Below are positions 1 through 63,100 of a stretch of DNA of 63,100 nt, in pieces. Below the pieces are notes generated by a model. That model was given only the letters and a program-made list of their open reading frames with translations, did not search any database and was not told the DNA's origin. Source of the DNA: an uncultured Thermococci archaeon (lineage in GTDB: Archaea; Methanobacteriota_B; Thermococci; Thermococcales; Thermococcaceae). Location of the stretch: positions 1-63,100 of the forward strand of contig CAZAPD010000071.1 in assembly GCA_964487115.1 (NCBI GenBank). Reading direction: 5' to 3'. A program made the translations under genes and the position numbers. Each line of letters starts with the position of its first letter. The stretch's first letter is position 1.

Positions 1-38
1 ATATACTCCCCCGGCATCAAATAGTCCCGAAGCTCCAT
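1..38 (-). CDS. 5' end of a gene running off the window (MELRDYLMPGEY...)
   Basis: ATG at 38 on the minus strand, preceded by a purine-rich RBS-like GGAGGGAGAAGGG and an AT-rich TATA-like tract at 57-69. Only 12 codons are visible. Confidence 0.4.
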   Translation of the reverse strand, partial: MELRDYLMPGEY

Positions 39-103
39 TTCCCTTCTCCCTCCGGGTATTTATATATTTCCCTCCTCCCGGAGGGTATAATACTGGAGAA
101 AGC

Positions 104-148
104 CCAGAGCCACTCTATCCTTACCCTTGACGCTCTTGAACTCCCATC
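104..148 (-). pseudogene. Relic 3' end of a second PIN/VapC gene
   Basis: Minus strand reads GAG TTC AAG AGC GTC (EFKSV), then after a frameshift AGG GTA AGG ATA GAG TGG CTC (RVRIEWL). This matches the C-terminus of the adjacent VapC (EFRSVEDRVKIEWL). Confidence 0.6.
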
Positions 149-151
149 AGT

Positions 152-547
152 TCACAGCCACTCAATCTTAACCCTGTCTTCAACACTCCTAAACTCGTCA
201 TCGCCCGTTAGAAGAACTGCATCGAGGTCTATTGCGGTAGCAGCCGCAAAGGCATCCGCATAACTCATTCTGTAGAAGGCTTTTATTCTACCTGCCATTA
301 GGGAAAGCCGTTCGTCCGTGATGATAAACGTTATTGGCTCTTTTTTTAGGAGAGCTACCGCCAGATTGGCAACATCAGTGCCTTTTCGTCTGGAAAGAAC
401 GTAATAAACCTCCCCAAGATTTACAACGTTCATGTACAATTCTGCCTTTCCCTCCTTTCCCAAGTCGAGGTACTCCTGAACTTTTTCGGATGCTGGCTCA
501 TCGTTTATGTAAGCGAGAACTGCATAGCTGTCCAGAACAACCCTCAT
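152..547 (-). CDS. vapC: VapC-family PIN-domain toxin
   Basis: N-terminal VVLDS, central E (GEVYY), SYADA and LLTGDDEF PIN motifs. 131 aa, overlaps the antitoxin stop. Confidence 0.9.
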   Translation of the reverse strand: MRVVLDSYAVLAYINDEPASEKVQEYLDLGKEGKAELYMNVVNLGEVYYVLSRRKGTDVANLAVALLKKEPITFIITDERLSLMAGRIKAFYRMSYADAFAAATAIDLDAVLLTGDDEFRSVEDRVKIEWL

Positions 548-780
548 GGTTCTTCCTCCAGCTCTTTCTCCTCTGCACGAATTTCCCGCAGAATTTCCTT
601 GACAGGCTTCTCGAACTTCACAAGCCCCCTGAGATTGACGTCCTTCTTCACGGGGACTATCACTATCTCGTTTCCAAAGTCAAGAACCTCAAGCTCGTCC
701 CCTTCTTTGATGCCGAACTTCTCGCGAATGGCCTTGGGTAAGACTATCTGGCCCTTCGAGGAAACTTTTACAGTAGTCAT
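544..780 (-). CDS. AbrB/MazE/SpoVT-family antitoxin
   Basis: KVSSKGQIVLPKAIREKFGIKEGDEL AbrB signature, directly upstream of the PIN toxin. Confidence 0.9.
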   Translation of the reverse strand: MTTVKVSSKGQIVLPKAIREKFGIKEGDELEVLDFGNEIVIVPVKKDVNLRGLVKFEKPVKEILREIRAEEKELEEEP

Positions 781-888
781 CTTACCCCCACCAAAATAGT
801 CTTACTTGGGAAGCATAAAAACCTTATGTCCATGACCGGATGGAACCAGGTGGAAAGAATAGTAGATAGTAAAGAAGCCCGCCAGCCC

Positions 889-1536
889 TCAGCGGGAGGA
901 CTGGGCAATCCTCTCGATCTCTTCCTTCTTGCTGTAGGCGAAGCTCTTCGGATCCCTGTTGGCTGCTGCTATAATTTCATCTGCGAGAGCTTGAGCATAG
1001 CTTGTCTTGTTCTTGTAGCACTTGGCCGAGGCACCGAGGGCTATATTCCTTAAGGCAACATCAAGCCTTCTCATTGGGGCGATATCAACAGCCATATGAT
1101 ATCTAATGCCACCGAAGGCTATTGTTGTTGTGTCCTCTCTTGGAGCTGCATTTTCTATGGCCCTTATGAGAATCTGAATGGGGTTCTTTTTAGTTCTCCT
1201 CTCTATGATTGTGAAAGCTTCTTTAACAACCTCGTAGGCCTTTATTTTCTTGCTCATTAATGAACGCTGTTCCCTTCGCATGAAATGACCGCCCACTTTG
1301 TAGCTTGAGGCACCACTCCTCATGACTTTGTTTATCAAGCGCTCGACTATATGAACCTGAGCCTTCCCGAAGGGCTTCTTTGCATGCCTTCCGTGGGTGT
1401 GAGGAAGAATTCTCGGATCCAGATTTATGTACGGCCTGAGGGAGGGATCTTCAACAACAACATCCTCAACACTCCATCTTCCAAAGACTTTGAGTTCCTT
1501 GGGCTGATAGAACCTCTCAGCAAATGGTTTGGCCAT
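889..1536 (-). CDS. rps7: 30S ribosomal protein S7 (uS7)
   Basis: [15 protein letters not shown] and [13 protein letters not shown] motifs. Follows S12. Start placed at MAKPF. Confidence 0.97.
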
Positions 1537-1541
1537 CCCTT

Positions 1542-1985
1542 TCACCTCCTCGGCTTCTCCTTCCTTCCTTTGACGAGCTCCTTAAGGGAAACTCTGTTAA
1601 CCTTGACTACCTTGTACCTGATCCCAGGGATATCACCGACTGAACCACCCTTTGGACCACCAATTCCCTCGATAATGACCTCGTCGTGCTCGTCGATGTG
1701 GTTTATAGCACCATCTCCCGGTGTGAAAGCTGTTACAACTCTACCATTCTTGATGAGCTGAACCCTCACGGCTTTTCTCATCCCGGAGTTTGGCTGTTTT
1801 GCCTCAACCGCAATCTTCTCAAGTACAATACCCTTCGCCTGAGGTGCTCCCTCAAGTGGATCGCTCTTCTCCTTAAGTCTGAGGACTCTTCGTTTATACC
1901 TGACGTCACTCCATCTGAACTTTTGTCTTTTGAGTCTGAGCTTCCTCCCAGCGAATTCACCATTTGGGGCCTTTTTACCAGCCAT
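1542..1985 (-). CDS. rps12: 30S ribosomal protein S12 (uS12)
   Basis: [17 protein letters not shown] and [10 protein letters not shown] motifs. Confidence 0.98.
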
Positions 1986-2002
1986 GATCATCACCTCTTA
2001 AA

Positions 2003-2440
2003 TCAAATTATAATCACGTCTTGGATACCATGATGCCTCTCCATAAGTTCCTTTACGAGATTTATATTCTGCCCTCCTCTTCCTATAGCTCTCGGCTTCT
2101 CCCTCTGGTTTATGTCAAGGAGGGCAACTTTCTTTCCATCTTTCTTCTCAGTGATATGGACTTTTTTAACCTTTACTCCCATTGTTTTATAAATGTTCCT
2201 AAGGAATTCCTCTGGATTTTCTGAGTGCTCTATAAGCTCAATCTCCTTGCCTAACATTCCCTGAACCCTTTTAACATTAGCCCCTCTCTTGCCGAGTGCC
2301 AGTCCCATCTCACCTTTTTTGATAACATAGATGAGCCTATTTCTTGTACTGTCTATGAGACAGTCCATCACTGTTGCTCCTGTCATGCTCTCGAAGAGCG
2401 CTATATATTTAATCTGGTCTGTGTTGAGTTTAAGCGGCAT
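2003..2440 (-). CDS. nusA: NusA-like KH-domain transcription factor
   Basis: Two KH GxxG motifs ([15 protein letters not shown]) and conserved operon position. Confidence 0.93.
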
Positions 2441-2745
2441 TACTTCTTACCCCCAGCAAGGGCTAAGATGTTGCTTTCTCCTGGATCTACTATGGCTAAT
2501 GAGGCTACAACAAATGGCTTTCCAAGGAGAGTTCCAAGTTCAACACTGGTTCCCTCAAACTCATACACGGGAATGTTGCTCAACTTGGAATAGTATGTTA
2601 TGTCTTCCTTAACATCTTTTGGGGCATTTTTAGCTATAATAATGAGTTTAGCTCCACCAGTCTTGGACAACTCAATAGTCCTCTTTGAACCGATGACAAT
2701 TTTTCCTGTTTCAAGCACTTTTCTAAGTTCAAAGGCTAAATCCAT
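2440..2745 (-). CDS. rpl30e: 50S ribosomal protein L30e
   Basis: TGKIVIGSK and [14 protein letters not shown]...DPGES motifs. Confidence 0.96.
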
Positions 2746-2748
2746 CAA

Positions 2749-3924
2749 TCACACCTCCCGTGGTTTTAGCGGTAATTTCATTGCCAGCTTAACTATACCC
2801 GTTCCAACTGGAACGGGCTGTCCAATTAACACATTCTCAACGACACCATTCAGGGGGTCTACCTCTCCCCTTTCGGCAGCTTCAAACAGATGTTGAGTGG
2901 TAATCTCGAAAGCTGCCCTGGCCAATACACTGGCCTTTTCTCCGACAACACCGTGTCTTCCGATAGGCCTTATAACTCCGTCAAGGGTCATCATATCAGC
3001 GACGAGCATGATATGTCTGACATCAACCTCAAGACCCTGCTCACGCATGGTATTAACTATCTCCTCAACGATTGCGTTTCTCGCTGCTTCTATGCCAAGC
3101 ACCTCTGCGATCTCATGGATGTTGTTTGTCCTTGTTCTCGTCGGATCGATGCCGGGAACTTTGAGCACCTGCTTGAAGTTTGAACCCTCTGTGTATATGA
3201 CGTATTCCTCGCCTTCCTTTCTGATAATTGTCTTTCCTACGCCCGAGAGACCCTTCAAACGATGCTTTTTAACTTTTTCGGCAAGTCTTCTGAGATCAGC
3301 TATTTTCTGAGCCTTCTTTGGCCTCATTATCAAGGTGTAACCGTCAACCTCAAACTCCGCACTCTTGAATGAACCTTCAAGTTTTTTCTTGATCTTTTCC
3401 ATGTCGAGATCACTTTTTTCAAGCCTTTCTGGGTCAAGCTCTATGACGAACTCAAAGTTGAGGATGTCAATCGTCATACTCTGGGCAAGATTCTCTATTG
3501 TAGTCCCCTCTATCTTCCTCGCTACTTCCAAAGCCTTTTCCCTATCGTGGCGGTGCTCTTCGTCAAGGTAGACAGTCATGATGGGCGTTGAGGGATTCTT
3601 TCTGGCATCCACAATCTCAATGATTCTCGGCAGACCGAGAGTGACGTTGATTTCAGCGACACCAGCATAGTGGAATGTGTTGAGCGTCATCTGGGTTGAG
3701 GGCTCACCCATCGACTGGGCAGCAACGGTTCCTACAGCTTCTCCGGGCTCGATAAGGGCATTCTCATACTCTTTTTCAGCATCTTCAATGATTGCCTGAA
3801 CTTCCTTCTTTTTGAGCTTGTATTTTTTATTATACTCGATGAGCTTGTTGTAGAGTTCTTCCTTGACATTATCTGGCAGTATTGATTTATCAACGAGGGA
3901 CTTTATGGTGGCATTTGAAACCAT
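2749..3924 (-). CDS. rpoA2: RNA polymerase subunit A'' (Rpo1C)
   Basis: GEPSTQMTLNTFHYAG trigger-loop motif. Confidence 0.98.
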   Translation of the reverse strand: MVSNATIKSLVDKSILPDNVKEELYNKLIEYNKKYKLKKKEVQAIIEDAEKEYENALIEPGEAVGTVAAQSMGEPSTQMTLNTFHYAGVAEINVTLGLPRIIEIVDARKNPSTPIMTVYLDEEHRHDREKALEVARKIEGTTIENLAQSMTIDILNFEFVIELDPERLEKSDLDMEKIKKKLEGSFKSAEFEVDGYTLIMRPKKAQKIADLRRLAEKVKKHRLKGLSGVGKTIIRKEGEEYVIYTEGSNFKQVLKVPGIDPTRTRTNNIHEIAEVLGIEAARNAIVEEIVNTMREQGLEVDVRHIMLVADMMTLDGVIRPIGRHGVVGEKASVLARAAFEITTQHLFEAAERGEVDPLNGVVENVLIGQPVPVGTGIVKLAMKLPLKPREV

Positions 3925-3929
3925 TTAAA

Positions 3930-6647
3930 TCACCCCCTCTCCCTCAGCTTAATAAGAGTTCTCACAATAACCCTATCCACATCAATTGTCTTCCCGCTCC
4001 AGCTCTTCATAGGGTCTATTCCATCCTCTCCATAGCGGAACTGGATTATGATTCCAGTGGGATCCCTGACAGTTCCGTCGTAGTCGACCTTGAGATCTTG
4101 GAGTGCGTTTATTAATCTCCTCTGCATGTAACCGCTCTGAGCTGTTCTGACTGCTGTATCGACGAGACCCTCTCTACCACCCATTGCATGGAAAAAGTAT
4201 TCCTGTGGTGTTAATCCGCTTTTGTAGGAGTTGACAACGAAGCCCCGGGCTCTGGCTCCAAGGTCGTTAGGTTTGAAATGACTTAGAACCCTTCCGCGGT
4301 ATCCTCTGTAAAGCCTCTTTCCACGAATGGACTGCTGGCCGAGCATTGCAGCCATCTGGGTGATGTTGAGTATCTTACCCCTTGCCCCTGTTTTTGCCAT
4401 TATAACTGCATGATTATTCATACCAAGGTATCTCTCGGCGACCTTACCTGCATTATCACGGGCCTCAGCTAAAACAGCCATTATCTTGCTCTCCAGGGTT
4501 TCTTCAAGGGTCTTGCCGGGTAGCGGCTCTAATTCTCCTCTCTCATATGCTTCAATTAGCCTGTTAACTTTCTCTTCAGCCTCTCTAATAATTTCTTTAA
4601 TTCTATCTATAGCTTCCTCTGGCAGGTCTTCATCATCTATTGCAGTTGTGAATCCCTTGTGTGTTATCACCCATATTGACAGCTTTGTGACCTGATCAAG
4701 GAACTGTCTGGCTCTTTCGGCACCATACTCCCTCACTATTAAATCCAGAATTCTCCCATCCTCTCTTCCATATGCTTTTTTGTCAATTGCACCGCTCAGT
4801 AGCTTCCCGTTCTGAATATAAACAAAGCCGTCGTATGCAAGTTTTTTGACCTCTTCCGGGTCTGGAACCAGTTTTTCCTCAATCAGCTTTTCAAGGGGCT
4901 CACATTTGCTTGGATCGTCACAGAGCTTGTTTCTGTACCAGATATTCAGATCCTCAGGAAGTATCAGTGAAAATACGGTCTTCCCACTCCAGTATTCAAC
5001 ACCGTTCTCAACTTTGTCCGGCTCTGGAAGTCCATCAATCTCAACTCCAGCAAACATAAGCATCTGCTCAACCTCTAAACGGGTGAAATATGCCCCTTCC
5101 CTCGTAAGCAGATATCCGCCTGATATGTGATCCTGAATTCCACCTATGAGTGGGCCGCCGTAGCGTGGTGAGATAATGTGGTTCTGAACCTCCATCAGGA
5201 TTCTTGCTTCTGCCTGTGCCTCCTCTGTTTGCGGGACATGGAGGTTCATTTCATCACCATCAAAATCAGCGTTGTAGGGTGGACAGACCGAAAGGTTCAG
5301 GCGGAAAGTCCTGTAGGGCATGACCCTTACATGGTGTGCCATTATACTCATCCTATGCAGGGAAGGCTGTCTGTTGAAGAGAACTATATCGCCATCGAGC
5401 AAATGCCTTTCAACCGTCCATCCGATGTCAAGCATCTCTGCAACTGTCTCGCGGTTGTTTTCCATGAGCCTTATCCTTCTTCCCTCAGGGTCGATTACAT
5501 AGTTTGCTCCCGGATACTTTTCAGGGCCGTTGAGAACCATTTGCCTGAGCTTTTCAAGGTTGAATTCGGTTACCTTTTCCGGAACTGTGAGTTCCATTGC
5601 GACCGCTATTGGGACACCAACTTCGTTTATACTAAGCATTGGATCGGGACTGATAACAGTCCTTGCTGAGAAGTTGACACGCTTACCGCTGAGGTTTCCC
5701 CTGAACCTTCCTTCCTTGCCTTTGAGTCTCTGGGAGAGGGTCTTGAGAGGCCTCCCACTTTTATGCTTTGCAGGGGGAATTCCCGAGGTCTCGTTGTTGA
5801 TGTATGTTGTAACATGGTACTGGAGAAGATCCCATAGATCCTCTATGATAAGTTGCGGCGCTCCTGCTTCAATGTTGGACTTAAGGCGGTTATTGATACG
5901 AATTATATCAACGAGCTTGTGGGTAAGATCGTCTTCAGCTCTTATACCGCTTTCAAGTGTAATTGATGGCCTCATAGTAACCGGAGGAACGGGTAGAACT
6001 GTGAGAATCATCCATTCAGGCCGAGCATTGTCTGGATGCAATCCGAGGAGCTGTAAATCTTTGTCAGGTATCTTTTCGAATCTATCTCTTATTTCGCTTG
6101 GCATCATTCTGTGTTTGTACTCTTTGCCTTCTTCATCTTTTCTAATCTCCCAATATATTGTGGGCCTCTCGAACTTCAGTGGAAACTGAGGAGCACCACA
6201 GTGTGGACACACCATTCTCTCTTTCGCTTTCTTATGAATTTCCTTGATTAGTCTGTCTTTGGCCTTCTTTCTGTCTCCCATAACTTCGAATTTTCTCGTG
6301 TATTCCTGGATCTCTTCGTCCGTGAGCTTTATCCTTCCACACTCTCTACAGGTACTCTCTAAAACACGGTGAATGGTTTTTGCAAATCCCACATGAATAA
6401 CAGGACGGGCCAGTTCTATATGTCCAAAATGTCCCGGACAATCCCCGACTCTTGCTCCACAGGTTTCACACCTGAGTCCTGGGTCTATAACTCCCAATCT
6501 TTTGTCCATTAATCCTCCTTCAATGGGATAACCGTCATCATCGTATGTATCGGGAACTGTAATCTCAGCAGCACTCATTTTTCTAATCTCTTGGGGTGAA
6601 AGGATGCCGAATTCGATACTCCCGATAACTTTTTTCATTGACTGCAT
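3930..6647 (-). CDS. rpoA1: RNA polymerase subunit A' (Rpo1N)
   Basis: NADFDGD catalytic motif and CPGHFGHI zinc region. No intein-sized insertion. Confidence 0.99.
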   Translation of the reverse strand: MQSMKKVIGSIEFGILSPQEIRKMSAAEITVPDTYDDDGYPIEGGLMDKRLGVIDPGLRCETCGARVGDCPGHFGHIELARPVIHVGFAKTIHRVLESTCRECGRIKLTDEEIQEYTRKFEVMGDRKKAKDRLIKEIHKKAKERMVCPHCGAPQFPLKFERPTIYWEIRKDEEGKEYKHRMMPSEIRDRFEKIPDKDLQLLGLHPDNARPEWMILTVLPVPPVTMRPSITLESGIRAEDDLTHKLVDIIRINNRLKSNIEAGAPQLIIEDLWDLLQYHVTTYINNETSGIPPAKHKSGRPLKTLSQRLKGKEGRFRGNLSGKRVNFSARTVISPDPMLSINEVGVPIAVAMELTVPEKVTEFNLEKLRQMVLNGPEKYPGANYVIDPEGRRIRLMENNRETVAEMLDIGWTVERHLLDGDIVLFNRQPSLHRMSIMAHHVRVMPYRTFRLNLSVCPPYNADFDGDEMNLHVPQTEEAQAEARILMEVQNHIISPRYGGPLIGGIQDHISGGYLLTREGAYFTRLEVEQMLMFAGVEIDGLPEPDKVENGVEYWSGKTVFSLILPEDLNIWYRNKLCDDPSKCEPLEKLIEEKLVPDPEEVKKLAYDGFVYIQNGKLLSGAIDKKAYGREDGRILDLIVREYGAERARQFLDQVTKLSIWVITHKGFTTAIDDEDLPEEAIDRIKEIIREAEEKVNRLIEAYERGELEPLPGKTLEETLESKIMAVLAEARDNAGKVAERYLGMNNHAVIMAKTGARGKILNITQMAAMLGQQSIRGKRLYRGYRGRVLSHFKPNDLGARARGFVVNSYKSGLTPQEYFFHAMGGREGLVDTAVRTAQSGYMQRRLINALQDLKVDYDGTVRDPTGIIIQFRYGEDGIDPMKSWSGKTIDVDRVIVRTLIKLRERG

Positions 6648-6652
6648 GGTTC

Positions 6653-9600
6653 TCACACCCTATCCTTCAATTTCAATGAAGGCCTTATTACCATAGCCTG
6701 CAATTCATCCAGAAGGAGTTTAAATGCATAACTCATCTCTACCCTGCTTATACGCTCTGTTTCGCCGCACACCGGACAGTAGACCTGTCCTCTTCTCCTG
6801 TCTTCAACTGCTACATGCCCACAGTTTTCACAGACCCAAACCTCTGTCTTGTCACTTTCCTCAAGAAGCCTCTCAATCAACAGCATCGCCGCTCCATGAC
6901 CAATGAGAACATCACGCTCCATCTCACCGAACCTAAGGCCTCCTTCTCTTGCTCTTCCTTCGGTTGGCTGTTTGGTAAGAACCTGCACTGGTCCCCTGCT
7001 CCTTGCGTGCATCTTGTCTGCAACCATGTGGTGCAACCTCTGATAGTAGATTATGCCGACAAATATATCTGCTTCAAGCCTTCTGCCGGTTATACCATCA
7101 TACATAATTTCCCTTCCGTTGTGCCTGAATCCGAGTTCCTCAAGTTCTTTTCTCAGCTTCTCCTCGGGCTCACCGATGAAGGCAGTGCCATCAACTCTCC
7201 TTCCCTTTAGTGCTGCAACCTTCCCCCCTATGGCTTCAATTAGCTGTCCTACAGTCATTCTCGATGGGATACCATGTGGATTGACTATTAGGTCTGGAAC
7301 TATGCCACTTTCAGTCCATGGCATATCCTCCTGCGGAACGATTAAACCTATGACCCCTTTCTGACCATGCCTTGAGGCAAACTTATCACCAAACTCCGGA
7401 ATCCTCAAATCACGAACAGTTACTTTTACGAGCTTTGTCCCGTCTCCTGTTTCAGTTATGATGACCTTGTCTACTATTCCTTTTTCACTTGGTCTCACAG
7501 CGACGCTTGTTTCTCTCCTTTCCTGGAGGATTATCCCTCCAAGACCGCTCTGTTCTTCAAGGAATCTGGGTGGTGAGGTTCTTCCAACGAGAACATCCTT
7601 GCCTGAGACTTTTGACTCGGGGAAAATTATACCATCCTCATCGAGATGTCTGTAGTATTTCTCACCAAGGAAGCCTCTAACAGTTGGATCTGGTTTCTCA
7701 AAACGATCGGTTTGCCCACCAAGATATCTCTTTTCCTCAGCCTCATACGTTCGGAAGAAGGTGCTTCTCCCAAGACCTCTTTCAATTGCAGCTTTGTTGA
7801 TGATTACGGCATCCTCCATGTTATAACCGTGATAGCTCAAAACAGCAACTACAAAGTTCTGACCTGCAGGTCTCTCCTCAAACCCAACGGCTTTCATTAT
7901 ACGGGAGTTGACGAGGGGAACCTGTGGATAATGCATTAGATGCCCGCGAGTGTCAACCCTTATACGGAAGTTTGCCCATCCAAGGCCGAGACTCTGTTTG
8001 GCCATACCAGCGCCGTAAGTGTTACGCGGTGCTGCATTGTGTTCAGGATAAGGAACGAGTGAAGCAGGGATACCGAGAATAGCGGCTGGCATCAATTCGA
8101 GGTGAGTGTGATCCTCTGTCACTTCCCATGGCCATGTAGCTACGAAGGCGTTTTCTTCCTCCTCTGCATCGAGATATTCAATAATTCCCATTTTTATGAG
8201 ATCTCTCCATGTTAGGGTTCCTTTCTTTATCTCCTCAACATGCTCTCTTGTGAGCTTTGGAACTCCGTTTTCGACTATTATAAGCGGTCTCCTCACACGA
8301 CCATCATCGCTGTTTATGTAAATTTCTTTGATGTCTTTCTCCACATGGAGAGCAACATTAATTACATCGCTTATCCTGCCTTTTCTCCTGTCTGTGCGTA
8401 TTCTTTCAACGAGCCTTTTACCCTCCTCGACAGTCCCCATGAGAACGCCGTTCAGATACACTCTCCAAAGCTCTGGGCTTGGTCTTTTTTCTTCAATCGA
8501 AACGACACCAAGCTTTCTGAGATATTCTTTAACCTCTTCTTCGGGGATTGCCGTTGTTATCTGGGACATTAGAGCTAAATTTTTGACGAGACCACAGTTC
8601 GGGCCTTCAGGTGTCTCCGTAGGACAAATCCTACCCCAGTGAGTTCCATGCAAATCTCTCGCTTCAAAATGGGGCTGATCTCTGCTTAGTGGTGAAGTCA
8701 CACGTCTAAGGTGAGAAAGGGTCGACATGTAGTTGGTTCTGTCAAGGAGCTGACTTACACCGGTTCTCCCACCGGGCCATGCCCCTGTCGCAAGAGCATG
8801 TTCAATTCTTTCGCTTAAAACATCAGGTCTAATAGAGTTCCTTACAAAGCGTTGAACATTATCAAAGGTGTATTTTTCACCCTTTCTCTGGTAGGTTTTT
8901 GTCATCTGATACTGCATGTCCTTAACAAGCTGACCGAAAGCAACACGGAAAAGATCTCTCAAAAGATCTCCAGCAAGCTTGAGCCGTTTATTTGCATAAT
9001 GATCCTTATCGTCCTCGCTTCTCATTCCAAGCGAGAGTTCAAGAACTTTAAGGGTCATCATTCCAAGGTAGTATGCTTTCTTTATTCTATCCTCCTCTTG
9101 CACTCCCATATGGGGCAGGAGGTTGTTGTCTATGATATGCTGGGCCCGTCTGAGCCTGTATTCCTTAGGCTGGCCGGGAAGAGCAAGCTTTCCAATATAG
9201 TCAAGGGCTTCCTCTTGTGTAGTTATATCGCTTGCATCTTCAAGGTTGTCAAAGAGCACCTGCTGGATCCTTGGATCGTTGCTGACGGCATCGACTATCT
9301 CTTTATCACTTTTTAAACCGAGGGCGCGCATGACATAGACAAACTTAACAGGCCTTGGCACGTTTGGTATATTCACATAGAGGATGCTATCTTTTCTCCT
9401 TTCAACCATTATCAGAGCTCTGTATCCGTGTCTGTATGAAAAACATTTTGCAAGAACCCGGTTTTGGCGTTCGTCACGTTCAACAAGAGTCTTGTTAGGT
9501 GCTAAATCCTCAATGGAGACAATAACCCTTTCAGAACCGTTAATAATGAAATAGCCTCCGGGATCCTTTGGATCCTCTCCAAGTTTGATGAGCTCCTCAT

Positions 9601-10015
9601 CGCTGAGACCATAGAGCCTACATGCCTTGGATTTTAGCATTATAGGGAGCTCTCCTATCCTAACTTCAACGGGTTCCTGTTCTATTCCGTTGATAACTGG
9701 AATCAACTCAAGATAAATGGGCGCTGAATACGTTAAATTCCTTATTCTGGCATCCATGGGATAGAGAGGCTTTTTCTGCCCCTGTGCCTCTTGGAATTCC
9801 GGCTCACCAAGACGCACTTTTCCGAATTTGACTTCAAAGTTTGGTATATCTGGCTTCAAGCCACCGAATTCATAAATAACCTCCTGCATGCCATAGTCAA
9901 TGAAAGCGTTGTAAGAATCAAGGTGCTGTCTTACCAGTCCGTTTTCCTTCCAGTAGTGTTCCATAACAATCCACAAATCATCCGGAGTAACATCTACAAC
10001 AGTGGGTCCCCTCAT
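6653..10015 (-). CDS. rpoB: RNA polymerase subunit B (Rpo2, unsplit)
   Basis: [12 protein letters not shown] and [11 protein letters not shown] motifs, C-terminal zinc ribbon. Confidence 0.99.
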
Positions 10016-10031
10016 GTTCTCACCTCAGAAT

Positions 10032-10280
10032 TCAATCTTCAACAACAAGTCTGTAATAGTAGTACACACCTGCTGTTGGGCTTTTTCTTCTTATTTCAAT
10101 AACGTCCCCGGGTTTTGCGTCAAGAGAGATGACAGCAGGGTCTGAAGCTTTAATCTGTGGAAGTTGAGAAATTTTGATCTTGTATTTTCTAAGCAGTTCT
10201 TCTTTTTCCTCTTCGCTTAATATTCTATGTGCGGGAACTAATTGATGAGTAAATATATCAAATCCTTTTTTCGCCGCCAC
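10032..10280 (-). CDS. rpoH: RNA polymerase subunit H (Rpo5)
   Basis: [19 protein letters not shown] and [13 protein letters not shown] motifs. Confidence 0.97.
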
Positions 10281-10343
10281 CGAGAATTGCCCCCTTAAAT
10301 TTTTTAGAAATAATTATCACTACCTCCGAACTTTGGCTTCTCC

Positions 10344-10358
10344 TATATAAGCTTTTCG
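10344..10358 (-). promoter_or_regulatory. BRE/TATA promoter of the rpoH operon
   Basis: Minus strand CGAAAAGC-TTATATA about 65 nt upstream of the rpoH start. Confidence 0.65.
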
Positions 10359-10500
10359 TGTAGAAGGTGATGAAAGAAGGTTTATAATCATTGCGAAAAC
10401 TTTAAGAACCTCTTTCAGGCCTTAAAACTCACATTGATGTACATAAACGAACATCAGATTACGGGTCATATACCTGTTCAGAATGAGTGGTTCATTATGA

Positions 10501-10574
10501 AGCCCCGGGCGGGGTTTGAACCCGCGACCTGCCGCTTACCAAGCGGCCGCTCCACCAGGCTGAGCCACCGGGGC
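10501..10574 (-). tRNA. tRNA-Thr(GGT)
   Basis: Cloverleaf GCCCCGG...CCGGGGCT with anticodon arm GCCGC-TTGGTAA-GCGGC. CCA is not encoded (TCA follows). Confidence 0.95.
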
Positions 10575-10613
10575 ACCGTTGGATTGGTATTTGAACCGAG
10601 CTTATAAATTTTT

Positions 10614-11210
10614 CTATTTCAATTTGTTTGAGAACTTATTTGTGAGCTCTTCCAAAACTTTTTTGAAACTGGCGGCATCTATCCATTTTATTCCCATTTT
10701 TTGAGCCCATGTCAATATGCCAACGTCTGCAGAAACTATTGTAGCGTCAAGTTCCTTAGCAAGAAGAATCAGCTCAAAATCTTCTTTGCTATCTACTATG
10801 CCTTCCCTTAGAGCCTTACGATAATTTCTCCTTAACTTCTGGATAATCTTATCGACGTTATCAGTTTCTACGACGCTTTCTCTAACAGCTTTTTCTGCAA
10901 CACGAAGTCCTTTATCAACTCTTCTGCGTATATCATCGATCAATTCATATACGACAAAAGCTGGGATTCTTATATCATGGAGATTTGGGGGTTTTTTTAT
11001 TATATAAAGATCGATATCAGGGGAAACCTCCTCCCTATCAACGAAGTTCATAATCTCCCTGTAGATACCGGGAGGCATATAGAATTCCACCTTTCCAAAT
11101 AGCCTCTCTGCATGGTTTAAAAAAGATTTCAGGGCTTCTGTTGGACTTTCCCCAAAATCTTTTCTAATCTCAGGGTTGACAAAGATACTGGTGTCAAGAA
11201 CAAACTTCAT
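10614..11210 (-). CDS. UPF0278 / HARP (Aq_880-like protein-only RNase P homolog, PIN-like)
   Basis: KFVLDTSIFVNP, RRRVDKGLRVAE, LREGIVDSKEDF and SADVGI motifs. Confidence 0.85.
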   Translation of the reverse strand: MKFVLDTSIFVNPEIRKDFGESPTEALKSFLNHAERLFGKVEFYMPPGIYREIMNFVDREEVSPDIDLYIIKKPPNLHDIRIPAFVVYELIDDIRRRVDKGLRVAEKAVRESVVETDNVDKIIQKLRRNYRKALREGIVDSKEDFELILLAKELDATIVSADVGILTWAQKMGIKWIDAASFKKVLEELTNKFSNKLK

Positions 11211-11263
11211 CTCAACCACAAGTTTATTTAGTGTTTTAAAGTTTAAAATCCTTGGGTGGTTAA

Positions 11264-12466
11264 ATGAAAATTGGAGTGGCTTTTGGGATTAGTGAGCTTG
11301 CAGATCCAAAAGACTTTGAAAAAAAAGCTTCAAAATTTTTAACTCAACTCGCAGGAGAATTTGAGATTAAAGGGGGTTTAATGGTTTCGAAGAGGGATGA
11401 ATCAAGGCGTGAAGAGCTCGATTTTAGGGATGTCGATGTTATCCTCCTTTATCCACTAACAGGGGGAACAGAGAACACTCTTAAGGGATTCTCCTACTTC
11501 AGAAAACCTGTGATTCTCTATGGGGATCCATCCAATAACTCCTTGGCAGCAGGCATAGAGCTCAGAGAGTACTTTCGAGATAGGCTTATACCTTCAACTC
11601 TGGTTAAAAGCCTTGATGAACTTAAAGCAGCTTTATTGGGTTATGAAGATATGAAAGAAATGCTTGAAAAATTCCTGAATTTAAGACTGGGTTTAATCGG
11701 GAGAATATCCCCATGGCTCATAAATGAAAAATTTGAGCTGCCTTACATTCATATAAGCCTGAAAAAGTTCTACGAGTACTACGAGACAACTACAGAAGCA
11801 GAAGGCTGGAAGGCTGTTGAAGAAATAGTAATGAAAGCAATAGATACAAAAGAACCTAAAAGAACCGATCTGGCAAAGGCAGGAAGGATTTATTTAACAT
11901 TAAAGAAAATCGTTGAGGATTATCATCTCGATGGTTTTACAATTGGATGCTTTGATCTGCTTCAAAAGCTCAAAGCTACTCCATGCTTAGCGCTGGCAAT
12001 CTTCAATGCTCAGGGCATTCCAGCAGCATGTGAGGGGGAATTGAATTCCCTCCTTGGAATGGCAATAATAAAAATTTTCTTCAACAAACCTGTATTCATG
12101 GGCAATATAGCGGATTATGGAGAGAATTACATAATACTGGCTCATTGCACTGCTCCATTAACAACGGGCTATGTTCTGAGATCTCACTTTGAAAGTGGCA
12201 TGGGGGTTGGTGTGGAGGTGAAATTACCAAAGGGAAAAGCATCCATTATAAAAATCAAAGGGAGAAAGGCAGTTATAGCAGGAGTTAAGATTATAGAGAG
12301 AGAAAAGAGCGAAAATAGATGCCGTACACAGATCAGGCTTAGAGTTGAAGATGCCAAGGATTTTATAGATGGAACATTGGGCAACCACCACCTGCTGGTC
12401 TACGCAGACAGCGAGGAGATAGCTGACCTGTTAAGTGAGCTTGGCTTTGAAGTTATGCTATATTAG
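11264..12466 (+). CDS. L-fucose/L-arabinose isomerase-like protein
   Basis: GCFDLL, TPCLA, ACEGE, LAHCT and LGNHHLLVY motifs typical of the FucI/AraA-like family. Confidence 0.65.
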   Translation: MKIGVAFGISELADPKDFEKKASKFLTQLAGEFEIKGGLMVSKRDESRREELDFRDVDVILLYPLTGGTENTLKGFSYFRKPVILYGDPSNNSLAAGIELREYFRDRLIPSTLVKSLDELKAALLGYEDMKEMLEKFLNLRLGLIGRISPWLINEKFELPYIHISLKKFYEYYETTTEAEGWKAVEEIVMKAIDTKEPKRTDLAKAGRIYLTLKKIVEDYHLDGFTIGCFDLLQKLKATPCLALAIFNAQGIPAACEGELNSLLGMAIIKIFFNKPVFMGNIADYGENYIILAHCTAPLTTGYVLRSHFESGMGVGVEVKLPKGKASIIKIKGRKAVIAGVKIIEREKSENRCRTQIRLRVEDAKDFIDGTLGNHHLLVYADSEEIADLLSELGFEVMLY

Positions 12467-12557
12467 GTTGTTTTTGTTAACGATTGTGATTTCTAATTTT
12501 TATAATTAATTCCAGCTCGGCAGTTTTCTCGGTTAAAATTGAAAGTAAAAAGGACGA

Positions 12558-14888
12558 TTATGCTGCTGCTGGGGTGTTGCTTCTTCCTTGGTATATATAA
12601 AGTGCTGCCATCGTCACCAAGCCTGCGGCTATGACGAAGTGGTTTAATGTAGCACCCAAAACTCCGAGAGTGACTAAGACAATCCTAAATACTTTAGGAA
12701 CAGCCTTCTTTAAGTGGCCTGTTATACCGACTGCCATCATGTACATTATGAATATCGTTGCGAGGAGGTAGTAAACGACTTTTATAATCATTTCAGGTGT
12801 CCAGTGTTGTACTGTTATAATAAACATCTCAGGATGGGTGAAATATATGTATGGGCCAACATAACCTGCCAATGCATATTTAACAGCATTTATTGCAGTC
12901 TTCCAGAAATCTCCTCCCGCCAAAGCTGAACCTGCATATGCTGCCAAAGCTACTGGTGGAGTTAAATCTGCCAGTATTCCAAAGTAGAACACAAAGAAAT
13001 GAGCTGCCAGTAGTGCAATTGGTGTTGTATATCCCGGGACTGATACAGTGTATATTGGGTTGTTTTGTACTGCAGTATATACTGCAGGAGCAGCTACTAA
13101 TGATGTTATAACATAATTCGCTGTTGTAGGGACACCCATTCCCAAAATTAAGCTGAATATCATTGCCATGATGAGAAGAAGGAACAGACTGCCTCCAGCT
13201 ATATCAACGAGTTTAAAGCCCAAGCTTGTCACCAAGCCCGTCATTGTTAGCACACCTTGAATCAAGCCGGCGCTGGCAGCGGCTAACATCACTGTAGTAC
13301 TGGTTTTACCGGCATCAATCATTGATTGATAAGTTGCTCTGTACATTGTTTTACCGCTTTCGGTCTGCGATTTATATCCGACTATTAAAGAGAATACGAT
13401 TCCAAAAACACCTGTAAGGAGGAGTATCTCCTCCTTTCGCATGTATAGAAGTTTCCCTAAAGCCACCAAGATTATGAACAGTATGCTGATATAGAATTTT
13501 TCATTAAATTCCACCAAGTTTGTTGTGAACCTCAGAACAACAAGGAGAACACCGATTAATAGTATTATGATGCCAATGGGTTTTGATATTGGGGTTGAAC
13601 CTATCATAGTTTCTCTTCCTGTGAACATTAGCAAGGTTGTTGCTAACATTACAGCAACGTACAGTTTTTCATTTCCAGGAATCTCATCCTTTGATATCCA
13701 TGCTACCCATATGGCAACTCCAAGCGATGAAACAGCTGCAATATGAGGTGCTATTCCCCACACTAAAGCCACTGTGATAACTAAGATTGGCAGGAGAATG
13801 TACAGTTTTCTGAGGAAATATCTAATCGGTTTAAAGTGTTCTCTGGGCATTCCTTTTAGGCCTAAACGTTTTGTTTCAAGATCTATAAATAGATAGACTC
13901 CAGAGTAGTATATCAAAGCAGGCAAAACTGCGGCAATGATAAGCTTGTTATACGGAACTCCAAGGAATTGAGCCATAATAAAAGCTGCGGCACCCATAAC
14001 CGGTGGCATTAACTGGCCACCTGTTGAAGCGACAGGCTCAACCGCACCTGCTATTTCCTTGGGATAACCTGCTTTTTTCATCAGAGGTATCGTAAAAGTT
14101 CCAGTTGTTAGAACGTTAGCAACGGAGCTTCCGCTTACCGTTCCCATCATACCACTTGAGATAACAGCGGCCTTAGCAGGACCTCCGGGGCGTGTTCCAA
14201 AGATTGTTATCATAAACTCAGTTATGTAATCGCTTACTCCAATTTTCAAGAGAAATGCTCCAAAGAATACAAATGCAAAGACATAAATTGTCATGACGTA
14301 GAATGGGATTCCAAAAATGCCCTGGTCCAAATAAAGGTACTGGGCAATTCTTGTCCAATTGTAGCCGGCATCTCGAATTCCATAGATTAAGAACACAGTA
14401 ACAATAGTGGGTAGAATCCATCCGATAGTTCGTCTTGTAGCTTCTAAAACCAATAATATCGCAAGGAATCCAAAGATGACATCAGTTTGATTTACATTAT
14501 AATACACCATATATGTGGGCCATCTCCAGAACTTATAGAGAGCCGCTGCAAGTCCGAGGATTATAAGGATATAGTCTATTATCTGAACTTTCTTCAGGTA
14601 TTTTTCTCGTTTCATGATTGGATATCTTAAGAATGCTATGACAAAAATCATGCCCAAGACAAAGGCCATTACCTGCTGATCTTGGAAATCAAGTTTTAGG
14701 AACTCAAGTTTTATGCCCATTTTTTCGAGCAAGGAATACAGAGAAAACGTAAAGTTGAATATGAAGAGTATTTCAAACAGACCAATGAGGATTGCCGCAG
14801 CTTTCACGATGTTCTCAAGCTTTGAAGGTAGGGTCCTTGTAGTCTCTAGCTTTATCTTTTTTTCTATCTTCTCAAGATTTTCTCCCAT
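12558..14888 (-). CDS. TAXI-type TRAP transporter, fused 4TM/12TM permease
   Basis: GGPAKAAVISSGMMGTVSGSSVAN, STGGQLMPPVMGAAAF, GMGVPTTANY and TPPVALAAY motifs. Confidence 0.93.
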   Translation of the reverse strand: MGENLEKIEKKIKLETTRTLPSKLENIVKAAAILIGLFEILFIFNFTFSLYSLLEKMGIKLEFLKLDFQDQQVMAFVLGMIFVIAFLRYPIMKREKYLKKVQIIDYILIILGLAAALYKFWRWPTYMVYYNVNQTDVIFGFLAILLVLEATRRTIGWILPTIVTVFLIYGIRDAGYNWTRIAQYLYLDQGIFGIPFYVMTIYVFAFVFFGAFLLKIGVSDYITEFMITIFGTRPGGPAKAAVISSGMMGTVSGSSVANVLTTGTFTIPLMKKAGYPKEIAGAVEPVASTGGQLMPPVMGAAAFIMAQFLGVPYNKLIIAAVLPALIYYSGVYLFIDLETKRLGLKGMPREHFKPIRYFLRKLYILLPILVITVALVWGIAPHIAAVSSLGVAIWVAWISKDEIPGNEKLYVAVMLATTLLMFTGRETMIGSTPISKPIGIIILLIGVLLVVLRFTTNLVEFNEKFYISILFIILVALGKLLYMRKEEILLLTGVFGIVFSLIVGYKSQTESGKTMYRATYQSMIDAGKTSTTVMLAAASAGLIQGVLTMTGLVTSLGFKLVDIAGGSLFLLLIMAMIFSLILGMGVPTTANYVITSLVAAPAVYTAVQNNPIYTVSVPGYTTPIALLAAHFFVFYFGILADLTPPVALAAYAGSALAGGDFWKTAINAVKYALAGYVGPYIYFTHPEMFIITVQHWTPEMIIKVVYYLLATIFIMYMMAVGITGHLKKAVPKVFRIVLVTLGVLGATLNHFVIAAGLVTMAALYIYQGRSNTPAAA

Positions 14889-14890
14889 CT

Positions 14891-15346
14891 TTAACACCTC
14901 CTAATTAATGTCAGAATTATCGGATCCCTCTTAACACTAATTTTCATTATACCCTCCTCAGGAGGTTGGACAAATATGATTTTACCATCGATTTTTAGGG
15001 TAACATTATTCACGGGAATAAACCAATATTCCCAGGATTTTCCAAGGTATTTGTTCATATTTTTAACATAAAAATCACCAGATCGATATTGAAAATCTAT
15101 GGGCTGTCCAGCGAGGAACTCCTGCCATTTTTCTTGAATGGCATATATCCCGGTACCATTAATTCGATACACATCCACAACCTTAGTTAATGAAACACTG
15201 TGGGTATAGTCCACTTCCAATGTGTATTCTGATGTGAGGGGAAGATAACACACTCTCCCATTAAATCCTATTCTGAGGGTAGAAATCGGGAATAATATGG
15301 CGAGGAATAGCAGTAATAACAATAAAAAAAGAAAAAATTTCTTCAA
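14891..15346 (-). CDS. DUF1850-like protein associated with TAXI transporters
   Basis: N-terminal hydrophobic anchor, YTHSV motif, position between SBP and permease. Confidence 0.75.
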   Translation of the reverse strand: MKKFFLFLLLLLLFLAILFPISTLRIGFNGRVCYLPLTSEYTLEVDYTHSVSLTKVVDVYRINGTGIYAIQEKWQEFLAGQPIDFQYRSGDFYVKNMNKYLGKSWEYWFIPVNNVTLKIDGKIIFVQPPEEGIMKISVKRDPIILTLIRRC

Positions 15347-15360
15347 AAAATTTCACCCCC

Positions 15361-16401
15361 TCACTCTTTGGGCTTGTACTTGTCCGGCACCGTAATGCCC
15401 TGTTCTTCGTAGTATTTGATAGCCCCTGGGTGGAGGGGTATCATAAGTCCATCAAAGGCGTGGTGTATGTCTATCTGGTGTGCAACTTGATGGGCTTTTG
15501 CAAGCTCATCAATGTTCTCATAGAGAATCTTTGTTATTTCATAAACTACATCATTCGGAACATCCTTGTGGACAATCAGTGTTGACTTAACTGCAACTGT
15601 TTGGGCATCTTCCGTCATTCCGTTATAGGTTCCTTTGGGTATGATAACCTTAACGTAGAATGGATATCCCTCGTCATGGAGTTTTTTAATAACATCGTCT
15701 GGAATTGACAGAATTCTCACCGGAACCTTCACAGCTATCTGGTTAACTGCGGGGGCAGGATATGCAATAACTGTGAATTCCGCATCGACCTGCCCAAGAA
15801 CCAAGCTCTGGGAAGCTTCTTCAAAAGTCTGATAAACTTTGTCTATCTTATCCCAGACGCCAGCTGCTTTCAAGACTCTCTCAGCGGTTGCAGCTGTACC
15901 ACTCCCAGCGGCACCAACGACGACTTTCTTACCGGCTAAGTCTTGGAGGCTCTTAATGTTACTGTCAGCTCTTACAACAATCTGAACTGGCTCTGGGTAT
16001 AGTGTTCCTATAGCTCTCAGAACTTTAATTGGTTTTCCTTCAAACTGGAACTTACCTTCCCAGGCATACCATGTGACATCGTTCTGGGCAATTGCAACTT
16101 GGGCTTCTCCGTTTCCAACAGCCTTACAGTTGGCAACACTTGCACCGCTTGTAACAGCTTTGGCTGCAATATCTTTGCTCTTCTTGTTAATTACCTTTGC
16201 AAGCATTGAACCAATGGCAAAATACACACTACCGGGTCCTGAACCGGTATAAATGGTGATTTCCCATTTTCCTTCACTGTTCTTCTGGACAATTGGCTTG
16301 CTTGTGGTTGTGCCACCACTGGTGCCACCGCTGATACACCCTGCTGCAACTATACCTAACAAAACAACAAATACCAAACCAAGGGCTTTCCACTTTCTCA
16401 T
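15361..16401 (-). CDS. TAXI-family TRAP solute-binding lipoprotein
   Basis: Lipobox AAGC plus a G/T/S linker. TSGASVAN, LYPEPVQIVVR, GSGT and IPLHPGAIKYY motifs. Confidence 0.92.
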   Translation of the reverse strand: MRKWKALGLVFVVLLGIVAAGCISGGTSGGTTTSKPIVQKNSEGKWEITIYTGSGPGSVYFAIGSMLAKVINKKSKDIAAKAVTSGASVANCKAVGNGEAQVAIAQNDVTWYAWEGKFQFEGKPIKVLRAIGTLYPEPVQIVVRADSNIKSLQDLAGKKVVVGAAGSGTAATAERVLKAAGVWDKIDKVYQTFEEASQSLVLGQVDAEFTVIAYPAPAVNQIAVKVPVRILSIPDDVIKKLHDEGYPFYVKVIIPKGTYNGMTEDAQTVAVKSTLIVHKDVPNDVVYEITKILYENIDELAKAHQVAHQIDIHHAFDGLMIPLHPGAIKYYEEQGITVPDKYKPKE

Positions 16402-16550
16402 TTTTATTCACCTCATGTAGGGAGGGGGCAGAACCCCCTTAGAGCATATGCCTCCTAAATATTTGTAAAGTCATCAATTATATATTTTTTGGCCAGTTGG
16501 AAGATTTACAGAGTAGTAAATAATATAAAGTGTGGAAAGGCGAAGATTCT

Positions 16551-18464
16551 TCAGTAATAGTACCAGATGGTCCAGTAGTCATTGATGTCTTCTCCAAGGC
16601 TCTCAAGATATTCAAGATACTCCTTAATCGGAACATCTGGATAAGTATAAAGCTTGGTTTCTCCAATACCTTTCTCCCAAGGATGCATCAAGTATATCCT
16701 GCTCCCATCAGGTCTAATACCCACAAGCTCCCTGTCCTGCCATGCCCTGAGATGATTCTTACCCATTCTGGGCACATTGAAAACGGGTTCATCTGGTCTG
16801 AATTGGCCGGGTAGTAATCTCGCCTCTTCTTTTCTCTCCTGTACAACTCTGGCTATCGGAACAAGATAATCCTTCTGCTCAATTTTGCCTTTTGGATAGA
16901 AGGTATAATATGGATCAATGCCGACTTTCTTCAATGCTATCCTAAGAGCAACGTTTTCAAATCTTCTACTAACGTTCCTCTGGTAAACAAGCTGGTTGTA
17001 AATATAAATGCCCTGTTTTCTTATCTTATATGCGGCTTCGGCCATTTCAGGTGTTACTTCATATGCGCTTTCAACGTGTGTTGAAATTGAAACATTTCTC
17101 TTTCCGGGATCAATGTATGAACCTAATATCTCAGCAAGACTGTCGGTAATTCTCATTGGGACTGTTACAAATATTCTGCTGCCCCATCTAATGTTAACAA
17201 CATGATCCATTTCAGCAAATTTGGCCATGATTTTGTCGATTATCTTATCACTCAGTGCTAATGGGTCACCTCCTGTGATGAGGACATCCATCATTGAATC
17301 GTGCTCGGCAAACCATTCTAATGCTTTTTCAATGGTATCCCATCCCGGGAATGAGCCGGCCATGAATGGCTCAAGGACCTCCCAATTTCTCTGGCAATAA
17401 ACGCATATCTGGGGGCAGGTATCGTAAGCCTTGAGGATTGCAATCGTTACATATCTCCTTGTAACAAGATCTATGGGGGAGGTATCATGTTCTCCCATGA
17501 AATCGAAGTAATATTCTCTATCTTCCTTATGCTGAATCATGTTGCTGACATACCATGTCGGAGGCATTACCTGTCTTCTTACCTGAAGGTCATATTTGTA
17601 TGGCTCTTCGAAATCCCAGAGGTGGAGATAATATGGCGTTATTCCCCATGGAATGTGATACTTAACTGCAATCTCTACCTGCTCTAAATCTTCTTCTGGT
17701 GTTTTCACAATACCAAGCTCATTAAGCTCCCTCAGAGTCTCCAGGCCCTTTTCTCTCTTTAGAACATGTGAGAACTGCCATCTGTAGTCAAACCATTCAT
17801 CTTCAGTTATCCCAAAGTACTCCATGAGCTGCTCTCTCTGTTTCTTTCTTTTTTCGATGATTCCTTTATCAAGACCAGTCGGATAGCGTTTGAGATACCC
17901 CCTAATATAGTCCCACTCTTTGTCGAGATATTCTGAACGCGCAAGTGCGGCTTTTCTTCCTTTGATCTTACTGAAATCAACAAACTTTATACCTGCCGCT
18001 TCTAATTTTGGACCCAGCCATCCTTTTGAATATGCACTCTTACCTGCCATGGCTTTAAATAGATGCCTGAACTCCTCTACAAAGCCTTCAGTGATTATTC
18101 CAAGGACTCTCTTATCCCCTTTTGTAGCCTTCCAGAGATATTCAAGGGTTGAAAATCCTGCAGCGTTTTCTCCGTATTGAGAAATTATGTTAAGGAATAC
18201 TCCAATTGCTTCTATTGCGAGCCATCTATCGATAGGATCAACTTGAATTTCTCCGCTTTTAAATTTCCATTGAAGGTTTTCACTAAAGCTCGCCAGTTTT
18301 TCTCTGGCTTCTTCAAGAGTTTCACTGTTGAGCAGGATTTCTTTGATTTCTGGAAGAGAATCAAATATCTTTAAAAATTCTTCATATCCAACTCCCTGTT
18401 TCAGACCCCAGGGAGATTCTTCAATATTGAAAGTTGAAATAGCACTTTCCATCTGTTTTTCCAT
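16551..18464 (-). CDS. Long KamA-family radical SAM/PLP 2,3-aminomutase, probably acting on glutamate or another acidic amino acid
   Basis: CPQICVYC radical SAM motif, LVTRRY, LITGGDPL, PYYTFYPK and PVFNVPRMGK. About 200-aa N-terminal extension. Confidence 0.85.
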   Translation of the reverse strand: MEKQMESAISTFNIEESPWGLKQGVGYEEFLKIFDSLPEIKEILLNSETLEEAREKLASFSENLQWKFKSGEIQVDPIDRWLAIEAIGVFLNIISQYGENAAGFSTLEYLWKATKGDKRVLGIITEGFVEEFRHLFKAMAGKSAYSKGWLGPKLEAAGIKFVDFSKIKGRKAALARSEYLDKEWDYIRGYLKRYPTGLDKGIIEKRKKQREQLMEYFGITEDEWFDYRWQFSHVLKREKGLETLRELNELGIVKTPEEDLEQVEIAVKYHIPWGITPYYLHLWDFEEPYKYDLQVRRQVMPPTWYVSNMIQHKEDREYYFDFMGEHDTSPIDLVTRRYVTIAILKAYDTCPQICVYCQRNWEVLEPFMAGSFPGWDTIEKALEWFAEHDSMMDVLITGGDPLALSDKIIDKIMAKFAEMDHVVNIRWGSRIFVTVPMRITDSLAEILGSYIDPGKRNVSISTHVESAYEVTPEMAEAAYKIRKQGIYIYNQLVYQRNVSRRFENVALRIALKKVGIDPYYTFYPKGKIEQKDYLVPIARVVQERKEEARLLPGQFRPDEPVFNVPRMGKNHLRAWQDRELVGIRPDGSRIYLMHPWEKGIGETKLYTYPDVPIKEYLEYLESLGEDINDYWTIWYYY

Positions 18465-18476
18465 ATTTACACCTCC

Positions 18477-18542
18477 ATGCCCTTATATGGGCATTGCAAC
18501 CTCTCAGGACATTACTGTACTTCTTCCATCATTGAGGCTGCA
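18477..18542 (-). promoter_or_regulatory. Structured 5' leader with a C/D-type kink-turn and an RBS-adjacent hairpin
   Basis: Minus strand TGCAGCCTC-AAT-GATGGA...TCCTGA-GAGGTTGCA, followed by ATGCCC-ATATAA-GGGCAT abutting RBS GGAGGTG. Confidence 0.6.
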
Positions 18543-18834
18543 TTACACTTTTTAGTGAATAGCAATGGTGTTATATATTTTGCTTTTACATGGAAGTAAA
18601 ACCTTACAAATTTCAAAATTTGATAGAAAAATAGCGAAAAATTTTACATATTCTGCAATTTAATTCGAAACCTTTGCTAAATTAATACTTAACCTATGCA
18701 TCATCACGAAGATTTAACTTTTCAAATATAAACATTAGCTTTATGTTAGACAAATCTAACAACTTAAAAGATTGCCGCATCTAAACACAAGACTTTTTAA
18801 TGGCTTCTGTTCGCATTCTATTCGAGGTGTTAAA

Positions 18835-19653
18835 GTGAAAATCATAATGACCACAAAGGTTGACCTTGCATCCATGAATATAAAGGAGAAACTTGTAGAG
18901 AACTTTGGATTCAGGGAATTTGGAACGTTATTTGACAATAATCCAGTATATTACAAAGATAACATGCTCATACTCACTACCAACGAAGAAATGATATACT
19001 ACGATAACCTTGATGAGAGTATAGGAAAACAACTCGGAGTTAGGCCTGAGATAATTGTGTTTGCCTCACGACATTCCAGCAAACAAAAAATGCCCACACT
19101 AACGACTCATGTAACAGGAAACTGGGGAAAGGCAATGTATGGTGGAAAAGATGAAAATCTTGCAGTAGCACAGCCGAATGCTATGAAGCTTGCTCTGTTG
19201 AAACTTAATGAGCTCAACGATCTTGGATGGACGGTTTGTTATGAAGCGACACATCATGGTCCGAGCGAGCTTGAGGTTCCTTCTCTCTTCATTGAAATAG
19301 GGTCAAGTGAAGAGGAATGGGCAAACACAAGGGCAGGGGACGTAGTAGCTGAGACGATAATTTATGTTCTCAACACATATCAGAAAGTCAGATTTGAGGT
19401 GGCAATAGGGATTGGGGGAGGACATTATGCACCGAAGCAGACAAAAAGGGCACTTGAGGGGGATATAGCATTTTCACATATAGCTCCAAAATATACCCAC
19501 CCTATCTCAAGAACGATGCTTCTAAAAGCAATCGAAAGAACCGATGGAAAAGTTGATGCTGTATATGTTGATTGGAAGGGTAGCAAGGGAGAAACTCGTC
19601 AAATGGCAAAGGCATTTGCCCAAGAACTTGGACTGGAATTCATAAAGGACTAA
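18835..19653 (+). CDS. dtdA: D-aminoacyl-tRNA deacylase (DTD2)
   Basis: SRHSS, THVTGN, EATHHGP, FIEIGS and GGGHY motifs. GTG start after RBS GAGGTG. Confidence 0.93.
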
Positions 19654-19779
19654 TAATCGAAACGTTTAAAGCTATTGACTTTAAATTCTAAAATTAGCAG
19701 TGTCTCTTTGGCTAAAATTTATATACTATCTGGGTACAAAGTGAAACAGATGTTAAATTGCTCCCCGGAGGGTGAAAAG

Positions 19780-20901
19780 ATGTTGAAGCTAATTGAAAAT
19801 GCGATTGAAAGGACATCTTCAGAAATCAGCAACGCGCCTGAAATACAAGCTCCCCAAACAGACGTTGATGAGGAGCTTAGGAGACTTTTGGAGCAGATAC
19901 AAGCAAAGATTTATGTTGTCGGTGTTGGTGGTGCTGGTTGTAATACTGTAAATAGAATGATGCAGGTAGGCATTCAGGGTGCCAAAATCATAGCTGTTAA
20001 TACCGATGCTCAGGATCTTTTAAAGATTAAGGCTCATAAGAAAATTTTAATTGGTAAAGAACTTACAAGAGGACTTGGAGCTGGAAATGACCCAAAAATG
20101 GGTGAAGAAGCTGCAAAAGAAAGTGAGAGAGATATTAGGGAAGCTCTTGAAGGCGCTGACATGGTGTTCATAACATGTGGTCTTGGTGGCGGAACTGGAA
20201 CCGGTGCAGCTCCAATAGTTGCTGAAATGGCAAAGAAAATGGGAGCGTTGACTGTATCAGTTGTTACGCTTCCTTTCACTGTCGAGGGCATACGGAGGAT
20301 AAAGAACGCTGAATATGGTCTCGAAAGACTCAGAAAGAATAGTGATACCGTCATAGTTATTCCAAATGATAAGCTTATGGAGGTTGCACCTAACCTACCG
20401 ATACACATGGCGTTCAAGGTATCTGATGAAATCCTCGTTCAAGCTGTAAAGGGCATAACAGAGCTTATTACCAAACCGGGACTTGTTAATCTGGACTTCA
20501 ATGATGTCAGGGCAGTCATGAAAGATGGCGGCGTTGCTATGATAGGTATTGGGGAGAGTGACAGTGAAAAGAGAGCTCTGGAGGCAGCACAGCAGGCTCT
20601 GAACAGTCCATTGCTTGATGTCGACATAAGCGGTGCTAAGGGAGCTTTGATAAGCATTGCCGGTTCAGATGTTAAGCTTGAAGAGGCACAGAACATAATC
20701 GAACTCGTAACGAGCAAACTTGATCCAGAGGCACAGGTAATCTGGGGAATTCAGCTTGACGAAGAGCTTGGGAAGATGATAAGGGTCATGATAGTGGTTA
20801 CTGGTGTAAGTTCTCCTTATGCTGTAGTTGAGGAGGAAGTCCCAAGCTTCGGGGAGGAAGGTGAGAGAAGGGTCATTAAGCTTGATCTCGAAGAGCTTTA
20901 G
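19780..20901 (+). CDS. ftsZ: Cell division protein FtsZ
   Basis: [17 protein letters not shown] and NLDFND motifs. Confidence 0.98.
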
Positions 20902-20941
20902 CCTTTTTTAGTAATTTTACAATTTCAGCGGGGTGTTGAAA

Positions 20942-21130
20942 GTGGCAGAGAACTACATAGAAAAACTTAAAAAGTTCCTATCGGAGTCGAAGAGGGTTTT
21001 GATGGTTACAAAAAAACCCAGTGGAAAGGAATATAAGATGGCTGCAAAAATCACTGGGCTTGGAATGCTCCTAATCGGCCTTATTGGCCTGATAACCCGT
21101 ATCATTGGATATCTTGTAACGGGTCAGTGA
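20942..21130 (+). CDS. secE: Protein translocase subunit SecE (Sec61 gamma)
   Basis: [12 protein letters not shown] motif plus one TM helix. ftsZ-secE-spt5 synteny. Confidence 0.92.
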
Positions 21131-21150
21131 ATTTATACTTGGTGGTTAGG

Positions 21151-21606
21151 ATGGACGGTAAGATCTATACTGTCAGGGTTACAGTTGGGCAGGAAGAAAC
21201 AACTGCAAAGTTGATTTACAGTAAAATTAGAACATATAATCTTCCCGTCTATGCTATCTTGGCACCATCAAAAGTTAAGGGTTACATATTTGTCGAAGCT
21301 CCAAGCAAGAGTGCAGTTGATGAGGCAATAAAAGGAATCAGGCATGCCAAGGGCACACTACCGGGGGAGATTCAGTTCGGGGAAATAGAACACTTCCTTG
21401 AGGAGAAACCAGCGGTGAGCGGGTTTGAGCCCGGAGATATCGTGGAGCTGATAGCCGGCCCGTTCAAAGGCGAGAAGGCCAAGGTCGTTAGGGTTGATGA
21501 AGCAAAGGATGAGATTGTCGTTGAGCTAATTGGAGCTATAGTGCCCATCCCCGTTACTGTCAGGGGTGAATACGTTAGACTTATAAGCAAGAGACAAAAG
21601 GAGTGA
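21151..21606 (+). CDS. spt5: Transcription elongation factor Spt5 (NusG)
   Basis: NGN domain (KGYIFVE) and KOW motif ([13 protein letters not shown]). Confidence 0.96.
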
Positions 21607-21619
21607 AGGGGTGAGATTA

Positions 21620-22111
21620 ATGCCACAAGTCGTCGAGGTATTGGTTGAAGGCGGTAAAGCTACTCCGGGTCCTCCACTTGGACCTGCCATCGGTCCCTTA
21701 GGATTGAACGTTAAGCTGGTTGTTGATAAGATCAACGAGGCTACAAAGGACTTTGCAGGGATGCAGGTTCCGGTTAAGATCATAGTTACCGACCCAAAGA
21801 AGAAAGAGTTTGAAATTGAAGTTGGTGTGCCACCGGTTAGCCAGCTCATCAAGAAAGAACTTGGCTTAGGTAAGGGTTCAGATGCTCCCAAGAACAACAT
21901 CGTTGGAAACCTTACGATGGAGCAGGTCATAAGGATAGCTAAGGCTAAACAGGATCAAATGCTGGCAGCTGATTTAAAAGCGGCAGCTAAGGAAGTCATT
22001 GGAACAGCACTCAGCATGGGGGTTACAGTTGAAGGCAAGGATCCGAGAGAGGTTCAAAAAGAGATTGATGAAGGCGTTTATGACGAAATTTTTGCCAGCG
22101 CTGAGGAGTGA
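21620..22111 (+). CDS. rpl11: 50S ribosomal protein L11
   Basis: [18 protein letters not shown] motif. Confidence 0.97.
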
Positions 22112-22194
22112 GGGAAAAGTTTAAAAGTTCCTCTTTTTACGCATTTTTGACTTTTTCCTTAGGGCTTAAATCAAAAAAGAAAGGGGGGCTGTAA

Positions 22195-22845
22195 ATGGCC
22201 TTTGACAAGCAAAAACTCGTGGAAGCGGTGAAGGAGGCTAAAGCCCGGGCTAAGCCGCGCAACTTCACACAGACCGTCGAAGTGGCAGTCAACCTCAAGG
22301 ATATTGATTTGAAAAAACCCGAGAACAGGTTTAAGCTTGAGGTTATACTGCCACACGGTAGGGGTAAGGAACCTAAGATCGCGGTCATAGCTGATGGTGC
22401 GGTCGCTGAGGCGGCCAAAAAGCTCGGGCTGGATGTTATTAGTGGAGAGGAATTAGAGGAATTAGGGAAGAATCCGAGGCAGGCCAGAAAACTCGCAAAA
22501 GGTTATGACCTGTTCATAGCTGCAGCACCATTGATGCCAAAAATCGGTAGGTACCTCGGTAGGTATCTTGGTCCAAGGAACAAAATGCCGCAGGTAGTGC
22601 CACCAACAATGACAAACTTAGAACCAATAGTAGGGAGACTTAGGAGGACAGTTAGAATTCAGCTTAAGAACAACCCAGTTGTTCATGCACCAGTTGGCAC
22701 TGAAAAGATGGAGGATGAGAAGATTGCAGAGAACATTGAAGCTGTTCTGAATGCCATCATAGGAAAACTTGAGAGAGGAGAGAACCAAGTCAAGTCAGTG
22801 TACGTCAAGACAACAATGGGACCCGCTGTAAAGGTGGAGAGGTGA
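22195..22845 (+). CDS. rpl1: 50S ribosomal protein L1
   Basis: [16 protein letters not shown] and KTTMGP motifs. Confidence 0.97.
22228..22268 (+). promoter_or_regulatory. L1 autoregulatory mRNA binding site within the rpl1 coding region
   Basis: GTGAAG-GAGGCT...AGCC-GCGCAA-CTTCAC stem/internal loop about 30 nt after the start, as in methanococcal L1 operators. Confidence 0.75.
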
Positions 22846-22850
22846 TTTGA

Positions 22851-23870
22851 ATGGCTCATGTTGCTGAATGGAAGAAGAAAGAAGTTGAAGAGCTTGCAAA
22901 GATTCTCAAGAGTTATCCAGTAATAGCCCTCGTTGATGTTGCTAATGTGCCGGCTTATCCTCTATCAAAGATGCGTGAAAAGCTCCGCGGAAAAGCCCTT
23001 CTCAGAGTCTCAAGGAACACCCTCATTGAACTGGCCATCAGGAAAGCGGCACAAGAGCTCGGAAAGCCAGAGCTTGAGAAGCTCATCGAGTACATTCAAG
23101 GCGGGGCCGGAATCTTAGCAACAGAAATGAATCCATTCAAGCTCTACAAGCTCCTTGAGGAAAGTAAAACGCCTGCTCCAGCCAAACCGGGTGTTCCAGT
23201 TCCGAGAGATGTTATTATACCAGCCGGCCCGACTTCAATTGCACCAGGTCCTCTCGTAGGTGAGATGCAAGCTCTCGGAATACCAGCGAGAATTGAAAAG
23301 GGTAAAGTCTCAATCCAGAAAGATTATCAGGTTTTGAAGGCAGGTGAGGTTATAACACCCCAACTCGCGAGAATCCTCAATGCCCTTGGGGTCGAGCCTC
23401 TTGAAGTTGGTCTCAACTTGCTGGCAGCTTACGAGGATGGGCTCGTATACACACCGGAAGTTCTGGCAATAGATGAGGGCACATACTTAGAAATGCTCCA
23501 AAAGGCTTATATGCAGGCATTCAACCTGTCAGTTAATATTGCCTATCCAACCAGCCAGACTATTGAAGCAATCATCCAGAAAGCATATCTTGGAGCAAAG
23601 AATGTTGCGGTTGAAGCTGGCTACATCACCAAGGACACTGTGGAAGACATCTTTGGCAGAGCTTTCAGAGTTGTCTTGCTCATAGCACAGAACTTGCCTG
23701 AGGAACTGCTCGATGAAAAGACCAAAGAGCTTTTAAACCAACAGGCACAAATAGCCGTTGCCGCTCAGCCTCCACAGGAGGAAAAGGTTGAAGAGGCTGA
23801 GGAGGAAGAAGAGGAGGAAGAGGCAAGCGAAGAGGAAGCCCTCGCAGGACTGGGGGCATTGTTTGGATAA
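22851..23870 (+). CDS. rpl10: 50S ribosomal protein L10 (P0)
   Basis: [12 protein letters not shown] start, PAGPT and an acidic tail ending GLGALFG. Confidence 0.97.
23799..23851 (+). repeat. 53-nt perfect repeat, copy 1 (rpl10 tail)
   Basis: Identical to 24178-24230 by direct comparison. Confidence 0.9.
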
Positions 23871-23934
23871 ACCTTTCAATTTCCTGCGTATCGAAAAATA
23901 AGTAAAAAATAAAGATAATTTGGAGGTGCGAAAG

Positions 23935-24249
23935 ATGGAGTACGTGTATGCTGCTTTGTTATTACACGCCGCTGGAAAGGAGATAACTGAGGAGAACCTC
24001 AAAGCAATCCTTGAGGCTGCTGGAGTTAGTCCGGATGAAGCAAGGATAAAAGCTCTCGTTGCCGCCCTTGAGGGAGTTAACATCGATGAAGTCATTGAGA
24101 AGGCTGCAATGCCGGTTGCTGCCCCTGTTGCTGTTGCAGCTACTCCTGAAGCAACCGAAGAAGCTCCAGCCGAGGAAGAGGAGGAAGAAGAGGAGGAAGA
24201 GGCAAGCGAAGAGGAAGCCCTCGCAGGACTTGGAGCTCTCTTCGGTTGA
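23935..24249 (+). CDS. rpl12: 50S ribosomal protein L12 (P1)
   Basis: [11 protein letters not shown] start and acidic tail ending GLGALFG. Confidence 0.97.
24178..24230 (+). repeat. 53-nt perfect repeat, copy 2 (rpl12 tail)
   Basis: Identical to 23799-23851. Confidence 0.9.
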
Positions 24250-24331
24250 ATCCTTTCTTCGTCCGCCCTCTGGGCGGCCTTTACATACCTTTTACAGTTC
24301 TCTATCACATCTTCAAAGGGTTAAAACAAAA

Positions 24332-24802
24332 TTAATCACCTCTACGCTTTGAAAATACAAGATGCTGACTTCCCTGATAATTTCCCCTGTAGGGATTCTG
24401 GGCTGGTTCTTCTAAACGAATGAACGCTATCTGGACGAATCTCTCTCCATATGCGAGCTCTATTTCATTATCAGAGCTGTTAAAGACTACAAGGGTCAGA
24501 TTTCCATCCCACCCCGGATCAACCCATGCAAAAGAGCCGAGAAGTCCTTCCCTTGCAAGGGAGCTCCTGAGCTTCATATCTCCCATAACATCATCAGGAA
24601 GCTTAATCCTCTCAAGGGTTAGGATGAGGGCATGGGTCTTAGGGGGAATACATACCTTGCCTTCCTTCTCAACATTTACAAATCTGCCGTCGATCGTTGC
24701 TTCCTTACCAACTCGAAGATCATAACCTGCAGGTTGGAGAGATTTCTCATTGAATGGATCGATTAAAATTTCTTCTCTGATTTTCTTGTCTGGCAACATC
24801 AT
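24332..24802 (-). CDS. dcd: dCTP deaminase / dUTPase family protein
   Basis: LQPAGYDLR, RSSLAREG, VDPGWDG and YRGNYQ motifs. Confidence 0.9.
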   Translation of the reverse strand: MMLPDKKIREEILIDPFNEKSLQPAGYDLRVGKEATIDGRFVNVEKEGKVCIPPKTHALILTLERIKLPDDVMGDMKLRSSLAREGLLGSFAWVDPGWDGNLTLVVFNSSDNEIELAYGERFVQIAFIRLEEPAQNPYRGNYQGSQHLVFSKRRGD

Positions 24803-24849
24803 AAAAACCACCGCAAGGTTTATTTTACCATCCCTTAAAACTCTTTTGA

Positions 24850-24925
<76 letters not shown>

Positions 24926-25383
24926 TCCCTCGACAATTGGGAACGAATTTTGTCCAAATAACTTCTTATCATCCTTCTAATCTTTTCGCACTGAAACAGC
25001 AATGGCTCAGTTAAACACTGATTATCGTTATATGCCAAGCATCATCTCACATTACTTTTTCGGACGTGGATAATATGTCCTAAAATTGGAACTCTTTTGA
25101 TGTCCGTAAGTACCCATAAGCTTCCTAAAAGCTCCTTGTCATTTCACTTTATAACAGGGTTATTTTCCTTAAAAAGGTTTTAACAAACTGTTTACATCTC
25201 TCCGGCATCTCTGAACCCGTGCTTCAACCATCTATGTCCCTATCTGGGGTAGCCCTCCTATTCATTAGCCAGCTTTATATGTAACTTTGAAAAAGCTCAG
25301 AAGCGGTGAATTTTTCTGGTTTTTACACCTCTATATTTTCCACTCTCCAGAGGCAAAAAAATCCTGTAAAATGCCGCCGTTTA

Positions 25384-25400
25384 CCAAAAAGCTTATATAT
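25384..25400 (+). promoter_or_regulatory. BRE/TATA promoter of the histone gene
   Basis: CCAAAAAGC-TTATATAT about 50 nt upstream of the ATG. Confidence 0.65.
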
Positions 25401-25449
25401 CTCGAATGCCCTAAATAAGACTGAAAAGCTTTGTATGGAGGTGTTGTGA

Positions 25450-25653
25450 ATGGCTGAGTTGCCAATTGCTCCAATTGACAGGCTGATTAGGAAGGCCGGT
25501 GCTGAGAGGGTTAGTGAGGAAGCGGCCAAGGTTCTCGCCGAGTACCTCGAAGAGTATGCAATCGAACTTGCTAAGAAGTCAACCGAATACGCCAGACACG
25601 CCGGCAGAAAGACAGTCAAGGCCGAGGATATCAAGCTCGCTATTAAAGCCTGA
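25450..25653 (+). CDS. Archaeal histone (HMf family)
   Basis: [22 protein letters not shown]...[12 protein letters not shown]. Confidence 0.98.
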
Positions 25654-25731
25654 AGAATTGAATCTCTCTTTGGTCTTTAGTTTTTTGTTCGATATCCAAA
25701 ATGATTTAAAATCTTTTTCTGACGTTGTAAC

Positions 25732-27015
25732 ATGCACGAGATAGCCATTCGGATAACCAAACGAAATCACAATGCGTTCGTGCACCTTTTGGGAGCTCTG
25801 GAGAGCCAAGGTTTTGACCTGAGTGATCTTCTGATAACAAAGGACCTCAAAGAAATTCTTAAAGTGAAGCCTAAAGCTGTCCTATACTCTTTCTTCACAG
25901 AGGAGATATGGGAAGTTGAAAAGGAAATCAGATTTCTTAAAATGAGCTTTGCACCTCTTCTGATAGCTGGTGGATACCATACAACTGCTATGCCCCGGCA
26001 TACCCTCAATGTCCTCGGTTTTGATATCGCTGTCATTGGTGAGGGAGAGGCGGTTATATATCATCTCCTGCAGGCGTTGAGAGGAAACAACTTCAAAGTT
26101 AATAAAGGTCTTTTAAAAATCCGTGGGCTGGCCTTTTATCTTGGGAAAAAACTTACCTTCACAGGTTTTGCTCGAACTGAGGATTTTTGGCGCTTTCCAC
26201 CTTATCCCGATGGATTAAGATTAATAGCTCCAATGGAGATAAGCAGAGGTTGTCCATTTGGCTGTTATTACTGCCAGACTCCCTATCTCAAGGGATTTAG
26301 GATGAGACACAGACCAATCGATCAGATTGTGAGGTATTCCCGCAGAATGCGGGACATGCGCTACATAACCCCAAATGCTTTTGCGTATGGCTCCCCCGGT
26401 GCCGTTCTAAAGCTCAACAAACTTGAGGCTCTCCTTAAAGCTCTCCAACCTCTTAGAAAAGAGGGACGAAGGCTTTTTTACGGTACTTTTCCCAGTGAAG
26501 TAAGGCCGGAATTTGTGGTTCCAGAGACGTTGGAGTTATTAATCCAGTATGCTGACAATAGGAGGCTGGCCATAGGTGCTCAGAGCGGCGATGATGCAAT
26601 GCTAAAAGCCATGCACAGGGCTCACAGATTAGAACATGTTCAGAGAGCCGTTGAATACATGCTCGAATATGGAATAGAACCTGTTGTGGATTTCATCGTG
26701 GGGTTACCCGGTGAAAACGAAGAAAGTCAAAAGAAAAGCATTGATCTTATGAAATGGATTATGAGGAAAGGAGGAAAAGTGAGGGCACACTACTTCATGC
26801 CATTGCCTGGGACACCATGGGCTCGCTGCAAACCAAGTCAATTGAGCAGAGAAATGGAGAAGTTTTTAGGAAGAATGGCAGCAAAGGGAAAGATAGAGGG
26901 CTCATGGGGAAATCAGATACTTCTCTCAAAAAAGCTCCAGAAACTGATTGAAGAGTTCTATGAAGAACCTATGAGTTATGATGGCAGGATTAGGGAGGCA
27001 TGCAAAACTTTATAA
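25732..27015 (+). CDS. B12-binding domain / radical SAM protein (TIGR04013-like)
   Basis: IAGGYH and IGEGE in the cobalamin-binding region, SRGCPFGCYYC, GTFPSEVRP. Confidence 0.85.
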   Translation: MHEIAIRITKRNHNAFVHLLGALESQGFDLSDLLITKDLKEILKVKPKAVLYSFFTEEIWEVEKEIRFLKMSFAPLLIAGGYHTTAMPRHTLNVLGFDIAVIGEGEAVIYHLLQALRGNNFKVNKGLLKIRGLAFYLGKKLTFTGFARTEDFWRFPPYPDGLRLIAPMEISRGCPFGCYYCQTPYLKGFRMRHRPIDQIVRYSRRMRDMRYITPNAFAYGSPGAVLKLNKLEALLKALQPLRKEGRRLFYGTFPSEVRPEFVVPETLELLIQYADNRRLAIGAQSGDDAMLKAMHRAHRLEHVQRAVEYMLEYGIEPVVDFIVGLPGENEESQKKSIDLMKWIMRKGGKVRAHYFMPLPGTPWARCKPSQLSREMEKFLGRMAAKGKIEGSWGNQILLSKKLQKLIEEFYEEPMSYDGRIREACKTL

Positions 27016-27046
27016 CTGCTCTCTGATTTAATCGGCATGACGGCAA

Positions 27047-27418
27047 ATGTATGCCGAAAACTATAAAAGATTTGAACTACTCATAGACAAATTGCGAGAG
27101 TTTGATGGTATTATCATTGTGGAAGGTGCGCGAGACGAGGTGGCTTTAAGAAATTTGGGGGTCAGGGCGGAGATAATAAGGCTATCCCGCTTACCTTTGG
27201 CTGAAATCGCTTTCATTGCCTCTCAGCATCATGATGTCATGATATTAACTGATCTGGACAGGGAAGGAGAAGAGTTAGCAAAAAAATTAACTATGTATTT
27301 GGAAGGTTATAAATGCAGGGTTGATACAGAGACGAGAAGAGAACTCAGAAGAATCGCCAAAAAGGACATTAAAGGTATTGAAGAACTATATGGACTTTAT
27401 TTAAAACTCCGTTTCTGA
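27047..27418 (+). CDS. Small toprim-domain protein
   Basis: IIVEG..D and ILTDLDREG toprim motifs. Confidence 0.88.
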   Translation: MYAENYKRFELLIDKLREFDGIIIVEGARDEVALRNLGVRAEIIRLSRLPLAEIAFIASQHHDVMILTDLDREGEELAKKLTMYLEGYKCRVDTETRRELRRIAKKDIKGIEELYGLYLKLRF

Positions 27419-27442
27419 CCCCCTTAAGAGGAGGGGATTTCC

Positions 27443-28798
27443 TTGAAGAGGAAAAAGACAGTGCTACATCATATACTGTCTGAAAAGCAGAAATTTGAAA
27501 AAAAGAAAGAGGGTGATGGCATGTCTGCAAAGGACGATTTTGGAACAACAAAGTATGTAATTTATGCAGAATTTGAAGCCAGTGGAATAGTCGAAAGACC
27601 CGATGTGGTTGGTGCTATTTTCGGTCAAACTGAAGGTTTACTCGGGGACGATTTGGATTTAAGAGAGCTTCAAAAAACGGGGAGAATTGGAAGAATAAAG
27701 GTAGATGTTCACACAAAAGCTGGAAAAACTTACGGGACAATAACAGTTCCTTCAAGCCTTGATAGAGTGGAAACAGCTATCTTGGCAGCAGCTCTGGAGA
27801 CGATAGATAGAGTTGGGCCAGCTGAAGCGAAGATAAAAGTTCTCAAGATCGAGGATGTAAGGGCAACAAAGAGAAAGTACATAATTGAGAGAGCGAAGGA
27901 AATACTCGAAACACTTATGGAGGAGGAGATACCTGAAACCCAAGAACTCACGGATGAAGTTAAAAAAGCGGTCCGTGCTAAGGAGCTCATTGAATATGGA
28001 CCTGAGAAGTTACCAGCAGGACCTCACGTGCCATTTTCAGATTCAATCATCGTAGTTGAGGGTAGAGCCGATGTTCTTAACCTGCTTAAGCACGGCATAA
28101 AAAATGCCATAGCTGTTGAGGGAACTTCAGTTCCTGAGACCATAATCAAGCTTAGCAAGGAGAGAATAGTCACTGCATTTACCGATGGCGATAGGGGAGG
28201 AGAACTTATCCTCAAGGAACTTTTGCAGGTTGCTGACGTTGACTATGTTGCGAGAGCCCCTGAGGGGAAAGAAGTTGAAGAGCTCACGAAGAAAGAGATA
28301 GTAAAATCTCTGAGAAGCAAAGTTCCGGCAGAACAGGTCATAAATGAAATATTCTACAAGGGTCGGAACTTCTATCAAGTGATAAAGGAAAAAGAAAGCG
28401 TTAAACATGAAAAACCTGAACCAGTTCAAAAGATTGAAGTGAAATCAGCTGAAAGGCCTTCCATTAAGGAAAGAGAAGAAAAAATCATAAAACCAATTCA
28501 GGCTCCAAAACCGTCAGCACTTGATGAATTCAAAGATTTTGTTGAAAAGGTTAAAAGTAACTCAAATGCTATACTCTTAGATGAAAATAAGAATATAATA
28601 GCTGAAATTCCGGTCAGAGACCTGCTCAGCTCACTCAGCGATAGAGAGGGCATATATGCGATAATATTCAATGGGATAATAACCCAGCGGTTAATTGATA
28701 TAGTCAGTGAGAGGGGAGTTAAATACCTCATTGGAGCAAGAAAGGCAAACGTTGTCAGAAGACCTGTTGAGCTGAAGATAATAACCTTTGCGGAGTGA
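27443..28798 (+). CDS. dnaG: Archaeal DnaG (primase-like, exosome-associated)
   Basis: VVGAIFGQTEGLLG, VVEGRADV and FTDGDRGG motifs. Confidence 0.95.
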   Translation: MKRKKTVLHHILSEKQKFEKKKEGDGMSAKDDFGTTKYVIYAEFEASGIVERPDVVGAIFGQTEGLLGDDLDLRELQKTGRIGRIKVDVHTKAGKTYGTITVPSSLDRVETAILAAALETIDRVGPAEAKIKVLKIEDVRATKRKYIIERAKEILETLMEEEIPETQELTDEVKKAVRAKELIEYGPEKLPAGPHVPFSDSIIVVEGRADVLNLLKHGIKNAIAVEGTSVPETIIKLSKERIVTAFTDGDRGGELILKELLQVADVDYVARAPEGKEVEELTKKEIVKSLRSKVPAEQVINEIFYKGRNFYQVIKEKESVKHEKPEPVQKIEVKSAERPSIKEREEKIIKPIQAPKPSALDEFKDFVEKVKSNSNAILLDENKNIIAEIPVRDLLSSLSDREGIYAIIFNGIITQRLIDIVSERGVKYLIGARKANVVRRPVELKIITFAE

Positions 28799-28867
28799 CT
28801 CTTTCCTTTTCCTGCTTCAGGGACTAAGTTTATAACCCATTCCTCATTTTTTTCCTTGGTGGGGAAA

Positions 28868-30589
28868 ATGCATGTCGAAGAAATCATTTTGAAGTATGCT
28901 CTCATCAATGCTATCAAACATGGGGGAAAGGCAAATCCAAAGGCAGTTATAGGAAAAGTCCTGGGAGAAAATCCCAAGCTCAGACCAAGGGCTAAGGAAA
29001 TAATACCTCTTGTGAACGAAATCGTTGAAAATGTGAATGTCATGACTCCTGAGGAGCAGGAGAGAAAGCTAAAGGAGATATATCCTGAATTTTTTGAGGT
29101 TAAAAAGGAGAAAAAAGAAGAAAAGAAGGGTCTTCCTCCACTTCCAAAGGCAGAGAAGGGAAAAGTTGTTACACGCTTTGCTCCAAACCCGGATGGTGCT
29201 TTCCATCTTGGTAATGCAAGGGCTGCAATATTGAGCCATGAATACGCCCGTATGTATGAGGGAAAATTCATTCTCAGATTTGATGATACTGACCCGAAAG
29301 TTAAAAGACCAGAGCCAATTTTCTATGAGTGGATAATAGAGGATCTAAAATGGCTCGGCTTTCAGATTGATGAGATACATTGTGCAAGTGACAGACTTGA
29401 GATTTACTACAGATATGCAGAGGAGCTTCTGAAAATGGGGAAGGCATATGTATGCACATGCAAACCGGAGGAATTTAGAAAGCTCAGAGACGAAGGGAAA
29501 CCCTGTCCTCACAGGGAGCTACCGCCAGAAGTTCAGCTTAAAGAATGGAAGAAGATGCTTGGAGGGGAATATAAAGAGGGTGAAGCGGTTGTTAGAATAA
29601 AAACAGATCTCACTCATCCGAATCCTGCTGTGAGAGAATGGCCTGCATTGAGGATAATAGACGATCCAAACCATCCAAGGACAGGTAACAAGTATCGTGT
29701 ATGGCCTCTCTACAATTTTGCCTCTGCCATAGATGACCATGAGCTCGGCGTCACTCATATATTCCGCGGACAAGAGCATGCTGAAAATGAGACAAGACAG
29801 CGGTATGTCTATGACTACTTCGGCTGGGAGTACCCAGCGACTGTGCACCATGGGAGGCTCAGCATCGAAGGAGTTATACTCAGCAAATCAAAGACACGGA
29901 GAGGTATAGAAGAGGGGAGATACGTTGGATGGGACGATCCAAGATTAGGAACGATCAGAGCTCTCAGGAGAAGAGGAATAAAGCCAGAGGCCATAAAGGA
30001 AGTAATAATTGAAGTTGGCCTCAAGAGAAGTGATACAACAATAAGCTGGGATAACTTGGCTGCTATAAACAGAAAGATTGTTGATCCAATAGCTAACAGA
30101 TATTTCTTCGTTGCCGACCCTATCCCAATGTATGTAGAGGGATATGATAAGGAATTTGTGGCACAAATACCACTTCATCCTGATCATCCAGAAAGGGGCT
30201 ATAGACGGCTTAAATTCACTCCCGGAAAGCCAGTTTATGTAGCAAAGGATGATTTGGGACTACTTAAAAGGAGTGAATACATAAGGCTTAAGGACCTCTT
30301 CAATGTTAAGATCCTTGAGGTGAATGATAGGGGAATTAGGGCGGAATTTGATAGTGTTGAATATGAAAAAGCAAAGGAACATAGATGGCATATGATACAT
30401 TGGGTACCAGAAGGAAGACCCTGTGAAGTCTTGATTCCGGAAGGGGATGACATTATAACCAGAGAGGGATTTCTTGAGAAGCATGCGAAAGTTGAGGTTG
30501 ATGAAGTTGTCCAGTTCGAACGTTTTGGCTTTGTGAGGATTGATGAAATCAGGAAGGATAAAGTTGTGGCGATTTTTGCCCACAAGTGA
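28868..30589 (+). CDS. gltX: Glutamyl-tRNA synthetase
   Basis: TRFAPNPDG, HLGN (HIGH) and LSKS (KMSKS) motifs, VQFERFGF. Confidence 0.97.
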   Translation: MHVEEIILKYALINAIKHGGKANPKAVIGKVLGENPKLRPRAKEIIPLVNEIVENVNVMTPEEQERKLKEIYPEFFEVKKEKKEEKKGLPPLPKAEKGKVVTRFAPNPDGAFHLGNARAAILSHEYARMYEGKFILRFDDTDPKVKRPEPIFYEWIIEDLKWLGFQIDEIHCASDRLEIYYRYAEELLKMGKAYVCTCKPEEFRKLRDEGKPCPHRELPPEVQLKEWKKMLGGEYKEGEAVVRIKTDLTHPNPAVREWPALRIIDDPNHPRTGNKYRVWPLYNFASAIDDHELGVTHIFRGQEHAENETRQRYVYDYFGWEYPATVHHGRLSIEGVILSKSKTRRGIEEGRYVGWDDPRLGTIRALRRRGIKPEAIKEVIIEVGLKRSDTTISWDNLAAINRKIVDPIANRYFFVADPIPMYVEGYDKEFVAQIPLHPDHPERGYRRLKFTPGKPVYVAKDDLGLLKRSEYIRLKDLFNVKILEVNDRGIRAEFDSVEYEKAKEHRWHMIHWVPEGRPCEVLIPEGDDIITREGFLEKHAKVEVDEVVQFERFGFVRIDEIRKDKVVAIFAHK

Positions 30590-30723
30590 TCTGTTATTCT
30601 CTTCACTTCCATTTTATGAGGTTGTTTGTAATGAGATATTAATTGTCAGGATTTACTTGATTAAATTAATGTTCTCCAGAAAAATTTAAATATATTTTAA
30701 TCTTAATAAGTATGGTGATACTC

Positions 30724-31035
30724 ATGGATGTCCTTCTGGAGACTTATTGTCCGCACTGTGAAAGTAATACCTTACACCACATATACATAAATGAATATGG
30801 CTATTTGGTATGTCTATGTACAAAATGTGGCAATATAAGAGAAGGAAAAACAGTCAAAAAATTAGTTCGTATAGTAACTCAAAAGGAGGATAAAAAAATA
30901 GTAGCCAAAATTAATTATATCGATTCAAGTAATTACATGAATTGGTTCAACTGTGTAACCGGGAAGAATATTGAAGGAAAGAAAGTTAATCCAGAGGATT
31001 ATTCTGAATTTAAAGGTGATATCATTGTAATGTAA
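30724..31035 (+). CDS. AT-rich hypothetical protein with an N-terminal zinc ribbon
   Basis: CPHC...CTKC, RBS GGTGAT and an upstream TATA-like sequence. Confidence 0.65.
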   Translation: MDVLLETYCPHCESNTLHHIYINEYGYLVCLCTKCGNIREGKTVKKLVRIVTQKEDKKIVAKINYIDSSNYMNWFNCVTGKNIEGKKVNPEDYSEFKGDIIVM

Positions 31036-31067
31036 ATTAAGGGGGAGAAAATTTAAAGAGAAAAAAA

Positions 31068-33563
31068 TCATTCAAGCAATCCACGCCACTTCACAAGTCC
31101 CAAAAGGAACTTATAGGGCAACTTTTCATGATGAGGATACACCCTGATTGCATAATGCCAGCAGGGACTTCTGATGTATCTTAAAGCGTTCCCTTCATAT
31201 CTGTAAAGCCATTTGCCATTTCCAAGCCCCTCTGGATGTCGGAGTTCAATTATGTATGCCTTTTCAACATTGTAACCTGAGGATGTTAAACCGTAATAGA
31301 GCTCTACTTTAACATCGTCTGGAGAGAGCCCGTCTAAGTTAATAACTACTTCAAACGCCCGGGCATCTTGTAGAATAACTTTTTCTATGCTAACTTTATC
31401 CCATAACTCTAAAATCTTCTGCTTCCATGAGGCTATTTCTTTTGCCCCTCTATAACTCTCTCTTGTAGCCCAGATAAAGTTGCTCATAGCTTTTGAGTAG
31501 AACTTGTCCATGTACTCTTTGACCATTCTATGAGTGCTGAAGCGTGGAGCTATGCTTTTTATGCTCTCCTTCATCATATATATCCATTCTTTCTTGTTTC
31601 CATAATATGTCGGGATTACCTCCTTTTCGAGCAGTTCATAGAGGCTCTCTGCATCTTTAAGGTCATCTTCCTCTGTCTCGGGCTCAGTGGTTTCGTCACC
31701 TATGACCCATCCATTCTTTCCATTGTATCCTTCAACCCACCATCCATCGTATATGCTCAAGTTAAGAACACCATTGAGTCCAGCTTTCATCCCGCTCGTT
31801 CCGCTCGCTTCCATGGGCCTCCGCGGATTGTTGAGCCACACATCAACGCCAGCAACCATCAGCCGGGCAGAACCGATGTCATAGTTTTCGAGAACAAAGA
31901 TCTTTCCTTTGAACTCCGGCATCTGAGATATTTCATAAACTCTCCTGAGGAACTCCTTCCCTGCTTCATCCATTGGGTGGGCCTTACCACCGAAGATTAT
32001 ATAGACAGGTCTTTCGGGATCATTGACTATCCTGCTCAGTCTATCGAGATCACTCAGAATTAGGGTCGCCCGTTTATATGTGGCAAATCTTCTTGCAAAT
32101 CCTATGATAAGGGCATTTTCGTCCATATTAGGTAGCGGTTCGTCTATACCAAGCCTTTCATTTCTGCGCATTATCTTTCTCCTGAGGAGTTCTATAAGCT
32201 CTCTCTTGGCTGCAAGATGAGCTTCCCATAATTCTCCGTCTGGAATCCTTTCAATCCCATACCAGATACCTTCGATATTTGCATATTCCCTCCATATCCT
32301 GCCGATATACCTGTCAAAAAGCTTCTTGATTTCGTTGTGGAGCCATGTTTTTGTATGGACCCCGTTTGTTATGCCTTCAATGGGGATTTCATCCAGAGGA
32401 ACTCCTTCCCAGATTTCCTGCCACATCCTCTTTGTAACCTCAGCATGAAGTTTGCTGACGGCATTTACATAACTGGCGGTTCTTATTGCCAGCAGGGTCA
32501 TGTTGATCTGGTCTCCCTCCAGTCCAAGGTTCAGAAATTCGTCTTTGGAAAGGCCTTCAAAGAACTTTTTCAGTCTCTTCTCGACCTCTGTCACTGGGAA
32601 TCTATCGTGCCCTGCTGGGACTGGAGTATGTGTTGTGAAAACTGTTGTTCCACGCACTATGCTCAGGGCCTCAAGGAAAGTTAGGCCTTTCTCCAGATAC
32701 CACGCTATTCTCTGGAAGCTGGCAAAAGCTGGGTGTCCTTCGTTGAGGTGTATGACACTGGGTTCTATACCGAGCTCTTTTAGGAGCCTCATTCCCCCGA
32801 TTCCAAGGAGTATTTCTTGCTTGATTCTCTTGTCTATTTCAGCGTTGTAAAGGTAGTCACATATTCCTCTATCATCGGGACTGTTGGCTTTGACATCCGT
32901 GTCAAGGAGGTAGAGCTTAACCCTTCCAACCTTGACTTCAAATACACGGGCATAGACGATTCTGTCCTCAATAGGTACCTCTATAAGGAGGAGTTCTCCT
33001 GCATCATTCCTCACAGGAGTAATTGGCATTTCCTCTGGTTTGTGTTCAGGAAAGACCTCGATCTGCTTGCCGTTTCGATCTATCTCCTGCTTAAAATAAC
33101 CATGTTTATACAAGAGACCTATTGCGATAAATGGCAGACCAAGGTCACTGGCAGTTTTAACGTGATCTCCAGCCAGAATCCCCAGACCGCCAGAGTAAAT
33201 AGGGAGGCTTTTGCTTATTCCATACTCCATGCAGAGATAGACAATTGGTTTGTCCCATTTTGGATAGTTGGTTGAAAACCAAGTGCTTTCAGGATGCATA
33301 TATGCTCTGAAGAGCTCCCATACAAGCTCATAGAGGTTCATGAAGTTGTCATCTTTAACAAGCTCTTCCAGTCTCTCTTTTGGAGTATCAATGAGAAGCT
33401 TCACGGGATTTTTGAATTCTGCCCAGTGTTCAGGATCTATATATTCCCAGAGTTTTGTGGCACGTCTGTTCCAGCTCCACCAGTAGTTGTAGGCCATCTC
33501 AGCAAGATTCTCAATTGGCTGGGGAAGTTTTTGCCTGATTAGAACTTCAACATCCCTGCTCAT
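31068..33563 (-). CDS. Alpha-glucan (maltodextrin) phosphorylase
   Basis: YSGGLGILAGD, HLNEGHP, ARRFATYKR and the EASGTSGMK PLP motif. Confidence 0.96.
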   Translation of the reverse strand: MSRDVEVLIRQKLPQPIENLAEMAYNYWWSWNRRATKLWEYIDPEHWAEFKNPVKLLIDTPKERLEELVKDDNFMNLYELVWELFRAYMHPESTWFSTNYPKWDKPIVYLCMEYGISKSLPIYSGGLGILAGDHVKTASDLGLPFIAIGLLYKHGYFKQEIDRNGKQIEVFPEHKPEEMPITPVRNDAGELLLIEVPIEDRIVYARVFEVKVGRVKLYLLDTDVKANSPDDRGICDYLYNAEIDKRIKQEILLGIGGMRLLKELGIEPSVIHLNEGHPAFASFQRIAWYLEKGLTFLEALSIVRGTTVFTTHTPVPAGHDRFPVTEVEKRLKKFFEGLSKDEFLNLGLEGDQINMTLLAIRTASYVNAVSKLHAEVTKRMWQEIWEGVPLDEIPIEGITNGVHTKTWLHNEIKKLFDRYIGRIWREYANIEGIWYGIERIPDGELWEAHLAAKRELIELLRRKIMRRNERLGIDEPLPNMDENALIIGFARRFATYKRATLILSDLDRLSRIVNDPERPVYIIFGGKAHPMDEAGKEFLRRVYEISQMPEFKGKIFVLENYDIGSARLMVAGVDVWLNNPRRPMEASGTSGMKAGLNGVLNLSIYDGWWVEGYNGKNGWVIGDETTEPETEEDDLKDAESLYELLEKEVIPTYYGNKKEWIYMMKESIKSIAPRFSTHRMVKEYMDKFYSKAMSNFIWATRESYRGAKEIASWKQKILELWDKVSIEKVILQDARAFEVVINLDGLSPDDVKVELYYGLTSSGYNVEKAYIIELRHPEGLGNGKWLYRYEGNALRYIRSPCWHYAIRVYPHHEKLPYKFLLGLVKWRGLLE

Positions 33564-33578
33564 ATTTTCACCTCATGG

Positions 33579-33595
33579 TATCATCTTAGGTGATA
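33579..33595. promoter_or_regulatory. Thermococcales glycolytic motif (TGM, TrmBL1/Tgr site)
   Basis: Minus strand TATCAC-CTAAG-ATGATA, one mismatch to TATCAC-N5-GTGATA, between the TATA and the RBS of the phosphorylase gene. Confidence 0.75.
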
Positions 33596-33659
33596 TGTTG
33601 AATTTGAACATTAAAAGAGTTTTGGAACGACATTTAACGAAATTAAGAAAAAAGAGAGA

Positions 33660-35534
33660 TTACTCTCCGAATTGGAATGGGCTTATATAATCTCCATATT
33701 TAGCTTGTGCATTCAACAGTCTCTGCCTCTCTTCCTCAAGAATTCTGTAGAACTCCTTCGGAACCTCCTTAACCTGCTCGCGATAGATCTTCTCAATGCG
33801 CTCTATCTTTGCCAAAAGCTCTGGAACCCTTATCATGAACTGCTTTTCATAATCCTTTTTCGTGTAGTCCTTGTTCAGAACCTCCTTGAAAAGCCTTGCC
33901 AAATCATCATATTTTGGGATATAGCCGATAGGGGTTTCTACTGCATCGACATCTCCATGAGCCCTTAGTTCCATCCATTTGAGCCACACAGCCTTATCAA
34001 GCTTGTGGTTGAGCCACTCGCCATTTTCATCACGGAGAAAGTAGTTAACTGCAAAGATTTTTGGCTCTTCAGCTACTTTCTCTGCAAATCTGAGGTAATT
34101 ATCAATATATTCTCCCAGATGGACACTCATAAAGTCAAGTATAGCCATCGGATTGAAGGCTCTAACACCTTCCTTGCCAAGTGTCGCGGCTGTAGTCTCG
34201 GATTCAAGTGAGGCACCCATTGTAACGACTCCGTGCTTCCAATTAAAGGCTTCCCTAACAGGTGGCCATGTATCTTTATCACGACCTCCAAAGATCATTC
34301 CACCAATTTTGACTCCGCAGGGAGCATTGAGTGCTTCAAGATCAACATTTGGAAATACCTCAAGACTTACAGTGAAGCGAGCATTTTTATGACTTGGTGG
34401 GATTTCATTGCCCTCCCTGTCTCTCTTCCCTATCCACCACTGACCACTGTGATTCTCTCCCTCATCGGGTATTGGAATCCCCATATCGTTCCAGTACGGC
34501 TTTCCATCCTTGACAAGAACATTTGAGAATATTATTTCATGCTGGGAATGGAGTACTTCCCATATTACAGGATCATCTTCAGGATTGACGCCTTGGATGA
34601 TACCGAAAACGCCTTTCTCAACGTTTGCACCTCTTGCCTCACCTTTCATAGGGACTATGAACGTCAGATCGTCACCGACGATGTTCTCCCACGGAATCAT
34701 CGCTGTTGATGTTTTTCCGCACATGCTTGGATAAGCCCCGGTGAAATAAGTTCTCCTGCCGTTTGGTCCGTTCACGCGCATGAGGAACATATGTTCGCTA
34801 AGCCACCCTTCCTTAACGGCACGCTGAATAGTGAGCCTGAAGGCAAGCTTTTTGAGACCTATCGTGTTGCCTCCATACTGGGTGTTAACAGAATATACGG
34901 TTTCATCCTCTAAATCTATGTAAATCCTCCTTTTGTCGAGGTTTTTGCTTGTCTTTCTTTCGTCGAGTTCACCTTCACTGTGCACAAATTTAAGAAATCT
35001 TGCCTGTCGTCCAAGGCGTTTGAACTCTTCATAGCCTTTTCTGTAGAGAATGAACTCAGAATGGGCTACATATGCAGAGTCTGTGAGTTGAACTGCGGGA
35101 ATTGTAAAAACTGATTCCTTCGGTCCGAGAACGAAAAAACACACAAACAGCTCTTTTCCTTTCATAACATCTTTCATAAGTTCGTGTATCTCCTTCAATC
35201 CCTTATCCCTGTCAAGCGTGTTCAGGAATGGTAGTTTTTTTCCTCCTGGAATTAGTAGTTTGGTGTTGGCTTTGTCCCTTGCTTGGTCGTAGTAGTTGTC
35301 ATAATGCACTGTGTGTCCCGGAGTTTCAAGAAGCTTCTCTTCTCCATAATACAGAGCCTTCCATCTGACGTAAAATTCATCCTCTTCGCTGTCACTGCAT
35401 ACAAAAACCCGGTCTGGATTTAAGAGCTTGATATATTTTGCAAGAAACTCATGGAGTTCCGGATTATCTATCGCTTTGACCTTTTCGAACTGTTTTTTTT
35501 CAAGTCTTTTTTCAAGATATTTAAGTGCGTTCAC
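33660..35534 (-). CDS. pckG: Phosphoenolpyruvate carboxykinase (GTP)
   Basis: YGGNTIGLKK, WLSEHM, YPSMCGKTS and VGDDL motifs. GTG start after GGAGGGGG. Confidence 0.96.
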   Translation of the reverse strand: MNALKYLEKRLEKKQFEKVKAIDNPELHEFLAKYIKLLNPDRVFVCSDSEEDEFYVRWKALYYGEEKLLETPGHTVHYDNYYDQARDKANTKLLIPGGKKLPFLNTLDRDKGLKEIHELMKDVMKGKELFVCFFVLGPKESVFTIPAVQLTDSAYVAHSEFILYRKGYEEFKRLGRQARFLKFVHSEGELDERKTSKNLDKRRIYIDLEDETVYSVNTQYGGNTIGLKKLAFRLTIQRAVKEGWLSEHMFLMRVNGPNGRRTYFTGAYPSMCGKTSTAMIPWENIVGDDLTFIVPMKGEARGANVEKGVFGIIQGVNPEDDPVIWEVLHSQHEIIFSNVLVKDGKPYWNDMGIPIPDEGENHSGQWWIGKRDREGNEIPPSHKNARFTVSLEVFPNVDLEALNAPCGVKIGGMIFGGRDKDTWPPVREAFNWKHGVVTMGASLESETTAATLGKEGVRAFNPMAILDFMSVHLGEYIDNYLRFAEKVAEEPKIFAVNYFLRDENGEWLNHKLDKAVWLKWMELRAHGDVDAVETPIGYIPKYDDLARLFKEVLNKDYTKKDYEKQFMIRVPELLAKIERIEKIYREQVKEVPKEFYRILEEERQRLLNAQAKYGDYISPFQFGE

Positions 35535-35654
35535 GAGTATCGCCCCCTCCGTCAGATAGTTATCTACCAACTTAAAAATACTTTCTAATTTCCAGTAGAT
35601 TTGAATAGCGCAAAACATATTAATAAAGAAATAGATAGCCTACCGGTGCACACA

Positions 35655-36740
35655 ATGCAGGCAGTGATTATGGCAGGCGGTAAAGGGACGAGGCTCCTTC
35701 CTCTGACAGTCTACAGACCAAAACCGATGATTCCCTTTTTCAATAAGCCCATTATGGAGTACGTCCTTGAAAAGCTGATCAAAGCGGGTGTCGATGAGGT
35801 TTTTGTACTGACCGGTTATCTCAAGGAACGCATAATGAACTACTTTGAAGATGGCAGCAAATGGGGAGTCGAAATACACTACTCTGACAAGGATAATCTA
35901 AAACTTGGCACTGCAGGAGCAACAAAAAAAGTTGTAGATAAAATGGAAGACACGTTCATAGTGGCCTCAAGTGATGTGTTGACGGATTTAAATATAAAGG
36001 AATTCTACGAATACCATAAGAAGAAAAATGCCCTGGCCACAATTGCACTCTCTAAGGTTGAAGATCCAACGCAGTATGGAATTGCGATAGTAGATGAGGA
36101 GAATCGCATCATGAGATTCAAAGAAAAGCCAAAACCAGAGGAAGCTTTCAGTAATCTGGTAAATGCAGGGGTATATATATTTGAACCTGATGCTTTTGAC
36201 CTTGTTCCTAAGGGAGAAAATTTTGACTTTTCCATGCATCTATTTCCGAAAATGCTCCAAGAGGGTCTTCCTCTCTATGGGTTTCCCTTTGATGAATACT
36301 GGAATGATGTGGGAAGACCATCAAGCTATCTCCAAGCAACCAAAGATGTCTTTATGGGAAAGCTTTCCCTGCCTCAAATAAGGGTGGATTCGCTGAAGGG
36401 CAACCTTGAATATGGTGGAGCCATATTCACAGGGCGGAGATGCAGACTCAGGCACTTCAATATCAGGGGTTTTGCTGTACTTGGAAACAATGTGGAGATA
36501 GGGAGAAATGTTAAAATAGAACGTTCGGTGATATTCTCAAATGTTACTATAGAAGAGGGTGTTGAGATCAAAGAAGCGATCATAGGCGAGAATGTGTATA
36601 TTGGAAAGGGTGCTGTAATACAGCCCGGAAGTGTTATTGGAGATAACAGCGTAATTGAAGAGTTCAGCAAGATTGGTTCAAATGTTAAAATCTGGGTTGA
36701 GTCCAGAATTGGAAAAGAAAGCATAATACTGCCGGATTGA
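35655..36740 (+). CDS. Sugar-phosphate nucleotidyltransferase with a left-handed beta-helix
   Basis: MAGGKGTRLLPLT..RPKP, FKEKP and YWNDVG motifs, hexapeptide repeats. Confidence 0.92.
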   Translation: MQAVIMAGGKGTRLLPLTVYRPKPMIPFFNKPIMEYVLEKLIKAGVDEVFVLTGYLKERIMNYFEDGSKWGVEIHYSDKDNLKLGTAGATKKVVDKMEDTFIVASSDVLTDLNIKEFYEYHKKKNALATIALSKVEDPTQYGIAIVDEENRIMRFKEKPKPEEAFSNLVNAGVYIFEPDAFDLVPKGENFDFSMHLFPKMLQEGLPLYGFPFDEYWNDVGRPSSYLQATKDVFMGKLSLPQIRVDSLKGNLEYGGAIFTGRRCRLRHFNIRGFAVLGNNVEIGRNVKIERSVIFSNVTIEEGVEIKEAIIGENVYIGKGAVIQPGSVIGDNSVIEEFSKIGSNVKIWVESRIGKESIILPD

Positions 36741-36750
36741 GGTGATAAAG

Positions 36751-37458
36751 ATGGAGATATATCGCTCGGAGAAGTTCAATCCCGAGGAACTTGCCCTACT
36801 TGGAAGGGCTATAGGAACTGTCGCCCAGGGTACAATCATAGTAGGTAGGGATGGAAGAGCAATTTCCCGTTATGGTAAGAGATCAATGGTTGTTGGAATC
36901 GTAAGCACGGGTTCAACAATTATGGATGTCAGGTTAATTCCACTTATAGCCCTCAAGGACTTTGCTCATAAGAAAGGCTTTCCGCTGGCGTATGTCTACT
37001 ATTACAGCGGTGTGAGGGTTGAGATCAGCGGAATTGATGCTGACGAGATAGAGGCAATACTCAAGAGTAGGAGCTTCATAGAGGCACATCCAAATGACAT
37101 TGGTGCAACGGTATATTATCCCAACGCAATAGATGATTTTCTCCACGAGATTTTCAAGCACTATCATTTCAAACTCGAAGGTAAGGCACTGGTCGACTGT
37201 ATGAACACCCCAGCAGTGCTTTTCTTCCCAAGGATGAGTGAACACTTTGGATTTGAGGCCGAGCTGTTGAATGACATGATGACAAGCTATCTCCCACCAA
37301 AACCACGCGAGGTTTTCCTCCAGAAGCTGAAGAAAGGGAACTATTCATTCGGTATGAGATTCAGACCTGAAGGCATAGTCGAGGTCTACCACGGTGATGA
37401 AACCCGTGAATTTGGCAGCATGTGGACACTCCTCGACTACATGCGAAAACATCTCTAA
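36751..37458 (+). CDS. Truncated phosphohexomutase-like protein lacking catalytic motifs
   Basis: IIVGRDGR and LVDCMN PMM-like segments. No TASHN phosphoserine loop and no DxDxD loop. Confidence 0.75.
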   Translation: MEIYRSEKFNPEELALLGRAIGTVAQGTIIVGRDGRAISRYGKRSMVVGIVSTGSTIMDVRLIPLIALKDFAHKKGFPLAYVYYYSGVRVEISGIDADEIEAILKSRSFIEAHPNDIGATVYYPNAIDDFLHEIFKHYHFKLEGKALVDCMNTPAVLFFPRMSEHFGFEAELLNDMMTSYLPPKPREVFLQKLKKGNYSFGMRFRPEGIVEVYHGDETREFGSMWTLLDYMRKHL

Positions 37459-37563
37459 AATTTCTTTTTCCTGCTTTTTAAAACCTCCAAAAAAATTTGA
37501 TGGAAAGCATTAAAAGTCTCTTTCCAGACCTTATCCCAAAATATCTCCTGCGGAGGTGTTTCA

Positions 37564-38184
37564 ATGTTTATCGTACTGGAAGGCATTGATGGGGCAGGAA
37601 AATCAACACAGGCAAGATTGTTAGCTGAATGGTTCAGAAGTAAGGGAAAAGATGTTGTATTAACAAAAGAACCAACTGACACCGCTTTTGGAAAGTTGAT
37701 AAGAAGGCTCGTTCTCACAGGTGGTAGAGAGGGTATAATTGACGGTGCCAGGATAAGTCATGAGGCTGAAGCTCTTCTTTTTGCGGCCGATAGGGCTGAA
37801 CACGTCCATAAGCTAATTAAACCTGCATTAAAGGTAGGGAAGGTTGTTATCTCTGACCGCTATTTCTATTCCTCTCTCGCTTATCAATGGGCACGGGGAC
37901 TGGATCTTGAATGGCTCATTGACCTGAATAAGTTTGCAATCAGACCTGATCTGGTTATTCTCCTTGATCTACCTGCAAAAGAAAGCCTAAAGCGCATCAA
38001 CGGTAGGAGCATAAAAACAGAATTTGATAGGATAGCCGAGCTTCAGAAAAAGGTTCGAGAGAACTACCTCAAGCTTGCGGAGATGTTTCCTGAGATAAAA
38101 ATTGTTAATGCGCTGGCTCCTCTAAAGGATATACACAACGATATAGTGGCGCTGGTTGAACACGAGCTTTTAAAGGAGGAATAG
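37564..38184 (+). CDS. tmk: Thymidylate kinase
   Basis: [17 protein letters not shown] and [12 protein letters not shown] motifs. Confidence 0.96.
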
Positions 38185-38237
38185 GTCAGACAGTGCCGAT
38201 CTCATCACAGCTCAGACCGGTAAACGCTCGTCATCCC
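38184..38237 (-). ncRNA. C/D box sRNA
   Basis: C ATGACGA, guide GCGTTTACCGGT, D' CTGA, C' GTGATGA, guide GATCGGCACTGT, D CTGA. Confidence 0.85.
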
Positions 38238-38287
38238 TCATCCTTTTTCGGGCAAGCTTTTTTAACCTTTCCGTAAATATCATTCTG

Positions 38288-38342
38288 CCGATGATGAGCG
38301 TTAGCCACTCTGATTGATGAAGAAAAGAGGGTTAGCTGAGGT
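38288..38342 (+). ncRNA. C/D box sRNA
   Basis: C ATGATGA, guide GCGTTAGCCACT, D' CTGA, C' TTGATGA/ATGAAGA, guide AAAGAGGGTTAG, D CTGA. Confidence 0.88.
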
Positions 38343-38444
38343 CTTTTGAATACTATCGACAAACTTTCCCATTTGAATATTCTGTAGTTCAGAATTTAAA
38401 TGGGTGTTATATAGGACATTATCCTAATCTATCGTGGTGAGACT

Positions 38445-39332
38445 ATGAAAGCTATTGAAATTAAGGAGCTGAAAAAAAGCTATGGTAACGTTCCAGTGTT
38501 AAAGGGAATAGATTTGGAAATTGAAGAAGGAGAGATCTTTGCTCTTCTTGGACCAAATGGGGCGGGTAAGACAACTTTAATCCGGATTTTGGCTGAGGGA
38601 TTATCCTACGACAGCGGAAGTATTAAAATATTTGGTGAAGTTCTGAACAAAAAGACTGCCAGATTCATAGGTTATGTTCCTCAGGAGAGCATCTCCTATG
38701 ACCTGTTAACTGTAGAAGAAAACCTAAAATTTTACGCTGATCTTTATGATGCTCCAAAAGAGAGGATATATGAGCTGATAGATCGTTTTGCTCTTCCAAA
38801 GAAAAAGAAAGCAAAGGAACTAAGCGGTGGTTTCCGAAGAAGACTGAATCTGGCAATATCTCTACTTTACGATCCCAAGATTTTAATCCTTGATGAACCC
38901 TCATTAGGACTTGATGTTCCATCGAGGAGAGAGCTTTGGAATCTCATAGGGGAATTTAAAGAGGGTGGTAAGACAATTCTCATAGCAACACATTACATGG
39001 ACGAAGCAGAGGTTCTCGCCGATAGGATAGGCATAATGAATGAAGGGAGGATCATAGCTCTGGGAACTGCAGACGAGCTGAAGGCTCTTATCGGAGAAGA
39101 GAGCATTATATTCGTTGAAGGCTTTCTGAAAGGTCTGGAAAAACTTAGAAATGAATTTCGATTGGTCGAAAAAGAGAGTGGTGCCAGAATTCATGTTAAA
39201 AACTCAAAGGAAAGCCTTCCAAAGATAGTTGAAACTCTCGTTAAAAGCGGCAGTGAAGTAAGAACAATCAAAATCGAAGAGCCAACACTTGAAGACGTTT
39301 TTCTACAACTTACTGGGAGGAGTTTGGAATGA
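38445..39332 (+). CDS. ABC-2 type exporter ATP-binding protein
   Basis: Walker A GPNGAGKTT, LSGG signature, ILILDEP. Confidence 0.95.
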   Translation: MKAIEIKELKKSYGNVPVLKGIDLEIEEGEIFALLGPNGAGKTTLIRILAEGLSYDSGSIKIFGEVLNKKTARFIGYVPQESISYDLLTVEENLKFYADLYDAPKERIYELIDRFALPKKKKAKELSGGFRRRLNLAISLLYDPKILILDEPSLGLDVPSRRELWNLIGEFKEGGKTILIATHYMDEAEVLADRIGIMNEGRIIALGTADELKALIGEESIIFVEGFLKGLEKLRNEFRLVEKESGARIHVKNSKESLPKIVETLVKSGSEVRTIKIEEPTLEDVFLQLTGRSLE

Positions 39333-40564
39333 AGCTTAGGGCCATCAAAGGCATAATAATTAAAGACCTAAGGGAGCTCCGTAGGGAAAAAATGGCTCTC
39401 TTCTGGATATTTATATTTCCCTTGATGTGGATTACCCTCTTTGGTACCATGTGGGGAGGTCAGAGCCCACCTATGAGTCTGGACGTTGGAGTGGTTTATA
39501 CCAACGAAAGCTCAGGTTTCACGGCCTATGATGTTGTCAGGATAATGGAAAATGTAACTCTGGAAGGTGTTCATATTTTCAAGATAAAGGAATTCTCAAA
39601 GAAGGAATCCGGTATTGATGCTTTAAAACATGGTAAAATTGACTCCCTAATTATATTTCCCTCTGGATTTGGCGGAAATATCAGCGCTGGAAAACAGGCA
39701 AAAATTTACATATACTTCGACAAGAGTGATCCCCAGCAGTATCAGATAGTCAGGGGGACTGTCATGGGATTTTTCTCTGAGATGGAGAAGAAAATGAGGG
39801 AGAAAAGGCTTGAAGTCCAGCTTAAATACATGGAAGCTCACATTCCCAAAGACATAGCGGAGTATAACATAAGCCCTGAGGCCATGAGGGAATACCTCAT
39901 AGCAAGTGCGGAGCCATTAAAAGTTGAAGAGAAGGAGGTTTCGGGCAAAAACCCAACACCAATACAATTCTATATAACGAGCTTTATTGGTATTCAATTC
40001 CTTTTTGCTACAATGCTCACAATAGGAAGTGGAACGCTCGAAGAAATTGAAAAAGGAACATTGAGAAGGATAGCCGCTTCACCTGCTACCGCCTGGGATT
40101 TTCTGACAGGAAAGATGTTATCCACATTCCTCATCATAATGTTGAGCATTCTCGTAGGTTTAGGTTATGCAAAGCTCGTTTTTGGTGAAACCATAGTGCC
40201 AAGCCTCTTTGGATGGCTGATAATTTTCATTGCCTCGGTATTTTCAATGAGTCTCGGATTGGCAATAGCAATGGTCACGAGAAGTATAAAATCCACAACT
40301 GCAGTCGTAAACTTCATATCAATGCCCCTGCTTTTCCTGGCAGGGATCGTAATCCCGGAAAGCATTGTGCCCAGCTGGGCGAGGCCAATAGTCAATTATT
40401 TTGCACTTGGGAGGGCCTTGAAAGACTTCAGGCTACTTGAGATATATCACAGACCGACAAGCGAGATAATGCCCGGTTTTATCCTAATAACTGTAGAAAC
40501 GGTAGCGGTGTTTTTAATTGCAATATCTCTCTACAACTGGGTGATAAAAAGGCTGGAAGCTTAA
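39329..40564 (+). CDS. ABC-2 type exporter permease
   Basis: N-terminal TM, large extracellular loop, C-terminal TM bundle, EKGTLRR motif. Confidence 0.9.
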   Translation: MKLRAIKGIIIKDLRELRREKMALFWIFIFPLMWITLFGTMWGGQSPPMSLDVGVVYTNESSGFTAYDVVRIMENVTLEGVHIFKIKEFSKKESGIDALKHGKIDSLIIFPSGFGGNISAGKQAKIYIYFDKSDPQQYQIVRGTVMGFFSEMEKKMREKRLEVQLKYMEAHIPKDIAEYNISPEAMREYLIASAEPLKVEEKEVSGKNPTPIQFYITSFIGIQFLFATMLTIGSGTLEEIEKGTLRRIAASPATAWDFLTGKMLSTFLIIMLSILVGLGYAKLVFGETIVPSLFGWLIIFIASVFSMSLGLAIAMVTRSIKSTTAVVNFISMPLLFLAGIVIPESIVPSWARPIVNYFALGRALKDFRLLEIYHRPTSEIMPGFILITVETVAVFLIAISLYNWVIKRLEA

Positions 40565-40581
40565 AAAGCGAAAAGCTGGTG

Positions 40582-41445
40582 TTAAAGCCATTTGCCAAAA
40601 AACTCCAGAACGTGGGTTTCATAGCACTCTTTAGCTATATTTATCGTCCTAACATGGGCGGCTTCACTTACCCAGAGATTAATCTCTGGATTTATTTTTT
40701 TGTTTTCTCTGTAGAACTCCTCAACTTCTTCAATCATAACGAGAGGGTCTTTCTTACCCGCTATCAGGAGGAGGGGCTTCTTAATCCTGCTGGCGTATTG
40801 TATAATGCTGATAATTTTCCCCCCACTTATCCAGAGGGTAATCGGCTTAACAAGGCTGTATAGCCATGCTGGGAGCTTTGCAAAGTACTTCAATCCCCTT
40901 GCTCCGGTTTTATCCATGTAAATGGGAGGGCTATCAGCTATACCGCAGCATACCCTTTCATCCTCTGCCAGTGTCCGTATCGTGACTATGGCACCCATTG
41001 AAAATCCTATGAGACCTATTTTTTGGGCTTTTTCTGGTTTGTTTTCTTTCAACCAGTCTATGGCAGATAGGACATCAATAACCTCCTTATCTCCAATCGT
41101 CGTGTATTTCCCATCACTTTTTCCATGAGCCCTGAAATCAAAGACGAGAACGTTATAGCCCCCTTTAAGGAGGATTTCAATAATAGGCTTCATGTATATC
41201 TTCTCCCATTTGCTCGCTGTGTATCCATGTAGGGGTATGACAGTTTTTCCACAGCTCTGCTCAATCCACCAGGCATGGAGTTTAAGCCCATCCCTTGTTT
41301 TCATGATGACCTCTTCAAAATTGTATCCCAAATCCTTTGGTGTCCATTCCCCAACTAAACGGGGAGGAGATGCCATTTTATAGGCAACGAATGTTATAAA
41401 AGCAAGGAACAGGAGAATAACACCCAGAATTATCCACAGAATCAT
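40582..41445 (-). CDS. Membrane-anchored alpha/beta hydrolase
   Basis: LHGY, FDFRAHGKS, GFSMG nucleophile elbow, D and H catalytic positions. Confidence 0.9.
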   Translation of the reverse strand: MILWIILGVILLFLAFITFVAYKMASPPRLVGEWTPKDLGYNFEEVIMKTRDGLKLHAWWIEQSCGKTVIPLHGYTASKWEKIYMKPIIEILLKGGYNVLVFDFRAHGKSDGKYTTIGDKEVIDVLSAIDWLKENKPEKAQKIGLIGFSMGAIVTIRTLAEDERVCCGIADSPPIYMDKTGARGLKYFAKLPAWLYSLVKPITLWISGGKIISIIQYASRIKKPLLLIAGKKDPLVMIEEVEEFYRENKKINPEINLWVSEAAHVRTINIAKECYETHVLEFFGKWL

Positions 41446-42707
41446 GCACTTCCCCCCGGAGAGGCTTCAAGCCTTTTCATGCTCCATATGAGGGGCATTG
41501 CAAGTAGGACGAGCAAAGCACCTATCGGGAAGAGAACTCTATAATTTCCGCCTGCCATGTCCACAAGCCCTCCACCGATTGTTCCAGCTAAAAGAACGGG
41601 TATTGATTTCGTTGCCTCAAAGACACCATAGTAACGACCAGTAAATACCTCTTTCTCGTATTTTGTAAGTAGATCCCCTATAACCGGATAGGATGCTGCA
41701 ACCAGAACACCCCACCCAACTCCGGCCAAGAGGATTGTAATGAATATCTGAGTTTTTGTGTGGATGAACCACCCAACCAGCAGAGGTATTGCAAATACAA
41801 AGCCTCCGAGGATTATACTAAGCCTTCTGCCAATTTTGTCGTAGATATACCCTCCTGGCAATGAGCCTATTAACACTGCAACGTTGAACATTGCCATCAG
41901 ATACAATCCCATCGAGGTAACCTTGTCTATTGCTGATTCTGTAGCTGTTCCATAGAGTATGAATGCCAAGATTCCATAGAGAAATATGGCTATGAACTCA
42001 AAGCTCATCCACCAGAGAATCTGGGCAGTATAGAAGCGCAGAAAGTCGTGATTTGTAAAGATGCTCTTCACGTATTCTCCGAGAGGCTCGTCTTCTTCTA
42101 TTTCAGGTGCTTCAGGTTCTTTAACCTTCAGGGAAACAAACAATGCAGCACCGATCAGGAAAATTGCTGCAATTGCAAAAGGGCCCCAGTAACCAGTTCC
42201 ATGTTTAGCGACCAAATACCCACCAAGACCAAAGAGGAAAAGATTTCCTGCCCATTCAAACAGTGTTATGAAGCCGCTCGCTTTTCCCCTCTGACCACTC
42301 TCTACAGTATCTGGCATCAAAGCTCTAAACTGCGCTGTATAAAGGTGAAGGGATAGGTAGAGGAAGGCCAGAGCAAGGGCAAAGCCGAGAAGAGGGACAC
42401 CAAGAGTATAGGCAGTATAAATCATCATAGATGCTACACCAGCCAAGATTCCGCCTATAAATATGAACGGCCTTCTCCTCCCATGTCTTGATTTCAGGGT
42501 ATCGCTGTAATACCCCAGCAGAGGCGGAATGAATAAACCGACAAATCCCTCAAGGGCAAGTATAGTTCCCTTCACAAATGCGGATTCCGTGTAGGCCGAT
42601 AGCAGCGGAAAGGAGAATCCCTTATTCAGAGCCCATCCAATGCTCCTGCTGAATCCCAAAAGAGACAGTCCAAGAACAATCCCCCAGTCAAATTTTTTGT
42701 CTCCCAT
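41442..42707 (-). CDS. MFS transporter (GPH/SLC45-like)
   Basis: 12 TM pattern and the SD...SRHGRRRPF motif. Confidence 0.9.
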   Translation of the reverse strand: MGDKKFDWGIVLGLSLLGFSRSIGWALNKGFSFPLLSAYTESAFVKGTILALEGFVGLFIPPLLGYYSDTLKSRHGRRRPFIFIGGILAGVASMMIYTAYTLGVPLLGFALALAFLYLSLHLYTAQFRALMPDTVESGQRGKASGFITLFEWAGNLFLFGLGGYLVAKHGTGYWGPFAIAAIFLIGAALFVSLKVKEPEAPEIEEDEPLGEYVKSIFTNHDFLRFYTAQILWWMSFEFIAIFLYGILAFILYGTATESAIDKVTSMGLYLMAMFNVAVLIGSLPGGYIYDKIGRRLSIILGGFVFAIPLLVGWFIHTKTQIFITILLAGVGWGVLVAASYPVIGDLLTKYEKEVFTGRYYGVFEATKSIPVLLAGTIGGGLVDMAGGNYRVLFPIGALLVLLAMPLIWSMKRLEASPGGSA

Positions 42708-42802
42708 TGGTCCAACCTCCGAATATTGATTAAGACAAGGCTAAAATGAAATTAACTCTCAAGGAGTTTTTATCCTTTTGGTTCATCGATAAAATGAAAG
42801 GA

Positions 42803-43077
42803 TCAATCCATGTCAGATACATAGGCGTAAATATCCTCTTTGTGACTGACTATATCTCCTCTCCTGATGAACTGAATGGAGATCAGTGCGAGGACAAAAA
42901 TAACACTGAAAACACAAATGTCTATAGTCATTATACCTCCTGTAATGGTCTTGTTCAGACCAAAGTCCTCTTGGAGGAATATTGGGGCATAAGCACTGTA
43001 GAGAGCTCATATAGTGCTTATTCCAAAAATCCAAAGCCCAGTAGAAATATCCTCCTGTAATTAAACTCAATATCCAT
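42803..43077 (-). pseudogene. MFS transporter pseudogene (frameshift, nonsense codon, large internal deletion)
   Basis: MDIEFNYRRIFLLGFG, then a 1-nt deletion in a T run, then GISTI*ALYSAYAPIFLQEDFGLNKTITGGIMTID joined directly to a C-terminal-like VFSVIFVLALISIQFIRRGD...DMD*. Confidence 0.75.
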
Positions 43078-43207
43078 TTTAGCCCCCTTCCATTGAGTGC
43101 CGATATAGATTTTAATTCAATGTTATATCTCTTTTGGTTTTGCTGGAAAGCCGCAAGCCAAATAAATACCGTTACATACCTTATGAAACGGAGGGGAAGA
43201 ATTGAAT

Positions 43208-43918
43208 ATGCTACTCCTTGGCCACAGAGGTTTCAGGAGGTTTTATCCTGAAAATACACTCCTCGCATTCAAAAAAGCTCTCCAATGTGGAGCTGATGGG
43301 ATAGAGTTTGATGTCTGGCTGACTAAGGATGGAAAGCTCGTGGTGACGCATAATAGATACTTCAGGGCAGTTAATAATGGGAACTGGTTTGATGTAAAGG
43401 CACTCAAACTGAGCGAAATCAGGCACCTGCACCCATTGGGGGTTGTGATGACAACCGCCGATGAAGTTCTCAGAGAATTTTCTGGGGCATATTTTAATGT
43501 GGATGTTAAGGATATCGACGCTGTTGATGGTATTCTTAGAATTATTCAGGAACCAGAGAAGGTAATTCTATCCTCGGATAATCCTGCAATTCTGAAATCC
43601 ATTAGAGAAAGGAATGGAGAAGTAAAGCTGGGCTTTTCCATAATTGAATGGAGCTCGCTCTTTAAATTTCCTGTTCTCAGAAGAGAGCTTGGACTGTATT
43701 CTCTCCATGTACCGATAGATGCCGTGGATTATATAGGACTTCCGACTCTCAAACTCCTTCTCAGATGGGCGAGAAGCCTGGGGGTTAGGATAGCTCTTTG
43801 GAATTACCAGCAGGATGAGTTCAGGTATCTCCCCAGTTTGATTAAATACTCAGATATAGTGATTTCGGATGATGTCTCAAGGGCGTTCCAAATTCTGGGG
43901 AAAAGGCTTTTTAGATAA
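43208..43918 (+). CDS. Glycerophosphodiester phosphodiesterase family protein
   Basis: GHRG, PENT and [15 protein letters not shown] motifs. Confidence 0.92.
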
Positions 43919-43946
43919 ACCCTCTTTTCTATCTGAGGCGGTATAT

Positions 43947-44702
43947 ATGACAAACTGGGAAGAGAACAGGATTCTCGTTCTTGGACACAGGGGTTTCATG
44001 TCGAGATATCCCGAAAACAGCATTTTGGCATTTGTTGAGGCAATAAACGCTGGAGCCGATGGAGTAGAACTCGATGTGTGGCTGACAAGGGATGAGAAGG
44101 TTATAGTCATGCATGATGAAAGTATAGACAGAACTTCAAGCCTGAAGGGTCATCAGAAGGAGATGATGCTGGAAGATCTGAAGAAGGCAAACTTGGGAAT
44201 GGGGCAAAACATTCCGACACTTGAGGAGGTTTTTAGGGTTTTACCAGAAGATACTCTTGTTGATGTTGAGATAAAAGATGTTGATGCCGTTAAAGAGAGT
44301 CTTGGAGTAATTGAAGACTTTAATGCATTCAATCGGACCATAATATCCTCTTTTGAAATTGAAGCTCTAAGGAAAACCAGGGAGCTGAGTGACAGGATAA
44401 GAATTGGCCTTCTTATTGACAGCGAAAAACTCGTTCCTGAGATACCACAGCTTAAGGAGGAGCTTAACCTCTGGTCTGTGAATGTTCCAATGGAAGCCAT
44501 TCCGTTGATAGGTCTTGAAAAAACCTTGCAAGCACTTCGCTGGGTGCGCTCTTTAGGTCTCAGAATTGTTCTCTGGTCTGGAAATGATATCCTCTTTTAT
44601 AAAGACGACAACCTTGCCAAACTCAGGGGTCTTTTTGATGTTGTCATAGCAAATGATGTTGAGAAGATGCTCACTTACTTAAAAGATTTGGGGTTGAGAT
44701 AA
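43947..44702 (+). CDS. Glycerophosphodiester phosphodiesterase family protein
   Basis: [27 protein letters not shown] and VEIK motifs. Confidence 0.94.
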
Positions 44703-45384
44703 AGACCTCTTGACACTTGCTCCAGCCAGTAGAGTCATAGGCAACTTCAAAGTGAAGCTCTTTCTCTTCCATCCACTTTTTGTCTTTTTTCTGATGTCTG
44801 ATGACAAACCTCATCCGGCCTTCAATGGGTCTTTTTCCATCCACAATCATCCTTCCCGTAACGCTCCACATCTGTCTATCTTCTCCGGACAGGATGCTCC
44901 ATTTCTTCTCAAAGCTGAACGTGCACAGATTCTGGGAACATTCCACATGCAGAATTTTTGAACCGTTGAAACCCATCTGCAGGTACGAAATGAAGGGATC
45001 AGAAAATCTAAACTTTCCCGCTGGCTTTTTATCAGTAAGGTTCTCAACCACCGTCCCATTAATTCTGAGAAACCGCTCGACGGTCATGTAACCTCCGCTC
45101 CAGTTTATAATCTGCTGGTATGTATACCCTCCGCTATAACTGTAGAGGATGAAGAATCCTTTTGATGATTTTGAATTAACAAAACCGCAGAACCATGAGG
45201 TTGTGTTTTCCGTGGCGGTTATGGTGTTTATGCTTCCTCGGAAGGAATATATGACCGCTGACTCATAGGACTTAATAATGTCCCTCTGGGAGGGAACTTC
45301 CTGCCCTTGAGATACATCTTCTATCCAGTAGACAGCCACTGCAATTAGAAGCATCAGGATAAACATCTGCCGGATGTTTTTCAT
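44671..45384 (-). CDS. Hypothetical exported or membrane-anchored protein
   Basis: N-terminal hydrophobic segment, RBS GGGAGGGGG, several NxS/T sequons. Overlaps the GDPD 3' end. Confidence 0.65.
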
Positions 45385-45479
45385 ACCCCCTCCCATAGAG
45401 GAAATTGTTCTGGAGTTTAAATACTTTTTCTATTCATATTTTGCTTACTATTAAAAATAGTCTGCAAAAAATGAAAAAT

Positions 45480-45695
45480 TCAGATTCCTTCAAACTTCTG
45501 GAGGAAAATCTTTAAATCTGTCTTGAAGGGCTCTTTAGCGTTTTCTATTTCTCTGCCGAGCAGAAGTCTAAACTCCTCGATATTGATGGCCTGTTTCTCC
45601 AGCTCCTCCACCTTTCTCTTCACATCGTTAAAATATTCTATATAAGGGCGGGCTTCAAACAGTGCATTCTCAATGCGTTTTTTCATCTCACACAT
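45480..45695 (-). CDS. Small hypothetical protein
   Basis: Charged helical ORF coupled to the prsW-like gene, RBS GGAGGT. Confidence 0.7.
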   Translation of the reverse strand: MCEMKKRIENALFEARPYIEYFNDVKRKVEELEKQAINIEEFRLLLGREIENAKEPFKTDLKIFLQKFEGI

Positions 45696-46401
45696 TCTTC
45701 CTACCTCCCACAAACCAGTACCACCATTGTTTTTCCAGATCCTCTCTCTGACCTAAAATGACAAAATATCTCAGCAGAATCAGATTTATGAAGAGCAGGA
45801 ATATCAGCATGATATTGTACTGGGGAAACGTAGCGCTCATAAAGGCATAGTAATCCCAGAGGAAGTGCAAAAACATTGCTAAAAGAAAATAGTTGGTCAG
45901 AGAATGTATCTTACCTTCGGATTTGAGTCCATACCCCACTCCCACTATGGCACTCCAGCTACCATGGGCAAAAGGTGTTAAAAATGCTCTTGTAACAGTG
46001 ATTGCGGCCCCATAACCGAGTCCATAAAGCATGTTTTCTGTTGCTGCGAATCCTAAGCCTGCAGCGATACCATAGACAACACCATCCATTATTCCGTCCA
46101 TTTGACCAGCTTTAAATGGCAATCTTATTGCCAAGGCTTTTGCAGGTTCTTCGACGATTCCTGCAACTAAGGCCAAATAAAAAGCACTTGCTGGAAGGAT
46201 AGCGTATCCTTTTATCCAGCGAGGAGTTAATAAAGTTTCGAGTATGAATGCAACTCCAACTGAGACCGTTGCTCCGAGCAAGAAGGTTCCTATAACATAT
46301 TTTTTGGGTTCTGGTTCATATTTGTCTAAATGGTAGAAATACCACATTATTATAATTGCAGGAACGTAAGCAAAAAATACTATTGTGCTCAGCACATCCA
46401 T
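45688..46401 (-). CDS. PrsW-family intramembrane metalloprotease
   Basis: DKYEPEP, VEEPAK, GLGFAATEN, FAHG and LHFLWD motifs. Confidence 0.92.
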   Translation of the reverse strand: MDVLSTIVFFAYVPAIIIMWYFYHLDKYEPEPKKYVIGTFLLGATVSVGVAFILETLLTPRWIKGYAILPASAFYLALVAGIVEEPAKALAIRLPFKAGQMDGIMDGVVYGIAAGLGFAATENMLYGLGYGAAITVTRAFLTPFAHGSWSAIVGVGYGLKSEGKIHSLTNYFLLAMFLHFLWDYYAFMSATFPQYNIMLIFLLFINLILLRYFVILGQREDLEKQWWYWFVGGRKNV

Positions 46402-46514
46402 GTTACCACCAATAAGACTTGCCATGAATCTTTATTAATATTCCTCAAATTTGCAGAGTGTGAAAGGGAATATGAGCAATAACACTTATAAAAATATTCA
46501 GAGTTTATATTCTC

Positions 46515-47762
46515 ATGTTTTCAATCACAGTAGTACTGCTTAAGTTGATATTTATTTTAATCCAGACGATATTTATAATCGGGGTAGCTCCGATTCTATC
46601 CCGTCCATTAATAAATCCCACCCGAGTTCAGGATCAATCTAAATTTCGCGATAATATCAAAGTGGCTGTTCTCCTTCCTTTTCACAAAGAGCATCCACTA
46701 AGCGTTATGAGAACCGCCAGATCTATTGCTAATCAAACCTACCCTCCTGAATTGATAACGGTATATATTTTAATTGAAGGTGAGGATAATATTACACGGA
46801 GGAGCATTCCCACCTTAGTAAATTTCTTCCGTTTTAGAGGTATGAGTGTAAGAGTCATCTATACGCAAAGTACATATATCGGAAAACCGAGAGCCATGAA
46901 TCAAGCACTTCCTCACGTCGAAGAAGATGTGGTAGTTGTTTTTGATGCTGATGACATAGTACCTGAAAAATATATCTCATTGGTTGTGGGGGAAATTAAG
47001 AAGGGCGCTGCAGCTGTTACAACCAAGGTATATAGACTCGGAGATAGACTCCATTCAAAATTCATTGCGCTGGACACGTTTATATGGTATGATATTTATC
47101 TGCCTGTTTATATGAAGTTTATAGGATACGCTCCGATGAGTGGAGAGGGACTGGCTGTTAGGAGGGAGATTTTGAATAAGATAGGCGGATTTCCTGAAAG
47201 CCTGACTGAGGATGCATATCTAACTATAGAGCTTGCTAAAATAGGAGAGAAAATTTCCTACCTTGATTCAATATTCATTATTGAGCGTGCCCCTTTGAGC
47301 TTTAAGGCATTAATAAATCAGAGAATGAGGTGGTTTAAGGGATACTATGAATGCCTACGCGCATTGTGGAGATATCGACGAGATTTGGGGCATTTAAAAA
47401 CTCTTAAACTCGCTGTTACCTATATGGGTCCTATAATCTTTATTGCAACAACATTAAGTTACACAATATCATTTTTTTATATCTTTGGGAGTCTATTTGG
47501 TGCAGTTTATATTACGAGTTTAATAAAAAGTGCTATAAGCGGCCCTGTATATTATCTTGCTGCATTCATGTTCTTTGGAGGGAATCTATTTTTTACGGGG
47601 ATTATACTTTATTATTTTAGCGATACCAGATTTGAGAGTTATACCCCCTACATTTATGTAGCATTTATTTACTGGTATATAATAGGAATCGTGGCATTGC
47701 TATCGCTGTTCTCTTCCCGTGAATGGTATAAAACGGAGAGGATCGGTTATGAAAATGCGTAA
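46515..47762 (+). CDS. Processive-type GT2 glycosyltransferase
   Basis: KPRAMN, FDADD, LTED and QRMRW (D,D,D,QxxRW) motifs with flanking TMs. Confidence 0.9.
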   Translation: MFSITVVLLKLIFILIQTIFIIGVAPILSRPLINPTRVQDQSKFRDNIKVAVLLPFHKEHPLSVMRTARSIANQTYPPELITVYILIEGEDNITRRSIPTLVNFFRFRGMSVRVIYTQSTYIGKPRAMNQALPHVEEDVVVVFDADDIVPEKYISLVVGEIKKGAAAVTTKVYRLGDRLHSKFIALDTFIWYDIYLPVYMKFIGYAPMSGEGLAVRREILNKIGGFPESLTEDAYLTIELAKIGEKISYLDSIFIIERAPLSFKALINQRMRWFKGYYECLRALWRYRRDLGHLKTLKLAVTYMGPIIFIATTLSYTISFFYIFGSLFGAVYITSLIKSAISGPVYYLAAFMFFGGNLFFTGIILYYFSDTRFESYTPYIYVAFIYWYIIGIVALLSLFSSREWYKTERIGYENA

Positions 47763-49344
47763 AGTACTGTTCAAGGAAAAATTTCTTTTTATGCTCTTTT
47801 TTGCTCTCTATTTGAGTGTAGCGTTATGGTTAGTTGCTGAGTATCAAACAACCGTAATTCTTGAATTTACAAAATTTGCTCATGATAATTCAGCTCATTT
47901 ATACATACCCGCTACTGTAATAGAGAATGGCAAAACTTCGAAATTTGCAAATTTTGGAACAGTCTGGCCATTTTTGTATCACCTCGCTTTGGTACCATTG
48001 GTAACCAGTGGCTATCTTTATAGAACAGGATTGGCAGGAAGCATTCTCAATTCCATCTTTGTAGCAGCTACTGCAGTGTTGGTATATAAAATAGTCCAGG
48101 ATAAATATGGCCTCATTGTTGGTATCTTATTTGGAATTAATATTTATTCGGTTGTTCATGCTTCCTCCAGTTATATGATACCGATGGGACAATTTTTAGC
48201 GGTTTTTTCTTCATTTTATGTGTATTATTATATAAAAAGGGGTTCAGGGAGGATTTTAACTAAGGCCGTATTCCTCCTCATGTTTTCAACACTGGCAAGG
48301 TATGAAGCATGGCCAATGATGTTTGTGCTTGTGGGGTTGATAATATATAATGAGTTAAAACGAGGCAGGAACTGGAGAATATCGTCCCATGTACCCTTAG
48401 CTTTTTTTGGAATAACTGGGTGGATTGTTTATAATTGGGCAATCTTCGGGAATCCTCTGGAGTTTATAACCCATCCTTCCCCTGGAGCTTCGGGATATTA
48501 TTTCATCATCATTTCGAAAATTGTCAAGCCATGGACGATTGATTTTATTGAAATTGTACGGATTCTACTGAAAATGCTTGGTCCATTGATACTCCTACTT
48601 CCTTTTGGAATTTGGGGTTATCTAAAAGAAAAAAATGGATGGCAGTTCTTATTGTTTTTATTTTCTTCCTCGGTTTTAATTTTGGCTGAGGGCCCACATT
48701 TGCTGATTAATGATCATTTGTTATACTATTATTTCTCATTTCCTTTCTTTTTTATCTTGGCGGGGAATGGACTCAAACTACTTATCAAAAATATTAACAG
48801 GCGAAATGTGGAGATAGCTGTGATACTATTCTTTGTGCTGTCGTATTCTATGTATCAGGTTTCGGGATTTTTTGAGTTTCATGATGAACTGATCAGGGGT
48901 AGTCATAGCTATTATCACAACAAATATATCAGCGATGAAATCGTGAGAAAATGGGATGGGGGTTACATATTGTACTCTTCTATATTGGGTTCGTATTATT
49001 TCTCAGTTATTGAAGGTATAAAACCAAAATATATCATGGATGAATACGATAGCCCGCTATATGAGAGAATCTCTTCTTCTCCTTGGCATTACAACGTATC
49101 TATTGTCGTGGTTCCTGACAGAGAAACTTATAAAAAGCTTAGAGGATATTTTGTTAAGTTATGTCATAAAACTTGCTATGTGCAATTATATTATGAAAAC
49201 GAAAGTTGGAGAGCGGAGTTCCTTAACTATTACAAACCGATCTCCAACTCCTCTGTCAAGCTCTATAACGTTCCAGTAATTATCTACATAAGGTCAGATT
49301 CTTCTGAGCATGTCACTCAGTTTTTCGAGAGTACCAAAATTTAG
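47749..49344 (+). CDS. Polytopic membrane protein, probable GT-C (PMT/ArnT-like) glycosyltransferase
   Basis: About 10 TMs, HDNSAH, GTVWPFL, LARYEAW and YNWAIFGNPL motifs, soluble C-terminal domain. Confidence 0.65.
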   Translation: MKMRKVLFKEKFLFMLFFALYLSVALWLVAEYQTTVILEFTKFAHDNSAHLYIPATVIENGKTSKFANFGTVWPFLYHLALVPLVTSGYLYRTGLAGSILNSIFVAATAVLVYKIVQDKYGLIVGILFGINIYSVVHASSSYMIPMGQFLAVFSSFYVYYYIKRGSGRILTKAVFLLMFSTLARYEAWPMMFVLVGLIIYNELKRGRNWRISSHVPLAFFGITGWIVYNWAIFGNPLEFITHPSPGASGYYFIIISKIVKPWTIDFIEIVRILLKMLGPLILLLPFGIWGYLKEKNGWQFLLFLFSSSVLILAEGPHLLINDHLLYYYFSFPFFFILAGNGLKLLIKNINRRNVEIAVILFFVLSYSMYQVSGFFEFHDELIRGSHSYYHNKYISDEIVRKWDGGYILYSSILGSYYFSVIEGIKPKYIMDEYDSPLYERISSSPWHYNVSIVVVPDRETYKKLRGYFVKLCHKTCYVQLYYENESWRAEFLNYYKPISNSSVKLYNVPVIIYIRSDSSEHVTQFFESTKI

Positions 49345-49974
49345 GATTTCTCTGTCCAGAGGTACCAAAATTTCCGACTCGGATATATCAAAGTACTCCA
49401 GAAATGGCGACACAATCTCCCTTAAAACATCATTTCCATAGGCCCAGGGAGAGAAAGCAGGTAATACTACTAAGTTCTTTCCTATAAGAAATACTGGGGA
49501 TTTTATAATGGCCCCAACCTCGTCTCTCAGCCTTATTGCAGGATGTTCATGCCCTATAATGAACCTTTCGCCCTCAACCAGCTTATGTCCATGCACAATT
49601 TTCCACTTTCCAAGTTTAATTTCATCAACAACCTCTACACCAAGTTCTCTTGTCCAGAGAATTCCGATATCGTGGTTTCCCTTGACGAGTATTATCTCCT
49701 CTATCAAAGGAGAAATTTCAGAAAAGAATACTTTAAGTTCAAATTTCTCCTGCTTGATAGGTACAAACGAATGCTTTAGATCCCCATCTATTATCAATTT
49801 TTTGGGTTTTTCCTGTTCAATAAGTAGTTTTAGGGAGTGAATTATTTTTTTGGATATACTGGGTAAATATACCCCTTTTGATGTCATGCTTATTTCATAA
49901 CCTAAGTGGAGGTCTGCTATTACTAAATTTTTTCCGATTTTAAGGCCTTTTTGGGGTAGGGGTTTAATTCGCAT
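49294..49974 (-). CDS. Calcineurin-like metallophosphoesterase
   Basis: ADLHLG, GDLKH, KGNHD, GHEHP and LPAFS motifs. Confidence 0.92.
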   Translation of the reverse strand: MRIKPLPQKGLKIGKNLVIADLHLGYEISMTSKGVYLPSISKKIIHSLKLLIEQEKPKKLIIDGDLKHSFVPIKQEKFELKVFFSEISPLIEEIILVKGNHDIGILWTRELGVEVVDEIKLGKWKIVHGHKLVEGERFIIGHEHPAIRLRDEVGAIIKSPVFLIGKNLVVLPAFSPWAYGNDVLREIVSPFLEYFDISESEILVPLDREILNFGTLEKLSDMLRRI

Positions 49975-50075
49975 GTTTGTATGTTATACCTAAAAATTTT
50001 TAAAACTAACGCACTTTGTTATACAAACCAAAAAGGTTTTAAATTTTAACTTTAAAAATTGATATCGGTGAAAAC

Positions 50076-50354
50076 ATGCCATTTATCGGATTTGCGGAGA
50101 GTAATTTAGACCCCTATGAGACATACGAACGGATTTTAAGGGAGCTTGAAGAGAGGAAATTTAAAATAAACTTTTCAAAGCATCATTGGATGGGAGATGT
50201 TCCCTTTGGTTTAGTTATAGCGGAAAATAACACAGAAGTGCTTGCTATAAGATGGCATCTTGGGAAAAAGTTTAAGTTAAAGCTTGAAGAGGCAAATAGA
50301 GAGGATTTCGATGAATTCGTAGATGATACATTGGGATACCTACGTGGAGATTGA
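50076..50354 (+). CDS. Hypothetical protein
   Basis: 92-aa ORF with RBS GGTGA. Confidence 0.7.
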   Translation: MPFIGFAESNLDPYETYERILRELEERKFKINFSKHHWMGDVPFGLVIAENNTEVLAIRWHLGKKFKLKLEEANREDFDEFVDDTLGYLRGD

Positions 50355-51026
50355 GGCTCTCTCTTGCTTAATTCTTTCTATAACATCCAGAACGCTCCAT
50401 AAATCTCGTATTACATGCAGACGTGGAATGGCAGTTAGTAGTTCCCTTCTCTCTTCCACAAACTTAGCTGTGGGGGGGAAGTAATACCAAACAAATTCAG
50501 TATTTTCATCTCCTCTCCCTATAAAACGCCATGGTTTGTCATCGACCCATACGAAGATTTCATCACCATACTTCTCTCTCAGGAGCTGAAACGCCTCACA
50601 CAGAGTTATTCCCTTTCCAAAGACAATAACATCATCAAAGAGATCATAAAGACCAACAAGCTTTAGTCTTCGTTCCTTCATGTCATCAATAAAGTCCTCC
50701 GCTGAAAACGAGATTACAGTATGTCCATCTTTTTTGAGTTTTTTTATCAATTCATCAGCATTATCAAGGATTTTTGTTAATTTTGCCCTCTCTTCAAACC
50801 ATGTCTCGGCAAATTTTGTCCTCAGGAAGAACGGAGATTTCACTTTACTGCTGTGTTTTCCATATTTTGGTTTCTCGAAGTGAAATTCTATCTTAGTGAA
50901 AAGCTTTGCCCAAACGTCTTTAAACGGTAGCCAGCTATAGCGTTTTTCCAGCGCCCGCTTAAAGGCCTCTTCTATTACTGAATAGCTGTCTACCAGTGTT
51001 CCATCGAAATCAAAGCCTATAATCAT
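50340..51026 (-). CDS. HAD-superfamily hydrolase
   Basis: FDFDGTLVDS motif I and WVDD motif IV. Confidence 0.9.
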   Translation of the reverse strand: MIIGFDFDGTLVDSYSVIEEAFKRALEKRYSWLPFKDVWAKLFTKIEFHFEKPKYGKHSSKVKSPFFLRTKFAETWFEERAKLTKILDNADELIKKLKKDGHTVISFSAEDFIDDMKERRLKLVGLYDLFDDVIVFGKGITLCEAFQLLREKYGDEIFVWVDDKPWRFIGRGDENTEFVWYYFPPTAKFVEERRELLTAIPRLHVIRDLWSVLDVIERIKQERASIST

Positions 51027-51140
51027 TCAGCTCTCACCTACTAGAGAAGAAGAGAGAGGTTTAGCTTTAAGCTTTTCCCCCACAAAGCATATATTTATTG
51101 GAGTACAAAGGATTAGATGTAAATCTTAAAGGTGATGCCT

Positions 51141-52496
51141 ATGGGAAACCACTACATTCCAAATTCGGTACATAAAGAGGAAATGCTCAGGGAAATTGGC
51201 TTCAGCTCGGCTGAAGAACTCTTTTCTGATGTTCCTAAAGAAGTTCTGAGAGGCTTCAACCTCCCATCAGGGAAAAGTGAATACGAAGTTTTTCTTGAGA
51301 TGAACAGAATTTTAGAGAAGAATAAATCTGTCTTAGAGATGCCTTCTTTTTTGGGTGCAGGCACTTACTTCCATTATATCCCTGCCCATGTCAGGTATCT
51401 CATTGAACGGAGTGAATTTTTAACAGCTTACACCCCCTATCAGCCAGAGATCAGCCAAGGAATGCTTCAGGCTCTCTTTGAATATCAAAGCCTGATAGGA
51501 GAGTTAGTTGGGCTGGAGATAGTCAATGCCTCAATGTACGACTGGGGAAGCGCTCTTGGAGAGGCTGCCAGAATGGCAGCAAGATTTACGAAGAAGAACA
51601 GATTCATCGTTCCAAAAGCTCTTAGCCCTGAGAAGAAGATGACACTTGAAACCTATGTTGAGGGGGCAGACATCGAGATAGAATACATCCCTTGGGGTAC
51701 AAATGGGCAGTTGGACATAGAAAAGCTGAAGGAAAGCGCTGAAGGTGCAGCAGGTGTTTATGTGGAGATACCAAACTTCTTTGGTCTAATTGAAGAACAG
51801 ATTAGGGCCATTGGAGAGATAGCCCACGATGCAAAGGCTCTCTTTGTAGTAGGAGCTGATCCAACGAGCCTTGGCATACTGGAAGCCCCGGGAAAATATG
51901 GAGCGGATATAGTGATAGGAGAGGCAGCTTTCTTCGGAAATCCTATGAATTTTGGAGGACCGAGGGCAGGATTCTTTGCTGTTAGAAACGACAAGAAACT
52001 CATCAGGCAGATGCCAGGCAGGATTATAGGCATGACGAGAGACAGAGAAGGGAAGAGGGCATTTGTCATGGCACTGCAGACGAGAGAGCAACACATAAGA
52101 AGAGCCAAGGCTACTTCAAACATATGTTCAAATGAAGCCCTCGTTGCGGTTGCAGCTGCGATACACATAGCTACTCTTGGACCAAGAGGCCTGCGGGAGC
52201 TCGGGGAGGTCATACTCAAGAACACCGCTTACTTCAAGAAGCGCATAAATAAAGTCGGAGAGATTCCTTTTGACGGTATAAACTTCAAAGATGTGCTCGT
52301 TAGCTTTGAAATTCCCTACGATGTGATTCACGAGCGCCTTTTGGAGAAGAATATTCACGGGGGATACTACATTGGAAAACACTTCCCAGAGCTTGGAGAA
52401 AGCGCGCTGTTCGCAGTGACAGAAACGACAAGAAAAGAGTGGATTGATGATCTGATATCAGCCTTAGAAGAGATAATAAACGAGGCGGAGCTGTGA
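51141..52496 (+). CDS. gcvPA: Glycine cleavage system P protein subunit 1
   Basis: [13 protein letters not shown] and [15 protein letters not shown] motifs. Confidence 0.97.
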
Positions 52497-52506
52497 GGTG
52501 ATTAAA

Positions 52507-54006
52507 ATGTACAGACAGGCAAAATGGGATGAGCCTCTCATATTCGAACTTTCAAAGCCTGGGAGAGTCGGTTACACAATGCCGGGGCCTATTGAGGATA
52601 TTGATGTTGAAATCCCTACGGAACTTGCAAGGAAGGAGCTCAACCTTCCAGAACTGAGTGAGCCAGAGGTTGTGAAACACTACACTCATCTAAGTGAAAT
52701 GAATTATGGCGTTGATTCAGGCATATATCCCCTCGGCTCATGCACGATGAAGTATAACCCGAAGATAAATGAAGAGATAGCCGGACATCCAAAGATTGCA
52801 TTTCTCCATCCGTATCAAGATGAAAAAACAGTTCAAGGAGCTCTCCAGATAATGTGGGAGCTGGAACAGTGGCTTAAGGAGATCACTGGCATGGATCGCT
52901 TTACACTGCAGCCAGCGGCGGGGGCAAATGGAGAATTCACTGGAGTCATGATAATCAGGGCATACCACCTTGACAGAGGAGACACCAAGAGAACAGAGAT
53001 ACTCGTGCCTGATTCGGCACATGGAACTAACCCTGCATCTGCAGCCATGGCAGGATTTAAAGTTGTGGAGATACCATCAAACGAGCAGGGAATGGTAGAT
53101 TTGGAAGCCCTTGAGAGTGCCTTAAGTGACAAAACAGCAGGTTTAATGCTAACAAATCCAAACACCCTTGGAATTTTTGAAGAGGACATACTCAAAATAG
53201 CAGAAATGGTTCACGAAGCTGGTGGATTGCTGTACTATGATGGAGCAAACCTCAACGGAATTCTTGGGAAAGTCAGACCGGGGGACATGGGATTTGATAT
53301 TGTCCATTTGAATCTTCACAAAACTTTCAGTACTCCACACGGTGGAGGTGGACCTGGAAGCGGTCCTGTAGGTGTCAAGGAATTCCTCAAGGATTATCTT
53401 CCAGTTCCGGTTGTTGAGTTTGATGGCGAGAGATACTACCTTAACTACGACCTCCCTAAGACTATAGGAAAGGTTAAGGAGTTCTATGGCAACTTTGCGG
53501 TGATGGTGAGGGCTCTCGTCTATCTGAAAATCATGGGCAAGCAGGGGCTTAAAGAAGCTGGAGAAGTTGCGGTTCTTAATGCCAACTATCTTACACAGAA
53601 ACTTAAAGGAACAAAAGGCTATGACCTGCCTCATAAAGAGCTCAGAAAGCATGAGGTTGTATTTTCAGCTGAACCCATGAAAAAAGAAACCGGGGTAAGT
53701 GCTCTTGATGTTGCCAAGCGCCTACTTGATCATGGTCTCCATGCACCCACGATATACTTCCCGCTGATAGTTCATGAGGCTCTCATGATAGAACCTACTG
53801 AAAGTGCCACGAAGGAAGAGCTTGACTACTATGTCTTAGTTCTAAAGAAAATAAGTGAAGAAGCATATAATGAGCTTGAAAAGGTTAAAGATGCACCACA
53901 CAACACCGCAGTTAGAAGAGTGGACGATGTTCTTGCCACAAAGAGGCCGATAATCACGTGGAAGATGTATAAAGAGCTTAAAGAGAGGGGAGAAGTAGAT
54001 TTCTGA
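52507..54006 (+). CDS. gcvPB: Glycine cleavage system P protein subunit 2
   Basis: [19 protein letters not shown] and [18 protein letters not shown] motifs. Confidence 0.97.
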
Positions 54007-54084
54007 CCTTTGTTTTTAATTTTTGCTGCTTTTCGGCAAATATTAAAAGTGGAATGTTCGTTTCATTGAATTCTTACATTTTCT

Positions 54085-54280
54085 CTTGAGGGTCTTGCTC
54101 TTCAGGGCAGGGATACAGCAAACTGCCAACCAGTCTTTCAGCAGGAAATCAACATTTTTTAAAGCTTAAAATTCATGCCATAGCCTGAAGTTCAGTAACG
54201 GTCAAACTCCAGCCCTCAAAAAAGCAGGAGACGGCTCTCTTTGAGTTAGCCAAACCTCAGTCAAAGCAGAAGGAGGTCAG
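54085..54280 (+). mobile_element. Internally deleted IS200/IS605-family (tnpB, IS1341-like) relic
   Basis: Left-end-like hairpin TCTTGCTC-TTCA-GGGCAGGG, TnpB N-terminal peptide SVTVKLQPSKKQETALFELA (54192-54251), right-end-like GGAGGTCAG. Confidence 0.7.
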
Positions 54281-54420
54281 ATATAGTGGCTATCCTCTGA
54301 TATTGCAATGTGGAGTTTTAGAAGTTTAGGGAACATTTTCTAATTCGGACCAAAGTGGCATTATAACAGGATTTTAATGAGGAACACAAAAGCAGTTAGT
54401 TGATAAATCAATCACAGAAG

Positions 54421-54498
54421 TGGTGGGCCCGGGGGGCTTTGAACCCCCGACCACGCGGTTATGAGCCGCGCGCTCTGACCAGGCTGAGCTACGGGCCC
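54421..54498 (-). tRNA. tRNA with CAT anticodon, most likely tRNA-Ile2
   Basis: Anticodon arm CGCGG-CTCATAA-CCGCG, GGGCCC acceptor stem and A discriminator. Lacks initiator features. Confidence 0.88.
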
Positions 54499-54501
54499 AT
54501 A

Positions 54502-54577
54502 TGGCGCCGCCGCCCCGACTTGAACGGGGGACCACCGGATTAACAGTCCGGCGCTCTACCAACTAAGCTACGGCGGC
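54502..54577 (-). tRNA. tRNA-Asn(GTT)
   Basis: Anticodon arm CCGGA-CTGTTAA-TCCGG, encoded CCA. Confidence 0.96.
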
Positions 54578-54694
54578 ACGACCCAAGATAGGGAATGAAT
54601 GGTGGATTTATAAAGATTACGGTCAGGTGCATTTTAAGCCTGAAAAACTCCCATCGAAAAGTTTATATATGGACTAACGGCTTTTTAAATCGGT

Positions 54695-54771
54695 GCCCCG
54701 GTAGCCTAGCCTGGCGGGGCGGCGGACTTGTAATCCGCAGGCCGCGGGTTCAAATCCCGCCCGGGGCTCCA
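54695..54771 (+). tRNA. tRNA-Thr(TGT)
   Basis: Anticodon arm GCGGA-CTTGTAA-TCCGC, encoded CCA. Confidence 0.96.
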
Positions 54772-54777
54772 AACTGG

Positions 54778-54855
54778 GGGGCCGTGGGGTAGCTTGGTCT
54801 ATCCTGCGGGCTTTGGGAGCCCGTGACCCGAGTTCAAATCTCGGCGGCCCCACCA
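54778..54855 (+). tRNA. tRNA-Pro(TGG)
   Basis: Anticodon arm CGGGC-TTTGGGA-GCCCG, encoded CCA. Confidence 0.96.
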
Positions 54856-54988
54856 GATGTTTCTATTCACTTAAGTCCCATGTGCATTGATATTCTGGAC
54901 ATAACTAACGTTGAAGGCAAAGATTTATAAAACGTCTTTAGAATAAGGCTTCAGTCTGAAAGGTTCAATATCATTAGAGGTGATGCTC

Positions 54989-55249
54989 ATGGGAAGAACT
55001 ACAAAGGTTGGTTCAGCTGGGAGATTTGGTCCAAGGTATGGTCTCAAGATTAGGAGAAGGGTTGCAACTGTTGAAGCTAAGATGAGACAAAAGCACGTTT
55101 GTCCGGTATGTGGAAGAAAGGCTGTCAAGAGGATAAGCACCGGCATATGGCAGTGTCAGAAGTGTGGTGCCACCTTTGCTGGTGGAGCATACTTACCCGT
55201 TACTCCAGCAGGAAAGGTCGCGAAGAGGGTTACCTCTTCAAAGGCCTGA
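54989..55249 (+). CDS. rpl37ae: 50S ribosomal protein L37ae
   Basis: [17 protein letters not shown] and FAGGAY motifs. Confidence 0.97.
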
Positions 55250-55273
55250 ATCTAATTATTTTTGGTGAGGAAA

Positions 55274-55423
55274 ATGGGGAAGGGTATTTATAGGTGTGCA
55301 AAATGTGGTAGGGAAGTTGAGATCGATCTGGAGAATACCAGAGAAATTAGATGCCCATACTGTGGTAGCAAGATTCTCTACAAACCCCGTCCCAAAGTAG
55401 CAAGACGGGTTAAAGCAATCTGA
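55274..55423 (+). CDS. rpoP: RNA polymerase subunit P (Rpo12), absent from the ORF track
   Basis: Manual translation [49 protein letters not shown] (49 aa). Confidence 0.95.
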
Positions 55424-55467
55424 TTCTCTTCAAAAAGCTTTTATCTACATTTAAGCGAGTGATATCT

Positions 55468-56103
55468 ATGATGCTGATAACTACATCCCATAGACCAACG
55501 AGAAGGACGAGAAGTTTTGGCCATGACTTAGAGAAGGTTTTTCCAAATGCCCTCTATCTAACCCGAGGGAAGAAGACTCTTCAGGATCTTCTTATGGAGG
55601 CTTATGACAGGAGCTATAAGAGACTTCTGATAATCAACGTCTGGAAGGGAAATCCCCTCAAAATGACTTTTATCAAGGTTTCTCCAACCGATTGGGGGTA
55701 TCTTGGCTATCTCTACCTCCATGGCATCAAGCTCCAGCGTGAGATTGGTTTTAGGAATATCCGGCCGATACGAGAGGAAATGCCGTTTATCGTCACGACA
55801 GCCAAAAGGGTTAGCCTTGATCATGTTGCCTTTGCTCAGGTGTTTGCCGGATTAACAGGGGGCAGGTTTATTCCCCGGGGAGATAAAAGCCTTCAGACAA
55901 TAGCGGATAAAAACAACACTGATGTTCTTGGAGTAGTTGAAAGGCATCCGCGGGGAATGGCACTCAACTTTTACCGTTTGGATGTAACCAAAGAAAAGGC
56001 CGTTGGTCCGCTCATAAGCGTTAAAATCTGGATCATGGAAGATGGCAGGAGATGGGACTATAAGGAAAGAATGGGTATCAGGAAGAGGGAAGCCCATGAG
56101 TAA
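55468..56103 (+). CDS. Brix/Imp4-domain ribosome biogenesis protein
   Basis: ITTSHRPTRRTRSF, RGKK and KGNP motifs. Synteny with rpoP and pcc1. Confidence 0.9.
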   Translation: MMLITTSHRPTRRTRSFGHDLEKVFPNALYLTRGKKTLQDLLMEAYDRSYKRLLIINVWKGNPLKMTFIKVSPTDWGYLGYLYLHGIKLQREIGFRNIRPIREEMPFIVTTAKRVSLDHVAFAQVFAGLTGGRFIPRGDKSLQTIADKNNTDVLGVVERHPRGMALNFYRLDVTKEKAVGPLISVKIWIMEDGRRWDYKERMGIRKREAHE

Positions 56104-56338
56104 TATTGAGGGATTCGTGGAAATTGAGTTTCCTGATGAAAATAGTGCGAGAATAGTCTATGAAAGCGTTCTATATGAGCATCAAACGGTTCCCTATAAA
56201 AGGAGTCAGGTGGAGTTCATCCTCAAAGGAAGGAAAATAATAATGCATTTTTCTGCCATGGATAATTCTGCCCTCAGGGGAACTCTAAACTCGTATCTCC
56301 GATGGATCAAGGCTGCTATGGATGTGATTGAAATATAA
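56096..56338 (+). CDS. pcc1: KEOPS complex subunit Pcc1
   Basis: SAMDNSALRGTLNSYLRWI motif. Confidence 0.88.
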   Translation: MSNIEGFVEIEFPDENSARIVYESVLYEHQTVPYKRSQVEFILKGRKIIMHFSAMDNSALRGTLNSYLRWIKAAMDVIEI

Positions 56339-56503
56339 AAGAATAACCACTTCAACTTCTGGGTGTGGTTTTAGTTTCTTCTGATAATTAGGCTGAAAGT
56401 TATTTTTAAAACTAAGATACATGAAATGGGAAACACTCGGATAATTTGAATAGAGCTAAAACTATTTAAATCTCTCTTCCAAGTACTTTTGGAGGTGTTG
56501 GCA

Positions 56504-56854
56504 ATGCAGAATATTCCACCGCAAGTTCAGGCTATGTTGGGACAACTTGAAAGTTATCAACAGCAGCTTCAGCTGGTTATACAGCAAAAACAAAAAGTCC
56601 AAATAGAGCTGAATGATGCCAAGAAAGCTCTGGAAGAAATAGAGAAGGTAGGCGCTGAGACCCCTGTCTATAAGACAGTGGGGACTCTCATAGTCAAAAC
56701 GAGAAAGGATGAAGCGTTGGAAGAACTTAAAGAAAAAGTTGAGACACTCGAAGTTCGGTTAAATGCTTTAGATCGACAAGAAAAGAAGCTCAATGCAAAG
56801 CTCAAAGAACTGACCCAGCAGATACAGGCTGCACTCAGGCCTACTGCTGGCTGA
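56504..56854 (+). CDS. pfdB: Prefoldin beta subunit
   Basis: MQNIPPQVQ, coiled coils, VYKTVGTLIVK hairpin. Confidence 0.95.
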   Translation: MQNIPPQVQAMLGQLESYQQQLQLVIQQKQKVQIELNDAKKALEEIEKVGAETPVYKTVGTLIVKTRKDEALEELKEKVETLEVRLNALDRQEKKLNAKLKELTQQIQAALRPTAG

Positions 56855-56881
56855 TTTCTTCTTTATCCTGGAGGCCAATAC

Positions 56882-57211
56882 ATGAAAGCAGGAGTTATGC
56901 ACATTGGACTTCCTGAACTGGGCGAGGAGGAGCTGATAAAACTTGGTGAATTAGCACAGGAGGCTATAATTACACATATTTTCGATGCTCTTAACAAGAG
57001 TGATGTCAAGGACATAGAGGTTACGACAAGAATAAATCGTGACGAAACCCTTGATCTTGAAGTTGAAGTTTATCTTGAGGTCCCCGTTTTCGTCAGGGTG
57101 AATGTTGAAAAGCTAATTGACGAGGCTCTCGAAAAGGCCTATGCGACGGTTGAGAGAAGACTGAGGGAGATTGCAGATGAAGGGAAAGATAAAACTCAAA
57201 CGCTTTCTTGA
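56882..57211 (+). CDS. DUF3194-like protein
   Basis: HIGLPEL...DVKDIEV pattern and position after pfdB. Confidence 0.7.
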   Translation: MKAGVMHIGLPELGEEELIKLGELAQEAIITHIFDALNKSDVKDIEVTTRINRDETLDLEVEVYLEVPVFVRVNVEKLIDEALEKAYATVERRLREIADEGKDKTQTLS

Positions 57212-58157
57212 AAGCTCGAAAAATAAATCCTTCCTTCTTCTCTGTCATCATAACGCTGATCCCGATTCACTCGGCTCTGCAATAGCCTTCGCTCTTTACT
57301 TAAAATCCATTGGAGTTGAGAATATAAGGATAGGTGTTGCCCAGAGTGTCTCTTCATATGCGAAGAAGCTTTTAGCCCTCTCCCCTGTTCCGCTTGAGAA
57401 AAATCCTTGTATCGAAGAGGATGTAATTATAATCTTTGATACGTCTTCTCTTGAACAACTTGAACCCATTTTAATTCCAAAAGATAAGACTATTATCCTT
57501 ATAGACCATCATTTAGAAAAAGAAAATCCAATTAAGGCTAATATAACTGTCGTTAACTCCTCAAGAACTTCAACAGCTGAGATTGTCTGGGAGCTTTTCA
57601 AATATCTCGGGTTCTATGATGAAACTGCCGCTAAAGTTCTGTTAGCTGGAATAGTTACGGATACAGCCAACTTCCGCTTTGGCAATTTCATGACCTTTAA
57701 AGCGGTTAGCGAGATTCTTGAAAAATTCGGTATTCAGATGGGAGATATATACAACCTTGTGGCTCCTGCCAGCGATGAGAAGCTTGATCAGGCAAGAAGG
57801 ATGGCCATGCTAAAGGCCTGCCAGAGGATGGAGATTAAAAAAGTTGGGAAGTATATAATAGCTATATCAAAGGTTTCCGCATATGAATCTCTGGCATGCA
57901 AGACTTTTCTCCAATTAGGAGCTGATGTTGCCATAGTCGGAAGTGAAAAGAAAGGAGTCAGAATATCTGCAAGGGCAAAGGAGAGCCTCGTCAGGAAGGG
58001 CATACATCTCGGTAAGATTATGGAAAAAGTTGGATCTATTATAGAAGGCTCAGGAGGGGGGCATGCTGGAGCTGCTGGAGCAAATGGAAAATCAAATCTT
58101 GAGGAGGGACTAAAGTTTTTGACCAAAGAACTTGAAAAATTTTTGAGGGGTGTTTAA
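57177..58157 (+). CDS. DHH/DHHA1-family phosphoesterase
   Basis: HHNADPDSLGS, IDHH, GIVTDT and GGGHAGAAG motifs. Confidence 0.92.
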   Translation: MKGKIKLKRFLESSKNKSFLLLCHHNADPDSLGSAIAFALYLKSIGVENIRIGVAQSVSSYAKKLLALSPVPLEKNPCIEEDVIIIFDTSSLEQLEPILIPKDKTIILIDHHLEKENPIKANITVVNSSRTSTAEIVWELFKYLGFYDETAAKVLLAGIVTDTANFRFGNFMTFKAVSEILEKFGIQMGDIYNLVAPASDEKLDQARRMAMLKACQRMEIKKVGKYIIAISKVSAYESLACKTFLQLGADVAIVGSEKKGVRISARAKESLVRKGIHLGKIMEKVGSIIEGSGGGHAGAAGANGKSNLEEGLKFLTKELEKFLRGV

Positions 58158-58487
58158 ATGGCAAGATGTCCATTGTGTGGAATGGCCATTAAATGGGAGG
58201 AGCTTATTGAGCAGATGTTAGAGCTGGAAAACTTCAAGGAGCTTTTAGAAAACAAGGCGTCTTTCATGAAAACCTTTGAAAGTTTTATCTTTAGATGTCC
58301 CCACTGCGGTGAGGAATTCTATGGTAAAAATCTTCCTGCAGACGAGGCCGAAAAAGTTTTTGATCTTCTCAATGATTTCGAGGGTAGTGTAGACTGGAAA
58401 AATAAAAAAGTCAGACTCAAGCTTACGAACCTTTTAGCCTTGGATCTCATGCTTGAAGAATGGGATAGGAGGTCAAGGCGTGAATGA
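58158..58487 (+). CDS. Hypothetical zinc-binding protein
   Basis: CPLCG...CPHCG pairs. Confidence 0.75.
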   Translation: MARCPLCGMAIKWEELIEQMLELENFKELLENKASFMKTFESFIFRCPHCGEEFYGKNLPADEAEKVFDLLNDFEGSVDWKNKKVRLKLTNLLALDLMLEEWDRRSRRE

Positions 58488-59517
58488 AGCATTGCATTTA
58501 GCTGAGTTGGGAGATATAAAGGGGGCTATAGAAAAAGCACGAGAGATCAGGAATCCATTGAAGCGTTTGAAAGTTTTAGCTAAAATTATTGAGACCTCCC
58601 GAAGGGAGGATGTACTTCTTCCGATGTTGGATACTTTAGATGAGATAACCTCAACACCTGAGAAAATTGTTGCTATGTCAATTTTTGGGTATTCTCTGTA
58701 TCTCTTAAATCAGGATAATGAAGCGGAAAAAGTCTTTGAATCCGCTATCAGGATGACAAATACGCTCTCATCACCTAAGATTAAAGCAGAAGTATTTGCG
58801 GCGATAGCCAGGAACTTGGCTTTGTCTGACAGATACACTGACTCCTATGAATATTTCAAACTTGCAGTTGAACAGCTTCAGTTTTCAAGAGCTCTCTACT
58901 CTGAAGTTATATCTACTTTAATAAGGATTGCCCGTTTAATAGAAAAAACTGGTGATGAAATTCCAACTGAAAAAGTTCTTGATTTTTATAAATTAGCTAA
59001 GGATTTATACAGTTTGATAAGATTTAGACTTCAGATGGAAGTCTTAGAGGAGAAGATGGAGCTTGTAAAGGATGTTCTCAAAAGGAGAAGTTTAGCTGTC
59101 ATTGAGCTAATTGAGAAGGGGGATATAGAAAGGGCGATGAAATTGACCCGCTTTCTGTCACCAAAAGAAAAAGCGATTTCGCTTCTCGAAATATCTTACT
59201 GGCTTTTTCTCCATGAATACAGGAATCTTGGGAAATCAGTTTTTGAAGATGCTCTCAATACAATACTCGTTGGAAAATTTAAACCGGATGATGCTGAATT
59301 GGAGAGTATAGCAAAACGCTTTTTGCGAATCGGGCTTTTAGAGGAGGCTATAATAATAAGCGGGATTATTAACGATAAAATTAGGGCTTCAAATTTGCTG
59401 GGTGACATCTCAATAGCCTATGCAAAAAAAGGGGATATAAACAGAGCCTTATCAATTGCTGAAGGGATTGGAAACGAGAAGATTAAGAAGAGAGTCTTAG
59501 AGGAGCTGGAACTCTAA
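58480..59517 (+). CDS. Alpha-solenoid (TPR-like) hypothetical protein, paralog 1
   Basis: Helical repeats (GDIKGA, GDIERA, GDINRA). GTG start after AGGAGG. Confidence 0.75.
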   Translation: MNEALHLAELGDIKGAIEKAREIRNPLKRLKVLAKIIETSRREDVLLPMLDTLDEITSTPEKIVAMSIFGYSLYLLNQDNEAEKVFESAIRMTNTLSSPKIKAEVFAAIARNLALSDRYTDSYEYFKLAVEQLQFSRALYSEVISTLIRIARLIEKTGDEIPTEKVLDFYKLAKDLYSLIRFRLQMEVLEEKMELVKDVLKRRSLAVIELIEKGDIERAMKLTRFLSPKEKAISLLEISYWLFLHEYRNLGKSVFEDALNTILVGKFKPDDAELESIAKRFLRIGLLEEAIIISGIINDKIRASNLLGDISIAYAKKGDINRALSIAEGIGNEKIKKRVLEELEL

Positions 59518-59573
59518 TGCGATATGCTTTTTTACTTTAAAGGTTAATCTATAATCACAATGGTGATATTGTT

Positions 59574-60653
59574 ATGATGAACTTCAATGTTATCCGAGAA
59601 CGTTTGGAGGATGGTGATATTGAAGGAGCACTGAAACTTGCTCTCAACTCTGATAATCCTCTCATAACCGTTGAGATGCTCTCATTAATACTTAAGCATG
59701 TGGAAACCGTGGAGGACTACGAGCTCATCTTGGCATATATAGAAGAGGCCTTGAGGAACATCACAAACACCCTTGAAAAAGTTAAAGCGTTAAGTATTGT
59801 TGCGGAGTCCCTATATACCACTGGGGCTGAATCGACAGGATGGCGTTATTTTGAACTTGCTATACGGACAGCTCAGAGTATAGACTTTTTTAAATGGCGA
59901 GCAGAGGCTTTTGCTAATATTGCAAGCATGATGGTGCTATCAGGATTTGTTGACGATGCATATCATTACTACAATCTTGCCTTTAAATCCCTATCAGAGT
60001 CTAAGGAACAATATTCTGTTATAGTTCCCCTTCTCTCAAACTTGGCGGATGAGATAATTGAAAGTGCGGACAGAATCCATGATGGCCGTGCATTGGATTT
60101 GTACGAACTGGCACGGGAGATATACCTCTTTATAAACAGACGTCTAACAGCCAGCACAATAGAAGAAAAAATTAACACAATTAACACTGTCCTCAAAAAT
60201 GGATGCATTGCTATCACGGAATTTTTAGAGGTTGGTGACATAGACAAAGCTATATTTGCTGTTAGATACCTTGAAGATCGTGAAAAACCGGTAGCCCTTA
60301 TGAATGTGGCATACTGGCTTTTTCTTCATGGACAGGAAAAATTGGCTCGTATTTTGCTTAAGGATGCTTATGATATTATCTTTCTTAGAAAACTTAAACC
60401 GCATGATTTAACTCTCGAAGGAATTGCATATCGTTTCATGAAACTTGGTCTCATTGATGATGCCCTCAATATTGCGGGTATAATAGAGAATGAGAGGATA
60501 AGTGATGAGATTCTCGGGAGAATCGCACTGACATATTCTAAAAAAGGAGAAACCGAAAAAGCGAAGGATATACTTAATGTCATTAAAAGCGAAAGTGTTA
60601 AGAGTAAAGTTTTAAAGGCCATACAAGGGGAGGAACATGTGGGATACGAGTAA
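59574..60653 (+). CDS. Alpha-solenoid (TPR-like) hypothetical protein, paralog 2
   Basis: Colinear with paralog 1, shares YWLFLH. Confidence 0.75.
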
Positions 60654-61362
60654 AGATTACCGATTACTGGTGGCGGAGAAATCGGTGGAGCTGTTCCTGA
60701 AGACGGTGGAGCACGCGAAGTTCAAGGGGAAGTGGAACAAGAAGGGAGCGATTCAGTTGGCGAAGGAGATGATTCCGGAGATACAGGCGATGCGCTACAG
60801 CTACCTCGATCCGAAGGAGCTGATTGAGACACCGCAGATGAAGGCTCTGAAGGAGAATGCCTTAGCTATAATCGAGGCCCTTGGCGGTGATGACTGGCAC
60901 CACAAGTTCATTAGCTTGGCAGATAAAAGCGAGCGCGAGAAGGTCGAGGAGCAGGTCGCAAAGGTTCGCTTCTTCCTCAACACCATCATCGGCCTTGACA
61001 AGCGCCTCGCCCTCGGAAAGATAAACGACCCGGTCATAGCGGTGGACATAAAGGTCGGCGAGGTCATGAGCGTCGGCAAGCACCCCAACGCGGACAGGCT
61101 CCTCGTCACCAACGTGAACATCGGCGACAGAGCCATTACCGTTGTCACGAACGACCTGACCGTTAAGGAGGGCAACCGCGTGGCTGTGGCTCTGCTCCCT
61201 CCTGCCAACTTTCGCGGAATAGTCAGCGAAGGCATGTTCCTTGGCGCTGGCGAGGGCGTCCTCAAGGACGTGAAGGGAGAAATAGGCGGCCTGCCCAAGG
61301 AGGTTCCGCTGGAGGCCTTCAACGAGACGAGGAACCTCGTGGAGGCGTTTCTGAAGGGGTGA
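60637..61362 (+). CDS. tRNA-binding OB-fold protein (Trbp111/MetRS-C-like C-terminal domain)
   Basis: [17 protein letters not shown] and FRGIVSEGM motifs. Confidence 0.88.
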
Positions 61363-61464
61363 CTTTTCACCTTTTTATCTAAATGTAACCCTTGATGCAC
61401 TTGATTACTCTTCTTTCTTCTGACCCGTTCACTTAATAAAACTCAATATGGACAGATCTACACA

Positions 61465-61650
61465 ATGTATGCAATAGATCCAAAGTATGCACAAAAATAC
61501 AAGCAACAATTTAATATCCCAGATATAGTAATCCAAAGAGCTGCAAAAAAAGGAAGCCCAATATATGTTCTAAAAAACCCCCAAGTTAAAGTTTTAAAGA
61601 TCAGCTCCTATATCGAAAAGGAGGAGACACCATATGAGAGGAAATCATAA
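61465..61650 (+). other. Possible gene fragment
   Basis: A-rich open frame that extends upstream of the ATG, with no RBS. Confidence 0.35.
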
Positions 61651-62137
61651 AGCTGTTTTTATATCTCTTTTATCTTTTCTGTTGGTGTTAGGAATATTAA
61701 CATGGGCTATGGGACAGGTTAATAAGAATCCACCTTCCGATTCTCCTACACTGGCTCCAGATACAGCTCTGAACATGCTCTATGACGCCAATCTGAGCAA
61801 CTTCTCCCTTAAGCCCCAGTTCACATACTGGGTTGATAGTCAAAACTGCAAGGAACTCCGCCCGGACTGTCGGGTACTGCGCATGGAGGCCATAGTGGAA
61901 GTAGGGAACAGGACGTATCTGGCCTTCTTTGACTTCCAGAACAAGACCTTGAATTTGGTTCCAACCAACGAGACGGAGGTGAAAGAGTACCTCAAATTCT
62001 TCAGCGAGCACGGAGGAAGGGTCTTCAGCTACAACTCAACGATAAAGGCCGTGATGAAAACATCATTCGGGGAGAACGTCACTGTGCGTGAGCTAAACGG
62101 CACGTGCGTTGTTCCGGCGATTGTTAAGGTTGGGTGA
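61634..62137 (+). CDS. Hypothetical membrane-anchored exported protein
   Basis: RBS GAGGAG, N-terminal TM, many NxS/T sequons. Confidence 0.75.
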   Translation: MRGNHKAVFISLLSFLLVLGILTWAMGQVNKNPPSDSPTLAPDTALNMLYDANLSNFSLKPQFTYWVDSQNCKELRPDCRVLRMEAIVEVGNRTYLAFFDFQNKTLNLVPTNETEVKEYLKFFSEHGGRVFSYNSTIKAVMKTSFGENVTVRELNGTCVVPAIVKVG

Positions 62138-62140
62138 GGG

Positions 62141-62521
62141 GTGTTCAAGGTGGCGTTGCTGCTCATCACACCTCTGGTGCTCTACGGGCTGCTCTTCCTC
62201 CTGCCGGCACTCTATGACGAACTGCCCCTGAAAAAGGCCAACCTCATTGCGGCGGCCTTCTACGGGTTTTTGCTCTTTCCATTGTCCTTCTACTTCACCT
62301 TTGTGAGTGCCGCCATGGCGGACACTTTCGGCATCTATGAGCACCTACCCGAAGCAATAGCTGCACTGATAGTGGCACTGATTGCCGCTACACTTTTCAC
62401 GCTCCTTGCCTCGCTCCCACTCCTGCTCATAAGGAAGAAGAGAGAAATCAAGAGGCCAATCGTTCTGCTCTTCATGGCGAGCTTCTTCTTTGACTTGGCC
62501 ATAATTATCCTCGCAGGGTAA
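62141..62521 (+). CDS. Small 4-TM membrane protein
   Basis: Hydrophobic ORF with RBS GGTGAGG. Paralogous to 62756-63055. Confidence 0.75.
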   Translation: MFKVALLLITPLVLYGLLFLLPALYDELPLKKANLIAAAFYGFLLFPLSFYFTFVSAAMADTFGIYEHLPEAIAALIVALIAATLFTLLASLPLLLIRKKREIKRPIVLLFMASFFFDLAIIILAG

Positions 62522-62755
62522 CTCAAGACCAGCTGCCGTTCATCCCTCCTCACAACCTCCAGTGCTCTCTCCACGATTACTCTTCTTTCTTTTAGCTTAT
62601 CTCCATCATAAACCAACTCTGAATAAATTTATACTTGAAAAAGAGGAAAGATATCTTACGAATAGCAAAAGAAAAAGCTTATATACCACAACATACATAA
62701 ATGTTGTAGAAACTATTGGGCAACCCATGTAACGGCAAATAGTTGGGGATAGTCC

Positions 62756-63055
62756 ATGAAAGGCTCCGACATCATTGTAATATTACTTTACGGGATTTTT
62801 CTCTTTATTTCCTCTTTATATTTTATCCTCACAGGCTCAGCCCTTGTTGACAGCCTTGGGATTGACAGGCACGTACCCCACTCACTGACCCCCGTTATTG
62901 TGGTATTTATCTCATCCCTCATATTTACGGCCCTGTCCTCGGTGCCTATGGTGTTCACAAAGAGAAAAGGCATAAGAAAAGCCGTTTTCATGCTGTTTTC
63001 AGCGAGTTTTACTTTCTATTCAATTATCGTCTGGTTCTTTCTTGGTCTCAAATAA
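62756..63055 (+). CDS. Small 3-TM membrane protein, paralog of 62141-62521
   Basis: DSLGIDRHVP vs DTFGIYEHLP, and FTALSSVP vs FTLLASLP. Own BRE/TATA near 62671-62685. Confidence 0.72.
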   Translation: MKGSDIIVILLYGIFLFISSLYFILTGSALVDSLGIDRHVPHSLTPVIVVFISSLIFTALSSVPMVFTKRKGIRKAVFMLFSASFTFYSIIVWFFLGLK

Positions 63056-63100
63056 TCTTCTGAAAATCCGAAACGAAGACACGGAGTTTTTCTCCGTTTC

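Follow-up and report, generated by a model that had tools for sequence, protein, structure and literature searches.

The window examined here is a 63,100-nucleotide stretch of DNA from a heat-loving marine archaeon, whose 2.06-Mb genome holds a single KamA-family gene (genome-wide profile search, 385 bits against TIGR00238). The ORF list contained four co-oriented minus-strand genes. The first encodes a radical-SAM protein of the KamA family, and the next three encode, in this order, a TAXI binding protein, a DUF1850 protein and the fused permease of a TRAP transporter. An earlier note on this DNA had described this order on one strand (radical SAM, TAXI, DUF1850-like, fused permease), and the ORFs and their family matches agreed with it. 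The features of the locus were as follows.

18585..18600, no strand assigned: palindrome TTTACTTCCATGTAAA (minus-strand reading), 5' of the aminomutase gene, 3 nt before the TATA-like box
18571..18581, minus strand: BRE/TATA-like box AAAATATATAA of the aminomutase gene
16551..18464, minus strand: long-form KamA-family radical-SAM/PLP aminomutase, 637 aa (ORF, profile matches, alignment, tree, fold)
17820..18464, minus strand: N-terminal extension of the aminomutase, ~215 residues, all-helical (start of the KamA match, AF2 models)
16505..16520, no strand assigned: second palindrome copy TTTACTACTCTGTAAA (minus-strand reading), in the gap between the aminomutase and TAXI genes
16478..16488, minus strand: BRE/TATA-like box AAAATATATAA of the TAXI operon, conserved with aminomutase-less genomes
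15361..16401, minus strand: TAXI-family TRAP solute-binding protein, 346 aa (ORF, profile, search for structural relatives)
14891..15346, minus strand: DUF1850 protein, 151 aa (ORF, PF08905)
12558..14897, minus strand: fused DctQ-DctM type TRAP permease, 779 aa (ORF, TIGR02123)

The aminomutase gene lies upstream of the TAXI gene on the same strand, with a gap of 149 nt between them. According to the ORF list and profiles, the neighbours of the four-gene locus encode a PIN_5 protein, an AraA-like protein, a D-aminoacyl-tRNA deacylase and FtsZ; as had been claimed, no lysine-fermentation or ablB-like genes were found among these neighbours.

The 637-aa protein matched Radical_SAM (PF04055) and, with 382.9 bits over residues 212-568, the KamA family TIGR00238 (cut-off, 199.2 bits). 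Its translation contained the motifs CPQICVYCQR, PYYTFYPK and PVFNVP. In lysine 2,3-aminomutase (LAM), the epsilon-amino group of the substrate lysine is held by an Asp pair, D293 and D330. The protein was compared with LAM by phmmer (PDB 2a5h), which placed K525 opposite D293, and by a MAFFT alignment of 34 sequences (16 long-form, 10 Eam-type drawn from Clostridia genomes, and 8 LAM-type). The D293 column held K in all 16 long-form and 9 of the 10 Eam-type rows, and the column of the FVVDAP Asp held N in 16/16 and 10/10, respectively, whereas seven of the eight LAM-type rows had D at both columns. The earlier note had claimed this K/N pattern together with CxxCQR and had set an alignment with LAM and Eam as a test in advance. 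No Asp appeared at either specificity site; phmmer and MAFFT placed Lys525 and Asn563 at the LAM Asp columns instead. Furthermore, K569 aligned with the GGGK lysine of the LAM-type rows, which we take to be the PLP-binding lysine, and R359 aligned with the Arg that binds the carboxylate in LAM. C350, C354 and C357 are the sole Cys residues of the protein; all three are ligands of the CX3CX2C cluster, and QR follows the last of them (CQR). The three Cys, R359, K525, N563 and K569 were invariant among 37 long-form sequences, as was the K525/N563/CQR signature in the long-form family.

Among the NCBIfam equivalogs, Glu_2_3_NH3_mut scored best (189.9 bits), followed by AblA (137.2 bits), the arginine enzyme (124.2 bits) and EpmB (100.7 bits). 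LAM identity (TIGR03820) was ruled out by K525/N563 at the Asp columns and by a score of 137.2 bits where the cut-off is 525.4. Membership in the bacterial Eam equivalog TIGR04368 was likewise ruled out, by 189.9 bits against a cut-off of 650 bits and by a separate clade: in the tree, the long-form proteins were separated from Eam and LAM by a branch of 3.22 substitutions per site with 100/100 support. The window aminomutase thus belongs to a separate, deeply branching and widespread long-form clade. With a score below the Eam cut-off and a distance of 3.2 substitutions per site to Eam plus LAM, specificity can be argued from the K/N signature only. Given the Lys/Asn/CQR signature of glutamate 2,3-aminomutases, the enzyme likely interconverts L-glutamate and beta-glutamate. 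The acidic-amino-acid aminomutase proposed earlier is supported by the invariant signature, but the protein stands outside the clostridial Eam equivalog and clade.

We consider it very unlikely that the enzyme acts on a different substrate (another acidic or amide amino acid, or a bound form), with a K/N match to Eam that is convergent or ancestral. The long branch fits such a reading, and other conserved motifs were replaced in the long-form proteins (CRHC by CVYC, RRR by RNW, and HTSG by LPGxFR, in which Arg556 is invariant); these proteins also have an extra N-terminal domain, end in an invariant aromatic C-terminal tail and are linked to importers with differing binding sites. One Alkaliphilus MAG carried a true Eam (694 bits) together with a long-form gene, which hints that the two enzymes may not be redundant. 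However, R359, the K/N pair and the PLP lysine never vary, and methanogens have, by the title of Tunckanat et al. (2022, Biochemistry 61:1077-1090), a glutamate 2,3-aminomutase whose beta-amino acid product serves salt tolerance. Aspartate was ruled out as a substrate because a 2,3 shift gives aspartate back.

Among solved structures, the only strong match was LAM 2a5h (Foldseek, E 6e-16; TM 0.69 normalised to target), with 23-24% identity over the aligned fold; the active-site loop (residues 551-576) had a pLDDT below 50 in the AF2 model. The KamA match began only at residue 212, in agreement with the ~200-aa N-terminal domain that had been claimed, and LAM residue 11 aligned with residue 218. 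The extension of ~210-215 residues was conserved across the long-form family, with R54, E99, E131, R176 and R206 invariant. Modelled as the note had proposed, the domain was all-helical (helices over residues 27-249; pLDDT 84.5 and 84.9 in the AF2 models), and Foldseek gave no PDB match to it at E<=0.001. Atlas pointed the extension to DUF8427 with a score of only 0.81. LAM carries a Zn site, which the window protein cannot form because it has only three Cys. The invariant charged residues of the helical domain suggest that it may contribute to assembly or to an active-site lid, replacing the absent Zn-binding C-terminal domain of LAM.

The three remaining genes encode the importer. The 346-aa protein matched TAXI TIGR02122 with 318.7 bits (cut-off, 84.35) and has a lipoprotein-like signal ending in Cys22. 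The 151-aa protein matched DUF1850 (PF08905) with 34.3 bits (cut-off, 27); it has an N-terminal membrane helix and is the customary middle gene of such TAXI operons. The 779-aa protein matched the fused TRAP permease family TIGR02123 with 564.9 bits (cut-off, 320.65). Among solved structures, the TAXI protein was closest to the Glu/Gln-binding protein TtGluBP of Thermus thermophilus (1us4, E 9e-58), and VcGluP (8s4j) matched with E 1.9e-46. Equivalents of the VcGluP contact residues S40, V44, Y45, S75, Q93 and E125 were kept in the window protein. Y46, H123 and D157 were changed to F, Y and T, the same as in TtGluBP, and Y200, M201 (Thr187 in TtGluBP) and G203 to T, V and A, so that the second Tyr and the Thr/Met found in glutamate binders are missing from the site. 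The passages of PMC11574862 on ligand contacts give the roles of Y45, S75, Q93 and E125 in VcGluP and report Y45 in 78% and Q93 in 54% of TAXI sequences, so these two residues are not diagnostic of glutamate binders. Among the aminomutase-linked TAXI proteins of Atribacterota, most have M and A in place of Q and E, the two ligands of the amino group. A glutamate-binding role, as the earlier note suggested, fits the nearest solved relative of the TAXI protein, but its binding site matches those of glutamate binders only in part.

In Thermococcaceae, the aminomutase gene adjoined the TAXI gene in 20 of the 21 cassette-type genomes, and the locus of the 21st was cut by a contig end. A second Thermococcus enzyme type of 77% identity was without TAXI linkage in four genomes, as was a second copy in a fifth. 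The gene of this 77% type lies behind L-proline dehydrogenase-like genes, which is another glutamate link. The TAXI protein was found in 76 of 97 Thermococcaceae genomes and the aminomutase in 25, and the TAXI-TRAP operon occupied the same syntenic position in genomes without the enzyme. The operon is a resident Thermococcaceae locus, and the view of an importer dedicated to the enzyme had to be given up.

Both transcription units are preceded by a TTTAC-N6-GTAAA palindrome and a TATA box. The window contained two copies of the palindrome against 0.08 expected (none of 100 shuffles reached two), and the whole genome only five sites. Upstream of the aminomutase, a TTTA[CT]-N6-[GA]TAAA match was present at -135 to -142 in 16/16 cassette-type genomes, with conserved arms and a varying spacer. 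Of 14 cassette genomes, 10 had the palindrome before the TAXI gene, as did three of the four genomes examined that lacked an adjacent aminomutase. The adjacency of the cassette type in 20/21 genomes and the shared palindrome with a TATA box before both units are new here. Because the TAXI operon is resident, with its own promoter block, in genomes without the enzyme, the adjacency could be historical. It is unlikely, in our estimate, that the two units are functionally uncoupled, the aminomutase using the cell's own glutamate after landing beside a general TAXI-TRAP operon and copying its promoter. The same promoter block at the same locus in enzyme-less genomes, the wider distribution of the TAXI protein, the unlinked 77%-type enzymes and the 36 importer-less loci described below would all fit this, but the operator arms are conserved 5' of the enzyme in all 16 genomes.

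A set of 80 related loci was searched for importers within 5 kb of the gene. TAXI-TRAP was found at 28, a LivJ-type ABC importer at 12 and an SBP_bac_5 importer at 3, and no importer was present within this distance at 36. The association of the enzyme with three importer families among bacterial relatives is new here, and its recurrence in different phyla, with importers unrelated to one another, argues against uncoupled units. In two Atribacterota MAGs, moreover, a Thermococcus-type TAXI module (73-74% identity) follows an aminomutase of the Atribacterota type, which is 67-71% identical to those of other Atribacterota; this arrangement also argues for coupling. In bacteria, the gene is flanked by importers and repressor-type regulators, RpiR in Atribacterota and IclR in Anaerolineae. 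The Atribacterota genes are followed by a GntR regulator, ferredoxin, 2-oxoacid:ferredoxin oxidoreductase (its beta subunit best matching the 2-oxoglutarate type) and acetate kinase. Methanocaldococcus species, which are marine hyperthermophiles, carry orthologues of 64% identity, and no Methanococcus protein ranked in the best 120 matches when either the window protein or a Methanocaldococcus orthologue was the query. Methanocaldococcus and Ignicoccus are autotrophs, and they had no importer at the aminomutase gene.

These surroundings bear on whether beta-glutamate is salvaged rather than made. TAXI-TRAP would then import beta-glutamate from osmolyte producers such as vent methanogens, and the aminomutase, running in reverse, would yield L-glutamate for catabolism by glutamate dehydrogenase and 2-oxoglutarate:ferredoxin oxidoreductase; we regard this as fairly unlikely. 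An importer and a first isomerase under a shared operator form the customary layout of a catabolic module, in keeping with the bacterial regulators and importers and with the genes downstream in Atribacterota, although that oxidoreductase cluster may be a separate operon. The importer-less autotrophs would fit a division into producers and consumers, and a cell filled with glutamate could make beta-glutamate without a dedicated importer. The cassette TAXI protein is also a distinct type, with 57-61% identity to the resident type against 71-91% for flanking genes; however, it is the sole TAXI protein of its genomes, and a change of ligand is not evident because its contacts differ at two positions only (T210 for I, A213 for G). 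Furthermore, the sole physiological role reported, in the 2022 title, is synthesis. It is similarly doubtful, on balance, that vent and deep-subsurface heterotrophs feed in this way on beta-glutamate leaked by their neighbours, with TAXI-TRAP or ABC import, a reversed aminomutase and, in Thermococcus, one factor binding TTTAC-N6-GTAAA. If this were so, the same enzyme family would be the producer in autotrophs and the entry step of consumption in fermenters.

We tentatively favor synthesis, a reading that the genes make quite possible if somewhat short of probable: glutamate import by TAXI-TRAP and a co-switched long-form aminomutase would supply beta-glutamate as a compatible solute. One transcription factor would bind the palindrome and switch on the aminomutase and the TAXI operon together. 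Glutamate, or a near analogue of it, would enter through the TAXI-TRAP system, and the aminomutase would turn part of it into beta-glutamate. Reductive cleavage of SAM would give a 5'-deoxyadenosyl radical and then a PLP-bound substrate radical, which would undergo a 1,2-amino shift. The product would accumulate as an anionic compatible solute, because the very active glutamate catabolism of these peptide fermenters could not use it. To our knowledge, beta-glutamate is not reported in the Thermococcus solute literature. The reaction may run towards synthesis or breakdown, and the solute and catabolic readings are both possible.

The idea of a glutamate 2,3-aminomutase in archaea is probably not new, because the title of Tunckanat et al. 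(2022) already reports the methanogen enzyme. The relevant part of a 2026 preprint likewise has the enzyme present in archaea for beta-glutamate osmolyte production. In its beta-glutamate passage, a 2005 review (PMC1224877) states that early NMR work excluded an aminomutase route to beta-glutamate in methanogens, and M. jannaschii is the only Methanocaldococcus mentioned there.

Among known systems, LAM of Clostridium subterminale (2a5h) is the only strong match in both sequence and fold among solved structures, and LAM-like radical-SAM/PLP chemistry is expected for this reason; its Asp/Asp pair is replaced by Lys/Asn in the window protein. Glutamate 2,3-aminomutase Eam of Clostridioides difficile (family TIGR04368), reportedly described by Ruzicka and Frey in 2007, has in common with the window protein the CX3CX2C motif with QR behind it, the Lys/Asn pair in place of the two LAM Asp residues and the PLP lysine. 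In contrast to Eam, the window protein has ~210 extra N-terminal residues, lacks a C-terminal Cys cluster and has other motifs near the cluster and at the PLP loop. TtGluBP (1us4/1us5) and VcGluP (8s4j) belong to the same TAXI family as the binding protein encoded in the window, which keeps the Y45, S75, Q93 and E125 equivalents but has T, V and A for Y200, M201/Thr187 and G203. The methanogen aminomutase reportedly has an N-terminal extension of ~160 residues and substrate residues pointing to glutamate. The extension of the window protein is ~210 residues. Like the enzyme named in the title of Tunckanat et al. (2022), the window protein is an archaeal KamA-family radical-SAM enzyme, but its carrier is a heterotroph, and the gene is accompanied by a TAXI-TRAP importer that is apparently under the same control.

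ORF calling placed four co-oriented ORFs on the minus strand at 12558–18464, next to a 400-aa gene on the opposite strand. The features were as follows.

11264–12466, plus strand: AraA-like protein, 400 aa; weak matches (PF24856, 1.4e-4; NF048012, 38.5 bits against a cut-off of 700)
12558–14897, minus strand: fused TRAP permease, 779 aa; TIGR02123, 564.9 bits
14891–15346, minus strand: DUF1850 protein, 151 aa; 34.3 bits against a cut-off of 27
15361–16401, minus strand: TAXI solute-binding protein, 346 aa; TIGR02122, 318.7 bits
16551–18464, minus strand: aminomutase, 637 aa; TIGR00238, 382.9 bits against a cut-off of 199.2 over residues 212–568, and also Pfam Radical_SAM

The cassette was flanked by a PIN_5 "RNA ligase partner" gene, the AraA-like gene, an archaeal D-aminoacyl-tRNA deacylase gene and FtsZ; rpoB/rpoH and genes for ribosomal proteins lay farther out. 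A search of the 2.06-Mb genome returned a single KamA-family gene, the cassette aminomutase. The locus had no GC anomaly, and a foreign island was rejected on this basis. Hydrothermal-vent metagenome runs contained the stretch, and judging by related loci and source names the window belongs to Thermococcus. The 400-aa protein weakly resembled L-arabinose and sulfoquinovose isomerases, and its gene adjoined the TRAP permease in Thermococcaceae with or without the aminomutase (72–77% identity). No Rfam family matched positions 12000–19000 at E≤1, and a sigma-70/terminator scan gave nothing exceeding shuffled sequences, the sigma-70 model not being applicable to an archaeon.

The earlier note had claimed that the aminomutase carries the K/N and CQR residues of the glutamate enzyme. 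We aligned 16 long-form proteins with 10 Eam-type genes from Clostridia genomes (6 above the TIGR04368 cut-off and 4 slightly under it) and 8 shorter KamA genes. CQR, PYYTFYPK and PVFNVP were present in all 16 long forms; the Eam-type rows had CQR in 10/10, K in 9/10 and N in 10/10, and the LAM-type rows had CTR in 7/8 and D/D in 7/8. Phmmer against the PDB gave LAM (2a5h) as the sole match (E 7.5e-29), with K525 aligned to D293. The glutamate-type signature was thus borne out against real Eam and LAM sequences. In a 37-sequence alignment of long forms, K525, N563, R359 and K569 were invariant, and K569 shared a column with the GGGK lysine of LAM. Judged by profile and phylogeny, the 637-aa protein still falls outside the Eam equivalog, because it scored 189.9 bits with TIGR04368, the Eam equivalog profile, against a cut-off of 650, and because the long forms constituted a single clade in the maximum-likelihood tree (100/100 support), separated from Eam and LAM by a branch of 3.22 substitutions per site. 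This distance leaves room for the reading that the aminomutase acts on another substrate, which is very improbable given the complete conservation of the K/N and CQR pattern; the enzyme probably interconverts glutamate and beta-glutamate. A role of the EF-P type had been suggested by analogy with EpmB and by two Thermoplasmata loci with an adjacent EF-2 gene. It was rejected, as the EF-2 gene lay on the opposite strand and only these 2 loci had it. In an Alkaliphilus MAG (G001; C196:2319–3530 and C219:288–1436), a true Eam that exceeded the cut-off (694 bits) occurred together with a long-form KamA gene, downstream of which lay TAXI genes; the two forms may be non-redundant.

The AlphaFold model of the whole protein had a pLDDT of 84.5 and matched LAM alone, with a pLDDT below 50 in the loop holding N563 and K569. 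A separate model of residues 1–252 reached 84.9, and both showed an all-helical domain spanning approximately residues 27–249. This N-terminal domain was kept family-wide among long forms, with R54, E99, R176, S177, G197, W224 and W229 invariant in 36 sequences. It had no match in Pfam and NCBIfam profiles, and Foldseek of its model against the PDB gave no match at E≤0.001 (top match E 0.83, generic helical bundles). In the protein Atlas it lay nearest to DUF8427 clusters, with a score of 0.81 that by the tool's calibration is merely a lead.

To return to the importer, 97 Thermococcaceae genomes were surveyed, of which 25 had the aminomutase and 76 a TAXI protein. An aminomutase of 85–100% identity occurred in 21 genomes, and a TAXI gene (78–100% identical) lay 120–170 nt downstream in 20 of these; in the remaining genome a contig end interrupts the locus. 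A second type, of 77% identity, was the sole form in 4 genomes and a second copy in a fifth, with the TAXI gene elsewhere in all of them. The TAXI-DUF1850-permease operon occupied the identical spot, between the AraA-like and deacylase genes, in 3 aminomutase-free genomes and in 1 with the unlinked type. The aminomutase was therefore inserted between the TAXI and deacylase genes, and the TAXI-TRAP transporter is a resident that is not dedicated to it. Accordingly, the linked importer claimed in the earlier note stood as an adjacency in 20/21 cassette-type genomes, but not as an exclusive pairing, since the operon also resides in genomes without the enzyme and the 77% type is unlinked. The reading that aminomutase and importer are merely adjacent is favored by this residency without the enzyme; recurrent pairing with three unrelated importer families in different phyla and the operator arms conserved upstream of the enzyme speak against it, and we consider it unlikely. 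Two further observations were made at these loci. The cassette TAXI gene had one in-frame TGA in 2 genomes (G251:C3:94183–95208 and G193:C110:1356511–1357542), which could stem from decay, sequencing error or recoding. The 77%-type gene of the Thermococcus onnurineus kind (locus L102, 4469–10118; genome G181) lay between pyrH, on its downstream side, and four upstream genes similar to those of the L-proline dehydrogenase complex (soxA-like, ferredoxin-like, small subunit and soxB-like at L102).

The cassette transporter genes departed from the resident type far more than their flanks did, with identities of 57–58% for the binding protein, 66–68% for the permease and 36–40% for DUF1850 against 71–91% for the flanking genes. 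The closest TAXI proteins outside Thermococcus came from two Atribacterota MAGs (loci L013 and L014); they were 73–74% identical and nested in the cassette-type clade (support 0.98). The aminomutases of these MAGs were of the Atribacterota type, with 67–71% identity to other Atribacterota and 59–60% to the window protein. Because a Thermococcus-type TAXI module and an Atribacterota-type aminomutase occur in the same MAGs, the importer module has been swapped behind the enzyme at least once, a transfer across domains that involved only the importer. Across this module, identities to the window proteins were 73–74% (TAXI), 48–53% (DUF1850) and 71% (permease), and its promoter was bacterial-looking.

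Within the 149 nt that separate the aminomutase and TAXI genes stood a TATA-like box, AAAATATATAA, with a palindrome, TTTAC-N6-GTAAA, upstream of it. This promoter block aligned with the deacylase-TAXI spacer of aminomutase-free genomes, indicating that the TAXI operon retains its own promoter. The same palindrome was found upstream of the aminomutase, 3 nt ahead of the same TATA-like box. The window had 2 exact copies where 0.08 were expected, and at least two were found in 0/100 shuffles; genome-wide there were 5 sites against 9 for a reversed-pattern control, that is, no excess, and the operator argument stands on the location of the sites, not on their number. When loci from two sources were equated through contig coordinates, the relaxed form TTTA[CT]-N6-[GA]TAAA was present at −135 to −142 of the aminomutase start in 16/16 distinct cassette genomes; its arms were conserved, and its spacer varied. 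It also preceded the TAXI gene in 10/14 cassette genomes, stood ahead of the resident one in 3 of the 4 genomes examined, and was absent upstream of the 77%-type aminomutase in both rows, which represent one genome (G181). This placement suggests that a putative single factor governs the aminomutase and TAXI units via the shared palindrome, which is a candidate operator for tracing an archaeal regulator. A third exact palindrome (G000:C126:12196–12211; locus L119, 1997–2012) preceded the gene of an SBP_bac_1 binding protein, and a TATA-like box followed the palindrome at about 37 nt; this gene may be another member of the same regulon, and the remaining two of the five genomic sites look like chance. 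A GGGGG-TTCTG-CCCCC hairpin (16424–16438, minus strand) was located in the TAXI leader between the TATA-like box and the ribosome-binding site; it had no Rfam match, and related cassettes had G/C-rich stretches of non-conserved sequence at this position.

The nearest solved relatives of the TAXI protein were the Thermus Glu/Gln-binding protein (E 9e-58) and VcGluP of Vibrio cholerae (E 1.9e-46). Using ligand contacts from the VcGluP paper (PMC11574862), we found that the window protein retains the equivalents of S40, V44, Y45, S75, Q93 and E125 and carries T, V and A where VcGluP has Y200, M201 and G203. A glutamate-kind amino-acid ligand is plausible from these residues. Y45 and Q93 are, according to that paper, widespread in TAXI proteins generally. 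The resident Thermococcus protein differed from the window protein at two contact sites (I for T and G for A), and the main Atribacterota type had M and A in place of Q93 and E125; such unlike predicted sites among equally linked importers advise caution against a firm ligand call. The importer could also serve the reverse direction, in which external beta-glutamate is salvaged. An importer, an initial isomerase and a common operator would be a customary catabolic arrangement; we regard salvage as somewhat unlikely. Our leading but tentative reading is that enzyme and importer are regulated together and that the enzyme turns imported glutamate into beta-glutamate, which serves as a solute.

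Importers near the aminomutase varied among lineages. Across 80 related loci, one of them not analysable, TAXI-TRAP was found within 5 kb in 28, LivJ-type ABC in 12 and SBP_bac_5 in 3, and 36 had no importer within that distance, about 10 of these having very short flanks. The gene order in Atribacterota was RpiR-aminomutase-TAXI-DUF1850-permease, followed by genes for a GntR regulator, a ferredoxin, a 2-oxoacid:ferredoxin oxidoreductase and acetate kinase and by Nfn-like genes; in Anaerolineae it was IclR-aminomutase-(C45 hydrolase, FGE-like)-LivJ-type importer-CBS/ACT. No importer was present at the aminomutase gene in the Ignicoccus and Pyrodictiaceae loci. If the pairing is functional, it would constitute a testable module in anaerobic heterotrophs, by which imported glutamate is locked as a non-metabolisable solute or a neighbor's osmolyte is recycled.

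A search of 1.84 billion representatives returned 96 clusters (50% identity) at E≤1e-30. Full-length relatives of 55–90% identity came from Thermococcus, Geoglobus, Methanocaldococcus, Atribacterota, Synergistetes, Anaerolineales and others, and further named long-form members from Ignicoccus, Anaerolineae and Bipolaricaulota, so the family reaches well beyond methanogens. All public names listed for its members were generic (KamA family, hypothetical or uncharacterised protein) or "lysine 2,3-aminomutase"; the practical value here is a corrected annotation and a brief list of cultured carriers, with Thermococcus thioreducens, T. atlanticus and T. thermotolerans among the source names.

For beta-glutamate, a classic osmolyte in marine methanogens, the enzymology has been resolved only recently. 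An older review states that early NMR excluded an aminomutase route in methanogens and that a hydroxyglutaryl-CoA route was proposed instead (PMC1224877). The title of Tunckanat et al. (2022) overrides this exclusion, the review showing that the matter was disputed, and going by that title the kind of enzyme is already published. A 2026 preprint cites Tunckanat et al. for the presence of the enzyme in archaea and its role in beta-glutamate osmolyte production. Our literature search, with supplements and subscription journals outside its scope, found no work treating a KamA aminomutase and a TRAP importer as a module; both terms occurred together in four papers. What is new here is the history of the resident locus, the exchange of the importer module, the shared operator and the count of importer types across phyla.

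The best 120 matches, whether for the window protein or for its Methanocaldococcus orthologue, included no Methanococcus protein, and Methanocaldococcus was the sole methanogen genus among the matches listed for the latter. The representative search and two look-ups of 20 cluster representatives likewise gave no named Methanococcus, and the phylum-level genome search covered 133 Thermococci-type genomes. The Atlas held a 557-aa cluster labelled Methanobacteriota, a label that is not decisive for Methanococcus membership.

The 2022 enzyme of Tunckanat et al. reportedly comes from Methanococcus maripaludis C7 and carries some 160 extra N-terminal residues; its function is said to have been predicted via substrate-binding residues and confirmed through expression in a methanogen. 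The window protein agrees in build with that description and is a candidate member of the same clade. Compared with Eam and LAM, the long form reads CVYC for CRHC and RNW for RRR, and has LPGxFR, with an invariant R556, where HTSG stands. It lacks the C-terminal cysteine cluster, the window protein having three cysteines in total (C350, C354 and C357, within CPQICVYCQR). Instead, all 37 long forms end in an invariant aromatic tail (I633, W634, Y636 and Y637; window 16551–16571) that has no counterpart in LAM or Eam.
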